Below, piece after piece: positions 1 through 64,000 of a DNA stretch of 64,000 bases. Under the pieces are notes generated by a model. The model saw nothing but the letters and a program-made list of their open reading frames with translations, was not told where the DNA came from and ran no database searches. The DNA lies in IMG/VR virus record IMGVR_UViG_3300008116_000018, one strand, 5' to 3'. The stretch comes from a virus. How positions within the stretch are numbered: the stretch's first letter is position 1; each line of letters begins with the position of its first letter. Position numbers and translations under genes: made by a program.

Positions 1-491
1 TGAATATCTAACAAGTCTTCAATGATAGAACGTCTATCGCTTGCAGACAATTGCATGAATGGAGTAAACGATGCTGAACCCAACAAAACAATTTGAGTAA
101 AAGATTTGTAGTTGAGTTTGAGGATGAATTTCTCTAGGTGTTCTTGATAGTCTTTGACTGCGGCATCTTGATTGACTAGATGCCCATTGCAGTAAATTTC
201 AAACACATTTGGTTTGATACCACGAACGATTTTGTATGACTTATTGCCTGTGTCGAATTCAATTTCAACAGTACAATCTTTTTGATTGATCGTATTGACA
301 AGTTGTCCTTTGTTGATATTACGAAATGGTTTGCCAAACAGCACAAAGCACAATGCGTCAAGCATAGTAGACTTACCCGAACCATTAGAGCCAACAATCA
401 ACGTGGTGTTGTTGCCATCTAAGTTCAGTTCAGTAAAGAAGTTACCAGTTGATAGAAAGTTCTTCCATCTCAAATTACGAAAAATAATCAT
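1..491 (-). CDS. gp46: Recombination endonuclease subunit, SbcC/Rad50-like (5' part; runs off the window)
   Basis: Not in ORF track. Manual translation from ATG at 491: MIIFRNLRWKNFLSTGN...GSNGSGKSTMLDALCFVLFGKPFRNINK (Walker A). Overlaps the gp47 stop (ATGA). Confidence 0.95.
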   Translation of the reverse strand, partial: MIIFRNLRWKNFLSTGNFFTELNLDGNNTTLIVGSNGSGKSTMLDALCFVLFGKPFRNINKGQLVNTINQKDCTVEIEFDTGNKSYKIVRGIKPNVFEIYCNGHLVNQDAAVKDYQEHLEKFILKLNYKSFTQIVLLGSASFTPFMQLSASDRRSIIEDLLDI

Positions 492-1561
492 TCTATATTT
501 TCTTTGGATAGTGCCTCAACGTAAAGTTCACGCATCAATGTTTTAAGTTTATTAGTGTCTGAAATATTTAGGCTTTGCGTATCGATAAATGAAGAAAGAA
601 TTGTCATGGTGTCTTGCGCTTGGTCAATAATATCACTATCAGTTTCTTCATTCGATATAGTAAAGTCTTCAACAATCGTAACGTCTACAGGACCAAATTT
701 ATAAATTTCATCTATCAACTTTTCAAATAGATAAGGATCCTGTTTATTCAAAACAACAACTTTCACATAAGCATTTGCATACTTAGAAAAGTTTATGTCT
801 TTCAAGTCTTCAATCTTTAATTGATTGTCATCATAATTTACCTTATAAAACATTCGGTGAGGATTCTCTACGAATGTAGTCTGCATTGTTTCAGTGTCTA
901 AAATACCAAACTGTTTTTTGTCTTTGTAATCATTCCAAAACAATTCATAGGGCGCACCAACATACGTGATGTTGTCGTGCTGTGATGGTGTATGATAGTG
1001 TCCGCTGTATACATGATTATAGTTGCTTAGAAACTTATAGTCAAGTCCTTCATGGCTATCTACACCACGGAACAATGGAAAGCCAGCAAGTTCAAAGTGC
1101 CCCATGCACAATGAAGAAGATGTGTTCTTCACAAACTCAAAAACTTCCGCTTCATTGCTTTTGCAAATCCATGGTATCATATCGATTTTGATCCCATCAA
1201 CTTCAAGTGTACCAGGTTTCTGCCATAGCACAATGTTATGATAGTCTCTCAGCAACAAGTCAGGAGAATTAACTTCAAGACTTTCTTTCCAAAAGATATC
1301 GTGATTACCAATCAATGCGTGAAGAGTAATGCCTTCTTCAACGCATCTGTCAAAGAAGTATCTACGACTTTCCATCAGCGAATGAAAGTTGATGTACTTG
1401 CGTCTATCGAACAAGTCACCAAGCTGAATGATTGTTCTTACACCACGATGTTTCAGTTCTGGAAAGAATGTCTCATCATAAAATTTTTCATAGTAAGCAT
1501 GAAACGCTTTGGAGTCATTTCTAACACCAAAGTGAGTATCACCTAGTAAACATATTCTCAT
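488..1561 (-). CDS. gp47: Recombination endonuclease subunit, Mre11/SbcD-like
   Basis: Metallophosphoesterase motifs GDTHFG, LGDLFD, GNHD, GHYH; adjacent to gp46. Confidence 0.96.
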   Translation of the reverse strand: MRICLLGDTHFGVRNDSKAFHAYYEKFYDETFFPELKHRGVRTIIQLGDLFDRRKYINFHSLMESRRYFFDRCVEEGITLHALIGNHDIFWKESLEVNSPDLLLRDYHNIVLWQKPGTLEVDGIKIDMIPWICKSNEAEVFEFVKNTSSSLCMGHFELAGFPLFRGVDSHEGLDYKFLSNYNHVYSGHYHTPSQHDNITYVGAPYELFWNDYKDKKQFGILDTETMQTTFVENPHRMFYKVNYDDNQLKIEDLKDINFSKYANAYVKVVVLNKQDPYLFEKLIDEIYKFGPVDVTIVEDFTISNEETDSDIIDQAQDTMTILSSFIDTQSLNISDTNKLKTLMRELYVEALSKENIE

Positions 1562-1727
1562 ACTTTCGTTGCCCTTGCTTCTTCATTGTTGTACCTAAAG
1601 ACTTGTCGATTATAGCACGAATCTCAGTCAAATGCAAGACGGCAGTTTCTCTGAGATTTTGTGGCGATCTTTTGTCGTTAACAATTTTTAGCCAGTTTTC
1701 AAGTTGGGCTGGTATTGGTGTCTGCAT
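1539..1727 (-). CDS. Small hypothetical protein (62 aa, MQTPIPAQLENW...)
   Basis: Fills the gp55-gp47 gap. ATG at 1727 has GGAG upstream, a better start than the 1793 in the track. Confidence 0.65.
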   Translation of the reverse strand: MQTPIPAQLENWLKIVNDKRSPQNLRETAVLHLTEIRAIIDKSLGTTMKKQGQRKYENMFTR

Positions 1728-2328
1728 TGTCTTTCTCCAGAAATTCATCGAATGCGGTAGCAGTATCTGCCTTTTTCTTTCTAGGCTTTGCACTTGCGAT
1801 CTTCTTCTCTTTATTCACTTCAAATGCTTTGATAAAGTCACTAATGAATTCTTCGCTATACGAATCGTGCATCACACCATTTAGACTTGAAGAAACGTAT
1901 TCTTCGCCATTGTTTTCAATGAGAGAGGTAATGATTAAATTGTCCATGCTCTTATACTTGATGTATAGATGCTTTTTCTCTTTTTGAATTCTTCGCAAGA
2001 ATGCATAGTAGATAATTTGGGTAAAGTATGCAAATGGATTCTTAGACTTCTCAGGATCAAAGTTATCAATGTACAACAGACAGTTTTCAATACCATCCGA
2101 TACCATATCTTCTTTGAATGTGTAGTTTGCAAAGTTTGGTTTACGTGCCAAGTGCGTTGCAATCTTAAACAAGCATTCGCCAATGTACTCAGGTACTCTT
2201 GGGCGCTCTCCGTTTGTTGCTTCTGCTTCTTTGACGCCGGCACGAAAGACAACCATCTCTTCTAGGAAATGTTCGTTGTTGACGTAGTGTTTTTGTTTTG
2301 GTTTTACGGTAGCGGTAGTAATAGTCAT
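1699..2328 (-). CDS. gp55: Late-transcription sigma factor
   Basis: HYVNN, YIGECFLKIA, NFANYT, NPFAYFTQIIYYAFLRRIQKEKK. Confidence 0.96.
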   Translation of the reverse strand: MTITTATVKPKQKHYVNNEHFLEEMVVFRAGVKEAEATNGERPRVPEYIGECLFKIATHLARKPNFANYTFKEDMVSDGIENCLLYIDNFDPEKSKNPFAYFTQIIYYAFLRRIQKEKKHLYIKYKSMDNLIITSLIENNGEEYVSSSLNGVMHDSYSEEFISDFIKAFEVNKEKKIASAKPRKKKADTATAFDEFLEKDNADTNTSPT

Positions 2329-2344
2329 GTTTCACCTCAGTTAG

Positions 2345-2373
2345 TTGACAAACACTTGACAATGAGTTATTAT
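2345..2373 (+). promoter_or_regulatory. Sigma70-type promoter antisense to flanking genes, with a second TTGACA 11 bp downstream
   Basis: TTGACA(2345)-17 nt-TATTAT(2368); second TTGACA at 2356; near-identical layout at 43773. Confidence 0.6.
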
Positions 2374-2397
2374 TGCAGTGTCCTGTTTGATAAAGAC

Positions 2398-2790
2398 TTA
2401 ATGTAATATATGATTGTTAGATGAAGCCATTGCTTCTCTCATCTTATCAATCTCTTCTTTGATTTCAGACATTCTATCGTCTGCTTGAATTTCAATTTCA
2501 TCTTCTTCATTCGAATCGAATTCTTGATATGCTTCGCCATAGATTCTTATAATTTCTGATGTTGCTTCAGATACGGAAACAATACTTTGTTTAAATATTC
2601 TAGAAGGCAAATCAAAATTTGTAAGTGGATCCCATTTCATCATCGACAAGCTAAACATATGATCTTCAGACATTCTAGGAACAAGAACAACTTTCATAGG
2701 ACGATGCACTTCAATGTATCCTCTACTTTCTTCAACAACATTTCCGATGAGAGTATCACCGTTTGTTAATTTTAGTACTTTGCAAAGCAT
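2398..2790 (-). CDS. Conserved hypothetical protein between uvsW and gp55 (Sm-like N-terminus)
   Basis: KVLKLTNGDTLIG...P pattern; syntenic position in T4-like phages. Confidence 0.7.
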   Translation of the reverse strand: MLCKVLKLTNGDTLIGNVVEESRGYIEVHRPMKVVLVPRMSEDHMFSLSMMKWDPLTNFDLPSRIFKQSIVSVSEATSEIIRIYGEAYQEFDSNEEDEIEIQADDRMSEIKEEIDKMREAMASSNNHILH

Positions 2791-4250
2791 TATTCTTCCT
2801 TTAAATTTAACGTGTAAATTTTATATTCAAACTTTTCATCGTTATAAATTTTCATTCGTTCGATAAAATGTTCTAATGTAAAATTCTTTCTACTCTTATA
2901 AGTCATGTCATCCGATATGTCATACAGAATAGCTTCTTTCTTGTTATCTCCCAAACGCAATCCTCGACCAATAGACTGTAGTGTTCTAATTTTACTCTTG
3001 CTTGGTGAAGCAAAAATAACATTATGTAGATTACGAATGTTGATACCAGTAGAGAATGTTCCATATGATGCTACGATAATTGCATTCTCTTCATCTTCAG
3101 TAATTCTACGAACTTCTTCTCTTTCATCTACGCCAACCGCACCATGAATAAAGAATACAGGTCTATTTTCTTCTACTGCGTCCTTAAGCATATTATACAA
3201 TATTCTGCCGTGCTTGTCAACGAACTGATATAGTAGAAGAGTGTTACCTTCTAAACTCATAGTCAAATTTCTAATGAATCTATTACGTGACGGCTTACCT
3301 ATAATATAATTTATCTCATCTTGATATTTAAAATTCTTACCTAGCTTACATGATTCTTCGTTATGCTTAAGCACCAATGCTTTAATTCTAAACTTAGCTA
3401 ATCGTCCAGAGTCAATCAATTCTTTTGTTGTTGTTATCTGTTTGACTTTACCGAACAAACCTTCTAAGACTAATCTATGTGTCTGTGTTCCATCTAGTGT
3501 ACCTGTGAGTCCAAATCTATACTTGCACTTTGTTAGTTTTGTTAGAATTGATATCAACGACTTTGCTTTAAACAAATGCGCTTCATCTCCAACAACTAAT
3601 TCAAATTCTTCGAACCATTCTTTTGGCATCTTGTAAATTGACTGCCATGTAGATATGACAATGGGGCAATCAGTTTGTTTGCTTGCACCTGACATAATCT
3701 GGTGTATGTATTTATCACTCTCAAACCCATAGTCTTCAAAGTCTTTGTATAACTGTGCGACAAGTGAGATAGTGGGAACAATGATAAGAGTCTTGCAATT
3801 TAAATATCTCGCAATGAGATATATGATAAGCGACTTGCCTGATGCTGTGGGTGATACTAATAAGTTTCTTCTACTGCGTACTGCATGAATGAATGCTTGA
3901 ATCTGATAGTCTCTAACTTCAAATGGTATACCTAGAGTATCGATGAAGTCTGTTGCTTCTGCTACAGAGAATTCATCATAAGTTTCTACTGATTCGTCAA
4001 ATTCAATTACGTAGTCACGTTCTTTAGCAAACTTTTCTAAGTATGGAATCAAACCATAATAGATTTGTCTGTTCTGAGAATTGAATAGGCGTATTTTTCC
4101 ATCCCACACTTTGTTTCTAAATGCGGGCATGAATTTATAACCGGGAACGTAGAACGTAAAGTATTCATTCAACTCCATTGCATCGGAGTTCTCACACTTG
4201 ATGTGTGCGTAGACTTCATCTACTTTTGAAATATAGAGTTTATTGTACAC
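2790..4250 (-). CDS. uvsW: SF2 DNA helicase UvsW
   Basis: WDGKIRLF, SPTASGKS, DEAH, TGT, QSIGRGLR. Confidence 0.96.
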   Translation of the reverse strand: MYNKLYISKVDEVYAHIKCENSDAMELNEYFTFYVPGYKFMPAFRNKVWDGKIRLFNSQNRQIYYGLIPYLEKFAKERDYVIEFDESVETYDEFSVAEATDFIDTLGIPFEVRDYQIQAFIHAVRSRRNLLVSPTASGKSLIIYLIARYLNCKTLIIVPTISLVAQLYKDFEDYGFESDKYIHQIMSGASKQTDCPIVISTWQSIYKMPKEWFEEFELVVGDEAHLFKAKSLISILTKLTKCKYRFGLTGTLDGTQTHRLVLEGLFGKVKQITTTKELIDSGRLAKFRIKALVLKHNEESCKLGKNFKYQDEINYIIGKPSRNRFIRNLTMSLEGNTLLLYQFVDKHGRILYNMLKDAVEENRPVFFIHGAVGVDEREEVRRITEDEENAIIVASYGTFSTGINIRNLHNVIFASPSKSKIRTLQSIGRGLRLGDNKKEAILYDISDDMTYKSRKNFTLEHFIERMKIYNDEKFEYKIYTLNLKEE

Positions 4251-4426
4251 CTTGCGTAAACTTCTTCCATTCTATAGCGTTCTTAATCTGAAATGCGTCT
4301 TTCATCAAAATAAATTTTGAGATATTTACTGTGTAATTCTGGTATCTTTAAAGATGCGATACCTAACTCTGTCGAGTCAACTGTGGCGTCTAATCTCCAC
4401 TCTTCCATCATCTGATCTAGCGTCAT
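4240..4426 (-). pseudogene. uvsY: UvsY recombination mediator with internal deletion and frameshift
   Basis: N-terminus MTLDQMMEEWRLDATVDSTELGIASLKIPELHSKYLK stops at 4283. C-terminus FQIKNAIEWKKFTQGVQ* is in another frame ending 4240. Only 187 nt in total. Confidence 0.85.
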
Positions 4427-4458
4427 AATAATTCCTCAAGTCAATATTCGTATTCATC

Positions 4459-4487
4459 ATAATAACACATTCCTAGGCAAATGTCAA
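4459..4487 (-). promoter_or_regulatory. Sigma70-type promoter for uvsY-uvsW
   Basis: TTGACA-17-TATTAT on the minus strand, with TG just upstream of the -10. Confidence 0.75.
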
Positions 4488-4999
4488 ATGTTTATTGCTT
4501 CGTAATAACCATAATTGAATGTTACTGTTGATGTAACAAATTCTTGATTATCGGTAGTTGTGAAACTCATCTCTCCGAGATCGGTTGGGTACACATCAAC
4601 AAAATCAAATCTTAAATTTGGATTGTTTGCATTTGATTTTATAAACAATGTTGCATCAGATGTTGTGCTAGTAACAGAGCCTGGTCTGCCTGTGAGTGTT
4701 CCAACTTTATTGTATCCTTTTGGATTGCCTAGCTGTGCGATCCAATTGTACAACTCCAACCATGATTGCATGTCTTCATCAACTAAGAATGTTAGCGTGA
4801 GTGAACTAAAAGTAATTTGATTTCCTGGAATACTAACAGCAGAAAATGGCGTGTTAATTGAACTAGACTGCAATGTGAGTCCAGGTAAATTTACACTCTG
4901 CACTAAGTATGTGAAATTGGGAATTCTCTTAAGAACAAAATCAAACTTGTTGTTCGAAAGAAAACTTCTATTTACGGGTGTTGTTATTAGGGTAGCCAT
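4484..4999 (-). CDS. gp3: Tail completion / sheath stabiliser
   Basis: FLSNNKF, QSVNLPG, FLVDEDM..W.ELYNW, SDATL; position after gp23. Confidence 0.88.
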   Translation of the reverse strand: MATLITTPVNRSFLSNNKFDFVLKRIPNFTYLVQSVNLPGLTLQSSSINTPFSAVSIPGNQITFSSLTLTFLVDEDMQSWLELYNWIAQLGNPKGYNKVGTLTGRPGSVTSTTSDATLFIKSNANNPNLRFDFVDVYPTDLGEMSFTTTDNQEFVTSTVTFNYGYYEAINI

Positions 5000-5018
5000 G
5001 TTATCTCCTCTTGTCTTC

Positions 5019-5026
5019 TATTTATG
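5019..5026 (-). promoter_or_regulatory. Late promoter CATAAATA (gp3)
   Basis: One-mismatch T4 late consensus, just downstream of the gp23 terminator. Confidence 0.65.
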
Positions 5027-5031
5027 CAGAC

Positions 5032-5060
5032 AAAAAAAGAGGACCCTAAGGTCCTCTTTT
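5032..5060 (-). terminator. Intrinsic terminator after gp23
   Basis: Hairpin AAAAGAGGACC-ctaa-GGTCCTCTTTT with a 7-U tail on the minus strand. Confidence 0.85.
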
Positions 5061-5088
5061 AAATACCGATGTGTCTCGGTTTAATCAA

Positions 5089-6417
5089 TTACATCAAGTT
5101 AGTAATTGCAATTCTACGATAGTAGATGTTCTTATTAGCGAATGCTAATGTACCGTCAGCGGCTGATGTTGCGAATGGGTTTGCGACCATACCATAACGT
5201 GTCTTAAATCCAATTTTTGGTTGGAAAGAATCTTGACCAACTGCACGAACCATTTGCAACGGAACGTATGGGCAATAGAACAAGCCAGCGTCAAAAGCTG
5301 AAGTGCCTTTGTAACCGATTGTTGCATAGTGTGTACCAGATGTTGCGGCGAAATATGGATCGATGTAAACCTTGATACGACCATTCAATACACCAGCGAA
5401 TGTGTTACCAGAGTCATCAACTTGCAAGTTGTTTGCAAGTGCTGGAGTGTAATCAAGAACACCAGCCATTTGCAATGCAGATGCTACGTCTGAAGAACAG
5501 ATAAGCACGTTACCTTTACCACGGCGAGTTGCTTTAGCGATTGCGTTGGACTCACGCTCCAATTGGAACATCAAGCCTTTGAACTTCTCAACAGACCAAC
5601 GACCGTTAGCATCAACGTCAAGGTTGAATGTACCAGCAGTTGTAACGTTTTCTTGTGCGCCAACAGTAGCTGTGATGTTGATTGTACGAACAACTTCACG
5701 GTTAATTTCAGCTAAAATTTCTGTAGAAAGAATGTTAGCCAATTCTTGTTCAGCATCCAAACCATGGACTGCTTTCAAGTCTTGTGCTAATTCCATTGTG
5801 TATTCTGCTTTCAAAGCACGGCTACGTGCAGTAACAGCAACTTTCTCAATAGAGAATGCCATCTCTTGGAAACCTTGACCAGAACCATCACCCAATGCTT
5901 CAGCTTGTGCTGTAGTGAAACCAGTACCACGTGTGTACTCTGTACCACTAGACAAGTCAGCAGGTGATGCACCTGTCTGTGATTGTGCTGTAGATGGGAA
6001 TGCTGTGTTAGCTTCGTTGAACAATGCTTCAGTACCACTTTGTGATGTGTAACGTGAACGCATTGCAAAGATCAAGCCTGTTGGACCTGTCATTGGTTGA
6101 ACACCGCAAATGTCGTATGCGATCAAGTTAGGTGCGGCACGGCGAACCAAGCTGATTAAGACTGGATCGTAAAGGTCGATTGAACCATCGCCTGCTGTAG
6201 ATGAAGATGCGCCCATGTTGTTAGCAGGTGCGGCTTCAGACAACAACGATGTTTGGTTGCGATAACCACCAGAACCCTGTGCATCACCACGGCAAGCAAT
6301 TTCTTGGTTCTCAAGAAGCTGTGCCGTTACGGAACGCTTGTGGGAATCCTTGATTGCGGCTAAATCGCCATGGTCAAGAACTGGTGCCCATTTTTTTAAA
6401 AGATTTTCTACGCTCAT
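5089..6417 (-). CDS. gp23: Major capsid protein
   Basis: KWAPVL, DPVLISLVRR, GVQPMTGPTGLIFAMRS, SRALKAEYTMELAQDLKAVHGLDAE, FYCPYVPL. Confidence 0.99.
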   Translation of the reverse strand: MSVENLLKKWAPVLDHGDLAAIKDSHKRSVTAQLLENQEIACRGDAQGSGGYRNQTSLLSEAAPANNMGASSSTAGDGSIDLYDPVLISLVRRAAPNLIAYDICGVQPMTGPTGLIFAMRSRYTSQSGTEALFNEANTAFPSTAQSQTGASPADLSSGTEYTRGTGFTTAQAEALGDGSGQGFQEMAFSIEKVAVTARSRALKAEYTMELAQDLKAVHGLDAEQELANILSTEILAEINREVVRTINITATVGAQENVTTAGTFNLDVDANGRWSVEKFKGLMFQLERESNAIAKATRRGKGNVLICSSDVASALQMAGVLDYTPALANNLQVDDSGNTFAGVLNGRIKVYIDPYFAATSGTHYATIGYKGTSAFDAGLFYCPYVPLQMVRAVGQDSFQPKIGFKTRYGMVANPFATSAADGTLAFANKNIYYRRIAITNLM

Positions 6418-6445
6418 GTTTTTCTCCTTTGAGTATTGTTTAATT

Positions 6446-6453
6446 TATTTATA
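6446..6453 (-). promoter_or_regulatory. Late promoter TATAAATA (gp23)
   Basis: Exact T4 late consensus upstream of the gp23 RBS (AAGGAG). Confidence 0.85.
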
Positions 6454-6458
6454 AAAAC

Positions 6459-7343
6459 TTATTTCTTCAGTGTTCTAGAAATATTTTGTACATAGTGGTT
6501 CATTACAGGAGTGAATGATTCTTCGATAGTAGAAACATCATCGTCCATTGGAGCCGCCTTTTTGACTGTATCTTTTGAAGATTCATCAAAATATTTCTTC
6601 TTTGTTAGAAGAAGTTTTTCTTTGTAGTCTTGTTCAGAAACAAATTCAATGCCTTCTGCTAAAGATTTCAACTTTGCAGATTGAACTTCGCTAAGACCTT
6701 CAGAAACTTCGCCAACGATATGGTCTTTCTTGTAAACACTAATTTGTGCATTCAAATTTGCAACTTCAGTTACTGCTTTGTCTAACTCAGACTCAAGCAC
6801 TTCAACTTGCTCTGCAAATTCTTCAACAACATTTACTTTGTCTTCTGGAATATCAACATAATGCTCTGTGAATAGATTTTTAAGTCCAATCATGAAATCT
6901 TCAGCTAATTCAGCTTTGATGCCTTTTTCGATAGCTAATTTGTTGTCTTCCATCCATTCAGTCACAACATACTCAAGGTATTCGTCAACTTTTGTGACCA
7001 AGTTTTCATTGATCGAATTGACTTCTTCTTGAAGTTTAATAGAATATTCTTCGTCTAATTTAGTTGTTGCTTCTTCTACCTTAGCAAAAATTGCCGCTTC
7101 AAAGATAGCTTTAGCATTGTTTTTGAATTCTTCAGAAAGAGATTCGCCAGAGAAAATAGCATCAATGTCTTCTTTCATTTTTGATTGCTTTTTCTCTTTC
7201 ATCATCTTTTCTTTTTCATCATCAGACTCTTCGCTATCGTCAGTGTCAACTTCTTTAGCTTTTTTCTTTTCGATGGCTGCTTTTAACGCAGGTGGAAGTT
7301 CTCCTTCCAACAATTCATCATCCTTGTTATTTACATCGGTCAT
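6459..7343 (-). CDS. gp22: Prohead core scaffold
   Basis: LSEEFK..A.AIFEAA, VDEYLEYVV.EWM, LFTEHY.DIPEDK; lies between gp21 and gp23. Confidence 0.93.
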   Translation of the reverse strand: MTDVNNKDDELLEGELPPALKAAIEKKKAKEVDTDDSEESDDEKEKMMKEKKQSKMKEDIDAIFSGESLSEEFKNNAKAIFEAAIFAKVEEATTKLDEEYSIKLQEEVNSINENLVTKVDEYLEYVVTEWMEDNKLAIEKGIKAELAEDFMIGLKNLFTEHYVDIPEDKVNVVEEFAEQVEVLESELDKAVTEVANLNAQISVYKKDHIVGEVSEGLSEVQSAKLKSLAEGIEFVSEQDYKEKLLLTKKKYFDESSKDTVKKAAPMDDDVSTIEESFTPVMNHYVQNISRTLKK

Positions 7344-7387
7344 AGTAGGTTCTCCTTTATACGATATTTAAAATTTGTTAGTATATG

Positions 7388-7395
7388 TATTTATA
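7388..7395 (-). promoter_or_regulatory. Late promoter TATAAATA (gp22)
   Basis: Exact consensus in the intergenic region. Confidence 0.8.
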
Positions 7396-7399
7396 AACA

Positions 7400-8050
7400 T
7401 TATAGCTTGGAGATGAAATTTTTGAAGACTTTTATCATGTTTTCTTCTAAGTCTTTCTTAGAAGATTTGACAATAACATCCTTTTGTTTTTGAATGTCAG
7501 CTTCTCTGATAATTCCATTGTCCCAAACCCATGCTTTATCTTCCATGATACCACGTACATATGCATCTGGTGCTGAAGGATCGGCTACGATATCTGCACA
7601 AGTTGCAAGATAAAAATCATTACCAACAACTTTAGTTCCATCTTTTCCTTCTACAAGACTACCTAAGCCTCTTGTAGATACGCCTAATGTTGCGCCTTCA
7701 GCCATCAAATTCTTTACGATGTTGCCGTACGGTGTGTCCATAATCTTTGCTTTACCGATGAAATTATTTCCATCTTGACGTAAACTCTTAGTAATGTGTG
7801 ATACACGTTCTAAGTTAATAGTTGGACCATCTGGATGTCCCAACTCACCATAAGCACGATTCTTCATTACGTGTTCTGTTACATATCTTTCGGTTTCTTT
7901 TTGCAAAACATCTAATGGATACATTCTTCCATTACGATTCTTTTGTTCTGCTTGCATGAAGATACCTTCAATGAAGAAACTTCTACCGCCAGCTTCGTTT
8001 GCTTCGGTGATGATATTTACTTGCTCATTGATTTCTGTAATTAGTTTCAT
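7400..8050 (-). CDS. gp21: Prohead protease
   Basis: MKLITE, NRNGR.YP, GELGHP, GVSTRGLGS, DIVADPSAPDA. Confidence 0.97.
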   Translation of the reverse strand: MKLITEINEQVNIITEANEAGGRSFFIEGIFMQAEQKNRNGRMYPLDVLQKETERYVTEHVMKNRAYGELGHPDGPTINLERVSHITKSLRQDGNNFIGKAKIMDTPYGNIVKNLMAEGATLGVSTRGLGSLVEGKDGTKVVGNDFYLATCADIVADPSAPDAYVRGIMEDKAWVWDNGIIREADIQKQKDVIVKSSKKDLEENMIKVFKNFISKL

Positions 8051-8337
8051 TTTAGTCCCGCCGATGTTCTCTTTTTAAGTGACCTTGTTCTTTTACGTAG
8101 AATCAAAGCAAGTTTTGGTGCACGTTTTCTAGCCGCTTTGCGTTGTGCAATTCTACGATGCATTTTTTCTTGTGAAGACATTCTGACAAGTTTGCCTCCT
8201 AAGACTTTATATCCAGGTGTTGCAGAAACAACTTTTCTGCGCTGAACAATTCCAGCACGTACTCTATTGACTTTTACAATTCTAGCTTCATCTAACTGTT
8301 CATCAGAGAGAGATATAAACTCTTTAAATTTCAACAT
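8047..8337 (-). CDS. Basic prohead core protein (gp68-like)
   Basis: Very K/R-rich; N-terminal MLKFKEF...LDE; immediately upstream of gp21. Confidence 0.7.
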   Translation of the reverse strand: MLKFKEFISLSDEQLDEARIVKVNRVRAGIVQRRKVVSATPGYKVLGGKLVRMSSQEKMHRRIAQRKAARKRAPKLALILRKRTRSLKKRTSAGLK

Positions 8338-8338
8338 A

Positions 8339-8800
8339 TTATGGGCTTACACCATCATCGGTAGTTTCACGGCTAGAATATCCAGCAGTCTTCTTGCCTT
8401 CTAATATGATTGTATATCCAGCACTAGCAGTAAATCCTGTAGTAGTTAACAAGATATCTCCATTGGCTCCAGCGCCAGCATTGTTTGTGAGTGGTGCTTG
8501 TAAATTTGTTGTCAAGTCTAGAGTGCCAGAGCCAGTCAAAGTCACAATAGTTGTGTTTGATGTTCCTCTCCACGCCAATGTAACTCTAGGGTCTTGCAGT
8601 GATGAAGTACCTCTTGCTACATTCCAAAATATTTTATTGATTGACAATCGTTGTGTTGCTCCGCCATCAGATGCAATTAGTGTGTTTGCAGAAACTTTTA
8701 CAACGCCTGCTTCACCAGTGCCGTCAGAAATATTTGTCAGCTTAACTGCCCATGCCGATGCGCTATCTTTTAGCGTTTGTGAGGTTACTGTATCTGCCAT
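8339..8800 (-). CDS. Conserved beta-rich virion protein
   Basis: MADTVTSQTL...KLTNISDGTGE..V.KV, GDILLTT; in the head operon. Confidence 0.6.
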   Translation of the reverse strand: MADTVTSQTLKDSASAWAVKLTNISDGTGEAGVVKVSANTLIASDGGATQRLSINKIFWNVARGTSSLQDPRVTLAWRGTSNTTIVTLTGSGTLDLTTNLQAPLTNNAGAGANGDILLTTTGFTASAGYTIILEGKKTAGYSSRETTDDGVSP

Positions 8801-8801
8801 T

Positions 8802-9308
8802 TTATTCTTCCGCTATAGTTTTTGCAAATGCTAAAAGTACTTCAACATCTTCTTCCAACTGATTCAAAAAGATTTCTTGATTGCTTTCATCTAGTTTGTC
8901 ATACAAATCAGAAAGTAACTCAACGTCTTCATTCTTTAAAGCACCACGTGCCTTTGCGGCTTGAAGCATATCTAGTCTATCCTTAACACCTTTGATACCA
9001 GGCTTGATATCTTTAGCGGCTTTCTTTTCAGCGGCATTTGGTTTGTTGATATGCTTCATTGTAGTACTAGACTGATGACTCTCAGCTTCACCGAATGGTT
9101 GCTTGTTATCGAGTCTGTCAGCCGGACGCTTGCCAGAACCTTTTTTGGTGTCGTGCGGTCCAACCTCTTCAGGTCCTACTTTTTCTAAATCGCCTGGATC
9201 TTTTACTTGGGCAAGATACGACACGGCTGCCATTTTATTGGCAATGCCGTCTTTATATTTTACTCGTTCTATTTCATCCAACTGGATAAAACTTTTAAAG
9301 TTCTTCAT
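8802..9308 (-). CDS. Probable internal head protein
   Basis: N-terminal MKNFKSFIQLDE capsid-targeting-like sequence; highly charged. Confidence 0.55.
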   Translation of the reverse strand: MKNFKSFIQLDEIERVKYKDGIANKMAAVSYLAQVKDPGDLEKVGPEEVGPHDTKKGSGKRPADRLDNKQPFGEAESHQSSTTMKHINKPNAAEKKAAKDIKPGIKGVKDRLDMLQAAKARGALKNEDVELLSDLYDKLDESNQEIFLNQLEEDVEVLLAFAKTIAEE

Positions 9309-9516
9309 CTACATTTCCTTCTGAACTAGATTGAAATTCCTCTTCACCAGATGCGACTTCTTCTTCGCTATCTTTAAAAATCGACCCTGCCAATTCCATT
9401 CGTTTAACAGAAATATGATTCTGAATCTTGTCGTTTAATGCGTCAAGAATAGAACTTTTAAATTCTGTAGGTTTTGCATCATATGCACTCTGAATTGCTG
9501 TCTGAATATTTTCCAT
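9295..9516 (-). CDS. Prohead core protein (gp67-like)
   Basis: 73 aa, acidic C-terminus, head-operon position. Confidence 0.65.
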   Translation of the reverse strand: MENIQTAIQSAYDAKPTEFKSSILDALNDKIQNHISVKRMELAGSIFKDSEEEVASGEEEFQSSSEGNVDEEL

Positions 9517-9539
9517 AGTATATCTCCGTTTGTTTATGT

Positions 9540-9547
9540 TATTTATA
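9540..9547 (-). promoter_or_regulatory. Late promoter TATAAATA
   Basis: Exact consensus upstream of the gp67-like gene. Confidence 0.75.
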
Positions 9548-9558
9548 CTTTATCGTTT

Positions 9559-10386
9559 TTATGGATTGTAATACGGCATCATGTAGTCGGTTCCACCAAT
9601 ATTTATTGATATAAACCCTACCGGATTACTCGGAAGTGTTGCATTACCAGCCGCTGCCGTTTGTGATCCTGCTGACGATGGATTGATTCTAATTCCACCA
9701 GCAACAACAACCGCATCATTGTCGCCCACTTTAGATATGTTATCGTCCTTAAAAACAAGCAATCTATGAATGTTGTCAATAAAGTTTGAAGTTCCAAAGT
9801 TTGCTGTCGTAGCAATACCCAATGGACCAATAACATATCTAACGCTTGGTTGAGAAATTATTACTGTTGATTCTATCGATGGAAATGGAACATCGTCAAT
9901 TTCCATGTTGATTCGAGAATTACCAAATGCAACATCAACATCAATCGACTCTAACGTTATGTTTCTTGATAGTGAAGAAGTTCCAAATGATATTTCAGGA
10001 TCAATAGAATTTGCATTTATTATGATTTTTACATTATTTAATCCAAATGCAAGATTCGATGCAATCGAGTACTCTAATGAAGCAATTACTTCAGAAATTG
10101 TTGTGCTTACATAATTCTGAATTGGGTATATTGAAAGTGCTTCAATATTATCACCCAAGAATAAGTTTTGATTATACTGGAATCGAGTTGCACCAAGAAC
10201 CGAAGTTGAGTCTATAGAATCAACATAAATTATCGAATTTAGTTGTGTGGTGCCAAATAAATTTATAGGTAAAACTGTATCATCAAATCTTGTTGTTTGA
10301 TAATCTAATATGACTACATTGCCAAATTCAACAACGCCTAAACTATCATATAGGGTTTCATTTTGATATATAAATTGAGTCGCCAT
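9559..10386 (-). CDS. Fibre-like protein with SIxxxxxFG repeats
   Basis: About six repeats (SIDSTSVLG, SIASNLAFG, SIDPEISFG, SIDVDVAFG, SIESTVIIS, GIATTANFG); C-terminal LPSNPVGFISINIGG..Y.MPYY. Confidence 0.55.
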   Translation of the reverse strand: MATQFIYQNETLYDSLGVVEFGNVVILDYQTTRFDDTVLPINLFGTTQLNSIIYVDSIDSTSVLGATRFQYNQNLFLGDNIEALSIYPIQNYVSTTISEVIASLEYSIASNLAFGLNNVKIIINANSIDPEISFGTSSLSRNITLESIDVDVAFGNSRINMEIDDVPFPSIESTVIISQPSVRYVIGPLGIATTANFGTSNFIDNIHRLLVFKDDNISKVGDNDAVVVAGGIRINPSSAGSQTAAAGNATLPSNPVGFISINIGGTDYMMPYYNP

Positions 10387-10409
10387 ACCATTACGATTTC
10401 AAAAACAAA

Positions 10410-10811
10410 TTAAAGAGAGAAAATCTTGTTTGCGCCACTAGAGAATACTACAGTAATATCACCTCCGTTAGGTAGAATTGGCAAACCAGTTGCATTATCA
10501 ATATATGCAATTAATCTAGATGTGCCTTGAACTCCAGTGTCTGAAAATATGAGAAGTGCTTCACAATTTGCACCAGTAACAGAAGTAAATGTCGCATCAT
10601 CTGCATCAAAAACTCCGCTAGTAATTGTTTTGTTGGCCAGCGTTGCGGTTGAAATTACAGCCGAGTTTGATACATCACTTCGAAATTCGTGTACTGCGCT
10701 GTAAGTATAAACACCAGTATCGATAAGCGCCAACGTAATTGTATTAGCTGCCATGTTGATACTGCCATTTAAAAATGCTTGTTTTGCTTTTGGGTAAAGT
10801 GCGTTTGCCAT
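10410..10811 (-). CDS. Conserved small virion/fibre-associated protein
   Basis: MANALYPKAK.AFL, FDADD.TF, LIAYID, PNGGDITV; own late promoter at 10839-10846. Confidence 0.6.
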   Translation of the reverse strand: MANALYPKAKQAFLNGSINMAANTITLALIDTGVYTYSAVHEFRSDVSNSAVISTATLANKTITSGVFDADDATFTSVTGANCEALLIFSDTGVQGTSRLIAYIDNATGLPILPNGGDITVVFSSGANKIFSL

Positions 10812-10838
10812 GTAGATTGCTCCTTAATATTTTATATC

Positions 10839-10846
10839 TATTTATA
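10839..10846 (-). promoter_or_regulatory. Late promoter TATAAATA
   Basis: Exact consensus overlapping the stop of the collagen gene. Confidence 0.7.
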
Positions 10847-12398
10847 AAACGATTGGTGTTCCGATTTTAATAAACGCTTTTGTTGCCGAGATAGCATATC
10901 CAATCTTTAAAGAAAATGCGGCACCGTCAATAGTCGATGTTGTGACAATTGCGCCGTTACTTCCTAGATACAAAGATTGTTCTGGCGTCCACGTCCAACT
11001 TGGATTTGTTATTCCACCAAACGTAACAGTTTCAGACACGTTATCCAATACACCTAAAATTTTATCAACTTGAGATATTTCTAACGCTGATGCTAATATT
11101 GTTTCGCCATTTGCATTTAATGCGACCAATTTGTATTGAGTTGCATTATTGTTAGTGAAAACAACATTCAAAGATTCGGATGCACCTGCACCACCAGTAT
11201 TTGCTTGATTGTATGCGGCTTGTGCTAATGTTGTTGCGGTGTTTGCTTGTGCGTATGCACTATTGGCAGTTGTTCTTGCTAATGTATCGTAGCCAGCTTG
11301 TCCACCAGTATTTGCTTGGTCATAAGCCGCTTGTGCTAGAGTGGTTGCCGTGTTCGCAGTTGTTCTTGCGAGTGTATCAATGCCAGCGCCACCGCCAGTG
11401 TTAGCTTGATTGTATGCGGCTTGTGCTAATGTTGTAGCCGTATTGGCTTGTGTATACGCTGAGTTTGCTTGGGTAAAGGCAGAGTTTGCTCTTGTTCTTG
11501 CAAACGTATCTACAGTACCGCCACCGCCTGCGGCTTGTTCTACGAATACGAATTTCTTTGATGCTTCATCATACGATAAAACATAACCATCTGTGATACT
11601 GTCTCTATCAACGTCATCTAAGTATCGTAGATTGACTTCACCTGAGCCGGTTGCTTTCCAAGCATCATTAGCCATTGCTTTAGATACTGATGCATTGATT
11701 CTATTTTTGTATTGCTGTAAATCTTTTTCGAGAACATCTTGAAATTTTTTAAATTTCTCTTCGACAGGTTTTACGTCTCCGTCTTTACCATCCTTACCTG
11801 AAACGCCTTGAATGCCCTGTGGTCCTGCTGGTCCTTGAATTCCTTGTTGTCCGTCTTGTCCTCGTTCGCCTTTGTCGCCCTTAGGTCCTTGTCCGCCCTG
11901 AACTCCCTGTGGACCAGCTGGTCCAACGGGACCAATTGCGCCTGCTTCTCCATCTCTTCCGTCCAAACCAGTTTTGCCATCTTCGCCCCTATCGCCTTTC
12001 AGTCCTTGCGGACCACGTTCGCCAGCAACACCTTGTATTCCCTGTTTGCCTTGAGGACCAACTTCGCCTTTGTCGCCCTTATCACCTTTTAATCCACGTG
12101 GACCATCAAGTCCCATGTTTCCTTGGGGACCAACTTCACCTTTTTCTCCACGATCACCGGTATCTCCCTTGTCCCCTTTGTCGCCTTTAGAACCCTGTGC
12201 GCCAGTTGCACCAAGGGCTCCACGTGGACCGACAGGACCAGGAACTTGTTCAACGATTACTTCTGTTGTTTTCTTTTCTAAAAGAGATACTAACTCCGTC
12301 TTGAGTTTTTTTATCTCTTGTCTTGTATACGCTACAGATGTTGCAACAGAAACTGCTTCGCTAAGAGTGTCGCTAAGATTAGGTACCTTCTTTGTCAC
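10842..12398 (-). CDS. Collagen-like fibre protein
   Basis: About 50 G-X-Y triplets, [14 protein letters not shown] linker, ANxA coiled-coil repeats, globular C-terminus. Likely GTG start at 12398 after GAGG (track gives 12413). Confidence 0.85.
11200..11510 (-). repeat. Three imperfect intragenic repeats DTLARTTAN(SAYAQAN)[17 protein letters not shown]
   Basis: Direct DNA repeats, e.g. gcttgattgtatgcggcttgtgctaatgttgt at ~11203 and ~11404. Confidence 0.85.
11778..12243 (-). repeat. Collagen G-X-Y repeat tract
   Basis: Gly at every third residue in the translation. Confidence 0.9.
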
Positions 12399-14040
12399 CT
12401 TTGGCCTCTTCAACTAATGTTCCAAAAAATGCAGTCATAGACTTAGCTAATTCTTTTTGATCTGCGTCATCAATTACTCTATTTTCAGTTTCTTCTTTTT
12501 TTACGCTAACAACAAGTTGTTGTGGTGCTGGCGCTGGAGGTGGAATTGGTGGTGCATCATCTGCCGTAGAATCGTCATCCATATTCGCTTTGTCTTCTTC
12601 CATCTCTTCATCCATCTGTTTAATATCATCTTCACTCTGGCGCAGAATGTTTGTTCTGATATAATTAACAGAGAAGTATTTACCAACGTATCCGTCAATG
12701 TCTGAAAGAATAGATAAACGTTCTTTCATAATTTCAACGTTCTTTAATTCGGCAAAGTGTGCATCTGATTGATAATCATAGCTAATTTCTTCTTTCATTT
12801 GTTCCCACTCTTTACGGGTACAAACGCCTTTAAGAAGAAGCTGTGTCTCAAGCATCTTATCGAATAGAATAGAGAATCTTAAACGTAAACGTGAAATGAA
12901 CTTACCAAACTTCAATTCATCTCTAGTAATTTCAGAAGCACGACCTAAAGAGAATCCATTGTCGGCTTCTAAACGTGATACTGGAACATTCAGTGACTTG
13001 AACATTTTCTTTTGAAAGTACAATACGTCATCAATCTCTCCGAGATTCTGTCCACCTGATAGTGTAGTAATCTCTGTACCTTTACCACCTTCTCTACGTG
13101 GCAACCAAAAGTCTTCAAGCATTGTTTGGTATCGTCTATCGTCACGAATCTCACCAGTGTTTGCATCATACACTAGTTTGTTTTTATACTTCTGCATGAT
13201 TTCACGCAAGTATTGTTCTGCCTTCATCTTAGGCAAGTTACCTACGTCAATGTAAAAGATTCTACGTTCTGGCGCTCTTGAAATACGATAGATAACTGTC
13301 GCATCTTCAAGCATACGTAATTGATTAAGTGGTTTGATTGCTTTGTGTAAGTGTGAAACAATAATCTTACCATCTTTGTCTGTGATGCCAGAGTTTGCAT
13401 AGCAGATTGAATCTACTGCAATCTTGATCCCTTGTGAGCCATCTCTAGAAAATCCTTTATCTGAGTACATAAAGTATTCATGGAATTTTTGTGATGTGTT
13501 TACTATTCCTGGATTATTAGGTTGCTTCTTATCTTCACGAACTTTACGAATCTTACGTGGGTCAATGTAACGAACTTCTTTCAATCCTGCTCTAGGATTC
13601 TTATCGTCAATCAACATGTGATAGTACAAACGTCCATCAACATACCATCTACGGAAAATATCGTAGCCTTGATTGTTGAAGTCGAGTAGTTTCATTATAT
13701 AATAGAACTCATCACGAATCATTTTCTTAATTGATTCGGGTTGTTCGAGTTTATCTAAAATGATTTGGACTGGATAGTCACCGTTTTCAAAGACTAGTGA
13801 TTCATTCACAATGTCTTCAATTGCGGCATCGCATTCTGGCTGAAGTGCCATCTCACGATATTTTTTAATTAAGTCTGCATCGCTTCTAATCTGCCCCTCA
13901 AGGTCCATGTATGTACCGTATACACCACCACCTGAAATCGACACCGCCGCATCATCATCGGTAGGAGTGACAAACGATTTTAACTGTTCTGATTCAACAT
14001 CATCCTTACCAATTTTATATCCAAAAAGTTTTATCGCCAT
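12379..14040 (-). CDS. gp20: Portal protein
   Basis: FRRWYVDGR, RYIDPRKI, NQLRMLEDA.VIYRISRAPERRIFYIDVGNLPK.KAEQY, EDFWLPRREGGKGTEI. Confidence 0.98.
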   Translation of the reverse strand: MAIKLFGYKIGKDDVESEQLKSFVTPTDDDAAVSISGGGVYGTYMDLEGQIRSDADLIKKYREMALQPECDAAIEDIVNESLVFENGDYPVQIILDKLEQPESIKKMIRDEFYYIMKLLDFNNQGYDIFRRWYVDGRLYYHMLIDDKNPRAGLKEVRYIDPRKIRKVREDKKQPNNPGIVNTSQKFHEYFMYSDKGFSRDGSQGIKIAVDSICYANSGITDKDGKIIVSHLHKAIKPLNQLRMLEDATVIYRISRAPERRIFYIDVGNLPKMKAEQYLREIMQKYKNKLVYDANTGEIRDDRRYQTMLEDFWLPRREGGKGTEITTLSGGQNLGEIDDVLYFQKKMFKSLNVPVSRLEADNGFSLGRASEITRDELKFGKFISRLRLRFSILFDKMLETQLLLKGVCTRKEWEQMKEEISYDYQSDAHFAELKNVEIMKERLSILSDIDGYVGKYFSVNYIRTNILRQSEDDIKQMDEEMEEDKANMDDDSTADDAPPIPPPAPAPQQLVVSVKKEETENRVIDDADQKELAKSMTAFFGTLVEEAKGDKEGT

Positions 14041-14054
14041 GTTTTGTTCTCTCT

Positions 14055-14084
14055 AAAAAAAATGGGGGCGTAATAGCCCCCATT
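14055..14084 (-). terminator. Intrinsic terminator in the portal leader
   Basis: AATGGGGGC-TATTAC-GCCCCCATT followed by a U run, immediately upstream of the gp20 RBS. Confidence 0.8.
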
Positions 14085-14103
14085 ATTGACACTATTACGC
14101 AAT

Positions 14104-14111
14104 TATTTATG
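14104..14111 (-). promoter_or_regulatory. Late promoter CATAAATA inside an 8-bp inverted repeat
   Basis: TTACGCAA-cataaataa-TTGCGTAA on the minus strand. Confidence 0.65.
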
Positions 14112-14139
14112 TTGCGTAAATTTCATTCAATTTAGAAAT

Positions 14140-14727
14140 TTATGTTGATAATGTCATATCACCTGCATCGGCAAAGGCATCATTTGCATTACCAGCCTGT
14201 AGATAGTGATATTGGAAGTTTACTGTAAATTCTGATAATGTGTCTGTGCTGTCAAAAGACAAATCGATTGCGCTAACGTCTGTTGGAAATGCATCGTTCA
14301 ATCTATATTGTCTAGAAACTGAGTTATCACCTTTTAAGTGTACACAAGTAATGTCTTTATAGTAATCTTGAACTGTCGATTTTGTTTGCGAATCGTAATT
14401 TCCTTTTGAAATCAAATTTATCCAAGCATTGAATGCACGGCGTATTGCGTGATTTTCATCATTGATAATTGTAACTGTCCAATCGGCAAATGTTCTGTCT
14501 CCAGGAATTTTAATTCTTCTACCTGCTCTGAACGGCACTTCAATTGTACCTACAGTAAAACCAGGAACTGCGGCAGCCTTACAAAGAACTTTAACTGTGC
14601 CTGTAGCGTCAGTAGGTAAATCAGTAGACGCAATCAATGATGGAAATGGAATGTTGATTTCAAATAGATTCGCTCTAGCGCCTCTATTTAACGCTGTTTT
14701 TAATTGTGTTAGTGTTGCGAATGACAT
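14140..14727 (-). CDS. gp19: Tail tube protein, copy 1
   Basis: GARANLF, LCKAAAVPG, IEVPFR, GDRTFADWTVTIINDE, FPTDVSAIDLSFD. Confidence 0.9.
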   Translation of the reverse strand: MSFATLTQLKTALNRGARANLFEINIPFPSLIASTDLPTDATGTVKVLCKAAAVPGFTVGTIEVPFRAGRRIKIPGDRTFADWTVTIINDENHAIRRAFNAWINLISKGNYDSQTKSTVQDYYKDITCVHLKGDNSVSRQYRLNDAFPTDVSAIDLSFDSTDTLSEFTVNFQYHYLQAGNANDAFADAGDMTLST

Positions 14728-14732
14728 TTTTA

Positions 14733-15335
14733 TTATCCTCTTGTTTGTACTGGAATAGCAACATCGCCATCTGCGCTAAAACCATTTTCAAAGTAGTCGT
14801 ATGTCCAAGTTACAGTAAAGTCTTCAACCGCATCAGTAGTATCATACGACAAATCAATAGCAGAAATGTCGCTAGGCCAGCAATTTACTAATCGATAACC
14901 TCCAGCCACAACTGAAGTACCATCTTCTTTCAATTGATAGATTTGAACTGTGCCATAAAGACCATCAGCATCAGTTCCGCCTATTTTAGCGGATCTGTTG
15001 CCTAAAGTGCCTGTGATTTCAAAATTTGTTTTAACGATATCATTCTGCCACTTTTCCATTACGCTACGAATCTTAAAGTTTTCGTCATTTAAAATAGTTG
15101 AAGTCCATTCAGCGTATGATCTGTCTCCACCCAATTTTAATCTACGTCCACCATTCATTGGGATTTCAATTGTTCCCAATGTAGCTGATGGTAACGATCC
15201 TGATCTGCACAAATACTCAAAACTTGCTACATCGTAACCACTCGCTCTTGGCGGTGTTACTTGAACCTTAAACAGATTCGGTCTAGAACCGGCTCCTAGA
15301 GCCGTTCTAAACTTTGTTACTGAAAATTCTGCCAT
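14733..15335 (-). CDS. gp19: Tail tube protein, copy 2
   Basis: GSRPNLF, LCRSGSLP, GDRSYAEWT.TILNDE, WPSDISAIDLSYD. Confidence 0.9.
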   Translation of the reverse strand: MAEFSVTKFRTALGAGSRPNLFKVQVTPPRASGYDVASFEYLCRSGSLPSATLGTIEIPMNGGRRLKLGGDRSYAEWTSTILNDENFKIRSVMEKWQNDIVKTNFEITGTLGNRSAKIGGTDADGLYGTVQIYQLKEDGTSVVAGGYRLVNCWPSDISAIDLSYDTTDAVEDFTVTWTYDYFENGFSADGDVAIPVQTRG

Positions 15336-15366
15336 TTTATTCTCCTTGTTTGTCTTCTGTAATTAT

Positions 15367-17271
15367 TTATCCTGCGATTTCATTAAATGTAGCAGTACCT
15401 CTTACAGACACAAAGTTAAGTTGAATAAAGTTAACAGAGCGAATTGGTTGTACGAAAATATCGCAAACAAATTCGTTAGCGTTTACAACATCTTCAGGGT
15501 TGTTGCTTGCATCACAAACAACTCTGAATGCGGCTAAACCACGGCGGGCTTGAACACTTCTTAGATATGGAACAACTAAGTTAACAAAGTTTGATCTTGT
15601 TGTTTCATCGTTCTGGTCAAACAATACATTGTCTGCGGCTTCACCAATTGTCTTTTGCAAGTCAATGAACAATCTACGAACGTTGATTCTGTTTGTAGAT
15701 GTGTTTCTAGTCACGAATGTCTTGTCACCAAACAATACTGTACCACGACCAACTTGTGTGATTACTGGATTTACAGCAACTTTGTACAATGTGTCACGCT
15801 CTGCTTGTGTTGGATTGAATGCCAAACGAACTAAGTTTTGAATACGACCATTGTTGAATCCAGCTGGAGACAACCATGACTCTTGATTAAAGTCATTACG
15901 TGCCATGCAACCAGCAACGTCAGCGTTCAATGGAACATAAACATATGTGTCATTGTATTTGTCGTACTGATATTTCCATCCGCTGTCTGCGACTGCGTAT
16001 GTAGAACGTGTAACTGTGGCAGCCCATGCAGAGATTGCAGTTGCTTCTGAACCAGCATTGTTAACAACGTTTGCTCTCAATGGAGAAATACAAACAACAG
16101 CGTCTTTTCTAACTTCAGCAATATCGCCAATGATTCTGTTCACAACTGTCGCATTGCCTTGACCAGCAAAGATGATTGTTGCAGGAACTTCAGACTTGTT
16201 TGAATACTTCAAATAACCAGTAGCACGATCACCATCGGTTACAGCCACACCATCAGAACCACCATTGAAGTCATAGTTCTTAGGAACAGTTACTGAAGTG
16301 TATGTTGTTGGTGTGCCGTTTGCTGTTGTGAGATTTGTACCCCAATTTGTACCAGCGCCATCATGGTCTGTCCAACGAACCCATGCTGAACGATCATTGA
16401 TAAGGTCTTTGTAGTAGTTATTACCACCATTCTCTGCTCTTGCATTACCTGCTTTAGATGTGCTTTCGTATTTTTCTAAAACTGTATTTGCTGTACCTGT
16501 GATTAAGCCAAGTTTGTCAACGACAACAACGTGCATTTCATCGCCAGATGCGCCAACTGATGCGGCTTGTAGTGATGTGCCTGGAGCGGCATTGAATTCA
16601 TCAAAGAATTCCCAACGGCGAGTACCAGAAGCAGCCGATGCGCCAGTCAAGTGTGCAGAATCAATTGTGAAGTGTGTTGTGTTTGCAATTGCAGTAACTT
16701 TTGCTGTACGCCCAGAGATAACAACTTGATCGCCAATTCTCAATTCTGTGTTTGCCGCAGAACCAGTACCAACAACTGTTGTAGAACCAGCGGCAATTGT
16801 GAATGTACCAGTCAATGCGCCAGAAAATGCAGTTGCACTTGGGCAAGTAGAAACTCTAAGAGAATTACCTAAAGCACCAGCATACTTTGCAATGAAAGGT
16901 CCGATGTTGAATGATGCTGTTTCGATATATGCATCATCGTTTTTAATCAATTGACCAGCGCCGATGCCGCCAGAACCAGTTGCAGTTTCTGTTGTTGCGT
17001 TCAATGCTGTGTTTGCAACACGAACAACAAAAAGTGGTGAAGAATATCCTAAAAAGTTAGCGGCCGACAAGAAATCGACAACGTTAGTTGCATTTGGCTT
17101 ACCGAATTCGGCCACCAATTGACCTTCGTTTGCAACTTGAGTCGCAACTTCAATAGGACCCCAATTAAATTGTCCTGAAAATGCACCGATTGTAGATGTA
17201 GTTGATTGATTAGACGTTACCAAATCTTGTTCGGTAATTTTAACGCCTGGTGAAATTAGACTTATAGCCAT
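15367..17271 (-). CDS. gp18: Tail sheath protein
   Basis: SPGVKITE.D, F.WGP, SAANFLGY, WKYQYDKYND, WLSPAG, FGDKT, RINVRRLF. Confidence 0.97.
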   Translation of the reverse strand: MAISLISPGVKITEQDLVTSNQSTTSTIGAFSGQFNWGPIEVATQVANEGQLVAEFGKPNATNVVDFLSAANFLGYSSPLFVVRVANTALNATTETATGSGGIGAGQLIKNDDAYIETASFNIGPFIAKYAGALGNSLRVSTCPSATAFSGALTGTFTIAAGSTTVVGTGSAANTELRIGDQVVISGRTAKVTAIANTTHFTIDSAHLTGASAASGTRRWEFFDEFNAAPGTSLQAASVGASGDEMHVVVVDKLGLITGTANTVLEKYESTSKAGNARAENGGNNYYKDLINDRSAWVRWTDHDGAGTNWGTNLTTANGTPTTYTSVTVPKNYDFNGGSDGVAVTDGDRATGYLKYSNKSEVPATIIFAGQGNATVVNRIIGDIAEVRKDAVVCISPLRANVVNNAGSEATAISAWAATVTRSTYAVADSGWKYQYDKYNDTYVYVPLNADVAGCMARNDFNQESWLSPAGFNNGRIQNLVRLAFNPTQAERDTLYKVAVNPVITQVGRGTVLFGDKTFVTRNTSTNRINVRRLFIDLQKTIGEAADNVLFDQNDETTRSNFVNLVVPYLRSVQARRGLAAFRVVCDASNNPEDVVNANEFVCDIFVQPIRSVNFIQLNFVSVRGTATFNEIAG

Positions 17272-17310
17272 TGAATTCTCCTTGTTATAATGATGTGGGT
17301 TTGTTTAATT

Positions 17311-17318
17311 TATTTATA
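17311..17318 (-). promoter_or_regulatory. Late promoter TATAAATA (gp18)
   Basis: Exact consensus; a GATAAATA variant also precedes the gp19 pair at 15364-15371. Confidence 0.8.
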
Positions 17319-18942
17319 AAAAATCAGATTTCTGATAGCTTTCTACCTGCCAAACTTGACCAGTCGCATCAACCATTTGATTCTCTTCTTCACCGTTATT
17401 TATAAAGCCGAAAGGCGTGACTTCCTCCTCAATCATCTTAATTCTCGCATCGTACAGTTCTTTTCTAATGTTGATGTTTGTCAAATCTTTAAAGTAAGAA
17501 TTTGTTGTCAACCATGAAAAAAGAACTAAAGGCATAACCAAATCATCGTGATATCCTTCGTCAGCAGAATAGCTATTCTTTCTTTCAATGAATGTTGAAA
17601 TCTCTGCTATTGTATCTGCGTCACGAATTATTAACTTTTTCTCTTCAACCATAGACTTGAAGTTAGAACATCCAATACGTTTGATTTTCTTGTCTGTAAT
17701 AACACCTAACTGTGTCTTACCTCCACCAAAGCCACCATTGACAATTTGTCCTTGAGGTGTTCTGCTAACAGAAATGATATTCTCATATTCATACTCACCA
17801 TAAAGAATGTCCGCAACTTGTTCTGAAGAATTAATTTCAATTAGAACGTATGCTTCATTGTATTCTTTACCGACTCTGTAAATTACTGACGGATACAAAA
17901 GTGGGCTGATTTGATTGTTTCTGTATTTGCCTACCATCTTGTATGGCATCTGAGATATGTCAAGAATTACAAATGCCGAATAGTCACCACCAACACCTTT
18001 AGCTGTGTCTGCAATAATACAGTATGCGTGATCTTTTTCTACTTTTTCATATATATCAAGTCCATCTTTCTGATAGATGATAGGATCAGCAGACATTTGT
18101 GCAATAGCGTCAGATGCAATAAGTGTAAGACTTGAACCCAAGAAGTTACATAGAACCTCTTGATTGAACTTCAACTCACCAAGCAATCTTCTTTGTTCGG
18201 ATGCCCACTTTTCATCACGTCCAGGAATTTCCCAGTATGGAATGAATAGATTCACGAACCCGTTTCTATCGTTCTCTGCATCATTCCAGAACTTCCAGAA
18301 GTGGTTGTATCCTAGTGGGGTAGAACTTAACAGAATCTTTGTTGTTTCACCAGCAGAAATCGTAGGATAAACTGAGGTGAAAAATTGTTCTGCTACATTG
18401 TTCGGTATGATAGCGGCTTCGTCAACGTACAATAAGTTAACTGACTTACCACGAATACCTGATGCGCTTGTTGCGGCTGTGAATACGATTGACCCATTCT
18501 CTAAAGCAATGTCACCTTTGTTCCATGTAGTGACACCTTGCTGAAGCCATGTAGGAAGATTCTCATACATGACTTGATAACGATATAAAACTTCTCTAGC
18601 GGCTGTCGCTTTGTTTGCTAGAATCGCTACAGTCTTACTTCCTTGAAACAATGTGTACCAAAGAATGTAAGCAGCCGATGTTGTTGTTTTACCTTGCTGG
18701 CGACCTTCCATAAGAATAACTTTACGATTCTCATGAATAATCTTTACTTTGTTCTTTTGACAATCATACAGTTTAAATGGCTGAAGCCCATGATCGAGCG
18801 TGACAATTTTACAATATGTCTCAATGAAATATATCGGATCATCAGCACACTTAATGTACTCTTCAATTTCATCTTTTGTGAAGTTGAGTGGTACGCCAGA
18901 TGCTTTTAAAAGAGAATTTCCTAGATAGGATTTTGTTGTCAT
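17314..18942 (-). CDS. gp17: Terminase large subunit
   Basis: YLGN..LK, RQQGKTT, DEAA, SSTPLG.NHF, ADTAKG.GGDYS, HDDLVM. Confidence 0.98.
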   Translation of the reverse strand: MTTKSYLGNSLLKASGVPLNFTKDEIEEYIKCADDPIYFIETYCKIVTLDHGLQPFKLYDCQKNKVKIIHENRKVILMEGRQQGKTTTSAAYILWYTLFQGSKTVAILANKATAAREVLYRYQVMYENLPTWLQQGVTTWNKGDIALENGSIVFTAATSASGIRGKSVNLLYVDEAAIIPNNVAEQFFTSVYPTISAGETTKILLSSTPLGYNHFWKFWNDAENDRNGFVNLFIPYWEIPGRDEKWASEQRRLLGELKFNQEVLCNFLGSSLTLIASDAIAQMSADPIIYQKDGLDIYEKVEKDHAYCIIADTAKGVGGDYSAFVILDISQMPYKMVGKYRNNQISPLLYPSVIYRVGKEYNEAYVLIEINSSEQVADILYGEYEYENIISVSRTPQGQIVNGGFGGGKTQLGVITDKKIKRIGCSNFKSMVEEKKLIIRDADTIAEISTFIERKNSYSADEGYHDDLVMPLVLFSWLTTNSYFKDLTNINIRKELYDARIKMIEEEVTPFGFINNGEEENQMVDATGQVWQVESYQKSDFL

Positions 18943-19361
18943 CTCTTACCAATTAGTTTCTGTAACTCTGCTGTGCTACCAACAAACAATGCATTCGTTA
19001 CATGCTGTGGTTGTTGTGTGTCATCTTTCTTACTCTTCAATTCTTTTACTTTTTTACCTAAGTCTAACAAATCTTTATTGGTGTCGGACAGCGTTTTAAT
19101 CAACTGACCCACAACTTCATATGCTCTTGGAGACTCACCTTCTTTAGCTAAGAAGATAATGTTTTCCATAGCAATTTTGCCTTGTTCGATGAATGACTTT
19201 AGATTCTCTCTCGCATATTCATAGTCTGCATCAATAGAATCATCATTTGGTGCGCCAGCAATATCTTTTGGTTGCTCTACTACTACGGGCAATGCTTGCT
19301 CAACAATCTTACCTTGCACATCAAAAATATCATTCAATTTATCATCAACTGTTTTTTTCAT
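18939..19361 (-). CDS. gp16: Terminase small subunit
   Basis: DYEYARENL, SPRAYEV.GQLIK, NALFVGSTAELQK. Confidence 0.96.
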   Translation of the reverse strand: MKKTVDDKLNDIFDVQGKIVEQALPVVVEQPKDIAGAPNDDSIDADYEYARENLKSFIEQGKIAMENIIFLAKEGESPRAYEVVGQLIKTLSDTNKDLLDLGKKVKELKSKKDDTQQPQHVTNALFVGSTAELQKLIGKR

Positions 19362-20116
19362 TACGATCTATATCCATTTTCTGTTGTTATAGTTTCACTC
19401 ACTCCAAACTCAGAGTTTCCGGTGAACGTTTGTGTAGATATGATAGCTTTGTTGATAGCAGAACTATCATCAATAAGATTAACATCTTCTTTGATAATGT
19501 ATTTGAACTTATTAACTGGACCAAACAGATAGCCTTTGATGACAAAATCTAATTGCCACGTTTGAATTCTACGTGATTCGAAATCACCTTCATAAGAATC
19601 ATCTGCCGTTATAGATTGCAATTCGATAGGTACGTCCATGTTTAAACTTAACTCAGGCAACATCTTCATGGTGACAGTGAAGTCTGGAGTGAAGAATGGT
19701 ACGATTTGCTCTACGATTTGTGTGCCGTCTTCAGTATTTTTAACAAGCACATGTAAAGAGAAATTAAAGTCATACGGAACTGGTGAGTACATATAGTTAA
19801 AATCTATACCGCCAGTATTGACGCCTCTCGTTACTTTGTGACTGCTGTTGAGTTTACGGCTTGGCGCATATGTCATACCAGTAAACTCGAAACCTAGTCG
19901 TGGCAAAGTAACTGAAATCTCACGATTCAGTGTAGGGTCGCTTGTGACTCTCTGAATGAACTTTTGTTTTGGTCCATATTCGATAGGAACGTTCAGCGTT
20001 TGAATTTTAGTTCCTGTGTCGTTATATCTGTCAACTTGAATTTCGTTGAACAAATTACCAAACATGATTACGTAACGTCTTAGCGTTCCGTGGTAGAAGT
20101 CGTGTCCGAACATCAT
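19361..20116 (-). CDS. gp15: Tail terminator / proximal sheath stabiliser
   Basis: FYHGTLR...FG.LFN, VPI.YGPKQKF, LPRLGFE, QIVEQIVPFF.P, DDSYEGDF. Confidence 0.95.
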   Translation of the reverse strand: MMFGHDFYHGTLRRYVIMFGNLFNEIQVDRYNDTGTKIQTLNVPIEYGPKQKFIQRVTSDPTLNREISVTLPRLGFEFTGMTYAPSRKLNSSHKVTRGVNTGGIDFNYMYSPVPYDFNFSLHVLVKNTEDGTQIVEQIVPFFTPDFTVTMKMLPELSLNMDVPIELQSITADDSYEGDFESRRIQTWQLDFVIKGYLFGPVNKFKYIIKEDVNLIDDSSAINKAIISTQTFTGNSEFGVSETITTENGYRS

Positions 20117-20117
20117 A

Positions 20118-20930
20118 TTAGAAAGTCCTTGTCAATGAGAATGGGTTTTGTTCTGAGAAGTCTAGAATATCATCATCGATAATTTTCTGTCCAATTTCAT
20201 CATTGTCTGAGGTAACTTCGGCTGCGACAACAACATCAGCTTCACTGATAATGAATGTATCATCTTCAAGCAACATTAAGAAATTCTCTTCATCAAGTAT
20301 TTTTTCATTGTTGACAGTTGACATGCTGTATTGAGTTTCGATATTATCAATGTCGGCAACTTCAGTATCAATACGTTCGCTAGAGTATTCGAATCTATCA
20401 CAACGCATTTCGTATGTGTAGAGTTTACCTAGTTGAAAGAAGTTCTCGATGTTCTCTGTGAATTTGATTTCATACATGTAATTAAGCATTGGGATCCAAA
20501 TTAAGTCTCCCTCTCTTGGTCTTAGAATGCTTGCATAATCATACAGTTGTTCGTCTAGTAAATGGTCGCCGTCTTCATTCTTAAAGTTATATCCATACTC
20601 TGTTATGAATGATGCCTTCAATGATTGAGTGAATCTTTTCTGTGCGACAACAAATGTGATCGATTCATCGATTTGCAAGCCAAACTTAGAAAGAAAATCT
20701 TCTTGTCCTGCAAACCCATCAAAACTCTTGATGTATAATTCTAATTCAAGCGCATCATCAAAAAGCATAGACGAATCTTCGCCGTAAATTTTATCTAAGT
20801 TTACGTGAGTTCTTGGTAAGTAATAACCATCTACACCATAAATCTTAATAGATTCTATGACTAAATCTTCAACAAGATTTTGTTCTTGTTTGACAGGTGT
20901 GTACTGATTAAAATGACGATTACGTGCCAT
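20118..20930 (-). CDS. gp14: Neck protein
   Basis: EQNLVEDL.IESIKIYG, YYLPR, SKFGL, RPREGDLI, FFQLGK, DFSEQNPF. Confidence 0.95.
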   Translation of the reverse strand: MARNRHFNQYTPVKQEQNLVEDLVIESIKIYGVDGYYLPRTHVNLDKIYGEDSSMLFDDALELELYIKSFDGFAGQEDFLSKFGLQIDESITFVVAQKRFTQSLKASFITEYGYNFKNEDGDHLLDEQLYDYASILRPREGDLIWIPMLNYMYEIKFTENIENFFQLGKLYTYEMRCDRFEYSSERIDTEVADIDNIETQYSMSTVNNEKILDEENFLMLLEDDTFIISEADVVVAAEVTSDNDEIGQKIIDDDILDFSEQNPFSLTRTF

Positions 20931-20934
20931 GAGA

Positions 20935-21684
20935 TTAGCCTAGCATGTCTGTAACAGGTAATGAGTATGAACTAATCATTTCAGCTTCGATAGCTTGAAT
21001 TTCATCTGTAGCTTCATCCCAGATTTTTTGTCCATTGAATGTAATACCGCCTGGCATAGAAAGTCCTTCAAACTTTTTCAAGTTTTCGCCCCATTGTTTT
21101 TTAATGAGTGCTGTGCAATATCTTTGTAACCATCTATCGTTATACATGTCGGTGTATGTGTCTGGATCGATTTTCTGATACGCTTCAATGAGCATGTATT
21201 CCCCAAGCACAATCTTTTCACCCCAAGCAATGTCAACGTATAACTTGTTTGAATGTCTTTGGAATCTGATACCTTGTTTACCAACAAACAATTCTTCAGC
21301 TAAAGCAACGTTTTGCAATGCCATGTAGTATGGCGCAAATGGTCCTGTATTGAAAGCAAACAAATCGTTAAGCGCAATCTGATATCTCAAATTGAATAAG
21401 TTGTTTGTGGAATAACTATTACCAATAGGAAGAATATTGATGATACCAATAACAGAGTCTTCGATAGACAGGTACTTATTATCAATGTCGGTTTGTGTGA
21501 CTTGTCGTGCTAGATATACTTTCTCTGTTGCGTCATAGTGATAATCGTAGTAGTATGAGAATGCCATTTCGATGCAATCTTCAACTTGTTCGTCTGCCAC
21601 GTTTATCTCTAAGAGAGGCGCACCTAGTCTTCTAAGGCAGAATTGTTTTAATTCTTCTCTCGATGCTGGTTTGCTTGTACTCAT
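20935..21684 (-). CDS. gp13: Neck protein
   Basis: LRRLGAP..EINV, YND.WL..Y.TALIK.QWG.NL.KF, PGG.TFNG. Confidence 0.96.
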   Translation of the reverse strand: MSTSKPASREELKQFCLRRLGAPLLEINVADEQVEDCIEMAFSYYYDYHYDATEKVYLARQVTQTDIDNKYLSIEDSVIGIINILPIGNSYSTNNLFNLRYQIALNDLFAFNTGPFAPYYMALQNVALAEELFVGKQGIRFQRHSNKLYVDIAWGEKIVLGEYMLIEAYQKIDPDTYTDMYNDRWLQRYCTALIKKQWGENLKKFEGLSMPGGITFNGQKIWDEATDEIQAIEAEMISSYSLPVTDMLG

Positions 21685-21715
21685 TTACTTGTGCCCCTTA
21701 ATGAATTTCATCTTC

Positions 21716-21723
21716 TATTTATC
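21716..21723 (-). promoter_or_regulatory. Late promoter GATAAATA (gp13)
   Basis: One-mismatch consensus in the divergent intergenic region. Confidence 0.6.
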
Positions 21724-21772
21724 ATTACCAAAATCTCGTATTTGAACTAACTAAATAAATTATGATTTAACT

Positions 21773-21964
21773 ATGGAGAAACTTATGGACAATTTAGTAA
21801 TTAGCGTAGAACTGAGTGTGACTGATGTGAACATGCTCCTAACTTTAATGGGAAAAACCTTGACAGAGACAGGATATTACCCTATAATGATAAAGATGAA
21901 GCAACAGGCACAGGCGCAAGTTGATGGCTTCAATCAAAAAGTGAAAGAAAATGAGTCGATATAA
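21773..21964 (+). CDS. Small hypothetical protein
   Basis: 63 aa ORF; GGAG precedes an internal ATG at 21786; overlaps the gmhB start. Confidence 0.6.
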   Translation: MEKLMDNLVISVELSVTDVNMLLTLMGKTLTETGYYPIMIKMKQQAQAQVDGFNQKVKENESI

Positions 21965-22550
21965 TTTAAAAAATTTGATTACAACAGTTCAAATCAAACA
22001 CAATCTACCCGTTGTTGGATTAGATCGTGATGGCACAATTATCAAAGACATTGGTGATTACATAACAGACCCAAATCAAGTTGTTCCCATACCGGGAAGC
22101 CTTGAGGCAATCAAGATTTTGAGAGACAAAGGACATAGACTTGTAATTCTTACAAATCAAGGCGGTATTGCAAAGGGTCTACAAACCATCCAACAGGTAG
22201 ACGATGTACACAGTCACCTGATGAATATTTTCGGACAGAATGGCATTTCATCAATCGATGGACTCTACTATTCAACATCGTCAATGAAAGAAGATATCTA
22301 CGCAAAACCAAATGTTGGAATGTTTAATCGTGCCAAAGACGAATTAAAAGTTGATTGGAAAAAAGGTTGGTATGTTGGAGATAAAATCAGTGACTTAAAA
22401 GCCGCAGATAAAATTGGATCAAAACCAATTCTTGTGTTGACAGGGCATGGTAAAGAGACACAAGAAAAATTGAACACTTACGCTAACCGAGAACTAAAGA
22501 AAAAAACTCTAGTATTTAATAATCTACTAGAGTTTGTTAACACGCTTTAA
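21951..22550 (+). CDS. gmhB: GmhB-like heptose-1,7-bisphosphate phosphatase (HAD IIIA)
   Basis: LDRDGTI, TNQGGI, KP..GM, VGDKISDL, VLTG.G. Confidence 0.82.
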   Translation: MSRYNLKNLITTVQIKHNLPVVGLDRDGTIIKDIGDYITDPNQVVPIPGSLEAIKILRDKGHRLVILTNQGGIAKGLQTIQQVDDVHSHLMNIFGQNGISSIDGLYYSTSSMKEDIYAKPNVGMFNRAKDELKVDWKKGWYVGDKISDLKAADKIGSKPILVLTGHGKETQEKLNTYANRELKKKTLVFNNLLEFVNTL

Positions 22551-23098
22551 TACTCGTAAATATTCAACATTAGATGAGTTCGCCAATTAGAACTTCTGTT
22601 ATCAACACCATGCAATCTTGTATTGTCGAATTCATAGACTTTTCCGCATTCCCAATGATATTCAACATTTTCAATTATATATTTGCATTCGGGATACGTT
22701 ACAATTGGAATATGAATTCTATGACACGATGAAAGAAAATTTCCCGAGTCAGTATGTATACCCACTTTTGAATTTGGCGCTAATCTTGCAAAAAAACACA
22801 AATACTCTTTAACTCTAATATCTGTATTTTCTGTTATGTGTGTTAGCGTACGGTCTATTAAAGATTTATATTTTTCATACAAACTATAATTTGCAACATG
22901 GGATCTCCAAGTTGAGTCTGTCACTTTAGAATAATCATCAAAGTATCTTAGTAAAATAGATTGTGTTTTTTCTAAATTTCCCATTGTGTTGCGAATATCA
23001 TCGATATACCAATCACTTTCGGTGATTGTGTTCTTAATATCTTCGATTAAATTTAAATCAAAATCACACAATACTTTATACGGAACATTTAATTTCAT
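22547..23098 (-). CDS. Asp/Asn beta-hydroxylase-like 2OG-Fe(II) oxygenase
   Basis: L.P...V.IHTD, RIHIPI.T, G.VYEFDN...H.V.N....R.HL. Confidence 0.85.
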   Translation of the reverse strand: MKLNVPYKVLCDFDLNLIEDIKNTITESDWYIDDIRNTMGNLEKTQSILLRYFDDYSKVTDSTWRSHVANYSLYEKYKSLIDRTLTHITENTDIRVKEYLCFFARLAPNSKVGIHTDSGNFLSSCHRIHIPIVTYPECKYIIENVEYHWECGKVYEFDNTRLHGVDNRSSNWRTHLMLNIYEY

Positions 23099-23100
23099 AG

Positions 23101-23610
23101 TTATTCTTTCTTTATCTGAAACCCAAACGATATGTTAATTCTTGATCTTTCACCAACAACTGGTGTAGATGCATGATTATATAGGCCTGCCTCACATCGC
23201 CATAGCATTCTTTCTTCTATGTCAAAAATTTTATTGTCGTAGATTGGCTTACCACCAGACTCAGGAACACTTAATAGTAAATTATATCTAGTGTGAACAT
23301 ATCCATCATTATTTGGATCTTTATGTGGATGTATTGCACCATCAACAGTATTAAAACTCAAAAAATCACCGAATGTAGGATCCAATAAGAAATCTGTTAA
23401 ATTTTCGGTGTCAATGATTCTTTGTTTAACAATTTTATATTCTTTTGGCACAGAAAACTTAGTAGCAATATGATCTACATAAAATCTGCCAGCGCCATTA
23501 TTTCGTAGGTGTGCTTGTTGTTTATTGGAGAACTCTAAAAGAACATTTTGTTCTTCTAGAGTTATGAAGTCTTTATACGCCCAAGAATTGGGAATATCAA
23601 TCTTCGTCAT
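23101..23610 (-). CDS. 2OG-Fe(II) oxygenase
   Basis: IHPHKD, PESGG, H.STPV.G..SR..ISFG (HxD...H...RxS). Confidence 0.8.
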   Translation of the reverse strand: MTKIDIPNSWAYKDFITLEEQNVLLEFSNKQQAHLRNNGAGRFYVDHIATKFSVPKEYKIVKQRIIDTENLTDFLLDPTFGDFLSFNTVDGAIHPHKDPNNDGYVHTRYNLLLSVPESGGKPIYDNKIFDIEERMLWRCEAGLYNHASTPVVGERSRINISFGFQIKKE

Positions 23611-24010
23611 GTGACGTTGCCTTATCCAAATCTTCTAGTTTCTTTTTAATCCAATAATCATCGTCTTCACCACTATATGGATCGTTATTTCCAGAATAAA
23701 TGTCTGTCACATCACCATCAACATCTCGTAAAGCAAACACACAATAATATTGAACATCATCAGTCAATGCTGTTATCGTGTGTATATAATCTTTTCGAAT
23801 AATCATAAATGTCGGACCTTGAAATTCTTTAGATCGTTCTTCGTTTGTAATACTATTTTTGACATCTACTCTGACTTTACCTTTAGCAAGCATTGTCACG
23901 TGGTCAAACCGATGCACGTGGCCTCTGGCTACATCATTTGTTTTTTTCAAATTGTGTTGACGTACCCAAATATTTCCAAAATATCCTAGTTCTTTAATTT
24001 CTGATGGCAT
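23597..24010 (-). CDS. Cupin-fold protein
   Basis: GHVHRFDHVT.LAKG.V.V ... H.I.AL.DD. Confidence 0.75.
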   Translation of the reverse strand: MPSEIKELGYFGNIWVRQHNLKKTNDVARGHVHRFDHVTMLAKGKVRVDVKNSITNEERSKEFQGPTFMIIRKDYIHTITALTDDVQYYCVFALRDVDGDVTDIYSGNNDPYSGEDDDYWIKKKLEDLDKATSHDED

Positions 24011-24013
24011 TTT

Positions 24014-25759
24014 TCATCCTTCGATAATCTTTTTTAAAATAATATTTTTAGATGGAACATACAAATACTGTAATTCACTATTCTTTAGTGTCTTAATAGC
24101 ATCATCAAATGTTTCAACTAAAGGCTCTCCTGCAAGATTGAAACTTGTATTGAATAGAATTGGAACACCAGTCAACTTCTTAAACGCATCAATCAAGTCA
24201 TAATAGTATTTATTTTGATCTCTAGTTACTGTTTGAATTCGACATGTATTGTCAACGTGTGTAATAGATGTTACTTGACCGATACGTTCTGGCAATACAT
24301 CTACAGCATACATCATAAATGAAGATTCGTTCATGCCTGCCATGTCAAACCACTCATGCACATGTTCTTTTAGAATTGATCCTGCAAAAGGACGGAACCA
24401 CTCACGACCTTTGACTTTGTTAACAATATCTTTGCCATTTGCTGTTCGTGGATCAAATAGAATTGATCGATTACCTAACGCTCTTGGACCAGCTTCAGCG
24501 GCACCATTGAATATGGATACGATATTTTGATCTACAATTAATTGTGCAACATCATCAGCAGTGACTGTTTCAATTGTGAATTCATCAGAATATTTCTGTT
24601 CATCAATTTCATCGTTTCTATCTATACCCAAGTACAATGTCGTTAGGGGTTGTTTTTCAATATTGATATTTTCTGCGACACAATGTTGATACCACAAGAA
24701 TTTTGCCAAGCCAATTGATGTTCCGCCGTCATTTGCAACTGGGTCAACATACAAATTGATATCAGGAAAACGTTTTCTGTAATAATAGTTTGCTACACAA
24801 TTTAGTCCATATCCGCCAGAGATAACAATGTTTTTTTCTCCAGTCAGATCAATAGATTTTTGAATCAAGTCACCAACAAGTCTTTGTGAGTCTTGTTGAA
24901 TTTTCCATGCAATGTCTTGAACTAATTTTAAATCTTCAGGATGTTTTGCAATCTCTTTGATATCTGCACCTGATGGATTTACAGCATCGCCCATAGCTTT
25001 CAATCTGAGTTCAGGAAATGCGTTTATGTTCAATGATCCGCCAGCAGGATACTGTGGCTGAAATAAATTTCGATTTGCATCTTCACCATAAAATAACGTA
25101 GGAATAATGTCATTCTCTTCACCGTATGAAGAAAGTCCCATTAATTTTCCTGCTTCGATTGGATGAAATCCTGCGTATGCTGTGATAGACTCATAGGCTT
25201 TTGTAATATTCACATTACCATTGAATTTAATCTTCTTATCGTCTGTGTATAATTTAGGTCCATCATTAGCGCCCAGAGACTTGTAGACTAATTCTAACTC
25301 GTTTGGATATGAACATTTATAAATTGATTCTGTTTCGAAACCACCGCTCTGAAAATCAGATTGCAACCTTAAATCGATGAAAGAACCTGCGCCGTCTACA
25401 ATAATTGCAGATGCTGTTTCAAAACCTGAATTATAGAATGCTCCGGCGGCGTGACCAGCATGATGATGATCCCAGTATGAAAATATTTTAACTTTAGGAT
25501 TAAATCGTCTAACTGTTCCAGTAAATACGTCCTCTAACCCCCAAGTCATTTTAGGGTACATTCCTTCGCCTGTGCCGGCTAAAGCTAATGCATCAACATG
25601 ATATTTACTTAAAACATAAAAAAGACTTTTCAGCGGATTAGCATCATACTTAACTCTTGTAAATCTTTCTTCTTCAATATACAGTTCAATTTTACCGTCA
25701 ACAAGAAGACATATGGATCCGTTATGTCCAGGACTAATTGCTAAAACATTGTAACTCAT
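24014..25759 (-). CDS. Carbamoyltransferase, NodU/CmcH/TobZ family
   Basis: GHN.S, EEERF.R.K, HHHAGHA, DGAG, GKLMGL, SGG..LNCVAN, DGGTSIG, E.GPRALGNRS, RPFA, HVD.TCRIQTV, NTSFN. Confidence 0.95.
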   Translation of the reverse strand: MSYNVLAISPGHNGSICLLVDGKIELYIEEERFTRVKYDANPLKSLFYVLSKYHVDALALAGTGEGMYPKMTWGLEDVFTGTVRRFNPKVKIFSYWDHHHAGHAAGAFYNSGFETASAIIVDGAGSFIDLRLQSDFQSGGFETESIYKCSYPNELELVYKSLGANDGPKLYTDDKKIKFNGNVNITKAYESITAYAGFHPIEAGKLMGLSSYGEENDIIPTLFYGEDANRNLFQPQYPAGGSLNINAFPELRLKAMGDAVNPSGADIKEIAKHPEDLKLVQDIAWKIQQDSQRLVGDLIQKSIDLTGEKNIVISGGYGLNCVANYYYRKRFPDINLYVDPVANDGGTSIGLAKFLWYQHCVAENINIEKQPLTTLYLGIDRNDEIDEQKYSDEFTIETVTADDVAQLIVDQNIVSIFNGAAEAGPRALGNRSILFDPRTANGKDIVNKVKGREWFRPFAGSILKEHVHEWFDMAGMNESSFMMYAVDVLPERIGQVTSITHVDNTCRIQTVTRDQNKYYYDLIDAFKKLTGVPILFNTSFNLAGEPLVETFDDAIKTLKNSELQYLYVPSKNIILKKIIEG

Positions 25760-26712
25760 TATTTTTTCACCTTTTCGTTAATATCTTTTTCAATAGATTC
25801 AATCAATTTATCAATTTCTTCGTCAGTCAAATCCATACGTGTGTCATTGAGTCTATCTGCAAGATGACAGTCAATCATATTAATTCTCAATGGCGAATAT
25901 CGTTTTGTTCCAGGCTTTTCGAATATGTTAAAAAACTCTGGATACGAAACGTTTTCTGCAAACGTTGATCCTAAAATAACTGTTCCTGGTTTATTTAAGC
26001 CTCTAGCAAAATGTTGTCCTACACTATCACATCCGATAAAGTAATCAGACGCATTAATTAGTGATATCCAAAATCTTAAATCACCTTCAAATTTATGTGT
26101 GTAGTTGTCTTCTTCTGGACATAGACTTTTATCTCCAAAATAATGAAGATTGTATTTTTTCGATAACGTTTTTACAATCATTAGATAAGACTCGTTTGTG
26201 AGACTTCTAGAAGATTCGTCTATGGTGTAGTTTCCTACTTTTCTGGCTGTGCTTCCCCACGGCTGAATGACAACATTCAACTTTTCATGATTTTCTGGGT
26301 TTTGTTGGCACGCTTGACCAAGTGCGGTGAGTGCATTGAGTTCTTCGCCTTTATTTAAAACAAATTTTAAATCAGGTAAGTCATCGTGATTATTTGTAGC
26401 ATTAATGATTTCATCAAATGCTTGAGATAGATTTTTTTTCTGAGTGTAGTAAGACGGAAGTCTATATGGTTCTGGCGAAATAACTCTAGTCGCATTCAGA
26501 AAAATATTGTCGAATATGCCTTTGTTGTCGATATTAAAAACTTTGTCTTGAAGTTCTGAAATACCCCAAAGCAAAGAATCCCAGCCATAAACACAAATTT
26601 TAAAATCTTCTTGAGGATTTTGTAATTGGTATTTTAAAAGGGCTGGGATTGCTGATACTGCTCGACCTGCTCCACCATCAATAACGAAAACTGTTCTTTC
26701 ACCACTTGTCAT
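25759..26712 (-). CDS. GT-B glycosyltransferase, GT9/heptosyltransferase-like
   Basis: IDGG.GR..SAIPAL N-terminus, IQP.G, LI..SDYFIGCDSVGQH.A. Confidence 0.7.
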   Translation of the reverse strand: MTSGERTVFVIDGGAGRAVSAIPALLKYQLQNPQEDFKICVYGWDSLLWGISELQDKVFNIDNKGIFDNIFLNATRVISPEPYRLPSYYTQKKNLSQAFDEIINATNNHDDLPDLKFVLNKGEELNALTALGQACQQNPENHEKLNVVIQPWGSTARKVGNYTIDESSRSLTNESYLMIVKTLSKKYNLHYFGDKSLCPEEDNYTHKFEGDLRFWISLINASDYFIGCDSVGQHFARGLNKPGTVILGSTFAENVSYPEFFNIFEKPGTKRYSPLRINMIDCHLADRLNDTRMDLTDEEIDKLIESIEKDINEKVKK

Positions 26713-26755
26713 GTTAACTCCAAAAATAAAAAATTATAATATATGTATATCTGCA

Positions 26756-26784
26756 ATTATACAGAAATTCACTCTCAATGTCAA
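26756..26784 (-). promoter_or_regulatory. Perfect sigma70 promoter driving the enzyme cassette
   Basis: TTGACA-17-TATAAT. Confidence 0.85.
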
Positions 26785-26791
26785 TAGATGA

Positions 26792-27187
26792 TTATATTAT
26801 TCTTCTAAAAAGAGTTGCGCCACATCCACTCATTGACCCTAAAGCTAGATAGCATGTGCTAGGAGAACCGATACAAAATCCTGGCTTAACACATGTTGCA
26901 TTAACACACGCTGTCACTGGTCCGTAATTTTGGCATTGAAAGCAACACATATAACAACAAATGCCCCATGGAATCAAACAGTTTCCCTGATAACAACATC
27001 CAAGTAGAGTTGATGAACATTGTGCATTTAATGCAAAAACTAGTTGTCCTACACCAGTTGTACCAGCAGGATTTGCACTATACTGGGCTGTGTAACCAGA
27101 TATTTCTGACAATGAATATCTAGGTTTAGCACCACCACGCTTAATAACACCAATTGATATCAGTTCACGCCAAGATTCGTCTTTCAT
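26792..27187 (-). CDS. Cys-rich fibre-tip-like protein, paralogue B (14 Cys/131 aa)
   Basis: KPRYSLSEISG, GVGQLVFALN, GATLFRRI; duplicate of the next gene. Confidence 0.75.
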   Translation of the reverse strand: MKDESWRELISIGVIKRGGAKPRYSLSEISGYTAQYSANPAGTTGVGQLVFALNAQCSSTLLGCCYQGNCLIPWGICCYMCCFQCQNYGPVTACVNATCVKPGFCIGSPSTCYLALGSMSGCGATLFRRII

Positions 27188-27510
27188 ATTATGTTATTCT
27201 TCTAAAAAGAGTTGCGCCGCAGCCGCCAGTCGATCCTAAAGCTAGATAGCATGTGCTAGAAGAACCTATGCCAAATCCCGATTTAACACATGTTGCATTA
27301 GTGCATGCCGAAGACTGATTTGGCGCAAAGCAACAACAAATTCCCCATGGAATTAAACAGTTTCCCTGATAACAACATCCAAGTAGAGTTGATGAACATT
27401 GTACATTTAATGCAAAAACTAGTTGTCCTACACCATCTGATGCCGCTGGACTCGCTCGATACGATTCTTTGACGCCAGATATTTCTGACAATGAATATCT
27501 AGGTTTATTA
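26792..27510. repeat. Tandem gene duplication (~330 bp units)
   Basis: Long identical blocks, e.g. aaacagtttccctgataacaacatccaagtagagttgatgaacattgt in both copies. Confidence 0.9.
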
Positions 27511-27515
27511 GCCAT
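27189..27515 (-). CDS. Cys-rich fibre-tip-like protein, paralogue A (11 Cys/108 aa)
   Basis: Same blocks as paralogue B. Confidence 0.75.
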   Translation of the reverse strand: MANKPRYSLSEISGVKESYRASPAASDGVGQLVFALNVQCSSTLLGCCYQGNCLIPWGICCCFAPNQSSACTNATCVKSGFGIGSSSTCYLALGSTGGCGATLFRRIT

Positions 27516-27520
27516 TTTTT

Positions 27521-28636
27521 TTAATACTCAACAACAAAATATCCATTACCGCCCGGCGCACATGTGAAGGACGAACCTGAGCAACCGCATGGACAAATAA
27601 AACAAAAGTTTTGGTTGCTGTAACTGCACGTGCATCGTGCAACGTACTGTGGGTTTTGACCACCGCCACCACCACCACCACATCCTGCGATGCCAAAACA
27701 TCTTGTTGCGACTTCACAGTTACAACTAACAGAATTTGCTCCACCAAATACGCTTGCAATGTATGTTGGACATGGATATCCAGCGGCAGTGCCTGCAATA
27801 GATGTGTCTAGTCTAGACGTAGAGACAATAAATTCTCCTGGCCAACGGGGTTTAACGAGAGGAACACTCACATCATTAATGGCAACAGCTTCACCATTAA
27901 ATGCTTTACATGCAAATAAATCGGAACCTGTGGTACCAGGAAATTCGCTTTGTGTAGTGGTGCCTAAATAACTGCCAGCCGCCCCGCCTTTTCCACCCAT
28001 GACAACAAAGTAACATGTGTTACAATTGTTATTGCATGTTAAAGTGTGACAGAAACAGGTCGCCATTGCTTGAGGGCAACCACAAAGCCCACAGCCACCA
28101 CAGCTACCTGTGGCTGTAATTAAACATGTTACGTTGGCTGCGGTATTTGCTGTACCTGTTCCGCCACACCCGCCACATCCTCTGCCTACGCCGCTGGTGC
28201 GATAGTCGCATGGTTGATTGTAGTTACCGCAACAGAAACCTTCAAAGGTAACTCCGGCACATCCGCCAGCCGCTATAATTTGAGTTCCCATACATGTTGT
28301 GCCACCAGGATAAGCGCCAACCGTAATAGTACATGCTGTTCCTGGAGTAACATCTACTTCAGCGAGAACATAACCACCACCACCGCCGCCGTGACCACCC
28401 ATGCTAGGATGACAAGGGCAACTCATAGAAGGTGAACAAGCGCATGAAGGAGCGCCGCCAGCGCCGAGGGCTGAAACTCTAACTTTGGTAACACCAGTAG
28501 GAACAGTGAACGTTCCAGATACACCAAAAAATTCAAACTGACCGCTTCCGAATGCTGTGTAAGTTGTACATGGTTTTTTTCCAAAAACTAGTGGACTTGC
28601 GACCAATTCTTTTGGTAATGATACATATCTTGCCAT
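27521..28636 (-). CDS. Gly/Cys-rich fibre adhesin-like protein (36 Cys/371 aa)
   Basis: Glycine-rich domain frame SGTFTVP.GVT.VRV...GAGG...GGGGGG...VTPG...ITVG...GGNG..VVEY. Confidence 0.75.
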   Translation of the reverse strand: MARYVSLPKELVASPLVFGKKPCTTYTAFGSGQFEFFGVSGTFTVPTGVTKVRVSALGAGGAPSCACSPSMSCPCHPSMGGHGGGGGGYVLAEVDVTPGTACTITVGAYPGGTTCMGTQIIAAGGCAGVTFEGFCCGNYNQPCDYRTSGVGRGCGGCGGTGTANTAANVTCLITATGSCGGCGLCGCPQAMATCFCHTLTCNNNCNTCYFVVMGGKGGAAGSYLGTTTQSEFPGTTGSDLFACKAFNGEAVAINDVSVPLVKPRWPGEFIVSTSRLDTSIAGTAAGYPCPTYIASVFGGANSVSCNCEVATRCFGIAGCGGGGGGGQNPQYVARCTCSYSNQNFCFICPCGCSGSSFTCAPGGNGYFVVEY

Positions 28637-28640
28637 TTTT

Positions 28641-29066
28641 TTATACCTCGAATTCTATGTTAGGGCGTGTTTCTAAAATTTCCGTAAAAGGAATAATATA
28701 AGACAAAACACACGAATTGTTGTTATTCAATTTTTCAATTTCAGTAGGAACAATAGAAAATATTTCATCGGCCCAAGTTCTAATTTGATCTTTTCTTTCG
28801 ACAGCTAAACCATTATAATGACTAGATGTTAAATATGATGTATACCACGTCACAATTTCATTTAGTTTTTCGATGTGTCCGTTTCTTATAGAATTAAACT
28901 CTTCAACTGTCATACTTGGAGACAGAAAAAGTTGTAATTCGTCATTAAATTTATATCCAACTAAAACATCATAGTCTGCTGGACTCGGCACACAATTAGG
29001 ACTATCTATTGAGCCAACAATAATATTTTCTATAATATTATTGTTTAAAATAAGTGATTTTAACAT
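28641..29066 (-). CDS. Possible fibre assembly chaperone
   Basis: IIENIIV...VGYKF....F.SP pattern; next to fibre genes. Confidence 0.45.
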   Translation of the reverse strand: MLKSLILNNNIIENIIVGSIDSPNCVPSPADYDVLVGYKFNDELQLFLSPSMTVEEFNSIRNGHIEKLNEIVTWYTSYLTSSHYNGLAVERKDQIRTWADEIFSIVPTEIEKLNNNNSCVLSYIIPFTEILETRPNIEFEV

Positions 29067-29088
29067 TTTTTTATTTTCCTTTCACTTT

Positions 29089-29409
29089 TTATGAAGCCGA
29101 TTCTTCAATTCCAAATACAACAACGCTTGTATTAGAATTGGTTGATAATGCACGAATCGTATTTCCAGCTTCAAGTACAATAGCACTTCTTTCTAGCACA
29201 CCAGATGGTGGAATATTTGCATTAAATTCGATGTAACTATTGGCTGTCATAGACCCAAGAGTAGTTAACGCCATGTTAATTCGAGCATCGCCAGAAGCGG
29301 CTTGGTTACACACTGAAATTGTTAAACTTGCAATTAAACCTGCTGGAACAGTATACACTAACGTATCGGTGTTTTGGGTGAGTATAGTTCGACTTAATAT
29401 TCCTGACAT
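29089..29409 (-). CDS. Small beta-sandwich fibre-associated virion protein
   Basis: VYTVPAG, ISVCN, YIEF, VLERSAIVLEAG, V.FGIEE; late promoter at 29438-29445. Confidence 0.6.
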   Translation of the reverse strand: MSGILSRTILTQNTDTLVYTVPAGLIASLTISVCNQAASGDARINMALTTLGSMTANSYIEFNANIPPSGVLERSAIVLEAGNTIRALSTNSNTSVVVFGIEESAS

Positions 29410-29437
29410 TTTTTATCCTCTTTTAATTTGTATGATG

Positions 29438-29445
29438 TATTTATA
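29438..29445 (-). promoter_or_regulatory. Late promoter TATAAATA for the Cys-rich fibre genes
   Basis: Exact consensus. Confidence 0.75.
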
Positions 29446-30672
29446 TCAAAAGTTTCCGTAAAAATACAATTTTGAAGCAGATACGCCACCACCGGCGGCG
29501 GCCCATCCTGTTGATTTATAAACCTCAAGTCTGTCTAGTGTCGTATCGTAGCGAAGCATACCGACAGTCGTATAACCTGCTTTTTCTGCGGTAGTTCCTG
29601 AAGGAATCTTCAATGCGCCTGTGCTTGTGAATGATACGTTTCCAGAAGCTGTCAATGCCGCTGTTGAGACTGACGTTAGCCCTGTTAATGATGTTGAAGT
29701 TGCACCTAGCGCAACGTTGGTGTTACCAATTGTTAAACTACTATTCGTCAACATTGTATTCGTAACAGTGCCAGTGTCAGCAGAGCCAACTAACGTTCCT
29801 GATGTAGGCAATGTTACACTGGTGTTTGCTGTAGCAGTTACTGTTGTATTGAATGCGCCTGCTGTCGTTAAGTTTCCACCAATAGTGATTGTTCGACCAG
29901 CATTGTTGACACCTGTACCACCATACGTTGAATTAATTACTGTGCCTTGCCAAACACCAGTTCCGATTGTGCCGACTGATGTTAAGCTAGAATTGATTAC
30001 GGTGCTACCAAGAGTTGTTGAAGATAGAACTGATGTTCCATTAATTTCAAATATTTTACCCGTAACAAGATTAAAATCTTCAGAAGAAGTCCAACCAAGT
30101 GAAGACCAACTAATAGTTTTATCAGTAGCACCCTTAAGAGTAATACCACCACCAACAGCAGTGAGATCGGTTGGGGATGCTGTAGAACCTAACTCAATAT
30201 TGATATCATCGACAGTAAGAGTTGTCGAATTGACTGTAGTGGTTGTACCGTTGACAGTTAAGTCGCCAGTTATTGTTGCATTACCAGTGACAGTTAAGTT
30301 TGTTGAAAGTGTCGTATTACCGGTAACGTTTAAGTCTGTTCCGACATATAGTTTCTTAGCAACACCAAGACCACCAGCAACTTTAAGTGTACCTGTAGTA
30401 GAAGAACTTGCGTCTGTAGTTCCTGCAAGCGTTAATATGTCTGTGCTTGTATCGTATGTGAGTGCAGAATCATCCGTTAACTGACCTGCTGTCGTAGTAA
30501 GTGCAACTCTACCGGAAGTTAAATTGTTTGCAGATAATGTGCTACCTACGATATTGCCAGTAACAATGTTGCCCGTAGTGCTAACCACCGAGTTAACAGC
30601 GTTTGCAGTGTCATTAAACGCATTTCTGAACTGACCAAACGTGTCGCTTAAGAGTACTTGTGAAATAGGCAT
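29446..30672 (-). CDS. Fibre protein (whisker/short-fibre-like)
   Basis: N-terminal SDTFGQFR; G/T/S-rich; GDLTVNGTTTTVNST, LKIPSGTTA, G.LRYDT. Confidence 0.75.
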   Translation of the reverse strand: MPISQVLLSDTFGQFRNAFNDTANAVNSVVSTTGNIVTGNIVGSTLSANNLTSGRVALTTTAGQLTDDSALTYDTSTDILTLAGTTDASSSTTGTLKVAGGLGVAKKLYVGTDLNVTGNTTLSTNLTVTGNATITGDLTVNGTTTTVNSTTLTVDDINIELGSTASPTDLTAVGGGITLKGATDKTISWSSLGWTSSEDFNLVTGKIFEINGTSVLSSTTLGSTVINSSLTSVGTIGTGVWQGTVINSTYGGTGVNNAGRTITIGGNLTTAGAFNTTVTATANTSVTLPTSGTLVGSADTGTVTNTMLTNSSLTIGNTNVALGATSTSLTGLTSVSTAALTASGNVSFTSTGALKIPSGTTAEKAGYTTVGMLRYDTTLDRLEVYKSTGWAAAGGGVSASKLYFYGNF

Positions 30673-30674
30673 GA

Positions 30675-30926
30675 TTAGTCTTGTCTCTCTTTAGTTATTT
30701 TTAGTAATAGATGTTTGATTTCGTTAAGGTCTGACTTGATGCTGTCTACTTCTCCACGAATCAACGTGATTTCATTTCTACTCTTATTTATATCAGATAT
30801 TTTTCTTTTTTGAATTTTATACTTAAGAAGTGCGTCCATATCTGTATTTAGAATTGCCTTAGAGTTTTTATCTCTCTCGGTAAATCCACGAACAGGCTCT
30901 GCAATTTTAATTTTTTCTACTATCAT
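30675..30926 (-). CDS. Conserved small coiled-coil protein downstream of the VrlC-like gene
   Basis: RD.NS.AILNTD, LK.D..EIK.LL. Confidence 0.7.
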   Translation of the reverse strand: MIVEKIKIAEPVRGFTERDKNSKAILNTDMDALLKYKIQKRKISDINKSRNEITLIRGEVDSIKSDLNEIKHLLLKITKERQD

Positions 30927-33900
30927 GCTAGTGCTATTCCTCTTAAATCTTTGACTTTCGGAGCATAACTTGGGTTGCTAGACAAGAATGTGATCTTGAT
31001 CGCAAAGTTCTTGTACCCTTGGAATGTTCTTCCATCAGGTGTTGTGTAAGCAACTGTATTATTTAGAACACGGAAAATGTCTTGACCAGAAGCAACTGTA
31101 GAAAATGCAGACTCAACTGTCAATGCTGTGTTATTTGCAATTGTAGCAACCACACGTTCTGTTCTAGCAGTACCGACAGCGATTGTATCGCCAATTTTCA
31201 AGTCTTCAATAAAGCGAGTAGATGTACCGATGACTGTTGTAGATACGTTCGAGATTGCAACTGTACCAGCAAGAAACTCGGAACCACCAGTTTTCACTGT
31301 AGATGGTACAACATACTTTTCTTCTTTGTACTCATTTTGATTGAGTGTGAAGGTTTCTGTGCCAACTAATTCCATAGGAGTATAGAATTTATCATCAAAC
31401 GCATCTGTGTCGTTTTCATTCAACAGCTTGCAGTAAACTTTAATAGATGTTCCTGGTGGTCTGTTGATCTTCAAATAAGTAACTAAATCTGAGGCTTCAA
31501 ATCCATCATTCAACGTCACAACTTTAGTGATGTATCTAGACTGCGATGAATATGCTCCAGTTGGATTCTCTTCATTGCGAACAGTCATTGCTTGACTGAC
31601 TGCATTTGATGTAGTAAAGTTATTTGAAACAGTCAAAACTGTGTTACTTGATATCGAAGAAACTCTGCGATATTCGTCACCGAAGTATGCATATTCACCA
31701 GGGAATACTTGTGTGGTGAACGTTGTACCAGTACCAATAACAACATTATTACCAGAAGCATATGTAACTGTTCCAGAAACGGCAGTTTCATCTAGATTAT
31801 TAATAATGTTTTTATCGAAGTGGAAAAGAAGTTTTTCGTTATCGATGTATGGGCTGATATACTTGTTTGTCGTAGACAATGTTGCTTTTACTAACAATGA
31901 TTTAAAGTTGGCAGCCGTTTCAGATGCAGATGTAGAAATCTGTTTTCTAGAACGCAATACCAGTCTTTCATATTTTTTAATTGTAGTGAAATCTTCATCG
32001 ACTGCTAGGTTACTATCAGAAGTTTTAATTTCATACTTGATGTTAGTTCCCGCAAGAACCACATCGGCAATTGATGGTGTTAACGCATCATACGTGAAAG
32101 CCGTAGTTAATGGAATGTTATTCCAGAAAGCAACTTTAGAAGTAGTCGTATCAAACTGTGCGACTCTCATAGTGAATTTCATATCAGTGTTTTGTTTTAC
32201 AGCCCAAGTCTTGTCATTAGACGATGAAAATAGAACACCACTGTTATATGCAGATTCAATTCTAGTTTGCTTATTTGGTTCTGTAATATCAACTGCGCCC
32301 AACTCGGCAACCCAAAGTGCAAAATCAGGATCATTGTTTGATGGCTTAACCGTGAAACAGTAATCAACACCAGGACTCAAATAGATAGGATTCTTAAATG
32401 TGCATTTTGTTGCGACTGATGCATTTTCACTTACATTGATATCTGTGTTTTTAACAACCGCATTATCACCATCACTAATTAATTCTGGTGAAGGGAATCC
32501 ATTTTCGAGTTCACGTATCTCAACTGTAACATAAGCATTCTCCGATTGTGACTTTGTTCTAAAGAACAAGTCGATAGAAGTTAAGTACATGCCTCTTTCA
32601 AATGTATTTGGATCGACAAAGAAACTCTGTGATAATGGATCCCAGTTTTGTGGAGGTGGTATAGTCACTCTTCCGGTTTCAACACGCTGAGATGAGACTG
32701 TTCTTCTGCCTATAGATCGCTGTGTATCGAATGATATACTAGTGAATGGTCTAGAGTTAATCGAGAACGATGCAGTCTTTTGTATAACACCCTGTGAAGT
32801 AATGATGTTTCTTGCACTTGTTAATGTTGTGCCTTCTGAGTTTGTAGGACTGTCTGTAATTTTAAACTCACGTTGACCAGTGTAAAATTTCTTAGATGGA
32901 ACTTCAAACAACAAATAGATTTCGTTATTTTTAACAATTAATGGTTGTGCAGTGTTTGCGCCATCAGCAATTGCTTTCCAAGTAACGTTCTCATCTTCTA
33001 ATACACCAGCGTTGTTGAACTTATTCAATGTCTGTAGAGTAGAAGTGCCAAGCAATTGAATCTGATAACAATTTGCGGTAACATTAACACCATCAAAGAA
33101 TGCATAAACTCTAGCGTTGTTTTTCAGACCTTTAGCATAAATTACAAATTCACGCTGACGCATCCACAGTGCAACTTCTACACTCACAACTCTATCAAAA
33201 GAAACTTCTTGTTTACTTGCTAGAGGTCTCTGGCCAGTTGCAATTTTGTTAAACGCTTCTTGTGTCACTGTGCGTAATGCTGTGGTGACGTTTTGATTTC
33301 CCTGTTGTGTTGTTTGTTGCGCTGTGTCTACTGTTTGCTGTGTGCCACCAAGCCAATGTTGATTTAATGGCGCAACTTCTGTGTTCCACGCATCGATCAA
33401 TGCTTTCCAGTTATCTGCACCTTGGTCATCGTTGTACACTTGCGCTTTAGTTGGATCGTTTACGGTATCAAAGAATGTATCAGCAAATGGCATGACAGAT
33501 AAGTCACCAGTCCATATGAAGTTTAATTCTTCAGCGAGTCTTAGTTGTCTAGATGCATATTGTTGTTTTAGACCAGGCGCTTCAACTTCAGTATACGGCA
33601 ACATAATTTTGTTACCAACTTGAAGTGATGTTGTTGAAGTAGTTGTTCCTGTAGTGGAATAACGAAGTCCTACAGTGTTTGAGTTATCCTGTTTAGCAGT
33701 TACAAAGTTATTTTTCTTGTCGATAGCACAATCTTTGGCATCGTTAGACGTGGATGCAACTGCCCAACCAGTAAATGGATCGACAAGAATACCATTCTTG
33801 AATCTATCTAAACCATCATTGTCCAATTCTGTTGTGTCTGTTGCCTGTTTTTCTAAGAAACTCAATGCAGTGAAATACTCAAGTCTTTCGAGTCTTTCAT

Positions 33901-36900
33901 TCATACGTGCAACTTCACGCATTGTAAGACGCTTGTTCTTTAATAGCTTGATTTGAACATCGATTGGTAAAGATGGATATGCTGGAATAATTAATTCTGC
34001 AATCTCTAATGTATCTGGCTTTGTTGGTGGTGATTCTGCTCTCTGATTACCAGCTTGTGCAGGCACACCATCGTTGATACCGAATACACCAGCATTGTTG
34101 ATGTATACTTTTGAGATTCTACCTTTGTAGTAAATCAAGTCAGCATCAAAGTCTGAATTTGATTGTGGAATACGAAGACCAAACGTAGGCACTTGATATG
34201 TACCAACGTCAATAGGATTTAAAGCTGTGTTAGCAGTCTTGATTGGTCTAAAGTCAACCGAATCACGAAGTTTAAAAATCTTCTTAGTTGTAGGACTTGT
34301 GAAAATCGGTATGCGTGAAGTCGCAATCGTAGTATTTGATGATACTTCATCGTTGATTGGATATGAGTCAACTGATGCGTAACCAACACCTTGAGATGTG
34401 TCGTGCGTAAAGTTGTCAAATACAGCCAACAGTCTACCAGAAGGAACAAATCCTGTCACTGGACGAATTGATCCATGCTCGTATGCATAGTCACGTTGTC
34501 CATTGTCTAGTGTGAAACTAGAAATAACATTGGTGTTGCCTGTAGTTGCGGCTGTATCAAATGAAGACGATTGATATACTGCGTGTAGTTGATAGATATC
34601 ACCTACGCCTAATCCGAACGGACCAGACAATCCGCTGATGTGTGTGTTTGGATTAATGTTTGCTTGCGTTTGAAAATTCAGTGTTTTGATTTTTTCTCTA
34701 GCATTCGCTCTATCCATTGACACGATAACGTCAGCAGTGAATGTTGCATTTTCTTGAACGTCAATCGATGCAGTGCCTGGAGAAGTAACGTTAACAGTTC
34801 TTGTACTTCCCTTTCCGCCATTGTCAGAAAGAGACAACACCGTTCCTGTTGGTATAATTTTTGTGTGTGCGACACCAGTAGCACCAGCACCATGCGCTGT
34901 TGCTAAAGTTAGTGCAGTAGCACTTGCAATAGATGCAATTCTGTGCGTAGTAGTTGATCCAATTTTAATTAAATCACCGACATTGTATTGTGATGTGAAT
35001 AGTGTGCCACTGCCAGTAACAGCAGTAGATGATGCACCTACAGTAACAGTACCAGTCAACGCAGAAGTTTCTACGTTTGCGCCACCATTGTTAACAACAA
35101 CCATATAGAAGTCGTTTTTCTGTGTGGAGTTTAATGTATCTGTACCAACGAATGTTTCTGTAACAGTATCCGTTGCAATAGTTGCAACACCAGATGTGAA
35201 AGATACAGTAAACTTTTTCTTGAATCTAAACGAAGTTTCAACGTTTTGTAATGTGTCACGAAGAGTTTTAACCGCATCATATGGTAACGGAAAAATCATC
35301 GAATCAAAAGAAGTCTCTTGTAAAACAGCGCCAGCGGTAGTTGTTACAATATCAGCAAAACGTTTTGGTGTCGCAGAATCATATATCGCACGAACTTGAG
35401 AAAATGTTTTACCAGCAACCATTGCAATTTCATACAAATACAAATAGTATCTTGCATCGGCAGTACCTTTAGTACCACTTACGTATTCAATAGAACGAAC
35501 CCTAGCAGTACCAATCGCACTACCGGCTACTGTTGCTGTCGAATGTGTTAAGTTTGTAATCACTTGCTGTGGTGTGTCATACAAATCAACCAATGTTGAT
35601 TCCTGAATATCCCATGCACCGACTAACTCTTTAACTTCAATATATTGTCCATAGTTAATTTGAGTCTTTGTTTGCTCTACGTATTGAGTGTCTAGACCCT
35701 TCTCTACTTCAATTTGTGTTTTTATGATAATCTGATTTCTATATCCAGACACATATGATGTGAATGGATCAACTTCAACCATAAGCAAATCTGAGTTGCC
35801 GCCTTCGGCAGAAGTATACACACCAGTGTCAGTTCCAGATGTTGTCAAGTGTTCACGAACGTAAACGACAGGATCAGACAACGTGTAGTTACCAGATTCT
35901 TCATTTGTTCGTTTTGCTAAAACATCTTCTAGTTTATTGTCAACAGTAATTGATTTTCTTTTTCTAGCAATACCGTCTTCAATTTCGGTGATTGTGATGA
36001 ATTCATTTTCATCTGTTGTTGCGCCTAACGCAATCTTAGTGAGTGTCGTATCGATCTTGAGTCTATCAGCACCAGGTGCTTGAAAGTTTGGTGTGCCCTG
36101 TGCGTTATCAACAAGCGATTGATCTTCAATGTAATCAATGAATGTTTTTGTTGGAACTAAACCAACTCTATATGAAGGCTCATTCGTGTACTTGTCGAGA
36201 ATAATTGTTTGTGTAGAGTGCTTAACAAAATGGTCTGCGACATAAACGACACCTTCTGATACAGTAATCTTAGAACCGTAGTCATATACCTGTTCTGTAG
36301 CTAGACCTTCATTCACTACGTTTCTAACTGCATTTGTTGCCGCAGCCAATGCGTATGCTCTGCCTGTTGTGTTCGCAGTGAAAATTGTTTCCGAATTTGC
36401 AAATTTAGTATTTGCACTTTGATTTGAAATACTTGTTACGTTAATTACTTGAGTAACACCAGTGCTTAATACTGTGTTTGCTGTTGTTGCAGTTAATGTT
36501 CCAGATGTGTTTGAAACAAAGATTTTAATTGCACCAGAAATTGGATCGGTATAAAATGCTTCAATCGTAGCAGTATTACCTGTTGAGAAGGTAATTGTAT
36601 TTCCTGATGTGAGTGTAGTTGGTGCAACGTTTACTGTAAGAACTTGTGTTCCGTTTGTTGCATAGTTGATGAATAGTGTTTTTGGATCAGTGCCATCAAT
36701 GTCTTCAACAAGTCCACAGTATGCTTTAATGCCGCTGTTTGCGCCATAGATTATGCTACCAACAAAATTCGCAACTGCAACTGTGTTACTATTATATGTA
36801 GGTTGAAGTTTGACGAAACTTAAATTTAAGTCTAGGTTTTGTTCGCAACCATCGACAAGAGCGCCTTGCTTGAAAAAATATTCAGCAAAGCGTCTAGTCT

Positions 36901-37054
36901 GCACCTGTTGAAGAGTCTGTGCTTGTGTAAGTTCTCTAGCCTGAACAGCACGTCCAGGACGATAGAGAACTCTTACAAACTTTTTATCTTCATTATAATC
37001 ATCAAAATATGGACTGGTATTTAAGTCTAGTCCACCAGGATTTGTATTTGCCAT
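30923..37054 (-). CDS. Large baseplate/structural protein, VrlC-like (DUF4815-type)
   Basis: PYFDDY, LYRPG.AVQARELTQ.Q, APGADRL, DRFKNGILVDPF, DPLSQSF, P.VKDLR.IAL. Confidence 0.9.
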   Translation of the reverse strand: MANTNPGGLDLNTSPYFDDYNEDKKFVRVLYRPGRAVQARELTQAQTLQQVQTRRFAEYFFKQGALVDGCEQNLDLNLSFVKLQPTYNSNTVAVANFVGSIIYGANSGIKAYCGLVEDIDGTDPKTLFINYATNGTQVLTVNVAPTTLTSGNTITFSTGNTATIEAFYTDPISGAIKIFVSNTSGTLTATTANTVLSTGVTQVINVTSISNQSANTKFANSETIFTANTTGRAYALAAATNAVRNVVNEGLATEQVYDYGSKITVSEGVVYVADHFVKHSTQTIILDKYTNEPSYRVGLVPTKTFIDYIEDQSLVDNAQGTPNFQAPGADRLKIDTTLTKIALGATTDENEFITITEIEDGIARKRKSITVDNKLEDVLAKRTNEESGNYTLSDPVVYVREHLTTSGTDTGVYTSAEGGNSDLLMVEVDPFTSYVSGYRNQIIIKTQIEVEKGLDTQYVEQTKTQINYGQYIEVKELVGAWDIQESTLVDLYDTPQQVITNLTHSTATVAGSAIGTARVRSIEYVSGTKGTADARYYLYLYEIAMVAGKTFSQVRAIYDSATPKRFADIVTTTAGAVLQETSFDSMIFPLPYDAVKTLRDTLQNVETSFRFKKKFTVSFTSGVATIATDTVTETFVGTDTLNSTQKNDFYMVVVNNGGANVETSALTGTVTVGASSTAVTGSGTLFTSQYNVGDLIKIGSTTTHRIASIASATALTLATAHGAGATGVAHTKIIPTGTVLSLSDNGGKGSTRTVNVTSPGTASIDVQENATFTADVIVSMDRANAREKIKTLNFQTQANINPNTHISGLSGPFGLGVGDIYQLHAVYQSSSFDTAATTGNTNVISSFTLDNGQRDYAYEHGSIRPVTGFVPSGRLLAVFDNFTHDTSQGVGYASVDSYPINDEVSSNTTIATSRIPIFTSPTTKKIFKLRDSVDFRPIKTANTALNPIDVGTYQVPTFGLRIPQSNSDFDADLIYYKGRISKVYINNAGVFGINDGVPAQAGNQRAESPPTKPDTLEIAELIIPAYPSLPIDVQIKLLKNKRLTMREVARMNERLERLEYFTALSFLEKQATDTTELDNDGLDRFKNGILVDPFTGWAVASTSNDAKDCAIDKKNNFVTAKQDNSNTVGLRYSTTGTTTSTTSLQVGNKIMLPYTEVEAPGLKQQYASRQLRLAEELNFIWTGDLSVMPFADTFFDTVNDPTKAQVYNDDQGADNWKALIDAWNTEVAPLNQHWLGGTQQTVDTAQQTTQQGNQNVTTALRTVTQEAFNKIATGQRPLASKQEVSFDRVVSVEVALWMRQREFVIYAKGLKNNARVYAFFDGVNVTANCYQIQLLGTSTLQTLNKFNNAGVLEDENVTWKAIADGANTAQPLIVKNNEIYLLFEVPSKKFYTGQREFKITDSPTNSEGTTLTSARNIITSQGVIQKTASFSINSRPFTSISFDTQRSIGRRTVSSQRVETGRVTIPPPQNWDPLSQSFFVDPNTFERGMYLTSIDLFFRTKSQSENAYVTVEIRELENGFPSPELISDGDNAVVKNTDINVSENASVATKCTFKNPIYLSPGVDYCFTVKPSNNDPDFALWVAELGAVDITEPNKQTRIESAYNSGVLFSSSNDKTWAVKQNTDMKFTMRVAQFDTTTSKVAFWNNIPLTTAFTYDALTPSIADVVLAGTNIKYEIKTSDSNLAVDEDFTTIKKYERLVLRSRKQISTSASETAANFKSLLVKATLSTTNKYISPYIDNEKLLFHFDKNIINNLDETAVSGTVTYASGNNVVIGTGTTFTTQVFPGEYAYFGDEYRRVSSISSNTVLTVSNNFTTSNAVSQAMTVRNEENPTGAYSSQSRYITKVVTLNDGFEASDLVTYLKINRPPGTSIKVYCKLLNENDTDAFDDKFYTPMELVGTETFTLNQNEYKEEKYVVPSTVKTGGSEFLAGTVAISNVSTTVIGTSTRFIEDLKIGDTIAVGTARTERVVATIANNTALTVESAFSTVASGQDIFRVLNNTVAYTTPDGRTFQGYKNFAIKITFLSSNPSYAPKVKDLRGIALA

Positions 37055-37082
37055 TTATTTTTCAAGCCTACGTTTTTTTAAA

Positions 37083-38363
37083 TTAGAATTGAATGATTAG
37101 TTTAACGTCTTCAATTTGGTCAGCCGCTCTGGAGATTGGCACACGATTTTCGACATAGATAATGTCGCCTGTGTATGGCTGTAAGCCTGGAGTTGTGATA
37201 GCCGCAATTGTACCCGAAGCAGATGATGTACCACCAGAAACGCTTGCTGTGTTAGCAAACGGACGATTCAATGGTAGTGTAGTAAACAAGTTTGGTGTTG
37301 TGAATTCAACAACGCTTGCTGTGTTAGATCCGCTAGTGATAGTTTCATCTAATGTAAATGTTCCAGAGATGCCAGACAATTGATATTGGAATGACTGTCT
37401 GAAAGAAGATGCAACTGCTCTTGTAGTTGTACCATACAAATATGGATCACGAATAATACCAACTTGACGGAACTCATTAGCTGTAGAGAATGTGTTAGAT
37501 TCTGTGCCATCTAAACGAACGTTAAGCATAATGTACTTACCACCGAGTTCTTCAAGTGCATTCGATCCGTGGCCACCTTTTGGTGAGATTACAGCAGTAG
37601 CGGCAGCGGCACCAGAAGCAAATGTAACTTGCGCTCTTGTGTATCCTGTACCAGGATTTGTAATTGTAACTGCGGTAACAACACCAGCAGTAATTGTTGA
37701 GTTTGCTGTAGCGCCTGTACCATCACCAGTAATAGTAACTGCTGGCGCTGAACCGTATCCAGTACCACCAGATGTTACGTTGACAACGTGAATACCACCA
37801 TCAACGGCCGCAACTTGTACGTCCCATTGATCTGAACCATCATCCGAAGCAAGTGTTTGCACTGGAATGTAATCGTTCGTCAAAAACTTCAATGCTTTAG
37901 CAGTAGTGACTGTGTACATGTATTTCCAAATGTATCCGTCTGCTGTAGTGAATGGGGATGTGCTTACGCCTGATGGCTTTGTCGTTGACGCTGTTCCGCC
38001 AGCATTACCTAAAACTTTATATACATTATAGTCTTCTGTGATAACATAAAAATCGTCAGACTCAAGTAAGTTTGTGTCTTGGTCATCATACTTGTCATAG
38101 ACTGTACCAGCAGTCCAATCATATCTTGGAATAGCGTGGCTAACGTCTGCTGTGGTAATACGCTTTGCGGCGTACATATCACGCCACGGAGTATATTCAA
38201 CGTTTGCAGTTGAATTTACTGGTGTTGGAGGTGCGTTATCGTTTGGAAATGCGGTACTTTTTCCAATAAACAAATACATGATAGTATTTGACGTTTCAGA
38301 AAATGCTTCTGCGAATTGCTCTGCATTGTGTACTCTGAATTTTGTAGTTACAATTGATGCCAT
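37083..38363 (-). CDS. gp8: Baseplate wedge subunit
   Basis: KFRVHNA, PRYDW, YNVYK, DGYIWKYMY, GGHG, FRQVG, IYVENR.PI.RA.DQ.ED.K. Confidence 0.92.
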   Translation of the reverse strand: MASIVTTKFRVHNAEQFAEAFSETSNTIMYLFIGKSTAFPNDNAPPTPVNSTANVEYTPWRDMYAAKRITTADVSHAIPRYDWTAGTVYDKYDDQDTNLLESDDFYVITEDYNVYKVLGNAGGTASTTKPSGVSTSPFTTADGYIWKYMYTVTTAKALKFLTNDYIPVQTLASDDGSDQWDVQVAAVDGGIHVVNVTSGGTGYGSAPAVTITGDGTGATANSTITAGVVTAVTITNPGTGYTRAQVTFASGAAAATAVISPKGGHGSNALEELGGKYIMLNVRLDGTESNTFSTANEFRQVGIIRDPYLYGTTTRAVASSFRQSFQYQLSGISGTFTLDETITSGSNTASVVEFTTPNLFTTLPLNRPFANTASVSGGTSSASGTIAAITTPGLQPYTGDIIYVENRVPISRAADQIEDVKLIIQF

Positions 38364-38412
38364 TAGGTGTTCTCCCTTTGAATGCGATACTTAAAGTTGT
38401 TTTTCATTTACT

Positions 38413-38420
38413 TATTTATA
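38413..38420 (-). promoter_or_regulatory. Late promoter TATAAATA (gp8)
   Basis: Exact consensus. Confidence 0.75.
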
Positions 38421-38437
38421 CAAAGTTTTTTGAAATT

Positions 38438-41344
38438 TTATGGATTTATTTTATATGCAACCACATTAGTAAATGGTGTTGCTGGACTTCTATCTATAAC
38501 CATGTTTGTTGTACCAAACACTGCTTGAATTATGAAATATTCATTGTTGGCAACAAATATGTCACCGCCATTGAAATCTGCCACAAAATTAGTTCCCACA
38601 CCAACCACAACCGGTGCAGTCGCACTAATCACAACGCTATCAATTGCGTTAATAGCAACGTTTTCAAATGCGGCAAGAGTATATGTAGAATAATCTTGCA
38701 CTGCGGAAGAAACTGTACCAGATATTGGAACGTATGACACATAAGATGTATTAGCTACCGATGATGAATTATCGATAACATTTTCTAAGTATACAGTATC
38801 TATCGATGTTGAAGATGTTGTAATTACAGATTCTGTCGTATATGACATGAATCCTAATGAAGAAATTTTGACAGAGTATTCTTGATTTAAAAGAGATATT
38901 CCGAGATTTTCGACATTAGGAAATTTATCTATTATCGAATATACAGATTGATACGCTGGAGTTTCATAGTATGGATCACTAAAGGCAACGTTCTCTAATG
39001 TTGAAATCGGGGTATTGATCCAATCATCACCCAATACGCCAGTAGAGAATAGAGGGATATCTTCATATGTGACACCATATGCCTTGATTTCATTCGCACC
39101 CGATGTAAGTCGTTTTATCGTAGCCATCGGTATTGGAAGTATACCCGCATCCGATTCTAGCGGAACCTGTACAACGAATGTCCTGTTTTCAATTGATGCG
39201 TCTGCGGCATTCTCTGTCAACAATCTTATTGTGTATTCCTGAACGTTCAAGTCAGTGTTTACAGTAATAAGCGGACTTTCAACAGTCAACGTCATTGATA
39301 TAAACGAATCGGCGTACTGTCCGCCAACAGAGAATTCACTGAATATTCGAACGATCATTCTCTCAAGATTATCAAGTAAACTTGAAGAAACAGTCATATC
39401 ATTGAGAATCTGAATTTCACCAAAATATATTAAACCAGCAGGGTGAATAATAGATTTCAGTGTATCCGAATATGTTTCAAATGCTAAACCACTCTTGATA
39501 ACATAAGAGTAGTCTTGATAGTAATATGAGTCTTGAATAATTTTATAATCAATCTTACCATCATCGCCCACCCAAACACCATCTTTAATTCCAAGTCCTG
39601 AAATAGTTGCTGTCAGATTTGCATTGCCATCACCGACTGTATTTGCGATTGCATTTGCTGTGCTGTAGTTGATACCAAAATTTGTAATTTGAACTGCACG
39701 AATCGAACCAATACCTGTGATATTGTTAGATGTGTCAACAGTGACGTTTGCACTATTGCCTTGAATATTTGTTGCAATTAAATTTGCGCTAGAACCAGTT
39801 GTTGTGGTGATTGTAATTGTTGGTAAATTCGCAGAAGTATAGCCAGTACCAAAATTAGTTAACTCGATGCGTTTGATTGGACCTTTTACTAACCAATCTT
39901 CATTCTTAATAATGTCATCGTAACTACCATCAGCCTTCATCTGAAAGCCGTCTTCAAACAAAAAGTCAAATGTTGTTGTCTCAACAACAGAAGCAATTTG
40001 TCCGGCTGCATTTGCACCAGCACCGCCAGTAAAGATAAGAGTATTTCCAACGCCATAATTAGAACCAGCATTGCTAATAGTAATTAACTTGTCAGACAGT
40101 AATCCTAAAGATGCGACTGCTGTATCTTGTAATGTGATTCCAGGCTTTTTGAAATAATTTTCGCCTCTATTGATAATAGAGACTTTAGAGATTTCACCAA
40201 GATTATATGTGTTCGCACCAGAAGTTACTGTGTATGTGTTTGCTAATTCAGTAACTTGTATGATGAGTCCAGAACCACCAGTTCCGGAGTTGTTGATTGT
40301 CGCAGTCGTGTTTAATTGATATCCATGTCCGACTGTATTGATAGACAACGCACTAATTGGCGATTCTTTAATTGAAGAAACTCTAGCTTGCGCTTCCGAA
40401 CCATTGCCAGTAATTGTAATGAGATCGCCATCTGCATATCCCGATCCACCATCGACAATAGTGATGCCAGACAGGATACCATATACTGTTGTGACTAAGT
40501 TTGTGTCAGTGATATCTTCAACGCTTTCGCCCGCAATGAATGCACCGCTGACAAGTTTCAAAGTCATCTCAGCAACTTCGATTGATCCAATAAAGAATTT
40601 TTTAATGTCAACTACGTTAGCAAGAAAGCCTGAAGTTTTTCCACGAATAGTTTTGTTTAGAAATAAAAATATATCTCTGTCAAATGAATTGCCTAAAGCA
40701 TTTATACCAGTCGCTTTTGCTTGTGTTCGAATGATTTGTGTCTTTTCGAAATTACCATCAGACACACGTAGAATGTCTTCGCCTGGATAATAAAACTCGA
40801 TGCTATCGTTATACAATAGTTTAAAGAGAAATCGGTAAGAGTCTTCGTTACTCTTCGATTGAAAGAATTCTTTGAACTTTAAAGCAATCGTTCTTTTATC
40901 ACCATTGAATGTGATTGGAATACTAGGAAATAACTCATCTTTCAAGTATCCAATATAATTGTCAATAGACGTTTCGATGTTACGATAGTCTAATATTTTT
41001 CCTGTTTTACGTACAACGTTATCTCGAACAACGCTTACGATTGCGGTTGCGCCTGATGTTTGTCCAGTTATAATTTCAGACAAGTTAAATGGCGCTCTAG
41101 TATCAACCTGCACAATCAATTCACCAGCAACAACTTCTTTGACGATTGCAGTTGCGCCAGAGGCAGAAATAATAGTTTCACCTCGAACGAATGTTCCAGT
41201 TGTACTTGTTATCTCTACTTTGGTAGTTTGCATCCATTCATAGTATGCTTTCATAAACAACAAAAACTTATCGGACTCAGCGGCCATGTCGCCCGAAAGT
41301 ATTGTGTCTATGCCAAATGATGGCTTGAATTTAGAATCTGACAT
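38438..41344 (-). CDS. gp7: Baseplate wedge initiator (gp7-like)
   Basis: FM.AYYEW, SY.FLFKLLY, IQDSYYYQDYSYVIKS, HPAG; lies between gp6 and gp8. Confidence 0.85.
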   Translation of the reverse strand: MSDSKFKPSFGIDTILSGDMAAESDKFLLFMKAYYEWMQTTKVEITSTTGTFVRGETIISASGATAIVKEVVAGELIVQVDTRAPFNLSEIITGQTSGATAIVSVVRDNVVRKTGKILDYRNIETSIDNYIGYLKDELFPSIPITFNGDKRTIALKFKEFFQSKSNEDSYRFLFKLLYNDSIEFYYPGEDILRVSDGNFEKTQIIRTQAKATGINALGNSFDRDIFLFLNKTIRGKTSGFLANVVDIKKFFIGSIEVAEMTLKLVSGAFIAGESVEDITDTNLVTTVYGILSGITIVDGGSGYADGDLITITGNGSEAQARVSSIKESPISALSINTVGHGYQLNTTATINNSGTGGSGLIIQVTELANTYTVTSGANTYNLGEISKVSIINRGENYFKKPGITLQDTAVASLGLLSDKLITISNAGSNYGVGNTLIFTGGAGANAAGQIASVVETTTFDFLFEDGFQMKADGSYDDIIKNEDWLVKGPIKRIELTNFGTGYTSANLPTITITTTTGSSANLIATNIQGNSANVTVDTSNNITGIGSIRAVQITNFGINYSTANAIANTVGDGNANLTATISGLGIKDGVWVGDDGKIDYKIIQDSYYYQDYSYVIKSGLAFETYSDTLKSIIHPAGLIYFGEIQILNDMTVSSSLLDNLERMIVRIFSEFSVGGQYADSFISMTLTVESPLITVNTDLNVQEYTIRLLTENAADASIENRTFVVQVPLESDAGILPIPMATIKRLTSGANEIKAYGVTYEDIPLFSTGVLGDDWINTPISTLENVAFSDPYYETPAYQSVYSIIDKFPNVENLGISLLNQEYSVKISSLGFMSYTTESVITTSSTSIDTVYLENVIDNSSSVANTSYVSYVPISGTVSSAVQDYSTYTLAAFENVAINAIDSVVISATAPVVVGVGTNFVADFNGGDIFVANNEYFIIQAVFGTTNMVIDRSPATPFTNVVAYKINP

Positions 41345-41351
41345 TTATTTT

Positions 41352-43169
41352 TTATCTGTATACTAAGCTGATCGAATTGTCATCAATTACACTGACTGAA
41401 ATATCTTCGTCACGAATTGAAATGATTTGACCTCTCAGAGGAAGAATGTCTTTGTTTTGTGGAAATGCAGTTAACTTTAATGTTGTGCCGCCATCATTGA
41501 ATGCAGTTGGCGCAAAGTTTGTTAGTATAACTTTACCTGTCGTATAGTTAATGGTTCCTGCGTTAATAGATACGGCAATGTTTTCTACGCCTAATGTTCT
41601 GTAAATACGAATTATGCCGTTGTTGTCTTCTAAAAAGCAGTCTGAAAACCCACCAATTGTAAATGAGTTTGATGTTATTTTATTGCCCACGCCATAAGGA
41701 TGTGTCGATGGTCTATTGTTTGTAGCATTGTCGATTGCATTAGAAAAATTAATTTCATATCGTGTTGAAACACCCAATTGAACCGCAACTTCTTTTCTCA
41801 TTTGTGCAGTCAATACGTTACTTAGAATAGAACGTTCCGCAACGTCAATCAATCTTGACAGTTTAGAATATCTAAAATATGTACCAAACGTATTGATTTC
41901 TGCATCATTGTAATTTTTTATAACGTCTAAAACTAAATTAGAAATAGTATCCTCTGAGAGTGACGTTTTCTTTGCATCATAGTTTACCACACTTGATATC
42001 GTGACATACAGAAATTCTGGATCAACAATCTCAGTTTGTACTGTCAAAATTTTCTTAGGGTTAATTACTGAACTAATTAAGTTTTGTTTTTCTGTCGCAG
42101 TCAGAACCGAACCCGTAGTTGGTTTAATTGCAACAAAAACTTTTCCATATGTAGGTGGATCATTGTCTTCACCACCCCACACAACAACAGAGTCTACTGT
42201 TGGTTGTGCCAATAACAATGCTCTATAATCTTCGGCTGTCACTGCACGATTTTGTGCTTCATAAGATTTTGGCGCATTAAATTTAATTTGTGCAACAGTC
42301 TCTCTAGCCGAGCCACCAGTTGCTGGACTGGTTGCGGTAAAAGTTGCGGCCGTAACGTTTGTGATTGTGTCTGAATATGTCAGTGCGTTAATGTCATTTG
42401 CGAGTGCGCCATTAGACACTAGATATCGAATGACTAGAATGTTTCCGTTACTCAACGCTGTACCAAAAGTACCATCGCCAAATTTTAACTCATACAGTCC
42501 ATCTTCAGATTCTTGTAAAAAGTACACCAAAGATGACGAATCAAGTTCAACTAGATTTTCTGATGGTGTGAATGTTCTTGTTGTACTATCCACAGCAGAG
42601 TTTAAGACTGTTACATTTAATGTTGTGGTGTCAACTCTTGAATTTGGAATTAAAAATCTTTGATCCGCATCACTAGACACAACAGTATATCGTGTTGTGA
42701 TGAGTGTGCCTTCTTTGAGTGTGATAGTATCAGAAAATACGCCAGCGTTCGAGGATATAGTTTTCGAATTGACGTTTAGGAATTTATATGAAACTCCATC
42801 AATCGTGCCATTAAATTCTGTGTATTCTGGAATAGTAACAATAGATGGAGCATTCGCAACCGTGAGTGTTATTGTTCCTGTGATAGATGCTGACGATGTT
42901 GATCTTGGAAGATAATTCAAAGAATTGGCTAAGTTTACAACCGAATTTCTTTTTTGTGCTGTTGCCAGAAATGCCTCAGATGCTACCATGTTTAGATAGA
43001 ACGAATTGTAGTATGTGTTATAAGCTAACATATCCAAAAGAACGGACATGCCAGAACCATCAAAGTTGTAATCTCTGAATTGATCCTGTGCCTGCAAGTA
43101 TCTTTTGAAGTTATCTTTGATACCTTGAAAATTAAGTTCGTCTACTCTTAAATTATTGTCTATGGCCAT
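41352..43169 (-). CDS. gp6: Baseplate wedge subunit
   Basis: F.DYNFDGS, LAYNTYYN, FGDG..G, QNRAVTAEDY, WGGEDN.PP.YGKV. Confidence 0.96.
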   Translation of the reverse strand: MAIDNNLRVDELNFQGIKDNFKRYLQAQDQFRDYNFDGSGMSVLLDMLAYNTYYNSFYLNMVASEAFLATAQKRNSVVNLANSLNYLPRSTSSASITGTITLTVANAPSIVTIPEYTEFNGTIDGVSYKFLNVNSKTISSNAGVFSDTITLKEGTLITTRYTVVSSDADQRFLIPNSRVDTTTLNVTVLNSAVDSTTRTFTPSENLVELDSSSLVYFLQESEDGLYELKFGDGTFGTALSNGNILVIRYLVSNGALANDINALTYSDTITNVTAATFTATSPATGGSARETVAQIKFNAPKSYEAQNRAVTAEDYRALLLAQPTVDSVVVWGGEDNDPPTYGKVFVAIKPTTGSVLTATEKQNLISSVINPKKILTVQTEIVDPEFLYVTISSVVNYDAKKTSLSEDTISNLVLDVIKNYNDAEINTFGTYFRYSKLSRLIDVAERSILSNVLTAQMRKEVAVQLGVSTRYEINFSNAIDNATNNRPSTHPYGVGNKITSNSFTIGGFSDCFLEDNNGIIRIYRTLGVENIAVSINAGTINYTTGKVILTNFAPTAFNDGGTTLKLTAFPQNKDILPLRGQIISIRDEDISVSVIDDNSISLVYR

Positions 43170-43170
43170 T

Positions 43171-43554
43171 TTATGCCGCCCTCGTTAACGATGTTGATAT
43201 AGAACCGGCTCTATTGATGTTTTTTATAATATACTGTATGTTCAATACAATTCCATTTTCTTCAAATTTAATATCAACTTCATTAACAGAAACTCTAGGT
43301 TCGTACTTATTGATTGCGTCAGTTATTTCTTTTTGTAAGTTGTACTCGGTAAATCCAGGTTCGTAGCTAAACAAATAATTGCTGATATCGCATCCATACT
43401 CAGGGTTGAACGGGCGTGTGCCTTTCTTCGTTCTGATTAAATTCATCACCGACCTTTTAATTGCCGTTTCATTTATGATAGGACGAATATCTCCACTCAC
43501 CGGATGGGGAGTGAAGTCTAAAGATAAGTCTTTGAAGAATGCGATTTCTGCCAT
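43171..43554 (-). CDS. gp25: Baseplate wedge subunit
   Basis: DLSLDF..HP, AIKRSV.NL, RPFNPEYG, YEPRV. Confidence 0.95.
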   Translation of the reverse strand: MAEIAFFKDLSLDFTPHPVSGDIRPIINETAIKRSVMNLIRTKKGTRPFNPEYGCDISNYLFSYEPGFTEYNLQKEITDAINKYEPRVSVNEVDIKFEENGIVLNIQYIIKNINRAGSISTSLTRAA

Positions 43555-43567
43555 TTTTTTCTTTTAT

Positions 43568-43753
43568 TTATGTTGTTTGTTCTGCCGTTTTAGACTCTTG
43601 AATTTCTTTTCTTCGTTCTTTTGCGGCTTTGGTAAACTCTGCTAATGCCTTTCTTGCTCTAGTGCCAGCGGCTTTGTTTCCCTTTTCATCAAACTTTGCA
43701 TTCTCTGCAAGATATGATTCAAATAAATTTACTAAGTTTTCGTGATTTGTCAT
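43568..43753 (-). CDS. Small basic helical protein, Hc1 histone-like family
   Basis: KF.EKGNKAAGTRARKAL....K..KERR; RBS AAGGA. Confidence 0.7.
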   Translation of the reverse strand: MTNHENLVNLFESYLAENAKFDEKGNKAAGTRARKALAEFTKAAKERRKEIQESKTAEQTT

Positions 43754-43772
43754 AATTATTTCCTTATAGATG

Positions 43773-43801
43773 TTGACATTTACTTGACATAGTGTTACAC
43801 T
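43773..43801 (+). promoter_or_regulatory. Antisense sigma70-type promoter with doubled TTGACA (copy of the 2345 element)
   Basis: TTGACA(43773)-17-TACACT(43796); second TTGACA at 43784. Confidence 0.6.
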
Positions 43802-43828
43802 ACTGTGTAGCCTATGATATTAACCTTA

Positions 43829-44407
43829 TTAAGCCGCAGGTACCGGAAGAGTCTTTGCAACAGCAATTTCAGCGTCTTGCAATATGTTCTTATCTTCTAG
43901 TGCCTTTATTCTTAATATCAATTCATTCAGGGTAGTATTGTTCAACCCATCAGAAAATCTTAACTCTGTATTTCCATGAAGTCTAAAATTAGTGTTCGTT
44001 GAAAGTGTAATCTTATCATCATTTGTATTCCACACAACCGAATTCTTTTCAGTAACAGTTGCAAAATTTCTAGTCATGCTTGGTGCAGTACCGAAATACT
44101 CTGCGGCAGCTTCTGGTATCGCAGGTAAGTATCCAAGAATCGCAGGCTCTTGTGCAGACATAGAATCTAAAAAGAAACCAAAAACCCAATCTCCAGCTTT
44201 CGGTGTTCCGTATAGGTTTGGAGTATTTAGGGGGTGAATAGTTAGCGACCAAGGCAAGTCTTCAGTCGGAACTAGATTGGTTGACTTTGCTGGATGATAT
44301 CCAAAGCATCTCACTTTGCATCTGCCTAGCGTCAATGGATCGTTGATATCTTCAACAATTCCAATCCACCAAACAAATCCATCTTGCCCAATAAAATTTT
44401 TCATCAA
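43829..44407 (-). CDS. gp5: Short gp5-like baseplate spike (OB domain + short C-terminus)
   Basis: G.DGFVWWIG.VED..DP..LGRC.VRC.G.H, PTEDLPW, WVFGFFLD...AQ.P.ILG. Confidence 0.85.
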   Translation of the reverse strand: MMKNFIGQDGFVWWIGIVEDINDPLTLGRCKVRCFGYHPAKSTNLVPTEDLPWSLTIHPLNTPNLYGTPKAGDWVFGFFLDSMSAQEPAILGYLPAIPEAAAEYFGTAPSMTRNFATVTEKNSVVWNTNDDKITLSTNTNFRLHGNTELRFSDGLNNTTLNELILRIKALEDKNILQDAEIAVAKTLPVPAA

Positions 44408-44641
44408 TTATCCTACATGCTTAAAATATTGAATTTGTCTCTCTTGGTCTGCAACCCATTTGTCTGATGGCTTACCTTCGCCTTTGTAATAGCGCAACGG
44501 CTTGCCAGTCTTTTTAGAAACTAACGCCCACTTGCCGTCTACTTGTTTAAGTGTCTCAATTAATTCTGGACCGTAAACTTCTTCTTCCCACTCTTCAGTT
44601 GAAAGTGTGGTGCCTTGTATAAATTCTTTAAATTTTTTCAT
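44408..44641 (-). CDS. Small probable internal head protein
   Basis: MKKFKEF N-terminus; W.LVSKKTGK.L...ER.IQYFKH. Confidence 0.6.
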   Translation of the reverse strand: MKKFKEFIQGTTLSTEEWEEEVYGPELIETLKQVDGKWALVSKKTGKPLRYYKGEGKPSDKWVADQERQIQYFKHVG

Positions 44642-45594
44642 AGCTTGTCTAACTCTGATGTGTCTACTGCGCCTGGAGGAACATTGTCTTTAATCCAAGT
44701 GAGTAATTGTTTTTTCACATCAAGTTCTTTCTTAGCAGGTTTTCCTGGTTCCTTAAGTACCAAATACTTGAAGTCTTTGATAACAGGATTGCCTTTTTTA
44801 TCTTTGTATGCTTTACCTGTTTGCGGATCAACAATGAAAATTGTATTCTCTGGATTATTTAGAATGACATAAATCCCACCTTGAACAGTTGGCGGCATAG
44901 CTTTTGTTACTAAGTTATATACAGTCTGTGCCGCACCTGCGTGAGTCGCAAGCAAAATATCTTCTGGCACAACTCTTGCCCTTGATTTGTTATTCTTGAT
45001 TGCAATCTGATAATTAGTCAGAACCCACGATACGTGAATGTTCTTTGGCTCATATCCAGCGGCAAACAGTTTTGGTAGAACATCTGTCATGTCTTCAACT
45101 TCTTTGAATGTGCTGTCAAAAATAAGATTTGGCAATTGCCCTTTTTCAGCGCCAGCAAGCATCAAGTCTAACGTCTTGTTTTTTACGTCAGTCGCACGGA
45201 TGAGAACGTGTAGAATGTAAACATGCGTTGGAGTTTTCAAATTCAATTGACCCATCTTTAAATTCTTGTCAGTCAATTCTCTTTGAATAAGGTCTTTATC
45301 TTTCTCAGAAATTTTGTCGCCGTACTTATCAAGCAAGTCTTGAGTCGTAAATTTACCAAGCGCATCTAACTTTTGAAATGCAATTTTCAATTCGTCAACG
45401 TCACGTATTTTAAATTCAGACCCTTGCATAAAATGCTGAACGGCAAATCCTTTGCCCGAACCAGCACCACCAGCAAGGAACACAATCTGTCCATACTTTG
45501 CGCCATTGTTATAGAGTATTTGCTTCTCTATAAGCTGAGTCGCTTTGTAGTCTTTTAAGTCTACGTACTCTGAAAATTTAAGTTTTAAAGTCAT
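44638..45594 (-). CDS. P-loop kinase, zeta-toxin/AAA_33-like
   Basis: FLAGGAGSGKG, DVDE, IFDST, N..R.RVVP....H. Confidence 0.75.
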   Translation of the reverse strand: MTLKLKFSEYVDLKDYKATQLIEKQILYNNGAKYGQIVFLAGGAGSGKGFAVQHFMQGSEFKIRDVDELKIAFQKLDALGKFTTQDLLDKYGDKISEKDKDLIQRELTDKNLKMGQLNLKTPTHVYILHVLIRATDVKNKTLDLMLAGAEKGQLPNLIFDSTFKEVEDMTDVLPKLFAAGYEPKNIHVSWVLTNYQIAIKNNKSRARVVPEDILLATHAGAAQTVYNLVTKAMPPTVQGGIYVILNNPENTIFIVDPQTGKAYKDKKGNPVIKDFKYLVLKEPGKPAKKELDVKKQLLTWIKDNVPPGAVDTSELDKL

Positions 45595-45608
45595 TTGAAG
45601 TAACTCTC

Positions 45609-47054
45609 TTATAGGTATTGTAACTCTGACAAATCTTTTTCTGTCAAATTATTTTTATTAAAATCCATAGGCAATGAACCTCTAGACAACTCTAGTTTTT
45701 TAATATAAGTTGACAGTGTGATACTGTGCTTAACGCCAAATACGAAATATCTGCCAGAGTGATACTCATCTGCTATGATGTTTGATTTGCCAGGAATCAA
45801 TTTCTTTTCTAATCCACTCGGTGTTATAAAATTCACAACATGCCCTGCGCCAATATTGTTTGTTGCGCCTTGAATGTCAATCTCTATCTTAAACATGTTT
45901 TTAGATAAACTACCAAAAATGTTAGTCTCTAGCCAATTACTGCGTTGAATCGTATCATTCAAATATGGGGATGAAAAGATTAATTTTCTTCCTTGAATCT
46001 CATTCTCATTGTTATTGTATGTGCTGAAAATGTTATTCTTGTCTAGTAATTTATTCGGATAAAAATCTTTAGTTGAATTGCTTTCTTTTGAATATCCGAC
46101 ACTGTTTACTGTGTGATTTCTTTTGATTGGATCGAGAGAAGTTATCGTTGTATTGTAATGCCCGAACAGCATTAACTCCAAATGATTGAAGTTATCTTTC
46201 TTTGTCAATCTAGCCGCACGAATGTAATTCGGTTCGATTTTAGCATCTTGATTCGGATCAAAGAATATGTTGTGTACACCGTAGCTAGTTGAATCTTCAA
46301 CTAGTTTGTCGTAGCTTCCGAAAAAGTGTGTTGACGCAAATGCTTTGCCATCTGCATACGTACCGACAATTGGAAAAAATCTCTCAAAGAATAAATAAAA
46401 TTTAGACTTAGAACATGCTCTTTGTGCCATTGCTTCAATTGCTTTGTGCGGCATTAGTCCTGTTGATATGAATGGTGTTGTCAAAGTTATTTTTGGATCT
46501 TCAATCATCAAATCATTTTTTGACATTTCACCAAACATAGATTTGACTGCATCTGCAAGTGATGTGTTCTTATAACTCTTAAACAGATTCTTCTTCATCG
46601 AGTTTACAAAACTTCTAGATGAAAAATACAGTGCATATCTTGCACCAACAGTTTCCATATTGGTTGTGTGTGCGCCAATCTTATTGACGATGAAATCTTC
46701 ACGCCAGAGCAATATCTCATTTGTGATCGGCTTAGATAGTTTGATGACAAGTCGTTCGCCGCCTTGTAGCTGAAACTTTTCAACACCGCCACCAACGTCA
46801 GTTAGTATGACTGTGCCAATTACCGATGATGAAAACACATTCTCATCAATGTCTAAACTTTCAAATGCTTCAAGCAATGAAATTTTTAATCCTTGTCTTG
46901 TTATGATTGAAATTTCGTTGATAATGAAAGTTCCGCCAATGTTGCTACGGACAGTATCTTTCGTATTCAGTGTTAAATCTGCGGTTTCAAACCCTATATC
47001 ATCCGAAGTTCTTCCAAACGGATTAGGTAAATTGTAATATTGTGAAGTTGCCAT
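45609..47054 (-). CDS. Baseplate hub protein (gp27-like)
   Basis: I.ENVFS....G...LTD, GGE.L.I, YLFFE, SGRY.V..VKH; position between gp53 and gp5. Confidence 0.7.
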   Translation of the reverse strand: MATSQYYNLPNPFGRTSDDIGFETADLTLNTKDTVRSNIGGTFIINEISIITRQGLKISLLEAFESLDIDENVFSSSVIGTVILTDVGGGVEKFQLQGGERLVIKLSKPITNEILLWREDFIVNKIGAHTTNMETVGARYALYFSSRSFVNSMKKNLFKSYKNTSLADAVKSMFGEMSKNDLMIEDPKITLTTPFISTGLMPHKAIEAMAQRACSKSKFYLFFERFFPIVGTYADGKAFASTHFFGSYDKLVEDSTSYGVHNIFFDPNQDAKIEPNYIRAARLTKKDNFNHLELMLFGHYNTTITSLDPIKRNHTVNSVGYSKESNSTKDFYPNKLLDKNNIFSTYNNNENEIQGRKLIFSSPYLNDTIQRSNWLETNIFGSLSKNMFKIEIDIQGATNNIGAGHVVNFITPSGLEKKLIPGKSNIIADEYHSGRYFVFGVKHSITLSTYIKKLELSRGSLPMDFNKNNLTEKDLSELQYL

Positions 47055-47057
47055 ATA

Positions 47058-47588
47058 TTATATAATCGGCTTACTTAGAATCGATCTCAATCCAGATTCA
47101 ACTGAATTAATTGCGCTTCTATTTAAAATTTTAATTCTTGATTTGTTTACGTTTAATTGCAATTCATACTCATAGACTGTCTCTAGACTTCTACTGTCCG
47201 TTGTTAAATTTGAGTATTCTATCGCATCAATTATATTTCTGTCTGCGTCATAGTAATGCTTTGTCGTTGACATTGCGTTCTGTAGACTGCCGTATTTGTT
47301 TATAATATATTCTTTAAATGTCTCAGAGTTTCTTGGCCAGTCATCATATATGCTATGCACGTTGTTAGTCAACATAATAATCCAATCATATCCTGGATCT
47401 TCATAGAATTTATACGAAATGAAGTCTGGACTCTCTCCATCAGAAACCACATAAGGTGTATATGAAATTCCTCTATATTGCGTGAGAAAATCTTTTATCT
47501 TAGTGACTACATTAATATCAATTGCTTTTAAGAAATTGTAGTCATCGACTTTGTACGCAATTTTTGGGTAGTATGTGAATATGCTCAT
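47058..47588 (-). CDS. gp53: Baseplate wedge protein
   Basis: F...P.I.Y, DGESPD.IS...Y, WII.L.N, WP, YEYE...N. Confidence 0.9.
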   Translation of the reverse strand: MSIFTYYPKIAYKVDDYNFLKAIDINVVTKIKDFLTQYRGISYTPYVVSDGESPDFISYKFYEDPGYDWIIMLTNNVHSIYDDWPRNSETFKEYIINKYGSLQNAMSTTKHYYDADRNIIDAIEYSNLTTDSRSLETVYEYELQLNVNKSRIKILNRSAINSVESGLRSILSKPII

Positions 47589-47589
47589 A

Positions 47590-48657
47590 TTAGAAAATTG
47601 TTCTTGATGCGTTGTTATGATCTGTAAATACTGCGCCGTCTGTTGGCAATGATGTTTCTTTCAAGCTAAGGCTTAATGTAACTTCTGATGGATAATACTT
47701 ACCACCAGTAGCACCTTCAGGACTAAAAAATACCATTTTGTTTTGTCCACCATAATCGACCTGCACATTCTCTATGACACAATACTCACTAGAGAAAACT
47801 TGAGTTAAAAACGTATCAGTAGTTCCACCTCCGAATGCGCCTTTTTGCAAAACGATTTCGAATCTGCACATGTCTGGATATCCAAAACTAAAGTTACTTA
47901 CTGATGTTCTTGCGCCTACATCCAGTGATACTGCTCCGGTGTTACCATTACTGAATAAATCGTTAATTTCTGTTTGAGTAAACGTTCCTGCATTCGGGTC
48001 TGGTGGCGCATTTGGGTCTGGCGCCGCAGTTTCGGGTGCTCGATTTGTTACCGTATCGTCTGCGCCTTTGACTTTAAGTGTTATATTATCGCCTGCGCCT
48101 TTTGGTGATGCGGCAATTCTAAATGATTTTATGATCTGTATCATTTTTTCAGCTTCTTGCATACTTGTCGGCTTCATCGTAAATGGTAACGTGAATCTTC
48201 TGAAAGTTGGACCTTGATAAACTAATTGTTGAAATGTGTTTAGCACTCTTCGTGTCATGAATTCGTATTGCGCTTTTCCTGACAAACCAGCAGAACCAAG
48301 AAAACCAGCGGCACTACCAGCAGCCCCTGCTACTTGTTTATATAGCGCATCGAGTCCGCCTTTGGCTGCGGCACCAAGGGCACCAGAAACCGTTCCATCT
48401 GAACTTGGTTGACCAAAAATTGACTGCGTTTCTTGAAATCCATTAGATAGCGCACTCTGAAACGATCCACCCATGCGTATAAATACGATTGGACCTCTTG
48501 CTGTCGTTCCTAATGGATCAAAGAATTGAAATCTTGCCATTGGTGTGACAAATCCTGAATGCCCATAATCTGCTCCGAAAATTAATGTTGTGCCGCTACC
48601 GACAGGATATGACGCCGCACTTCTATTCGTTTCAAACGGACCTATTGATATTGTCAT
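47590..48657 (-). CDS. gp48: Baseplate tail-tube cap (gp48-like)
   Basis: YQGPTFR.F...F.M.P.S..EA, YP....I, V.VDY, L.LKET; divergent from gp4; late promoter 48686-48693. Confidence 0.8.
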   Translation of the reverse strand: MTISIGPFETNRSAASYPVGSGTTLIFGADYGHSGFVTPMARFQFFDPLGTTARGPIVFIRMGGSFQSALSNGFQETQSIFGQPSSDGTVSGALGAAAKGGLDALYKQVAGAAGSAAGFLGSAGLSGKAQYEFMTRRVLNTFQQLVYQGPTFRRFTLPFTMKPTSMQEAEKMIQIIKSFRIAASPKGAGDNITLKVKGADDTVTNRAPETAAPDPNAPPDPNAGTFTQTEINDLFSNGNTGAVSLDVGARTSVSNFSFGYPDMCRFEIVLQKGAFGGGTTDTFLTQVFSSEYCVIENVQVDYGGQNKMVFFSPEGATGGKYYPSEVTLSLSLKETSLPTDGAVFTDHNNASRTIF

Positions 48658-48690
48658 TGCTGTTTCCTTAAACTAATCATTATTCTATTT

Positions 48691-49134
48691 ATGTCATACA
48701 AAGGTAAATTTAAGCCTAAAAACTATCAAAAGTACAAAGGCAACCCAACAAATATTGTGTATCGTAGTTTGTTGGAGAGAAGATTCATGGTGTATTGTGA
48801 TGAGACTCCATCTATACTCGAATGGTCTTCCGAAGAAGTTGTCGTGCCTTATGTGTCTCCTGTTGACAATCGATATCATAGATATTTTGTTGATTTCTGG
48901 ATGAAATACAAAGACAGAAACGGAGAGATAAAATCTGTACTGATTGAAGTCAAGCCAGACATACAGACTCGACCACCTGTCAGAAAAAACACACCCAATG
49001 GTAAACCAACTAGACGATTTATCAATGAAGTAATGACATGGGGTGTCAATCAAGCAAAGTGGGAAGCGGCAACAAAGTACTCAATTGAAAGAAATTGGGA
49101 ATTTAAAATCATAACCGACAAAGATTTGAGATAA
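48691..49134 (+). CDS. gp4: Head completion nuclease
   Basis: YKGKF.P.N..KY.G, YRS..E, W.SEE, YFVDF, IEVKP, N.AKW.AA. Confidence 0.95.
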   Translation: MSYKGKFKPKNYQKYKGNPTNIVYRSLLERRFMVYCDETPSILEWSSEEVVVPYVSPVDNRYHRYFVDFWMKYKDRNGEIKSVLIEVKPDIQTRPPVRKNTPNGKPTRRFINEVMTWGVNQAKWEAATKYSIERNWEFKIITDKDLR

Positions 49135-49137
49135 ATA
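49130..49137 (+). promoter_or_regulatory. Late promoter GATAAATA, 5 nt before the gp2 ATG
   Basis: One-mismatch consensus; no SD between it and the ATG. Confidence 0.6.
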
Positions 49138-49142
49138 GAAGT

Positions 49143-49739
49143 ATGATATTCGATAACATACTCATTCAAGGCGCACGACAAGGCATCATTCCTGCAAGAA
49201 CAGTTGCGGCAAGGGATTGGTACAGGTCTGCGGCTGGCAAATTAATGTCAAACATAAGTCCATCAGTCTTTGAGAAAAGAACCGATGAGGCAAGAAAAGT
49301 TTCGTCAATGGAATTTGGATACATGTATGCATTCAAATACGATCCAAAAACAAAAAATGATTTGCCATACTACGATACCTTTCCATTAATCTTTCCAGTT
49401 AGAATGGACTCTGATGGATTTTTAGGAATTAACTTTCACTATTTACCTCCAGTGCTACGTGCTAAATTAATGAATGCATTATATTCTACATTGACAAACA
49501 AAAAATATGATGACACAACAAAAGTTAAAATTTCATATTCTATTCTACAATCCGCATCTAAGTACAGATACTTTAAACCGATGCTAAAGAAATATCTAAG
49601 AAGTCAAGTTCGTTCACAATTCTTAGAAGTGCAAGTAAACGAATGGGATATTGCTATTTTTCTACCAACAGAGTCTTTCAGAAAAGCAGACACAGGACGT
49701 GTTTGGGAAGAGTCACGCAAAAAGATAGGAAGAACATAA
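49143..49739 (+). CDS. gp2: DNA end protector protein
   Basis: YDPK.K..LPYYD.FPL, G.N.HYL, K.YL, A.FLPT..F. Confidence 0.95.
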   Translation: MIFDNILIQGARQGIIPARTVAARDWYRSAAGKLMSNISPSVFEKRTDEARKVSSMEFGYMYAFKYDPKTKNDLPYYDTFPLIFPVRMDSDGFLGINFHYLPPVLRAKLMNALYSTLTNKKYDDTTKVKISYSILQSASKYRYFKPMLKKYLRSQVRSQFLEVQVNEWDIAIFLPTESFRKADTGRVWEESRKKIGRT

Positions 49740-49740
49740 T

Positions 49741-50334
49741 ATGGCAACATACAACCTTTCCGGTACCGCATCTGGATATGCAATATCGAATTTACGTTCT
49801 AAATTAGGTGCTATTGCTAGACCAAACAATTTTTTAGTGTCTTTACAAACCCCAAGTTTTACTCAAGGCGGTAGTGTCAGAGCAGATAAGCCAAATCAAT
49901 CTACCATCGCACAAACTTTTGAATTTAGATGCGAAAGAGCCGAATTGCCAGGAAGAACAGTTGCGACCTCAGAAGACATAGGGTCTGGTCCAACAATTAA
50001 ACTTGGCTACGATATAACGTACAATGACATTCAATTGTCTATAATATGTGCTACTGATATGAAAGAGCGAAAGTTCTTTGAGAAGTGGATGGACTATATC
50101 ATAAAACCTTGGGGTTCACCAGATGCCGGAACAGTTGCATATTACAGCGACTATGCGCTAGGCAATACGCTTTTTGTGTCTCAACTTGACGATACTGGAA
50201 AAACAATTTTAACATATCAATGTACAGATGTTTATCCAATTGCACTTACTCCTATGAATGCAACTTGGGAAGAAACTAACACCTATCAACGATTTGGCGT
50301 TACACTTGCATATAGGCATCACACGTTTTCATAA
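49741..50334 (+). CDS. Tail-tube-fold baseplate protein (gp54-like)
   Basis: ARPN.F.V, CE.AELPG, ER.FFE.W, YY.DY, YP; lies between gp2 and gp26. Confidence 0.75.
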   Translation: MATYNLSGTASGYAISNLRSKLGAIARPNNFLVSLQTPSFTQGGSVRADKPNQSTIAQTFEFRCERAELPGRTVATSEDIGSGPTIKLGYDITYNDIQLSIICATDMKERKFFEKWMDYIIKPWGSPDAGTVAYYSDYALGNTLFVSQLDDTGKTILTYQCTDVYPIALTPMNATWEETNTYQRFGVTLAYRHHTFS

Positions 50335-50366
50335 TCATTTTTTAATATAACTACCGGAGAAATACT

Positions 50367-51113
50367 ATGGCTTTACCAAAAATTAATAACCCAATATTTG
50401 AATTGACTTTACCATCAACAGGTGCAAGTATCAAATACAGACCATTCTTAGTGAAAGAACAAAAAATTCTTTTACTTGCTATGGAATCACAGGATCAAAA
50501 ATCAGTATTGACAGCAATTAAACAAATTGTCAATAACTGTGCTATTGATGAAATCGACACAAGCAAAATTCCAACATTCGACTTAGAATATTTCTTTATG
50601 AGATTGAGAGCAAAGTCAATTGGAGAAACAATTGATTTGAAATTGCGTCATCCAACTGGATACAATTCTGACGTTCAAGAGTGTGACGGCATTACTGATG
50701 GAAAATTAAACTTGTTGGAAATTGAAGTTATAAAAACAGAAAACCACACAGATAAGATTCTTCTTGACGAAGAAACTGGCATTGGTATTAAATTAAAATA
50801 TCCTAACGTCAATATGGCGATAGATGCTGGTTCGAATATTGAAGACAAGCATCAAATGGATCTTGCGACAGATGCAATCATCAACAGCATTGAGTACATC
50901 TTTGATAAAGAAAATGTATTCAAGAAAGAAGATTACACAAAGAAAGAGTTGTTAGAGTTCATTGAAAACTTGAATCAAGATCAATACTTGAAACTGACAA
51001 AGTTCTTTGAGTTGATGCCTAAGTTGAAACACAAAGTAGAGTGGAAGTGTCAGAAATGCGGATGTAGAGATGAGATTACTATGGAAGGTCTGCAAAGTTT
51101 TTTCGGCTTCTGA
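50367..51113 (+). CDS. gp26: Baseplate hub assembly protein
   Basis: MALPK, YRPFLVKEQK.LL, FDLEY.F..LRAKS.GE, FFE.MPKL, CxxC, EGLQSFF. Confidence 0.92.
   Translation: MALPKINNPIFELTLPSTGASIKYRPFLVKEQKILLLAMESQDQKSVLTAIKQIVNNCAIDEIDTSKIPTFDLEYFFMRLRAKSIGETIDLKLRHPTGYNSDVQECDGITDGKLNLLEIEVIKTENHTDKILLDEETGIGIKLKYPNVNMAIDAGSNIEDKHQMDLATDAIINSIEYIFDKENVFKKEDYTKKELLEFIENLNQDQYLKLTKFFELMPKLKHKVEWKCQKCGCRDEITMEGLQSFFGF
51098..51104 (+). other. Candidate -1 frameshift heptamer T TTT TTC
   Basis: In phase with gp26 codons agT TTT TTC; the -1 frame is open from 51074 to 51304. Confidence 0.65.
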
Positions 51114-51304
51114 TAGGAGGTGAAAGCCTAGCTACCTACTATCAAACAAACTTTTCTCTAATGCAACATCATAAATATGACTTGGAAACGTTAGAGAATA
51201 TGATACCCTTTGAACGTGAATTGTATATAATGTTATTATCTCAACATATTGAGAGTGTAAATGAACAGCAAAAATTACAAGCACAACAAAGAGGACGAAG
51301 ATAA
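51104..51304 (+). CDS. gp51: gp51-like hub assembly ORF (first ATG at 51161; probably expressed as a frameshift extension of gp26)
   Basis: Not in track. ESLATYYQTNFSLMQHHKYDLETLENMIPFERELYIMLL. Confidence 0.85.
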   Translation, partial: RLLIGGESLATYYQTNFSLMQHHKYDLETLENMIPFERELYIMLLSQHIESVNEQQKLQAQQRGRR

Positions 51305-51802
51305 ATGGCTACGCAAAAAGAATACGAAAAACTGAGTGATAGCGACAAGAAAAAAGAAGATTGGATGAACGCCAAATGGCGCCCAATGATGGGTTGGATT
51401 TACATGATAACTTGTGTGACCGACTTCATCCTCTTTCCTATTCTCTGGTCTATATTACAAGCGTCACTAAAACAACCAGTGACTGCTTGGCAACCAATTA
51501 CACTACAAGGTGCAGGATTGTTTCATTTGTCTATGGGTGCTATTATTGGTATTGCCGCATTTGGTCGTACACAAGAAAAACTAGCAGGAGCAAACAATGG
51601 CGGAATGCAACCCGTTGGACAAAGCGTCACAACAACATATGGTTCGCCTTCAGCGGGCGGATTCGGAGCATCAAGTAGCTTTGGTAGCAGTCCAAGCCTT
51701 GGAGCATCAACGTCTAGCTTTGGTGCATCATCAAAACCCGCAACAGGAAAATCAGCACGATTTGCAGAAGCCGATCCAGACTCTGTATTCGACAGAGGAT
51801 AA
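51305..51802 (+). CDS. Membrane protein, GTA-type 3TM holin-like, with low-complexity G/S tail
   Basis: WRPMMGW.Y...C..DF.LFP.LW, W.P.TL, MGAI.G..A.GRT.EK. Confidence 0.65.
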   Translation: MATQKEYEKLSDSDKKKEDWMNAKWRPMMGWIYMITCVTDFILFPILWSILQASLKQPVTAWQPITLQGAGLFHLSMGAIIGIAAFGRTQEKLAGANNGGMQPVGQSVTTTYGSPSAGGFGASSSFGSSPSLGASTSSFGASSKPATGKSARFAEADPDSVFDRG

Positions 51803-51809
51803 TTAATAT

Positions 51810-54800
51810 ATGGCAACAATAGGATACGCAAGCGCACTCGGTAGCATCGCAAAAGATGCAATTAGTGGTGCGGGTAAAGGATTCGTTGGCGGGCTAAAAG
51901 GCGCAATGATGAGTGAGGCTCCAGGTATTACTGGTGCTTACGCATTTGGAAAAGAATTAAAAAATCGTGCTAATGCGCCAAGAGTAACAGCTGGTGGAAA
52001 ATCTTCTCCTACTAGTTCATCATCTCCTGCAATGGGTGGTTTCGGTGCAAGCGTTGCAATGGTTGCTAGTCAATCACAAGGTAACGTTATTAGTCTTGAA
52101 CAAGTCAGACAACTAAAACAATTAAATAAAAATGTTGTTAATCAGTCTAAACTTCTTTTAGCCCAAATCAACGAAACAAAAAGAAAAGATTTGTTTGCAG
52201 AAGAGATTGCAAATGAACAAACATTACGTGACGAAAAACTTTTAAATGCTGTTGAAAGACTTGGTGGTGGTAGAGGTGGTAGAGGCGGTGCTGGAGGTGG
52301 TGGCGGTGATGATGATGGAAGTTTCATCGGCGGGGTTGCGGGTGGATTTGTTTTAAGAAAACTCATAGTTGGTGTAGTTCGTGCATTAGCAATGACGCCA
52401 CAAGGCCGTATTGCAACTGCCGCCGTCTTAGGTGGTATGGCAGTCAATAGCGCAATGGCTGATACTAAACCAGCGCCCACGCCCGCACAAACTAAATCTG
52501 ACTATGATAATTTAGTTAAACGTCAAGCGGCACTTCAAGCCGCAGCCGAAAAAGAATATAAGCGATCAGCAACAGGCGCTGGCCAGTCATCCAAATATCA
52601 ACAGATACAGGCTGAAAAAAGAAAAGTAGACGAACAGATAAAGATGATGAAGCCGAGTGTCGCAAATAAAGACGGCACAGCAAAAGTAGTTACCGAAAGT
52701 AATTATCTTGATAATTTAGCAAGAGCAGAATCGAGTAATGATCCTAATGCTAGAAATCCTCTGCCCGGTCAAACTGCATCTGGACTATATCAATTCACAA
52801 AAGGCACATGGAGTGGCACAGTTGAAAAGATGGCTGCCAGAGGGTTGATATCAAGAGCCGATTATGCAGATGAGAAAAATAGATTTGATCCAGCTAAAGC
52901 AAAAAAAGTTGCAGAATTCTTTACAGAACAAAACGCATTAGGATTAAGAAAAAGTCTAGGGCGTGATCCTACGCAAGCCGATCTTTACATGGCCCACTTT
53001 TTAGGCTTGGGCGCAACCGACAGCGGCGCAATTAGATTCTTACAAGCGTATCAACAAAACCCTGATGCATTAGCAATTAGTTTTGTTGGTCCAGAACAAG
53101 CAAAAGCCAATCAATCAATATTCTACACAAAAGATGTTCCTCCTAGACCTCGCACGTTAGCTGAAGTCTATGCAATTATGTCTAATAAAATTGGTGGTGG
53201 ACCAGTAGCATCAACGGGAAATAAAAATACAGTACCTAGTACAGGCAATACACCTGTTGTGCCTAACGCACCAAGCGTTGGCGCATTTAAAAAGGAATTT
53301 AAAGTCGCAGGCTATCGTGCAGGAGATCAATTAGATGCCGGCGGTGTGTCTCCTGTTGAAGACTTCTATAAAGGACTTGCATCAACGCCAGAAGGTGCGG
53401 CATTAGTCGCAGTCGCATCTAAGTCTAGAAGCCTTAGTGTTGGTGGTGGCGGAACCCAAATTAAAGACGATAAGCCAGTATCCGTTCACGACAAAAAAGC
53501 ATTTGAACAAAATGCAAAGATTGCAAAAGCACAAGGTATCAATCCAACGAGTGGTGCTCTTTTAAAAAGTGCGGCTGGTTCTTACGGAAATGCACTTAAC
53601 ACACAAGCGTTCAAGCCGTTATTTCGTTCGAACAGCGACATTATTTCACAAGTAAACAAAACGTTTTTACAGCAGTTTAGAAGCACTGCAACAGCCGCAT
53701 TCACACAAGCAATAACAAAAGGTTTATTCCCTAAAGGTTTTGGTGTATCATTCAGCCAAGCTAGCCAAGACGATATGTATCGTGGTCAGCAACTACAAAA
53801 GATTTTCGGTACAGACAAAATAATTACTGATGCAACAACTAAACTTTTAGGCAAACAGTATGGACCAATGTTTGCACCTTTGTTTAGTAATCTTGCACAA
53901 GGATATCTAGAAGTTGGTTCTAGAATGGCTGGAAAAGCAATTTTCCAAGGCATAGGTGGTTTAGACGCAATAGAAACCCAAGGCATCACAGGACAAGTTC
54001 TTGGAAACCTTGCCGCAGGAAATAAAAAGTTAGCGTTTGAGCAATTACTATTCGGTGCATCTGGCGGTGCAAAGAGTGGTGTTGCGTTGGGTGCAGAGAC
54101 TCTTTTCGCTAAGTACGGCTTTGCTAATCCAGCAGAAGGCATCTCATACTTTGCAAGTGCATTAGGCGAAAGAGCGACACAACCATTTGCAAAATTAATG
54201 GGCGCAGACGATAGAAGTAAATCTATAATATTTGATCCTAGAACAAAACAACATGTGTATGCTGACACAGGTGAACGTGCTAGTCAAGCGGATATTAATG
54301 CCGCAGGCATGGGCTACGGAGGTCGTATAAGTCAAACTCCGATGTTTGGTCCTGGTATGAATAATTATGGTATGGGATTTGATCCGTATGGAACAACTGC
54401 CGGCGTAAACGGAACATTTAGATATAATGCTGGTGGTTCTCAGTTTCAACAAATTTTACAATCAAAACCAGGTACTGGACCTAGCAGATCGCAATATTTT
54501 GGATTAACAGATCAACAGCAAGCCGCAGGTGGTGCTAAGTTAATTGCTGAACAAAATACAATGCTTAGAGCGCAAGGTGAAGTACAAAATAAACAATTAG
54601 AACAACAGGCTAAGTTAGCAGAAGAAGCCGCAAAGCGTGAATTTGATATTGCAAGTAAACAAGCCAGCAGTCAAGCTGAAGCTGATGCGGCTCAAGCGGC
54701 ATACGATAAAGCATTGAATGAAGCTAAGACTAGTACAGATAGAGTAGATACTGATAGAGTCATTGCAAAGTTGGATCAAGTTGGTGGTAAACCTTCTGGT

Positions 54801-56075
54801 GGTGGAACAGAAGTTAGAGACAAAGATGGTAATCTTGTTGTTAGAAGACCGGGTCAATTATTCGGACAAAGTTATGATAAAGATGGAAAGGCAATTAATG
54901 ATCCGATGAAAGAAATCGGAAACTTTGCATTTGATATGGGTAAAATTGCGTTGGGTAATAATTTGACTAAAGGCATTAAGAATCCATACATGCAGATGGT
55001 TGCAAACTTTGCAATTCAAAAAGGATTGAATTACGGTGTCGAGGCATTATTTGGTAAAGGTGGTTTAGATTTCGGAAGTATCTTAGATAAAGCTGGCGGC
55101 AGTCTAATGGATTTTTTTGGTTTTGGTAGCAGTGCGGCATCTAGTTCTATTATAGATTCGGCCGCAACTACCCTTTTTGATGGAGTATCGGCAGATATTC
55201 TACCTGATGTATTCAGTTTCTTGGCCGCTGATGGCGGTTATATTTCAGGTCCAGGAACAGGAAGATCAGACTCTATACCTGCTAGGTTGTCTAATGGTGA
55301 ATTTGTTGTCAATGCGGCAGCTACTGAAATATATCGTCCTTTGTTAGATTCGATAAATGCTAAAAAATATGCAGACGGAACAACAAGTACGCCAGGATCA
55401 TCAAAAGCACTATCTACTGCACTAGGAACAGATAAGCAATTAAGTGCGCTAGGCGATCAAACAGATTTACTCACAAGCATTGATGGTTCCCTCAGAGTAA
55501 TTTCAGGACAAGGAACATCATCTGGTACTGGACTCGCATTCGATACTGGATTAGGTGGTGCTTTTGGTGGTGGCGGCGGAAGTATTAGTAGTGGTAGTGC
55601 TATGGTAGTGAATGGAGTGTCTAGATCAGGTAGCGTCCGAGGTCGAGCGACACAAAAACCATCAACGATGGATTATGTAGAAGCAATTGGCGGCAGTATG
55701 CTGAAGAGTTTCGCAATCAACAAAGCAATCGGTGCGGTGTCTACATCATTGTTTGGTGCTACGCCCATGGCTCTAGCCAGCAATTTTTATAGTGGCGCAC
55801 AACTTGGAATGGCAGGTTTCACGCCTGCTACCTTTGTGGGTCCACTTCAGCCTGGCGCTCTTACGGGTCTGGAAATGTTTGGTGGTAGTGCGGCCGCTTC
55901 GACTGCACCAGTTGTTGCGGGTGAGGTTGCTGGCACTGCCGCTTTGACAGAAGGTAGCCTTGCGGCCGCACCTGAATTAGCCGCAATGGGTCCTGTTGGA
56001 TGGACAGTGCTGGCTGTTGTTGCGGTTCTTCACCTCCACCAAAAGAGCCTAAATTTCATGCCGCAATATACATAA
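51810..56075 (+). CDS. Tape measure-like protein with lytic transglycosylase domain (N-terminal part)
   Basis: A/G-rich helical protein; AESS...ASGLYQF...TW...LY.AHF.G; ADGG.ISGPGTG.SDSIPARLSNGEFVVNA. Confidence 0.8.
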   Translation: MATIGYASALGSIAKDAISGAGKGFVGGLKGAMMSEAPGITGAYAFGKELKNRANAPRVTAGGKSSPTSSSSPAMGGFGASVAMVASQSQGNVISLEQVRQLKQLNKNVVNQSKLLLAQINETKRKDLFAEEIANEQTLRDEKLLNAVERLGGGRGGRGGAGGGGGDDDGSFIGGVAGGFVLRKLIVGVVRALAMTPQGRIATAAVLGGMAVNSAMADTKPAPTPAQTKSDYDNLVKRQAALQAAAEKEYKRSATGAGQSSKYQQIQAEKRKVDEQIKMMKPSVANKDGTAKVVTESNYLDNLARAESSNDPNARNPLPGQTASGLYQFTKGTWSGTVEKMAARGLISRADYADEKNRFDPAKAKKVAEFFTEQNALGLRKSLGRDPTQADLYMAHFLGLGATDSGAIRFLQAYQQNPDALAISFVGPEQAKANQSIFYTKDVPPRPRTLAEVYAIMSNKIGGGPVASTGNKNTVPSTGNTPVVPNAPSVGAFKKEFKVAGYRAGDQLDAGGVSPVEDFYKGLASTPEGAALVAVASKSRSLSVGGGGTQIKDDKPVSVHDKKAFEQNAKIAKAQGINPTSGALLKSAAGSYGNALNTQAFKPLFRSNSDIISQVNKTFLQQFRSTATAAFTQAITKGLFPKGFGVSFSQASQDDMYRGQQLQKIFGTDKIITDATTKLLGKQYGPMFAPLFSNLAQGYLEVGSRMAGKAIFQGIGGLDAIETQGITGQVLGNLAAGNKKLAFEQLLFGASGGAKSGVALGAETLFAKYGFANPAEGISYFASALGERATQPFAKLMGADDRSKSIIFDPRTKQHVYADTGERASQADINAAGMGYGGRISQTPMFGPGMNNYGMGFDPYGTTAGVNGTFRYNAGGSQFQQILQSKPGTGPSRSQYFGLTDQQQAAGGAKLIAEQNTMLRAQGEVQNKQLEQQAKLAEEAAKREFDIASKQASSQAEADAAQAAYDKALNEAKTSTDRVDTDRVIAKLDQVGGKPSGGGTEVRDKDGNLVVRRPGQLFGQSYDKDGKAINDPMKEIGNFAFDMGKIALGNNLTKGIKNPYMQMVANFAIQKGLNYGVEALFGKGGLDFGSILDKAGGSLMDFFGFGSSAASSSIIDSAATTLFDGVSADILPDVFSFLAADGGYISGPGTGRSDSIPARLSNGEFVVNAAATEIYRPLLDSINAKKYADGTTSTPGSSKALSTALGTDKQLSALGDQTDLLTSIDGSLRVISGQGTSSGTGLAFDTGLGGAFGGGGGSISSGSAMVVNGVSRSGSVRGRATQKPSTMDYVEAIGGSMLKSFAINKAIGAVSTSLFGATPMALASNFYSGAQLGMAGFTPATFVGPLQPGALTGLEMFGGSAAASTAPVVAGEVAGTAALTEGSLAAAPELAAMGPVGWTVLAVVAVLHLHQKSLNFMPQYT

Positions 56076-56962
56076 CAGGAAATAATAATGTCAATGCAAT
56101 TCAGACTATGTATGAGACAATCGATTATCATGCTGTGCCTGACGCATATAAAACAATCGCATATGGATTATTGAGAGTAGCATTCAATGCAACTAAGTCA
56201 TCAGAAGCTGTTACTAAGATTTCATCTCCATATGATTTCATTTATATGAAAACGCAGTTTGATAGAATATCAATGCTTGTTGGTAAAGGTGCTCCAAGTC
56301 TCTCATCACTTACAGCCGATAGTGCGACTGAGGTATTGAGTTGGCCTGCGGCTGCTGAAGGCACAAATTTGAATCGCATTGCACAAGATATTATTAATTG
56401 GGTTAGAGATGAATTCAAGAAAGTTGCAAAAGACGAAAACTTAGATAAGCTAGATAAAGCCGCTAGTGCTTTAGGTTCATACTCATTAGATGAAATTAGT
56501 CGTGGACTTATTCCCGATTTGAAGAAAGGTAAATACGCACTTGATACCTCTGTAGAAAAAGGAATATATGCAAATAACGTTGGTCCCCGCAAGAGAATTA
56601 AAATTAAAGAGGGTGAAGCGGGTGGTGTTGCTATGGTCTATAGTTTGAAAGAGGGTAAATTTATTGAGAGTAAATTTCCTGGCGCAATATTAATCGATAC
56701 TGCTGGAAGACCTGTCTACGATATTGAAGGAACATCAGTCGGTTTAACTGTTGATGATTTTGTTAGTGCTTCTGTTGCTGGTGCTAACAGACAAGCAAAC
56801 ATATTGCCTGATACTCCAGCAAGCACTTCTGGTGGCACTGGATCAACTGTTGTTACGACAGTCACAGGCCCTAAAGTCGATAACTCTGCTGTCACAAATT
56901 ATTATAACAGCCTTAGTACTGTTGTTGATCCTATTAGAGGAGCAACTTCGAACGTGACATAA
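56000..56962 (+). CDS. Probable out-of-frame C-terminal part of the tape measure protein
   Basis: Overlaps the previous ORF in the -1 frame; implausible N-terminus; ends in a typical VDNS.VTN tail. Confidence 0.6.
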   Translation: MDSAGCCCGSSPPPKEPKFHAAIYITGNNNVNAIQTMYETIDYHAVPDAYKTIAYGLLRVAFNATKSSEAVTKISSPYDFIYMKTQFDRISMLVGKGAPSLSSLTADSATEVLSWPAAAEGTNLNRIAQDIINWVRDEFKKVAKDENLDKLDKAASALGSYSLDEISRGLIPDLKKGKYALDTSVEKGIYANNVGPRKRIKIKEGEAGGVAMVYSLKEGKFIESKFPGAILIDTAGRPVYDIEGTSVGLTVDDFVSASVAGANRQANILPDTPASTSGGTGSTVVTTVTGPKVDNSAVTNYYNSLSTVVDPIRGATSNVT

Positions 56963-56991
56963 AAAAAGGGGAAGCATTTTACTGCTTCCCC
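56961..56991 (-). terminator. Intrinsic terminator after gp32
   Basis: GGGGAAGCA-loop-TGCTTCCCC hairpin with a U7 tail on the minus strand, between convergent genes. Confidence 0.8.
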
Positions 56992-57017
56992 AAAGTCACA
57001 AAGGAGATTACGAAATA

Positions 57018-57935
57018 TTAATCTTCAGCCAACTTCTCAAAATAACTCAAATCTTCATCGTCATCATCAACTGAGTCTGCAACTGTAGGTTTCTTAGCAG
57101 GTGCTGGCGCAGGTTTTGCTGTTGAAGCAGTAACTGGCACATTAGGTTTAGTAGAGTAATAATTATCTCCAGCAGAACCATCTTCAAGACCAAGCACTTT
57201 GTTCAAACGTGCTTTCAATTCGTCATAAGACTTGAAGTTCTTTTCGCTTAAGAATTCAGACAAACTGTGTTCTTGTTTCCAGATGCGTTCCAAGTCATCT
57301 TCATCACCAGACAATGGCGCTGGTGATTCAAATTCAGACTTATCATAGTTCTGATAACCTTCAACTTTACGAATCTTCAACTTGAAGTTCGCACCTTCCC
57401 AAAGGTCGAATGGGTTGACAGGAGTTTCATCTTCAAACTCAGGATTCATCAAGTCATTCAACTTGTCAAAAATCTTCTTACCGAATTTGAACAATTTAAC
57501 TGTTCCGTCATTATCAGGATTTGCAGGATCCTTGATAACATAGATGTTTGCGATATACTGCAACTTACGCTTTTGCTTACGTGCAATATCTTTGTTAGCA
57601 TCAGAACCAGAGTTCCAAAGGATGCTATTGTGTTCAGACACAGGGTCTTTCTTGTTGAGTGTAGTCAACGAATTTTCAATGTACCATCCACCAGGACCTT
57701 GGAATGAATGATTGAAAACTTGAACCCAAGGTACATCTTCGCCTGAGGGTGCGGGAAGAAAACGGATCGTTGCGAAACCGTTACCTGCTTTGTCTACTGT
57801 GGGTTTCCAGAATCGGGTGTCTTCATAAGACTTCTTACCTTCTTCTTTATTTGTGAGTTTGGAAACTGCGTCTGTGAGTTTTTCCAAATCTTTGGTGCGT
57901 GACTTTTTCATGTCTGCAAATGATGCTGATGCCAT
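57018..57935 (-). CDS. gp32: Single-stranded DNA-binding protein
   Basis: D.RFWKP..DK.GNG.A.IRFLP, H.FQGPGGWYIENSLTT, FGKKIFDK, NYDKSEF, acidic tail. Confidence 0.98.
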   Translation of the reverse strand: MASASFADMKKSRTKDLEKLTDAVSKLTNKEEGKKSYEDTRFWKPTVDKAGNGFATIRFLPAPSGEDVPWVQVFNHSFQGPGGWYIENSLTTLNKKDPVSEHNSILWNSGSDANKDIARKQKRKLQYIANIYVIKDPANPDNDGTVKLFKFGKKIFDKLNDLMNPEFEDETPVNPFDLWEGANFKLKIRKVEGYQNYDKSEFESPAPLSGDEDDLERIWKQEHSLSEFLSEKNFKSYDELKARLNKVLGLEDGSAGDNYYSTKPNVPVTASTAKPAPAPAKKPTVADSVDDDDEDLSYFEKLAED

Positions 57936-58013
57936 ATTAGTATATTCCTTGTATGTTAAGTATTGAATGTATGTTTTGCTTGTCCACTTTTATCATAATC
58001 TACTATAGTATAT

Positions 58014-58042
58014 AGTCTATCACAATTCTCTTTTTGTGTCAA
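58014..58042 (-). promoter_or_regulatory. Sigma70-type promoter for gp32
   Basis: TTGACA-17-TAGACT. Confidence 0.7.
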
Positions 58043-58080
58043 TAGTCGGCAAACCTTACTAGGTTTACGCATTACTGCCA

Positions 58081-58677
58081 CTACGTCACCACTAACTCTC
58101 TGAGTGACTTTTTCATCCGTGCCGTATCGTAATTTAAAAAGGGCTGGTACTTTTTGCATAACTTGCTTACCTCTTTGTAGATTGGATCATGTATCATTGT
58201 ATCATACCTTTTGACAAATTGCAATAGTGAATTCAATATTGCTAATGTCTCCAGACTGATTTCTTTCCTTAAATATTTCTTTATGATTGGTGGATGATCT
58301 CCACCTTTCGCATTAAAAAATTCATTCAATTCATCTGGCTTCCAACCAGAGATAAAATCCATCTCATTTTTAAATACATACGTCAAAGATTCTTGCCTAC
58401 GTTTCCATTCTTTGTAGCGTTCTTCACACTCTTCAGACAGAAGTTCACCGACCCACATTTTTGTGTCGTACAGAAAATTAGAAACTAAAAATTCTTCTAA
58501 GTAAGCATCTTTACGATTACCGAGTTTAGCAAAAAAGATTTTGTCTTTACGTTTCAAAAAAGAATCGTATGTGACATTGACTTTCTTGTTGTACTTAAAC
58601 CAATCGTAGCTATCTTGCGTGAAGTGATTTTTAACTCCCAAATAAACTTTGTATGCGTCTATAGCATCCATCTTCAT
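58081..58677 (-). CDS. gp59: Helicase loader
   Basis: Y..YL..KNHFT...YD..KY, F.KRKD..FF.KL, HP.I.K.YL...ISLETL. Confidence 0.93.
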   Translation of the reverse strand: MKMDAIDAYKVYLGVKNHFTQDSYDWFKYNKKVNVTYDSFLKRKDKIFFAKLGNRKDAYLEEFLVSNFLYDTKMWVGELLSEECEERYKEWKRRQESLTYVFKNEMDFISGWKPDELNEFFNAKGGDHPPIIKKYLRKEISLETLAILNSLLQFVKRYDTMIHDPIYKEVSKLCKKYQPFLNYDTARMKKSLRELVVT

Positions 58678-58916
58678 CAGTCTTCGACCTCAATAGGTAA
58701 TCTAGCTTTTGGTGCGATCATCTTTAATTTCATTGCTTCGCCTTCAATAGTAGATTTCATGCGAGGTGTAATTAAAGATGCCGCAGTCTCAACTTCAACA
58801 TTTTTGATTGTGCAGTATTCTAAGATAGCATCAATCATTGTGATTGGAAACTTATCACGCTGAATCTGTTTAATTTCTGCTTCAAATTCTTTCTGAGTCA
58901 GAATTTTAAGATTCAT
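58677..58916 (-). CDS. gp33: Late promoter co-activator
   Basis: F...I, .IDAI..YC....EVE.AA.LI...K..IE.EA..L; likely start MNLKIL at 58916. Confidence 0.88.
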   Translation of the reverse strand: MNLKILTQKEFEAEIKQIQRDKFPITMIDAILEYCTIKNVEVETAASLITPRMKSTIEGEAMKLKMIAPKARLPIEVED

Positions 58917-59097
58917 GGAAACGCACCGATGTGATTCGACCATTTCGAAAATGCCCGAATTGTGTTGGAGTAACTGCTGGTTTAGCAGTACGAAACTTAG
59001 GGTTAGTTACATCGGCTTCAGTCGCATAGTAAGACAATGGATAACCATTCTTACGCTGATACGTTTTCATTTCAATTTTTTTCTTCATAATACTCAT
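58906..59097 (-). CDS. Small hypothetical protein
   Basis: 63 aa basic ORF filling the gap, co-oriented. Confidence 0.5.
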   Translation of the reverse strand: MSIMKKKIEMKTYQRKNGYPLSYYATEADVTNPKFRTAKPAVTPTQFGHFRNGRITSVRFHES

Positions 59098-59108
59098 GAT
59101 GTAATTTC

Positions 59109-59615
59109 CTATGGTAAACGATAAAAGATATGTCCTTCGATCTGTGCAACCTTATGCACTTTGTTAATCCAGTCTGGTTTAACGCTTGTTGCATGAAAGT
59201 GTGTTGCACCCTCTAAGAGTTTAATTATATCACTACTGATTGTCTTTGTCAATAGCATTTTAGCCACTTCGTATGATTCTTTCCATCGATTGTTGCTTGG
59301 TGGCGGAGTGTTTGCACTTTTGCTATTGTACCAAGAAAATTGATATGGATCAGTTACTACGTCACGAATGTTTTTTGGATATCTTTTATCATTCAGTCTA
59401 TTCATAGTTACGATGCCGACTGCAATCTTTCCAATGAGTGGTTGATTGCCAGCTTCGTGATAGATGTTCATTGCCATCCAGTAAAGGTCTGATCTACTAG
59501 AATTTTTTGGTGCTGATGATGATTCTGATATTTCTTTCAGTGTTGGCAATGTTGCCGATGCATGTGTAGAACATAAAGTTAATATAAATATTACAGCCGT
59601 TAATAGTGCTTTCAT
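59109..59615 (-). CDS. Cell wall hydrolase, SleB/Hydrolase_2 family, with signal peptide
   Basis: A.NIYHEA, AV..V.MNR, VV....QFSW, GATHFHA..V.P.W, I..HIFY. Confidence 0.92.
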   Translation of the reverse strand: MKALLTAVIFILTLCSTHASATLPTLKEISESSSAPKNSSRSDLYWMAMNIYHEAGNQPLIGKIAVGIVTMNRLNDKRYPKNIRDVVTDPYQFSWYNSKSANTPPPSNNRWKESYEVAKMLLTKTISSDIIKLLEGATHFHATSVKPDWINKVHKVAQIEGHIFYRLP

Positions 59616-59663
59616 ATTTTTTCCTTTCGTTTTTAGCCCACAAGTGTTTAGTGGGTCTTTTAT

Positions 59664-60902
59664 TTAGCACTTAACTAATGTGCTTAATAAATGTGGTCCA
59701 TCCCATGTCTGATTTTCGATTCTGAATTGACCTTTGAAGCCATAAACTTCTTTAGCCCACATCTTTTCATTATCAAAATAGAATGGAAATGTTTGTTCTG
59801 TGATTATATTTACATGTGTCGGATCCCAAAAGGCTGCCGCATGAGGAAATGCAGGAGTCTTAGAATAGAATTTTCCTCCGACTTTTAGTACTCGCCAAAT
59901 CTCACTCATCAATTCTACGAACGGATATCTACGAGTTGGGTTATACATTAATCTAGGAATGTGTTCAATGAAATCGTGTGCAGTCACGTAATCAAAGAAA
60001 TTATCAATGAAGGGAATTGGTTCAATCACTAAATCTGCTCTTGTGATTTTATTCTTCGTGTCATCTCTCACATCAATACCATATAGATGTTTTGCATTGA
60101 ACGGGTTCTTAGGATACTCACCGCATCCTAAATCTAATGAATATGTTTCGTCTGGCTCTTTAGTGTATCGAATAATGTCTTCGCTACAATCAGTCACTTT
60201 AGATAAATCTTTACTCCACAATTCTTTTAGCGTTTGAACAGTCATTACACCATTTGGTCCATGATAGTGGTGACTTCCCCACCCACGAATTCTATCGTGT
60301 TCTGGCACTCTAGTTTGAATCTGTAACCTTCTATCAAGCATACCTTTACTAGCAATACAATTTGCATAATGAAAGATCATCATCTCTTCATTGTTGTATG
60401 ATGGAAAGTGGCGCCCAACATCATACTGCATTGTCTTTACATTGTGCAGACTTCTAGCACGGCGAGCCATGAAGTCAGTCTTATAATGAATGCCTTGTTT
60501 TTTCTGTGCCCATAAAGGTTTAGTTTTATCTAATTCGTCATTAGGATTCCAATCCCAAAATGTGATTGTGGGAATCAAATGTTGTGTGGGACGAATAACA
60601 TCAACTAAGAACTTTTTATAATCACCAACTAAAAATTCTGTGACGTTCAAACAAATACGCCAACCTTCAATCTTGCGTTCATATTCTAACACTTCAACGT
60701 CAACTGCCATAGCATTGAATTCAACATTTTTAGATTGCACAATTTCCCATGTGGGACAAATCTTTTTAATTATTTCAAGAGATCGATCAGTAGATGCATA
60801 GTCGATAATGATACCATGATCGAAAATTTTCTTGTGATGTTCTAGCCACCAAGGTAGAATGTATTCTTCATTAAAAATATGCGAGATTACTGTTGCAGTC
60901 AT
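59664..60902 (-). CDS. GT-A glycosyltransferase fused to a SAM methyltransferase
   Basis: N: FNEE..LP.WL.HH, D..STD; C: LDLGCG, FIEHI, EIWRVLK.GG, DPTH. Confidence 0.85.
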   Translation of the reverse strand: MTATVISHIFNEEYILPWWLEHHKKIFDHGIIIDYASTDRSLEIIKKICPTWEIVQSKNVEFNAMAVDVEVLEYERKIEGWRICLNVTEFLVGDYKKFLVDVIRPTQHLIPTITFWDWNPNDELDKTKPLWAQKKQGIHYKTDFMARRARSLHNVKTMQYDVGRHFPSYNNEEMMIFHYANCIASKGMLDRRLQIQTRVPEHDRIRGWGSHHYHGPNGVMTVQTLKELWSKDLSKVTDCSEDIIRYTKEPDETYSLDLGCGEYPKNPFNAKHLYGIDVRDDTKNKITRADLVIEPIPFIDNFFDYVTAHDFIEHIPRLMYNPTRRYPFVELMSEIWRVLKVGGKFYSKTPAFPHAAAFWDPTHVNIITEQTFPFYFDNEKMWAKEVYGFKGQFRIENQTWDGPHLLSTLVKC

Positions 60903-60915
60903 TATAAATTATTCC

Positions 60916-61599
60916 TCAATTCTCAATTAAACTTGTATCTATCAGTATAGGTACTGTGCTTGTCTTCAATAAGTTCTCAACTGATCCAGGTTTCACATTT
61001 GGATTTCTCAATTGACCAAACTCATAGAATGAACGTCTAGATGATCCAACATGACAAATGCCAGTCTGTTCACTCAAACATTTCTCTGCAATCTTAGGTG
61101 CAACGATATCTATGTATTCTTTAGACGAATACTTATCTGTGAATGCAGTATCAAATGGAAAATCAACATCACAAAATTCTGTTCGTATGACTAAAGACTT
61201 CTCATAAATTAAAGCCGCCATCTCACCAGCAACTTTAGATTTTGCATATCGTGTTAATGGATTAGGCAAATCTGTGTGTTCATAGTTTCCTTTTTGTCCA
61301 TCAAATACGTGTGATGATGATATGAAAACAAATCTAGCATTTTGAGTCATCGCATGTCTCAATGCGTTACATGTGCCTTGAATGTTTGTGTCTATTGTAC
61401 CGAGTGGATCTTTTTCTGCATCAGCAAACTTAGCAATCGCCGCACAATGAATAACCAAATCACATTTAAATGATATGAATGACAACGCATCGGTAACGTC
61501 TAACTCACTACTACTAGGCGCAATGACTTCGTGTTTATAAAAATGTGAAATTAAATTTCTACCAAGAAGTCCTGATCCACCAGTTAATAGTATTTTCAT
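60916..61599 (-). CDS. rmlD: NDP-4-keto-sugar reductase, RmlD-like
   Basis: GGSGLLG, IHCAA, ISS..VFDG.KG.Y, Y..SK..GE. Confidence 0.8.
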   Translation of the reverse strand: MKILLTGGSGLLGRNLISHFYKHEVIAPSSSELDVTDALSFISFKCDLVIHCAAIAKFADAEKDPLGTIDTNIQGTCNALRHAMTQNARFVFISSSHVFDGQKGNYEHTDLPNPLTRYAKSKVAGEMAALIYEKSLVIRTEFCDVDFPFDTAFTDKYSSKEYIDIVAPKIAEKCLSEQTGICHVGSSRRSFYEFGQLRNPNVKPGSVENLLKTSTVPILIDTSLIEN

Positions 61600-62558
61600 T
61601 TGCCTAAAACTTTCTGAAATGTCGTTATGTTAGAATACTCATCACTATCGAAATTATAACTCAATGGATCCATATTGTCAAGTATTTCAGCCAATGAATC
61701 TAGAGGGGTAAACTGTGCAGTGAAACCCAACTCATCTTCAATTTTTTCTGTGGTGACCTTGTAGTTACGAACATCATTGTTTTCATTGATAACTAAGTCA
61801 ACAACATATCCTCTGTTTCTCAACTCTCCATAGATTGCTTCACCCAATTGACCAATAGTCATATTGCCACCAGAGAGATTATAAACACCAGACACATTCA
61901 AGTCTGCTTCTAATGCTTTTTGATATCCTTGAATCACATCACGAATATCTATCAATGGGCGCCAAATCTTTGGATTGTTAACTACAATCTTTTGTGTCGT
62001 GAATGCACTCTTCAACATAGTGTTCACAACTAAGTCATAACGCATCTTTGGTGACCATCCACCAACTGTACCTTTACGGAATATAATTGGTTTAAAGTTA
62101 TCATCTTCTAATGTCTCTAAGCCACGTTCACATTGTAATTTAGAAATACCATATGCATATGCTGGCTTAACTAAACTGCTTTCGTTCAATGTCTTGTTCT
62201 TTGTGAAGCCATATACGCTACATGAACTTGCACACACAAAACGTTTCACTCCAGCTTCTTTAGCAATGAATGCAAGATACATTGGTGCAGAAGAATTCTC
62301 AATGAAGTTTAAGTCTGGTCTGAACATCGCCATTGGATCATTAGACAATCCAGCAAGAAACATAACTGCATCATATGAAGTCAACTCTGCTGGCTTGATA
62401 TCCCAAAGGCTTTTCTTTTCTTTTGAAATGCTTGGGTTCAGTTTATCACCAAACCAAAAGTTGTCAATCACATGTACTTTATATCCCAAATCAAACAAGT
62501 GATTAGAGAGTCGTGTGCCAATGTAGCCTGCACCACCAACAATAAGAATATTTTTCAT
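61596..62558 (-). CDS. NAD-dependent epimerase/dehydratase (extended SDR)
   Basis: GGAGYIG, LA.LSNDP, ASSCSVYG, Y..SK, R.DL.VN. Confidence 0.9.
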   Translation of the reverse strand: MKNILIVGGAGYIGTRLSNHLFDLGYKVHVIDNFWFGDKLNPSISKEKKSLWDIKPAELTSYDAVMFLAGLSNDPMAMFRPDLNFIENSSAPMYLAFIAKEAGVKRFVCASSCSVYGFTKNKTLNESSLVKPAYAYGISKLQCERGLETLEDDNFKPIIFRKGTVGGWSPKMRYDLVVNTMLKSAFTTQKIVVNNPKIWRPLIDIRDVIQGYQKALEADLNVSGVYNLSGGNMTIGQLGEAIYGELRNRGYVVDLVINENNDVRNYKVTTEKIEDELGFTAQFTPLDSLAEILDNMDPLSYNFDSDEYSNITTFQKVLGK

Positions 62559-62560
62559 AA

Positions 62561-63118
62561 TTAGAATTTTGGGTTTAGTTTATAATCTGCGAAAGAACCT
62601 GCGGTTCTGTCTTTGTCTGATAGAATGATATCTTCAATGTTTTCCACAACTTGATCCCAATCAACATTTAAATCTTTGTCGAATGGATTGATTGCGGCTT
62701 CTGCTTTGGGATTGTGTACTGCTGTGCATTTATACATTAGATGTGTATTTTCTTCTAACGCAATGAATGCATGTCCAAAACCAGCTGGCACCCACAATTG
62801 ATTGTTGGTGTCTGGTCCTAGAAATTCTGCATGATACTGTCCATATGTTGCAGAGTCTTTTCGTAAGTCAATGGCAACATCAAGTCCATGCCCATGGCTA
62901 ACACGAACCAATTTGCCCATTGGTTTATTCCATTGAAAATGGATACCCCTTAGAACATATTTTCGTGATGCGGATTGATTGTCTTGAAGAAATTTTACGC
63001 CAAGTGCGTCTTCAACTTCTGGTCTGAATGTTTCAGTAAAGAAACCACGATTGTCTTTATAGACGGGAAGGCTGATGATTTTAACATCAGGAATTTTTGT
63101 CGAATCGATTATTTTCAT
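62561..63118 (-). CDS. rmlC: dTDP-4-dehydrorhamnose 3,5-epimerase
   Basis: D.RGFF.E, QDN.S, LRG.H.Q, KLV, D.R..S.T.G, VP.GF.H.F, YK, S.KD. Confidence 0.93.
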   Translation of the reverse strand: MKIIDSTKIPDVKIISLPVYKDNRGFFTETFRPEVEDALGVKFLQDNQSASRKYVLRGIHFQWNKPMGKLVRVSHGHGLDVAIDLRKDSATYGQYHAEFLGPDTNNQLWVPAGFGHAFIALEENTHLMYKCTAVHNPKAEAAINPFDKDLNVDWDQVVENIEDIILSDKDRTAGSFADYKLNPKF

Positions 63119-63134
63119 TGTTTACTCCATAAAA

Positions 63135-63458
63135 TAGTGACAGGTTATTCTGTTACGAGGAAACCTGTCGAAACCCTAGTCAGCGTTTAGGCTGCCAATG
63201 CGAAACGTGAGTCGTTTGCGTTTACTTTGTTTTCTTCTTTTTACATCGTTGCTGATGTGCTGTCCACTCTGTTACTCTTTGCCCTGTCGAAACTATGCAC
63301 CCCCATCAAAAGCATTCTTAATCTCCAGCATACTTGTGGCGATCAATCCACTTTCAACCTTCTCTGATCCTGCGTCCAGTTTAGAATACTTTTGGTGGAG
63401 GTGGGGGGATTCGCACCCCCGTCCAGAACCTGTTTCTCTTTGCTTCATACAGCAATAC
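63135..63458 (-). ncRNA. ssrA: Circularly permuted (two-piece) tmRNA, tag ANDSRFALAA
   Basis: Acceptor piece ~63458-63393 ending CACCTCC-A-CCA; 88-nt intervening segment; coding piece starts GGGGGTG at 63304 (G3.U70); tag ORF 63219-63187. Outer ends approximate. Confidence 0.92.
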
Positions 63459-63462
63459 TCAT

Positions 63463-63470
63463 TATTTATG
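63463..63470 (-). promoter_or_regulatory. Late promoter CATAAATA for tmRNA
   Basis: One-mismatch consensus ~5 nt upstream of the predicted acceptor-piece 5' end. Confidence 0.6.
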
Positions 63471-63708
63471 TTTTCTGTAAAATCGCATAATCAAAATCAT
63501 CAGTCTCACCAGATTCAATTATAATGCATTTACCACTCTCTTCTAAAACTCTGATATCATTAAGAAACCCATGATCGGTAGCAAGTACCTTAATGATATC
63601 GCCATGCTCTAATCTGTTTAAAGTTTTAATGGTTGATATCATGGGTATCGGACAACAAGTGCCAGATGTATCTATTTCATGTTTAATGTTTTTAATCGAT
63701 GTTGTCAT
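63466..63708 (-). CDS. tusA: TusA/SirA-family sulfur carrier
   Basis: IDTSGTCCPIP...L..GD.I.V.ATD....DI; ATG at 63708 after GAGG (80 aa). Confidence 0.8.
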   Translation of the reverse strand: MTTSIKNIKHEIDTSGTCCPIPMISTIKTLNRLEHGDIIKVLATDHGFLNDIRVLEESGKCIIIESGETDDFDYAILQKT

Positions 63709-64000
63709 ATGCCTCACGATAAGAAATAAAATCTTTGATGTAGTCATTACGTTTCTTAATGAACACTTGTGGATGTTCAGAATCAACAGCAATCATAATT
63801 ACAATTTGTGATACAGGTATTCCAGTCCTCTCTTCATACATCACTGCATACGCAGAGCATTGCATAAAGTATCCTTTAATCCAACCCTCTTCTTTTAACT
63901 TGCTTGAAGTCTTAAAGTCGATGATGGATAACTTGCCATCATATTCTGCAATACAGTCAACTCTACCCGCAACTCTCAGGTGATGGGAATACAAAGGAAT
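63692..64000 (-). CDS. PD-(D/E)xK exonuclease (3' part)
   Basis: AGRVDCI, IIDFKTS, YF.Q..AYA.M..E. Confidence 0.88.
   Translation of the reverse strand: MPLYSHHLRVAGRVDCIAEYDGKLSIIDFKTSSKLKEEGWIKGYFMQCSAYAVMYEERTGIPVSQIVIMIAVDSEHPQVFIKKRNDYIKDFISYREAYDNID

Follow-up and report, generated by a model that had tools for sequence, protein, structure and literature searches.

Organisation of the Locus

The window, by which we mean the whole 64,000-nt stretch of viral DNA analysed here, carries a putative fibre-tip operon next to a group of sugar-tailoring genes:

21951..22550, plus strand: GmhB-like phosphatase (HAD-IIIA, 199 aa) whose gene converges on the enzyme operon and was missed in the original prediction
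22547..23098, minus strand: 183-aa Asp/Asn beta-hydroxylase-family oxygenase (Pfam PF05118, E 4.9e-15), accessory
23101..23610, minus strand: 169-aa 2OG-Fe(II)-oxygenase-like protein with invariant H96, D98, H146 and R157, accessory
23597..24010, minus strand: 137-aa probable metal cupin with invariant H31, H33, H37 and H77, accessory
24014..25759, minus strand: 581-aa NodU/CmcH/WapO-type carbamoyltransferase (CBT), overlapping the stop of the transferase gene by 1 nt
25759..26712, minus strand: 317-aa GT9-fold heptosyltransferase-like enzyme (GT) with a non-canonical N-terminal loop, GGAGR
26756..26784, minus strand: perfect sigma-70-type promoter (TTGACA-17-TATAAT) within the 79-nt gap before the GT gene
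26792..27187, minus strand: 131-aa Cys-rich protein (14 Cys), closing the late fibre-tip operon
27189..27515, minus strand: 108-aa Cys-rich protein (11 Cys), in tandem with its 131-aa paralogue
27521..28636, minus strand: 371-aa Cys-loaded Gly_rich_2-type putative fibre-tip protein (36 Cys), with a conserved Gly-rich scaffold and hypervariable Cys-rich segments
28641..29066, minus strand: 141-aa protein of unknown family, always preceding the Cys-rich gene
29089..29409, minus strand: 106-aa fibre-like protein (PHROG 11338 'tail fiber protein', E 3.6e-9), opening the late fibre-tip operon

The five enzyme genes form, as originally predicted, a tight operon directly after the Cys-rich genes, with overlaps and gaps of -14 to +3 nt; a short way downstream come the genes for the neck (gp13/14-like), gp15 and terminase. 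The enzymes are not, as had been supposed, simply members of the late structural operon, since they possess a consensus sigma-70-type promoter of their own. The window contains five perfect sites of this type against 0.09 expected, and a second one (21860-21888) serves the GmhB-like gene. A promoter scoring at least 10/12 lies upstream of the GT gene in 46 of 80 related loci, compared with about 5% of control windows, and the late-promoter motif is absent before the enzymes in 75 of the 80. Read-through from the fibre operon is possible.

The late-promoter motif TATAAATA is found at 29438-29445, before the 106-aa gene, whose homologues hold the same position in P-SSM2 and S-CAM3. The order of a ~106-aa, a ~140-aa and a Cys-rich gene is repeated in loci L003-L006 and in metagenome contigs. 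The 141-aa protein, only 28-37% identical to its closest relatives, is possibly an adaptor or assembly factor.

The Cys-Rich Proteins

The Cys counts given originally proved exact: 36/371 (9.7%), 11/108 (10.2%) and 14/131 (10.7%), and 0/408 in the neighbouring fibre. These three proteins are the top Cys outliers among the 71 non-overlapping ORFs of the window, in which the median is 0.7%. The two small paralogues are 76% identical, with two variable blocks. The predicted structure of the 371-aa protein failed (pLDDT 34), and its match to Gly_rich_2 (PF21722, E 0.078) stays below the Pfam cut-off; the domain is, however, present in four of its close homologues, and the ESM Atlas assigns Gly_rich_2 clusters to the window protein at a score of 0.95. 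A profile search with the 371-aa family returned ordinary Gly_rich_2 proteins as well, 116 of the 148 examined matches being Cys-poor, and those Cys-poor matches whose contigs were looked up carry PF21722. Taken together, these comparisons suggest that the Cys-rich proteins are Gly_rich_2 fibre-tip domains.

The proposal that Cys stands where such domains have Ser, Thr or Tyr was borne out in part: aligned with 118 Cys-poor homologues, C115 falls in a column with 61% Ser and C102 in one with mostly Tyr, Ile or Leu. Only three of the 36 Cys of the 371-aa protein are invariant in an alignment of 18 homologues, and the number of Cys per Cys-rich protein has no parity bias (54 even, 40 odd); this position turnover and the missing bias towards even numbers disfavour a fixed disulfide framework. 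CC and CxC are over-represented 1.3-1.4-fold. No enrichment of Ser/Thr was found in the Cys-rich proteins, so ordinary O-glycosylation would leave the Cys unexplained.

The Transferase, the Carbamoyltransferase and Their Neighbours

The description of the transferase as GT9-like is upheld by its fold. Foldseek ranks 1-11 for the AF2 model (pLDDT 86.8) are all GT9 enzymes (WaaC, WaaF, 3tov and TibC; E 2e-10 to 4e-8), TibC being matched at E 3e-8 and TM 0.57. At the sequence level the relationship is remote: PF01075 gives no match to the window GT at E<=0.1 and matches 12 of 20 of its relatives at E<=1 (best 2.5e-6), and a GT profile found nothing among PDB sequences. The motif DSxGQH aligns in hhalign with WaaC VDTGLSH and agrees with the GT9 pattern D-[ST]-G-x-x-H; among the aligned relatives D229, S230, G232 and Q233 never vary and H234 hardly does, which supports retention of the ADP-heptose donor motif. 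In a by-eye alignment that takes strand 1 and the PAL helix as its anchors, G16-R17 stands opposite WaaC G12-D13, and Arg at the D13 position is invariant, including P-SSM2, S-CAM3, S-SSM7 and Vibrio phage K479. Provisionally, an invariant Arg thus seems to occupy the place of the canonical catalytic Asp, and the GT would not be an ordinary LPS heptosyltransferase. Its acceptor-side domain is as conserved as the donor side.

Both Pfam domains confirm the carbamoyltransferase (Carbam_trans_N, 82.4 bits against a cut-off of 24; Carbam_trans_C, 197.4 against 27), and it matches PHROG 1601 at E 1e-154. With a score of 133 against the NodU equivalog cut-off of 1000 it is a member of the family and not a NodU orthologue. 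The best NCBIfam match of the phosphatase is heptose 1,7-bisphosphate 7-phosphatase, at 131 bits below the equivalog cut-off of 178; it passes the HAD-IIIA model (92 against 45) and a histidinol-phosphatase domain model. We infer its GmhB function from the context with HldE and HldD in relatives. In the phage and its relatives taken together, GmhB, HldE, HldD and GmhA genes adjoin the module, which backs the earlier choice of heptose as the sugar.

The original prediction also counted the cupin and both oxygenases as part of the system, but as a conserved core they did not hold up, being limited to the closest relatives. The cupin, recognised by an HxH...H motif and subthreshold matches to small cupins (E 0.07-1.5), is encoded in only 7 of 80 loci. 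The 169-aa protein (PHROG 13746) is 2OG-oxygenase-like by its HxD...H...R motif and by ESM Atlas scores of 0.95-0.96 for 2OG-FeII_Oxy_3 and Asp_Arg_Hydrox clusters only. The 183-aa protein scores 56.1 bits against PF05118 (cut-off 22.6) and has a weak LpxO match; the PF05118 family also contains the lipid A hydroxylase LpxO. The conserved core consists of the transferase, the carbamoyltransferase and the ADP-heptose genes, the cupin and oxygenases being clade-specific.

Co-Occurrence across Phages

A correlation of fibre Cys content with the GT/carbamoyltransferase pair had been set as the test of the original prediction, and it is strongly positive. Of 80 IMG/VR loci with the transferase, 79 have the CBT next to it. 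An upstream Cys-rich ORF, defined by a length of at least 200 aa and a Cys content of at least 7%, is found no farther than 5 kb away in 65 of 67, and 61 of 63 continue with a GmhB-like phosphatase gene; phylogenetic non-independence inflates all such counts. Every one of the 96 Cys-rich ORFs is placed 6 kb or less from the GT, with none in the 320 kb beyond. Whole genomes agree: in the four GT-positive ones (G001, S-CAM3, P-SSM2 and S-SSM7) Cys-rich proteins are encoded solely at the module locus, and none was found in seven GT-negative cyanophage genomes; these include S-SM2, with heptose genes, and P-RSM4 and S-SSM5, with CBT paralogues. GT homologues without a CBT (Vibrio phage K479 and locus L065) have no Cys-rich neighbour. 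Representatives of three independent Cys-rich clusters have a GT-sized ORF and a CBT alongside, the enzyme cassette being inverted once, while three Cys-poor relatives have neither on their short contigs.

The Cys-rich partners fall into at least 26 unrelated-looking sequence clusters of 231-1397 aa, all with about 10% Cys, so it is composition and not sequence that travels with the enzymes. The association holds although the GTs of cyanophages and of uncultured lineages are only 34-38% identical. Between module relatives the enzymes are 75-93% identical and the fibres 28-58%. A large uncultured group among the marine T4-like phages shares the module with some of the cyanomyoviruses; one complete module-carrying genome lacks psbA. 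The same host strains gave module-positive and module-negative phages, respectively (NATL2A, P-SSM5 and P-SSM4; NATL1A, P-SSM2 and P-SSM7).

Discussion

In marine T4-like phages, fibre tips with about 10% Cys occur only alongside the conserved set for heptose making, transfer and carbamoylation, a tight and apparently undescribed link which most likely means that a sugar modifies the fibres or, failing that, the host surface to which they bind. The genes themselves are not new, since they are those of the 'LPS gene clusters' in P-SSM2 and S-SSM7 and of the cluster for host recognition in cyano- and pelagimyophages, T4-GC 302-308 comprising the GT, the CBT, heptose genes, a cupin and an epimerase. 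They have been read in print as host LPS/O-chain modification or possible stuffer DNA, and we found no mention of Cys-rich neighbours or of strict co-occurrence in that literature (PMC1079782, PMC3037559, PMC7029224). The original statement that no described pathway has this combination was wrong, because in the Pseudomonas LPS core heptose II is carbamoylated by WapO, encoded in one cluster with the heptosyltransferases (PMC8005017). Like the module, the WaaC/WaaF/WapO (PA5005) cluster brings together a GT9 heptosyltransferase, a NodU-family carbamoyltransferase and an ADP-heptose supply (PMC8005017), and by this comparison the chemistry is likely O-carbamoyl-heptose. Unlike that Kdo-lipid A system, the module is phage-encoded, its GT is only remotely GT9 with an apparent Arg for the WaaC catalytic Asp, and it is linked to Cys-rich fibre proteins.

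We tentatively favour the view, short of confidence, that the enzymes glycosylate the Cys-rich proteins of the fibre tip. On this view the module joins a rapidly evolving set of fibre-tip genes, transcribed late (for the 106-aa, 141-aa and Cys-rich Gly_rich_2-type proteins), to a conserved set of sugar genes under sigma-70-type promoters of their own. ADP-heptose would be supplied by the GmhB-like phosphatase, together with HldE, HldD and GmhA in relatives, transferred by the GT9-fold enzyme and then O-carbamoylated by the WapO/NodU-type enzyme, the simplest site being O7, which is the one used in the Pseudomonas core; in the clade of the window phage the hydroxylases and the cupin may add further tailoring. 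The tips would be modified in the cytoplasm before assembly, as adhesins are heptosylated by TibC and AAH. These bacterial enzymes (BAHTs), iron-finger dodecamers that modify Ser in regular beta-helix repeats, resemble the module in their GT9 fold, use of ADP-heptose and adjacent adhesin gene (TibA, AIDA-I), the fold being the likeness shown; they differ in lacking a carbamoyltransferase partner and in substrates that are not Cys-rich. Viral transferases and sugar-nucleotide pathways also decorate the virus's own surface proteins in mycobacteriophages (capsid and tail), chloroviruses and mimivirus, and virus-encoded virion glycosylation is the reported subject of a 2023 study by Freeman et al., which PMC12801897 cites; to our knowledge these systems use other GT families and sugars, and none involves heptose, carbamoylation or Cys-rich acceptors. 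We prefer the fibre as acceptor because the Cys-rich composition tracks the enzymes, because module-positive and module-negative phages grow on the same hosts, and because of the GT9 fold with its TibC match, the apparent Asp-to-Arg exchange and the position of the distant Vibrio phage GT homologue between two giant tail proteins.

Several observations argue against this preference: the early-type promoter without a late motif is what host-directed or metabolic genes would be expected to have, the LPS core offers a counterpart for each enzyme (WaaC/F, WapO, LpxO, GmhB/HldE/HldD), conservation of the GT extends to its acceptor-side domain while its putative substrates are hypervariable, the GT homologues of K479 and L065 have neither CBT nor Cys-rich neighbour, and Ser/Thr is not enriched. 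Alternatively, an early cassette would place carbamoyl-heptose on a host envelope glycan of the receptor class bound by the Cys-rich tips, blocking superinfection and sparing progeny from loss on debris, so that fibre and enzymes would be a co-adapted pair like T5 pb5 and Llp or the seroconverting gtr/oac genes beside tailspike genes. Such masking, which we hold to be rather doubtful, draws on the perfect promoters before the GT and GmhB genes, kept in relatives, on the LPS-core homologues of all the enzymes, on the conservation of the enzymes against variable fibres and on the absence of psbA, by which some hosts may be heterotrophs with LPS heptose. It also agrees with the making of carbamoyl-heptose by GT9 and carbamoyltransferase enzymes in the Pseudomonas core (PMC8005017) and with the way in which the P-SSM2 and pelagimyophage clusters have been interpreted in print (PMC1079782, PMC7029224). 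It leaves the Cys-richness of the partners across so many clusters unexplained, and the linkage that persists despite cassette inversion and the apparently replaced catalytic Asp also count against it. Neither heptose nor Kdo occurs in cyanobacterial LPS (PMC4515613), so that P-SSM2 and S-SSM7 infect hosts without the canonical acceptor, a point that likewise favours the fibre as acceptor.

That the two gene sets merely move together in a hypervariable 'host recognition' hot spot, with Cys cross-linking the fibres through disulfides or metal in oxidising sea water and the enzymes forming an unrelated auxiliary cassette, seems improbable to us. Synteny is strong in T4-like phages and this hot spot collects auxiliary genes (PMC7029224, PMC3037559), and the excess of CC and CxC resembles that of cross-linked or metal-binding proteins; yet the association spans cyanophages and uncultured lineages with highly diverged GTs, survives rearrangement and is missing from seven related genomes with the same hot spot, and both Cys parity and the scarcity of invariant Cys speak against a fixed disulfide framework. 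Decoration of a modified base in phage DNA by a GT-B enzyme and the carbamoyltransferase, for which the T4 glucosyltransferases are a precedent and with which the early-type promoter is consistent, is very improbable, as the fold matches are GT9 enzymes and not DNA glucosyltransferases, no hydroxymethylase was seen within the module and nothing would link such a modification with Cys-rich fibre genes.

Returning to modified fibre tips, the Cys thiols may themselves be the sites, the Arg-for-Asp GT9 acting as an S-heptosyltransferase or the HypF-related CBT S-carbamoylating thiols, as HypF does on HypE; we regard this as unlikely. If true, carbamoyl-heptose would be attached to the tips through dozens of thio linkages, and some of the most abundant phages of the ocean would bear a protein modification of a new kind. 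A structural parallel is offered by the T-even gp38 adhesins (phage S16), which are not of the Gly_rich_2 family and have loops that are not Cys-rich and no associated sugar enzymes; their conserved glycine-rich motifs with hypervariable loops resemble the Gly-rich scaffold of the 371-aa protein bearing hypervariable receptor-binding segments.

Gene layout and transcription of the fibre-tip locus

The phage of the window is a T4-like myovirus whose terminase shares only ~50% identity with any from cultured phages, and a megablast comparison of the region with phage records returned no match. A tblastn comparison of the 371-aa protein with phages was likewise empty, probably an effect of the low-complexity filter; the paralogue from P-SSM2 did give matches. 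The fibre-tip genes and the adjoining enzyme genes are all on the minus strand, and the neck (gp13/14-like), gp15 and terminase genes lie downstream of them at 17-21 kb. The features are, in transcription order up to the last, oppositely oriented gene:

minus strand, DUF4815 protein of 2043 aa, first in transcription order, then an 83-aa protein
minus strand, Cys-free fibre of 408 aa, after the 83-aa protein
minus strand, fibre-like protein of 106 aa (PHROG 'tail fiber')
minus strand, 141-aa protein, between the 106-aa fibre-like gene and the Cys-rich genes
minus strand, Cys-rich proteins of 371, 108 and 131 aa, three in succession after the 141-aa gene
minus strand, five closely packed enzyme genes, separated from the Cys-rich genes by a 79-nt gap
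21951-22550, plus strand, phosphatase of 199 aa, best NCBIfam match GmhB (heptose 1,7-bisphosphate phosphatase), below the equivalog cut-off

The cysteine counts given in the original prediction (36/371, 11/108 and 14/131, with 0/408 in the neighbouring fibre) were exact, and the three Cys-rich proteins are the top cysteine outliers among the 71 ORFs of the window (median 0.7%). The 108-aa and 131-aa genes (26792-27515, minus strand) are tandem paralogues, 76% identical, in which two variable blocks and an N-terminal extension of 17 residues break up long identical stretches; their RYSLSE motif, also N-terminal, resembles RYVSLP of the 371-aa protein.

A late-promoter motif, TATAAATA, is placed 28 nt before the 106-aa gene, and from this gene through the 131-aa gene the gaps measure 1-22 nt, so that the five genes form a late fibre operon. 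Perfect TTGACA-N17-TATAAT promoters occur five times in the 64 kb, against 0.09 expected:

3192-3220, minus strand
21860-21888, plus strand, facing the GmhB-like gene
26756-26784, minus strand, in the gap before the glycosyltransferase gene (GT)
59224-59252, minus strand
61653-61681, minus strand

These sites probably mark the early transcription units of the phage, two of them being inside the late structural region. Upstream of GT in related loci, a promoter matching at least 10 of the 12 positions was found in 46 of 80, compared with ~5% of control windows, and in 75 of the 80 the late motif was absent from this position. The enzymes thus make up transcription units of their own, which are probably early and are set within the late region.

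The enzymes

The 581-aa carbamoyltransferase (CBT) of the NodU/CmcH/WapO type contains both Pfam carbamoyltransferase domains. The 317-aa GT has no Pfam match itself, PF01075 is matched by 12 of 20 relatives, and the description 'GT9-like' is borne out by the fold: in a Foldseek search with the AlphaFold2 model (pLDDT 86.8) ranks 1-11 were exclusively GT9, the matches including WaaC, WaaF, 3tov and TibC (E 2e-10 to 4e-8). The donor-binding motif DSxGQH aligns with DTGLSH of WaaC. In an alignment made by eye the N-terminal loop GGAGR stands opposite SMGD of WaaC, and the catalytic Asp of WaaC provisionally appears to be replaced by Arg. The Arg is invariant and is shared by P-SSM2, S-CAM3, S-SSM7 and a Vibrio phage homologue.

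As for the smaller enzymes, Pfam places the 183-aa protein among the Asp/Asn beta-hydroxylases, motif and ESM Atlas neighbours make the 169-aa protein 2OG-oxygenase-like, and the 137-aa protein, by its weak similarities, is probably a cupin; profile searches of the latter two against PDB sequences gave subthreshold matches at most. Neither GmhA nor HldE is encoded within the 64-kb window. The cupin has no detectable kinship with the 'cysteine dioxygenase' cupin of cyanophage clusters (T4-GC 307; L002:12343-12699, L001:12219-12575 and L164:18033-18434), which sits among the heptose genes of P-SSM2, S-CAM3 and S-SSM7. By its sequence motifs T4-GC 307 seems to resemble sugar-nucleotide cupins, and its name may mislead.

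Co-occurrence of cysteine-rich proteins with the enzymes

The GT family is abundant, with more than 1,462 protein clusters from metagenomes and 452 IMG/VR loci. The co-occurrence of fibre cysteine with the GT/CBT pair, proposed as a test in the original prediction, was positive both in 80 fetched loci and in whole genomes. In the fetched loci, the counts from which are phylogenetically non-independent, CBT is immediately downstream of GT in 79/80, a Cys-rich ORF (at least 200 aa, at least 7% Cys) lies no more than 5 kb upstream of GT in 65/67, a GmhB-like gene follows downstream in 61/63, and all 96 Cys-rich ORFs are within 6 kb of GT, with none in the 320 kb farther off. The cupin and both oxygenases, which had been counted in the system, are present in the closest relatives only; the conserved core consists of the GT9-like enzyme, CBT and the supply of ADP-heptose.

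The same arrangement is found in the cultured cyanophages P-SSM2, S-CAM3 and S-SSM7, the GTs of which are only 34-38% identical. A profile search of P-SSM2 and S-CAM3 had no match; N-terminal homology was seen by hhalign, according to which the Cys-rich paralogues of the three phages share an N-terminal Gly-rich core with the window protein (probability 95.9%). Large Cys-rich proteins were confined to the module locus in four GT-positive genomes and absent from seven GT-negative cyanophage genomes, among which S-SM2 carries heptose genes and both P-RSM4 and S-SSM5 carry CBT paralogues. Three more Cys-rich representatives recovered by profile search adjoin a GT-sized ORF and CBT; at one of these loci, which also encodes HldE, an HldD-like epimerase, a HAD phosphatase and a cupin, the enzyme cassette is inverted. 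Three Cys-poor relatives are accompanied, on short contigs, by tail genes only. GT was without a Cys-rich neighbour in two GT-only cases, Vibrio phage K479 and locus L065.

The K479 protein (8887-9738) is a distant GT homologue (28% identity) with the same GGLGR loop; in 31 Vibrio phage genomes such a homologue is flanked by tail proteins of 1,952 and 1,643 aa, and both CBT and a Cys-rich neighbour are absent from this type of locus. In S-SSM7 (93335-112270) the stretch between GT/CBT and the heptose genes holds a second CBT, a 2OG oxygenase, denV and a tryptophan halogenase. The module is also present in an IMG/VR genome (3300032246_001180, 168 kb, rated complete, loci L084-L092) from which psbA is absent, so that this large group of uncultured T4-like phages is unlikely to be cyanophage.

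Conservation of composition

The 371-aa protein appears to have a Gly_rich_2 kind of domain (ESM Atlas 0.95), a domain with which tail fibres of other phages end at their C-terminus. Searching 1.84 billion representatives with a profile yielded 424 relatives; among the 148 examined, 116 have less than 2% Cys and ~18 have at least 7%, and since most are Cys-poor, the Cys-loaded forms are a derived subgroup. Across 18 homologues the Gly-rich scaffold is strongly conserved and cysteine is invariant at only three columns, yet each protein has 26-39 cysteines, and Cys occurs in some sequence at 106 of the 405 alignment columns. The suggestion that Cys stands in place of Ser, Thr or Tyr held in part when two invariant scaffold cysteines were compared with Cys-poor relatives: C115 is Ser in 61%, while the position of C102 is occupied by Tyr but also by Ile or Leu. 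Cysteine number shows no bias towards even parity (54 even, 40 odd), and the excess of CC and CxC is only 1.3-1.4-fold. The AlphaFold2 model of this protein (pLDDT 33.8) was unusable.

Identity to the closest relatives is 75-93% for the enzymes and 28-58% for the fibre and Cys-rich genes. The Cys-rich partners fall into at least 26 BLAST clusters of 231-1,397 aa, all with ~10% Cys against 0.5% in other proteins, and profiles of two Gly-rich groups miss 84 of 89 distinct partners. It is the composition of these proteins, not their sequence, that is conserved. A RiPP or glycocin reading of the small Cys-rich proteins was discarded, since partners reach 1,397 aa and belong to fibre operons. In related phages there are giant proteins of 700-1,400 aa, with 10-12% Cys throughout and few charged residues (L052:6468-9920, L062:129-4292, L013:6312-9878 and L017:7170-9308), which the Gly-rich profiles miss; a fibre-like motif is present at the N-terminus of some.

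Discussion

For twenty years these enzyme genes have carried the label of phage 'LPS genes', their use uncertain, and their strict link to an odd class of fibre-tip proteins makes them a testable system, for which the cultured isolates P-SSM2, P-SSM5, S-SSM7, S-CAM1 and S-CAM3 are available. Glycosylated fibres would, to our knowledge, be the first case of a phage virion decorated with heptose or a carbamoyl group, and would open a new way into the study of host range and of how stable and sticky the particles are in sea water; were the host surface the target instead, a receptor-masking system would be coupled to one class of receptor-binding protein. In cyanophages these genes were read as alteration of host LPS or as stuffer DNA (PMC1079782, PMC3037559) and in pelagimyophages as O-chain modification (PMC7029224); we found no paper tying them to Cys-rich fibre proteins.

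In contrast to the original prediction, which knew of no described pathway with this combination, the pairing of a heptosyltransferase with a carbamoyltransferase has a precedent in the Pseudomonas LPS core (PMC8005017), and by analogy the product is likely to be O-carbamoyl-heptose on some acceptor. We tentatively favour the fibre proteins as candidate acceptor, because what the enzymes are linked to is a feature of composition in proteins of the phage itself, because this link outlasts rearrangement and deep divergence, because phages with and without the module came from the same host strains, and because GT appears to lack the canonical LPS-type base, cyanobacterial LPS is devoid of heptose and Kdo (PMC4515613), and GT9 takes in the adhesin-heptosylating TibC and AAH. 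The main rival, somewhat unlikely in our judgement, is that the cassette masks a host surface receptor, a reading that the early-type promoters of the enzymes and the LPS-core ancestry of every one of them favour; moreover, a complete module-carrying genome is without psbA, and some hosts are therefore probably heterotrophs with LPS heptose. Pure hitch-hiking of the Cys-rich genes and the enzymes seems improbable, and DNA modification very improbable.

All these readings, fibre glycosylation included, leave the cysteines unexplained unless the thiols take part, which we consider improbable. Whether fibre or host surface is the target, a content of ~10% Cys kept without conservation of sequence calls for explanation.

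Outside the module, a further pairing of fibre and oxygenase is seen at locus L170 (292-3654), where a 703-aa protein that lacks Cys and combines an Mtd_N domain with a Gly-rich region is encoded two genes ahead of a 2OG-Fe(II) oxygenase.
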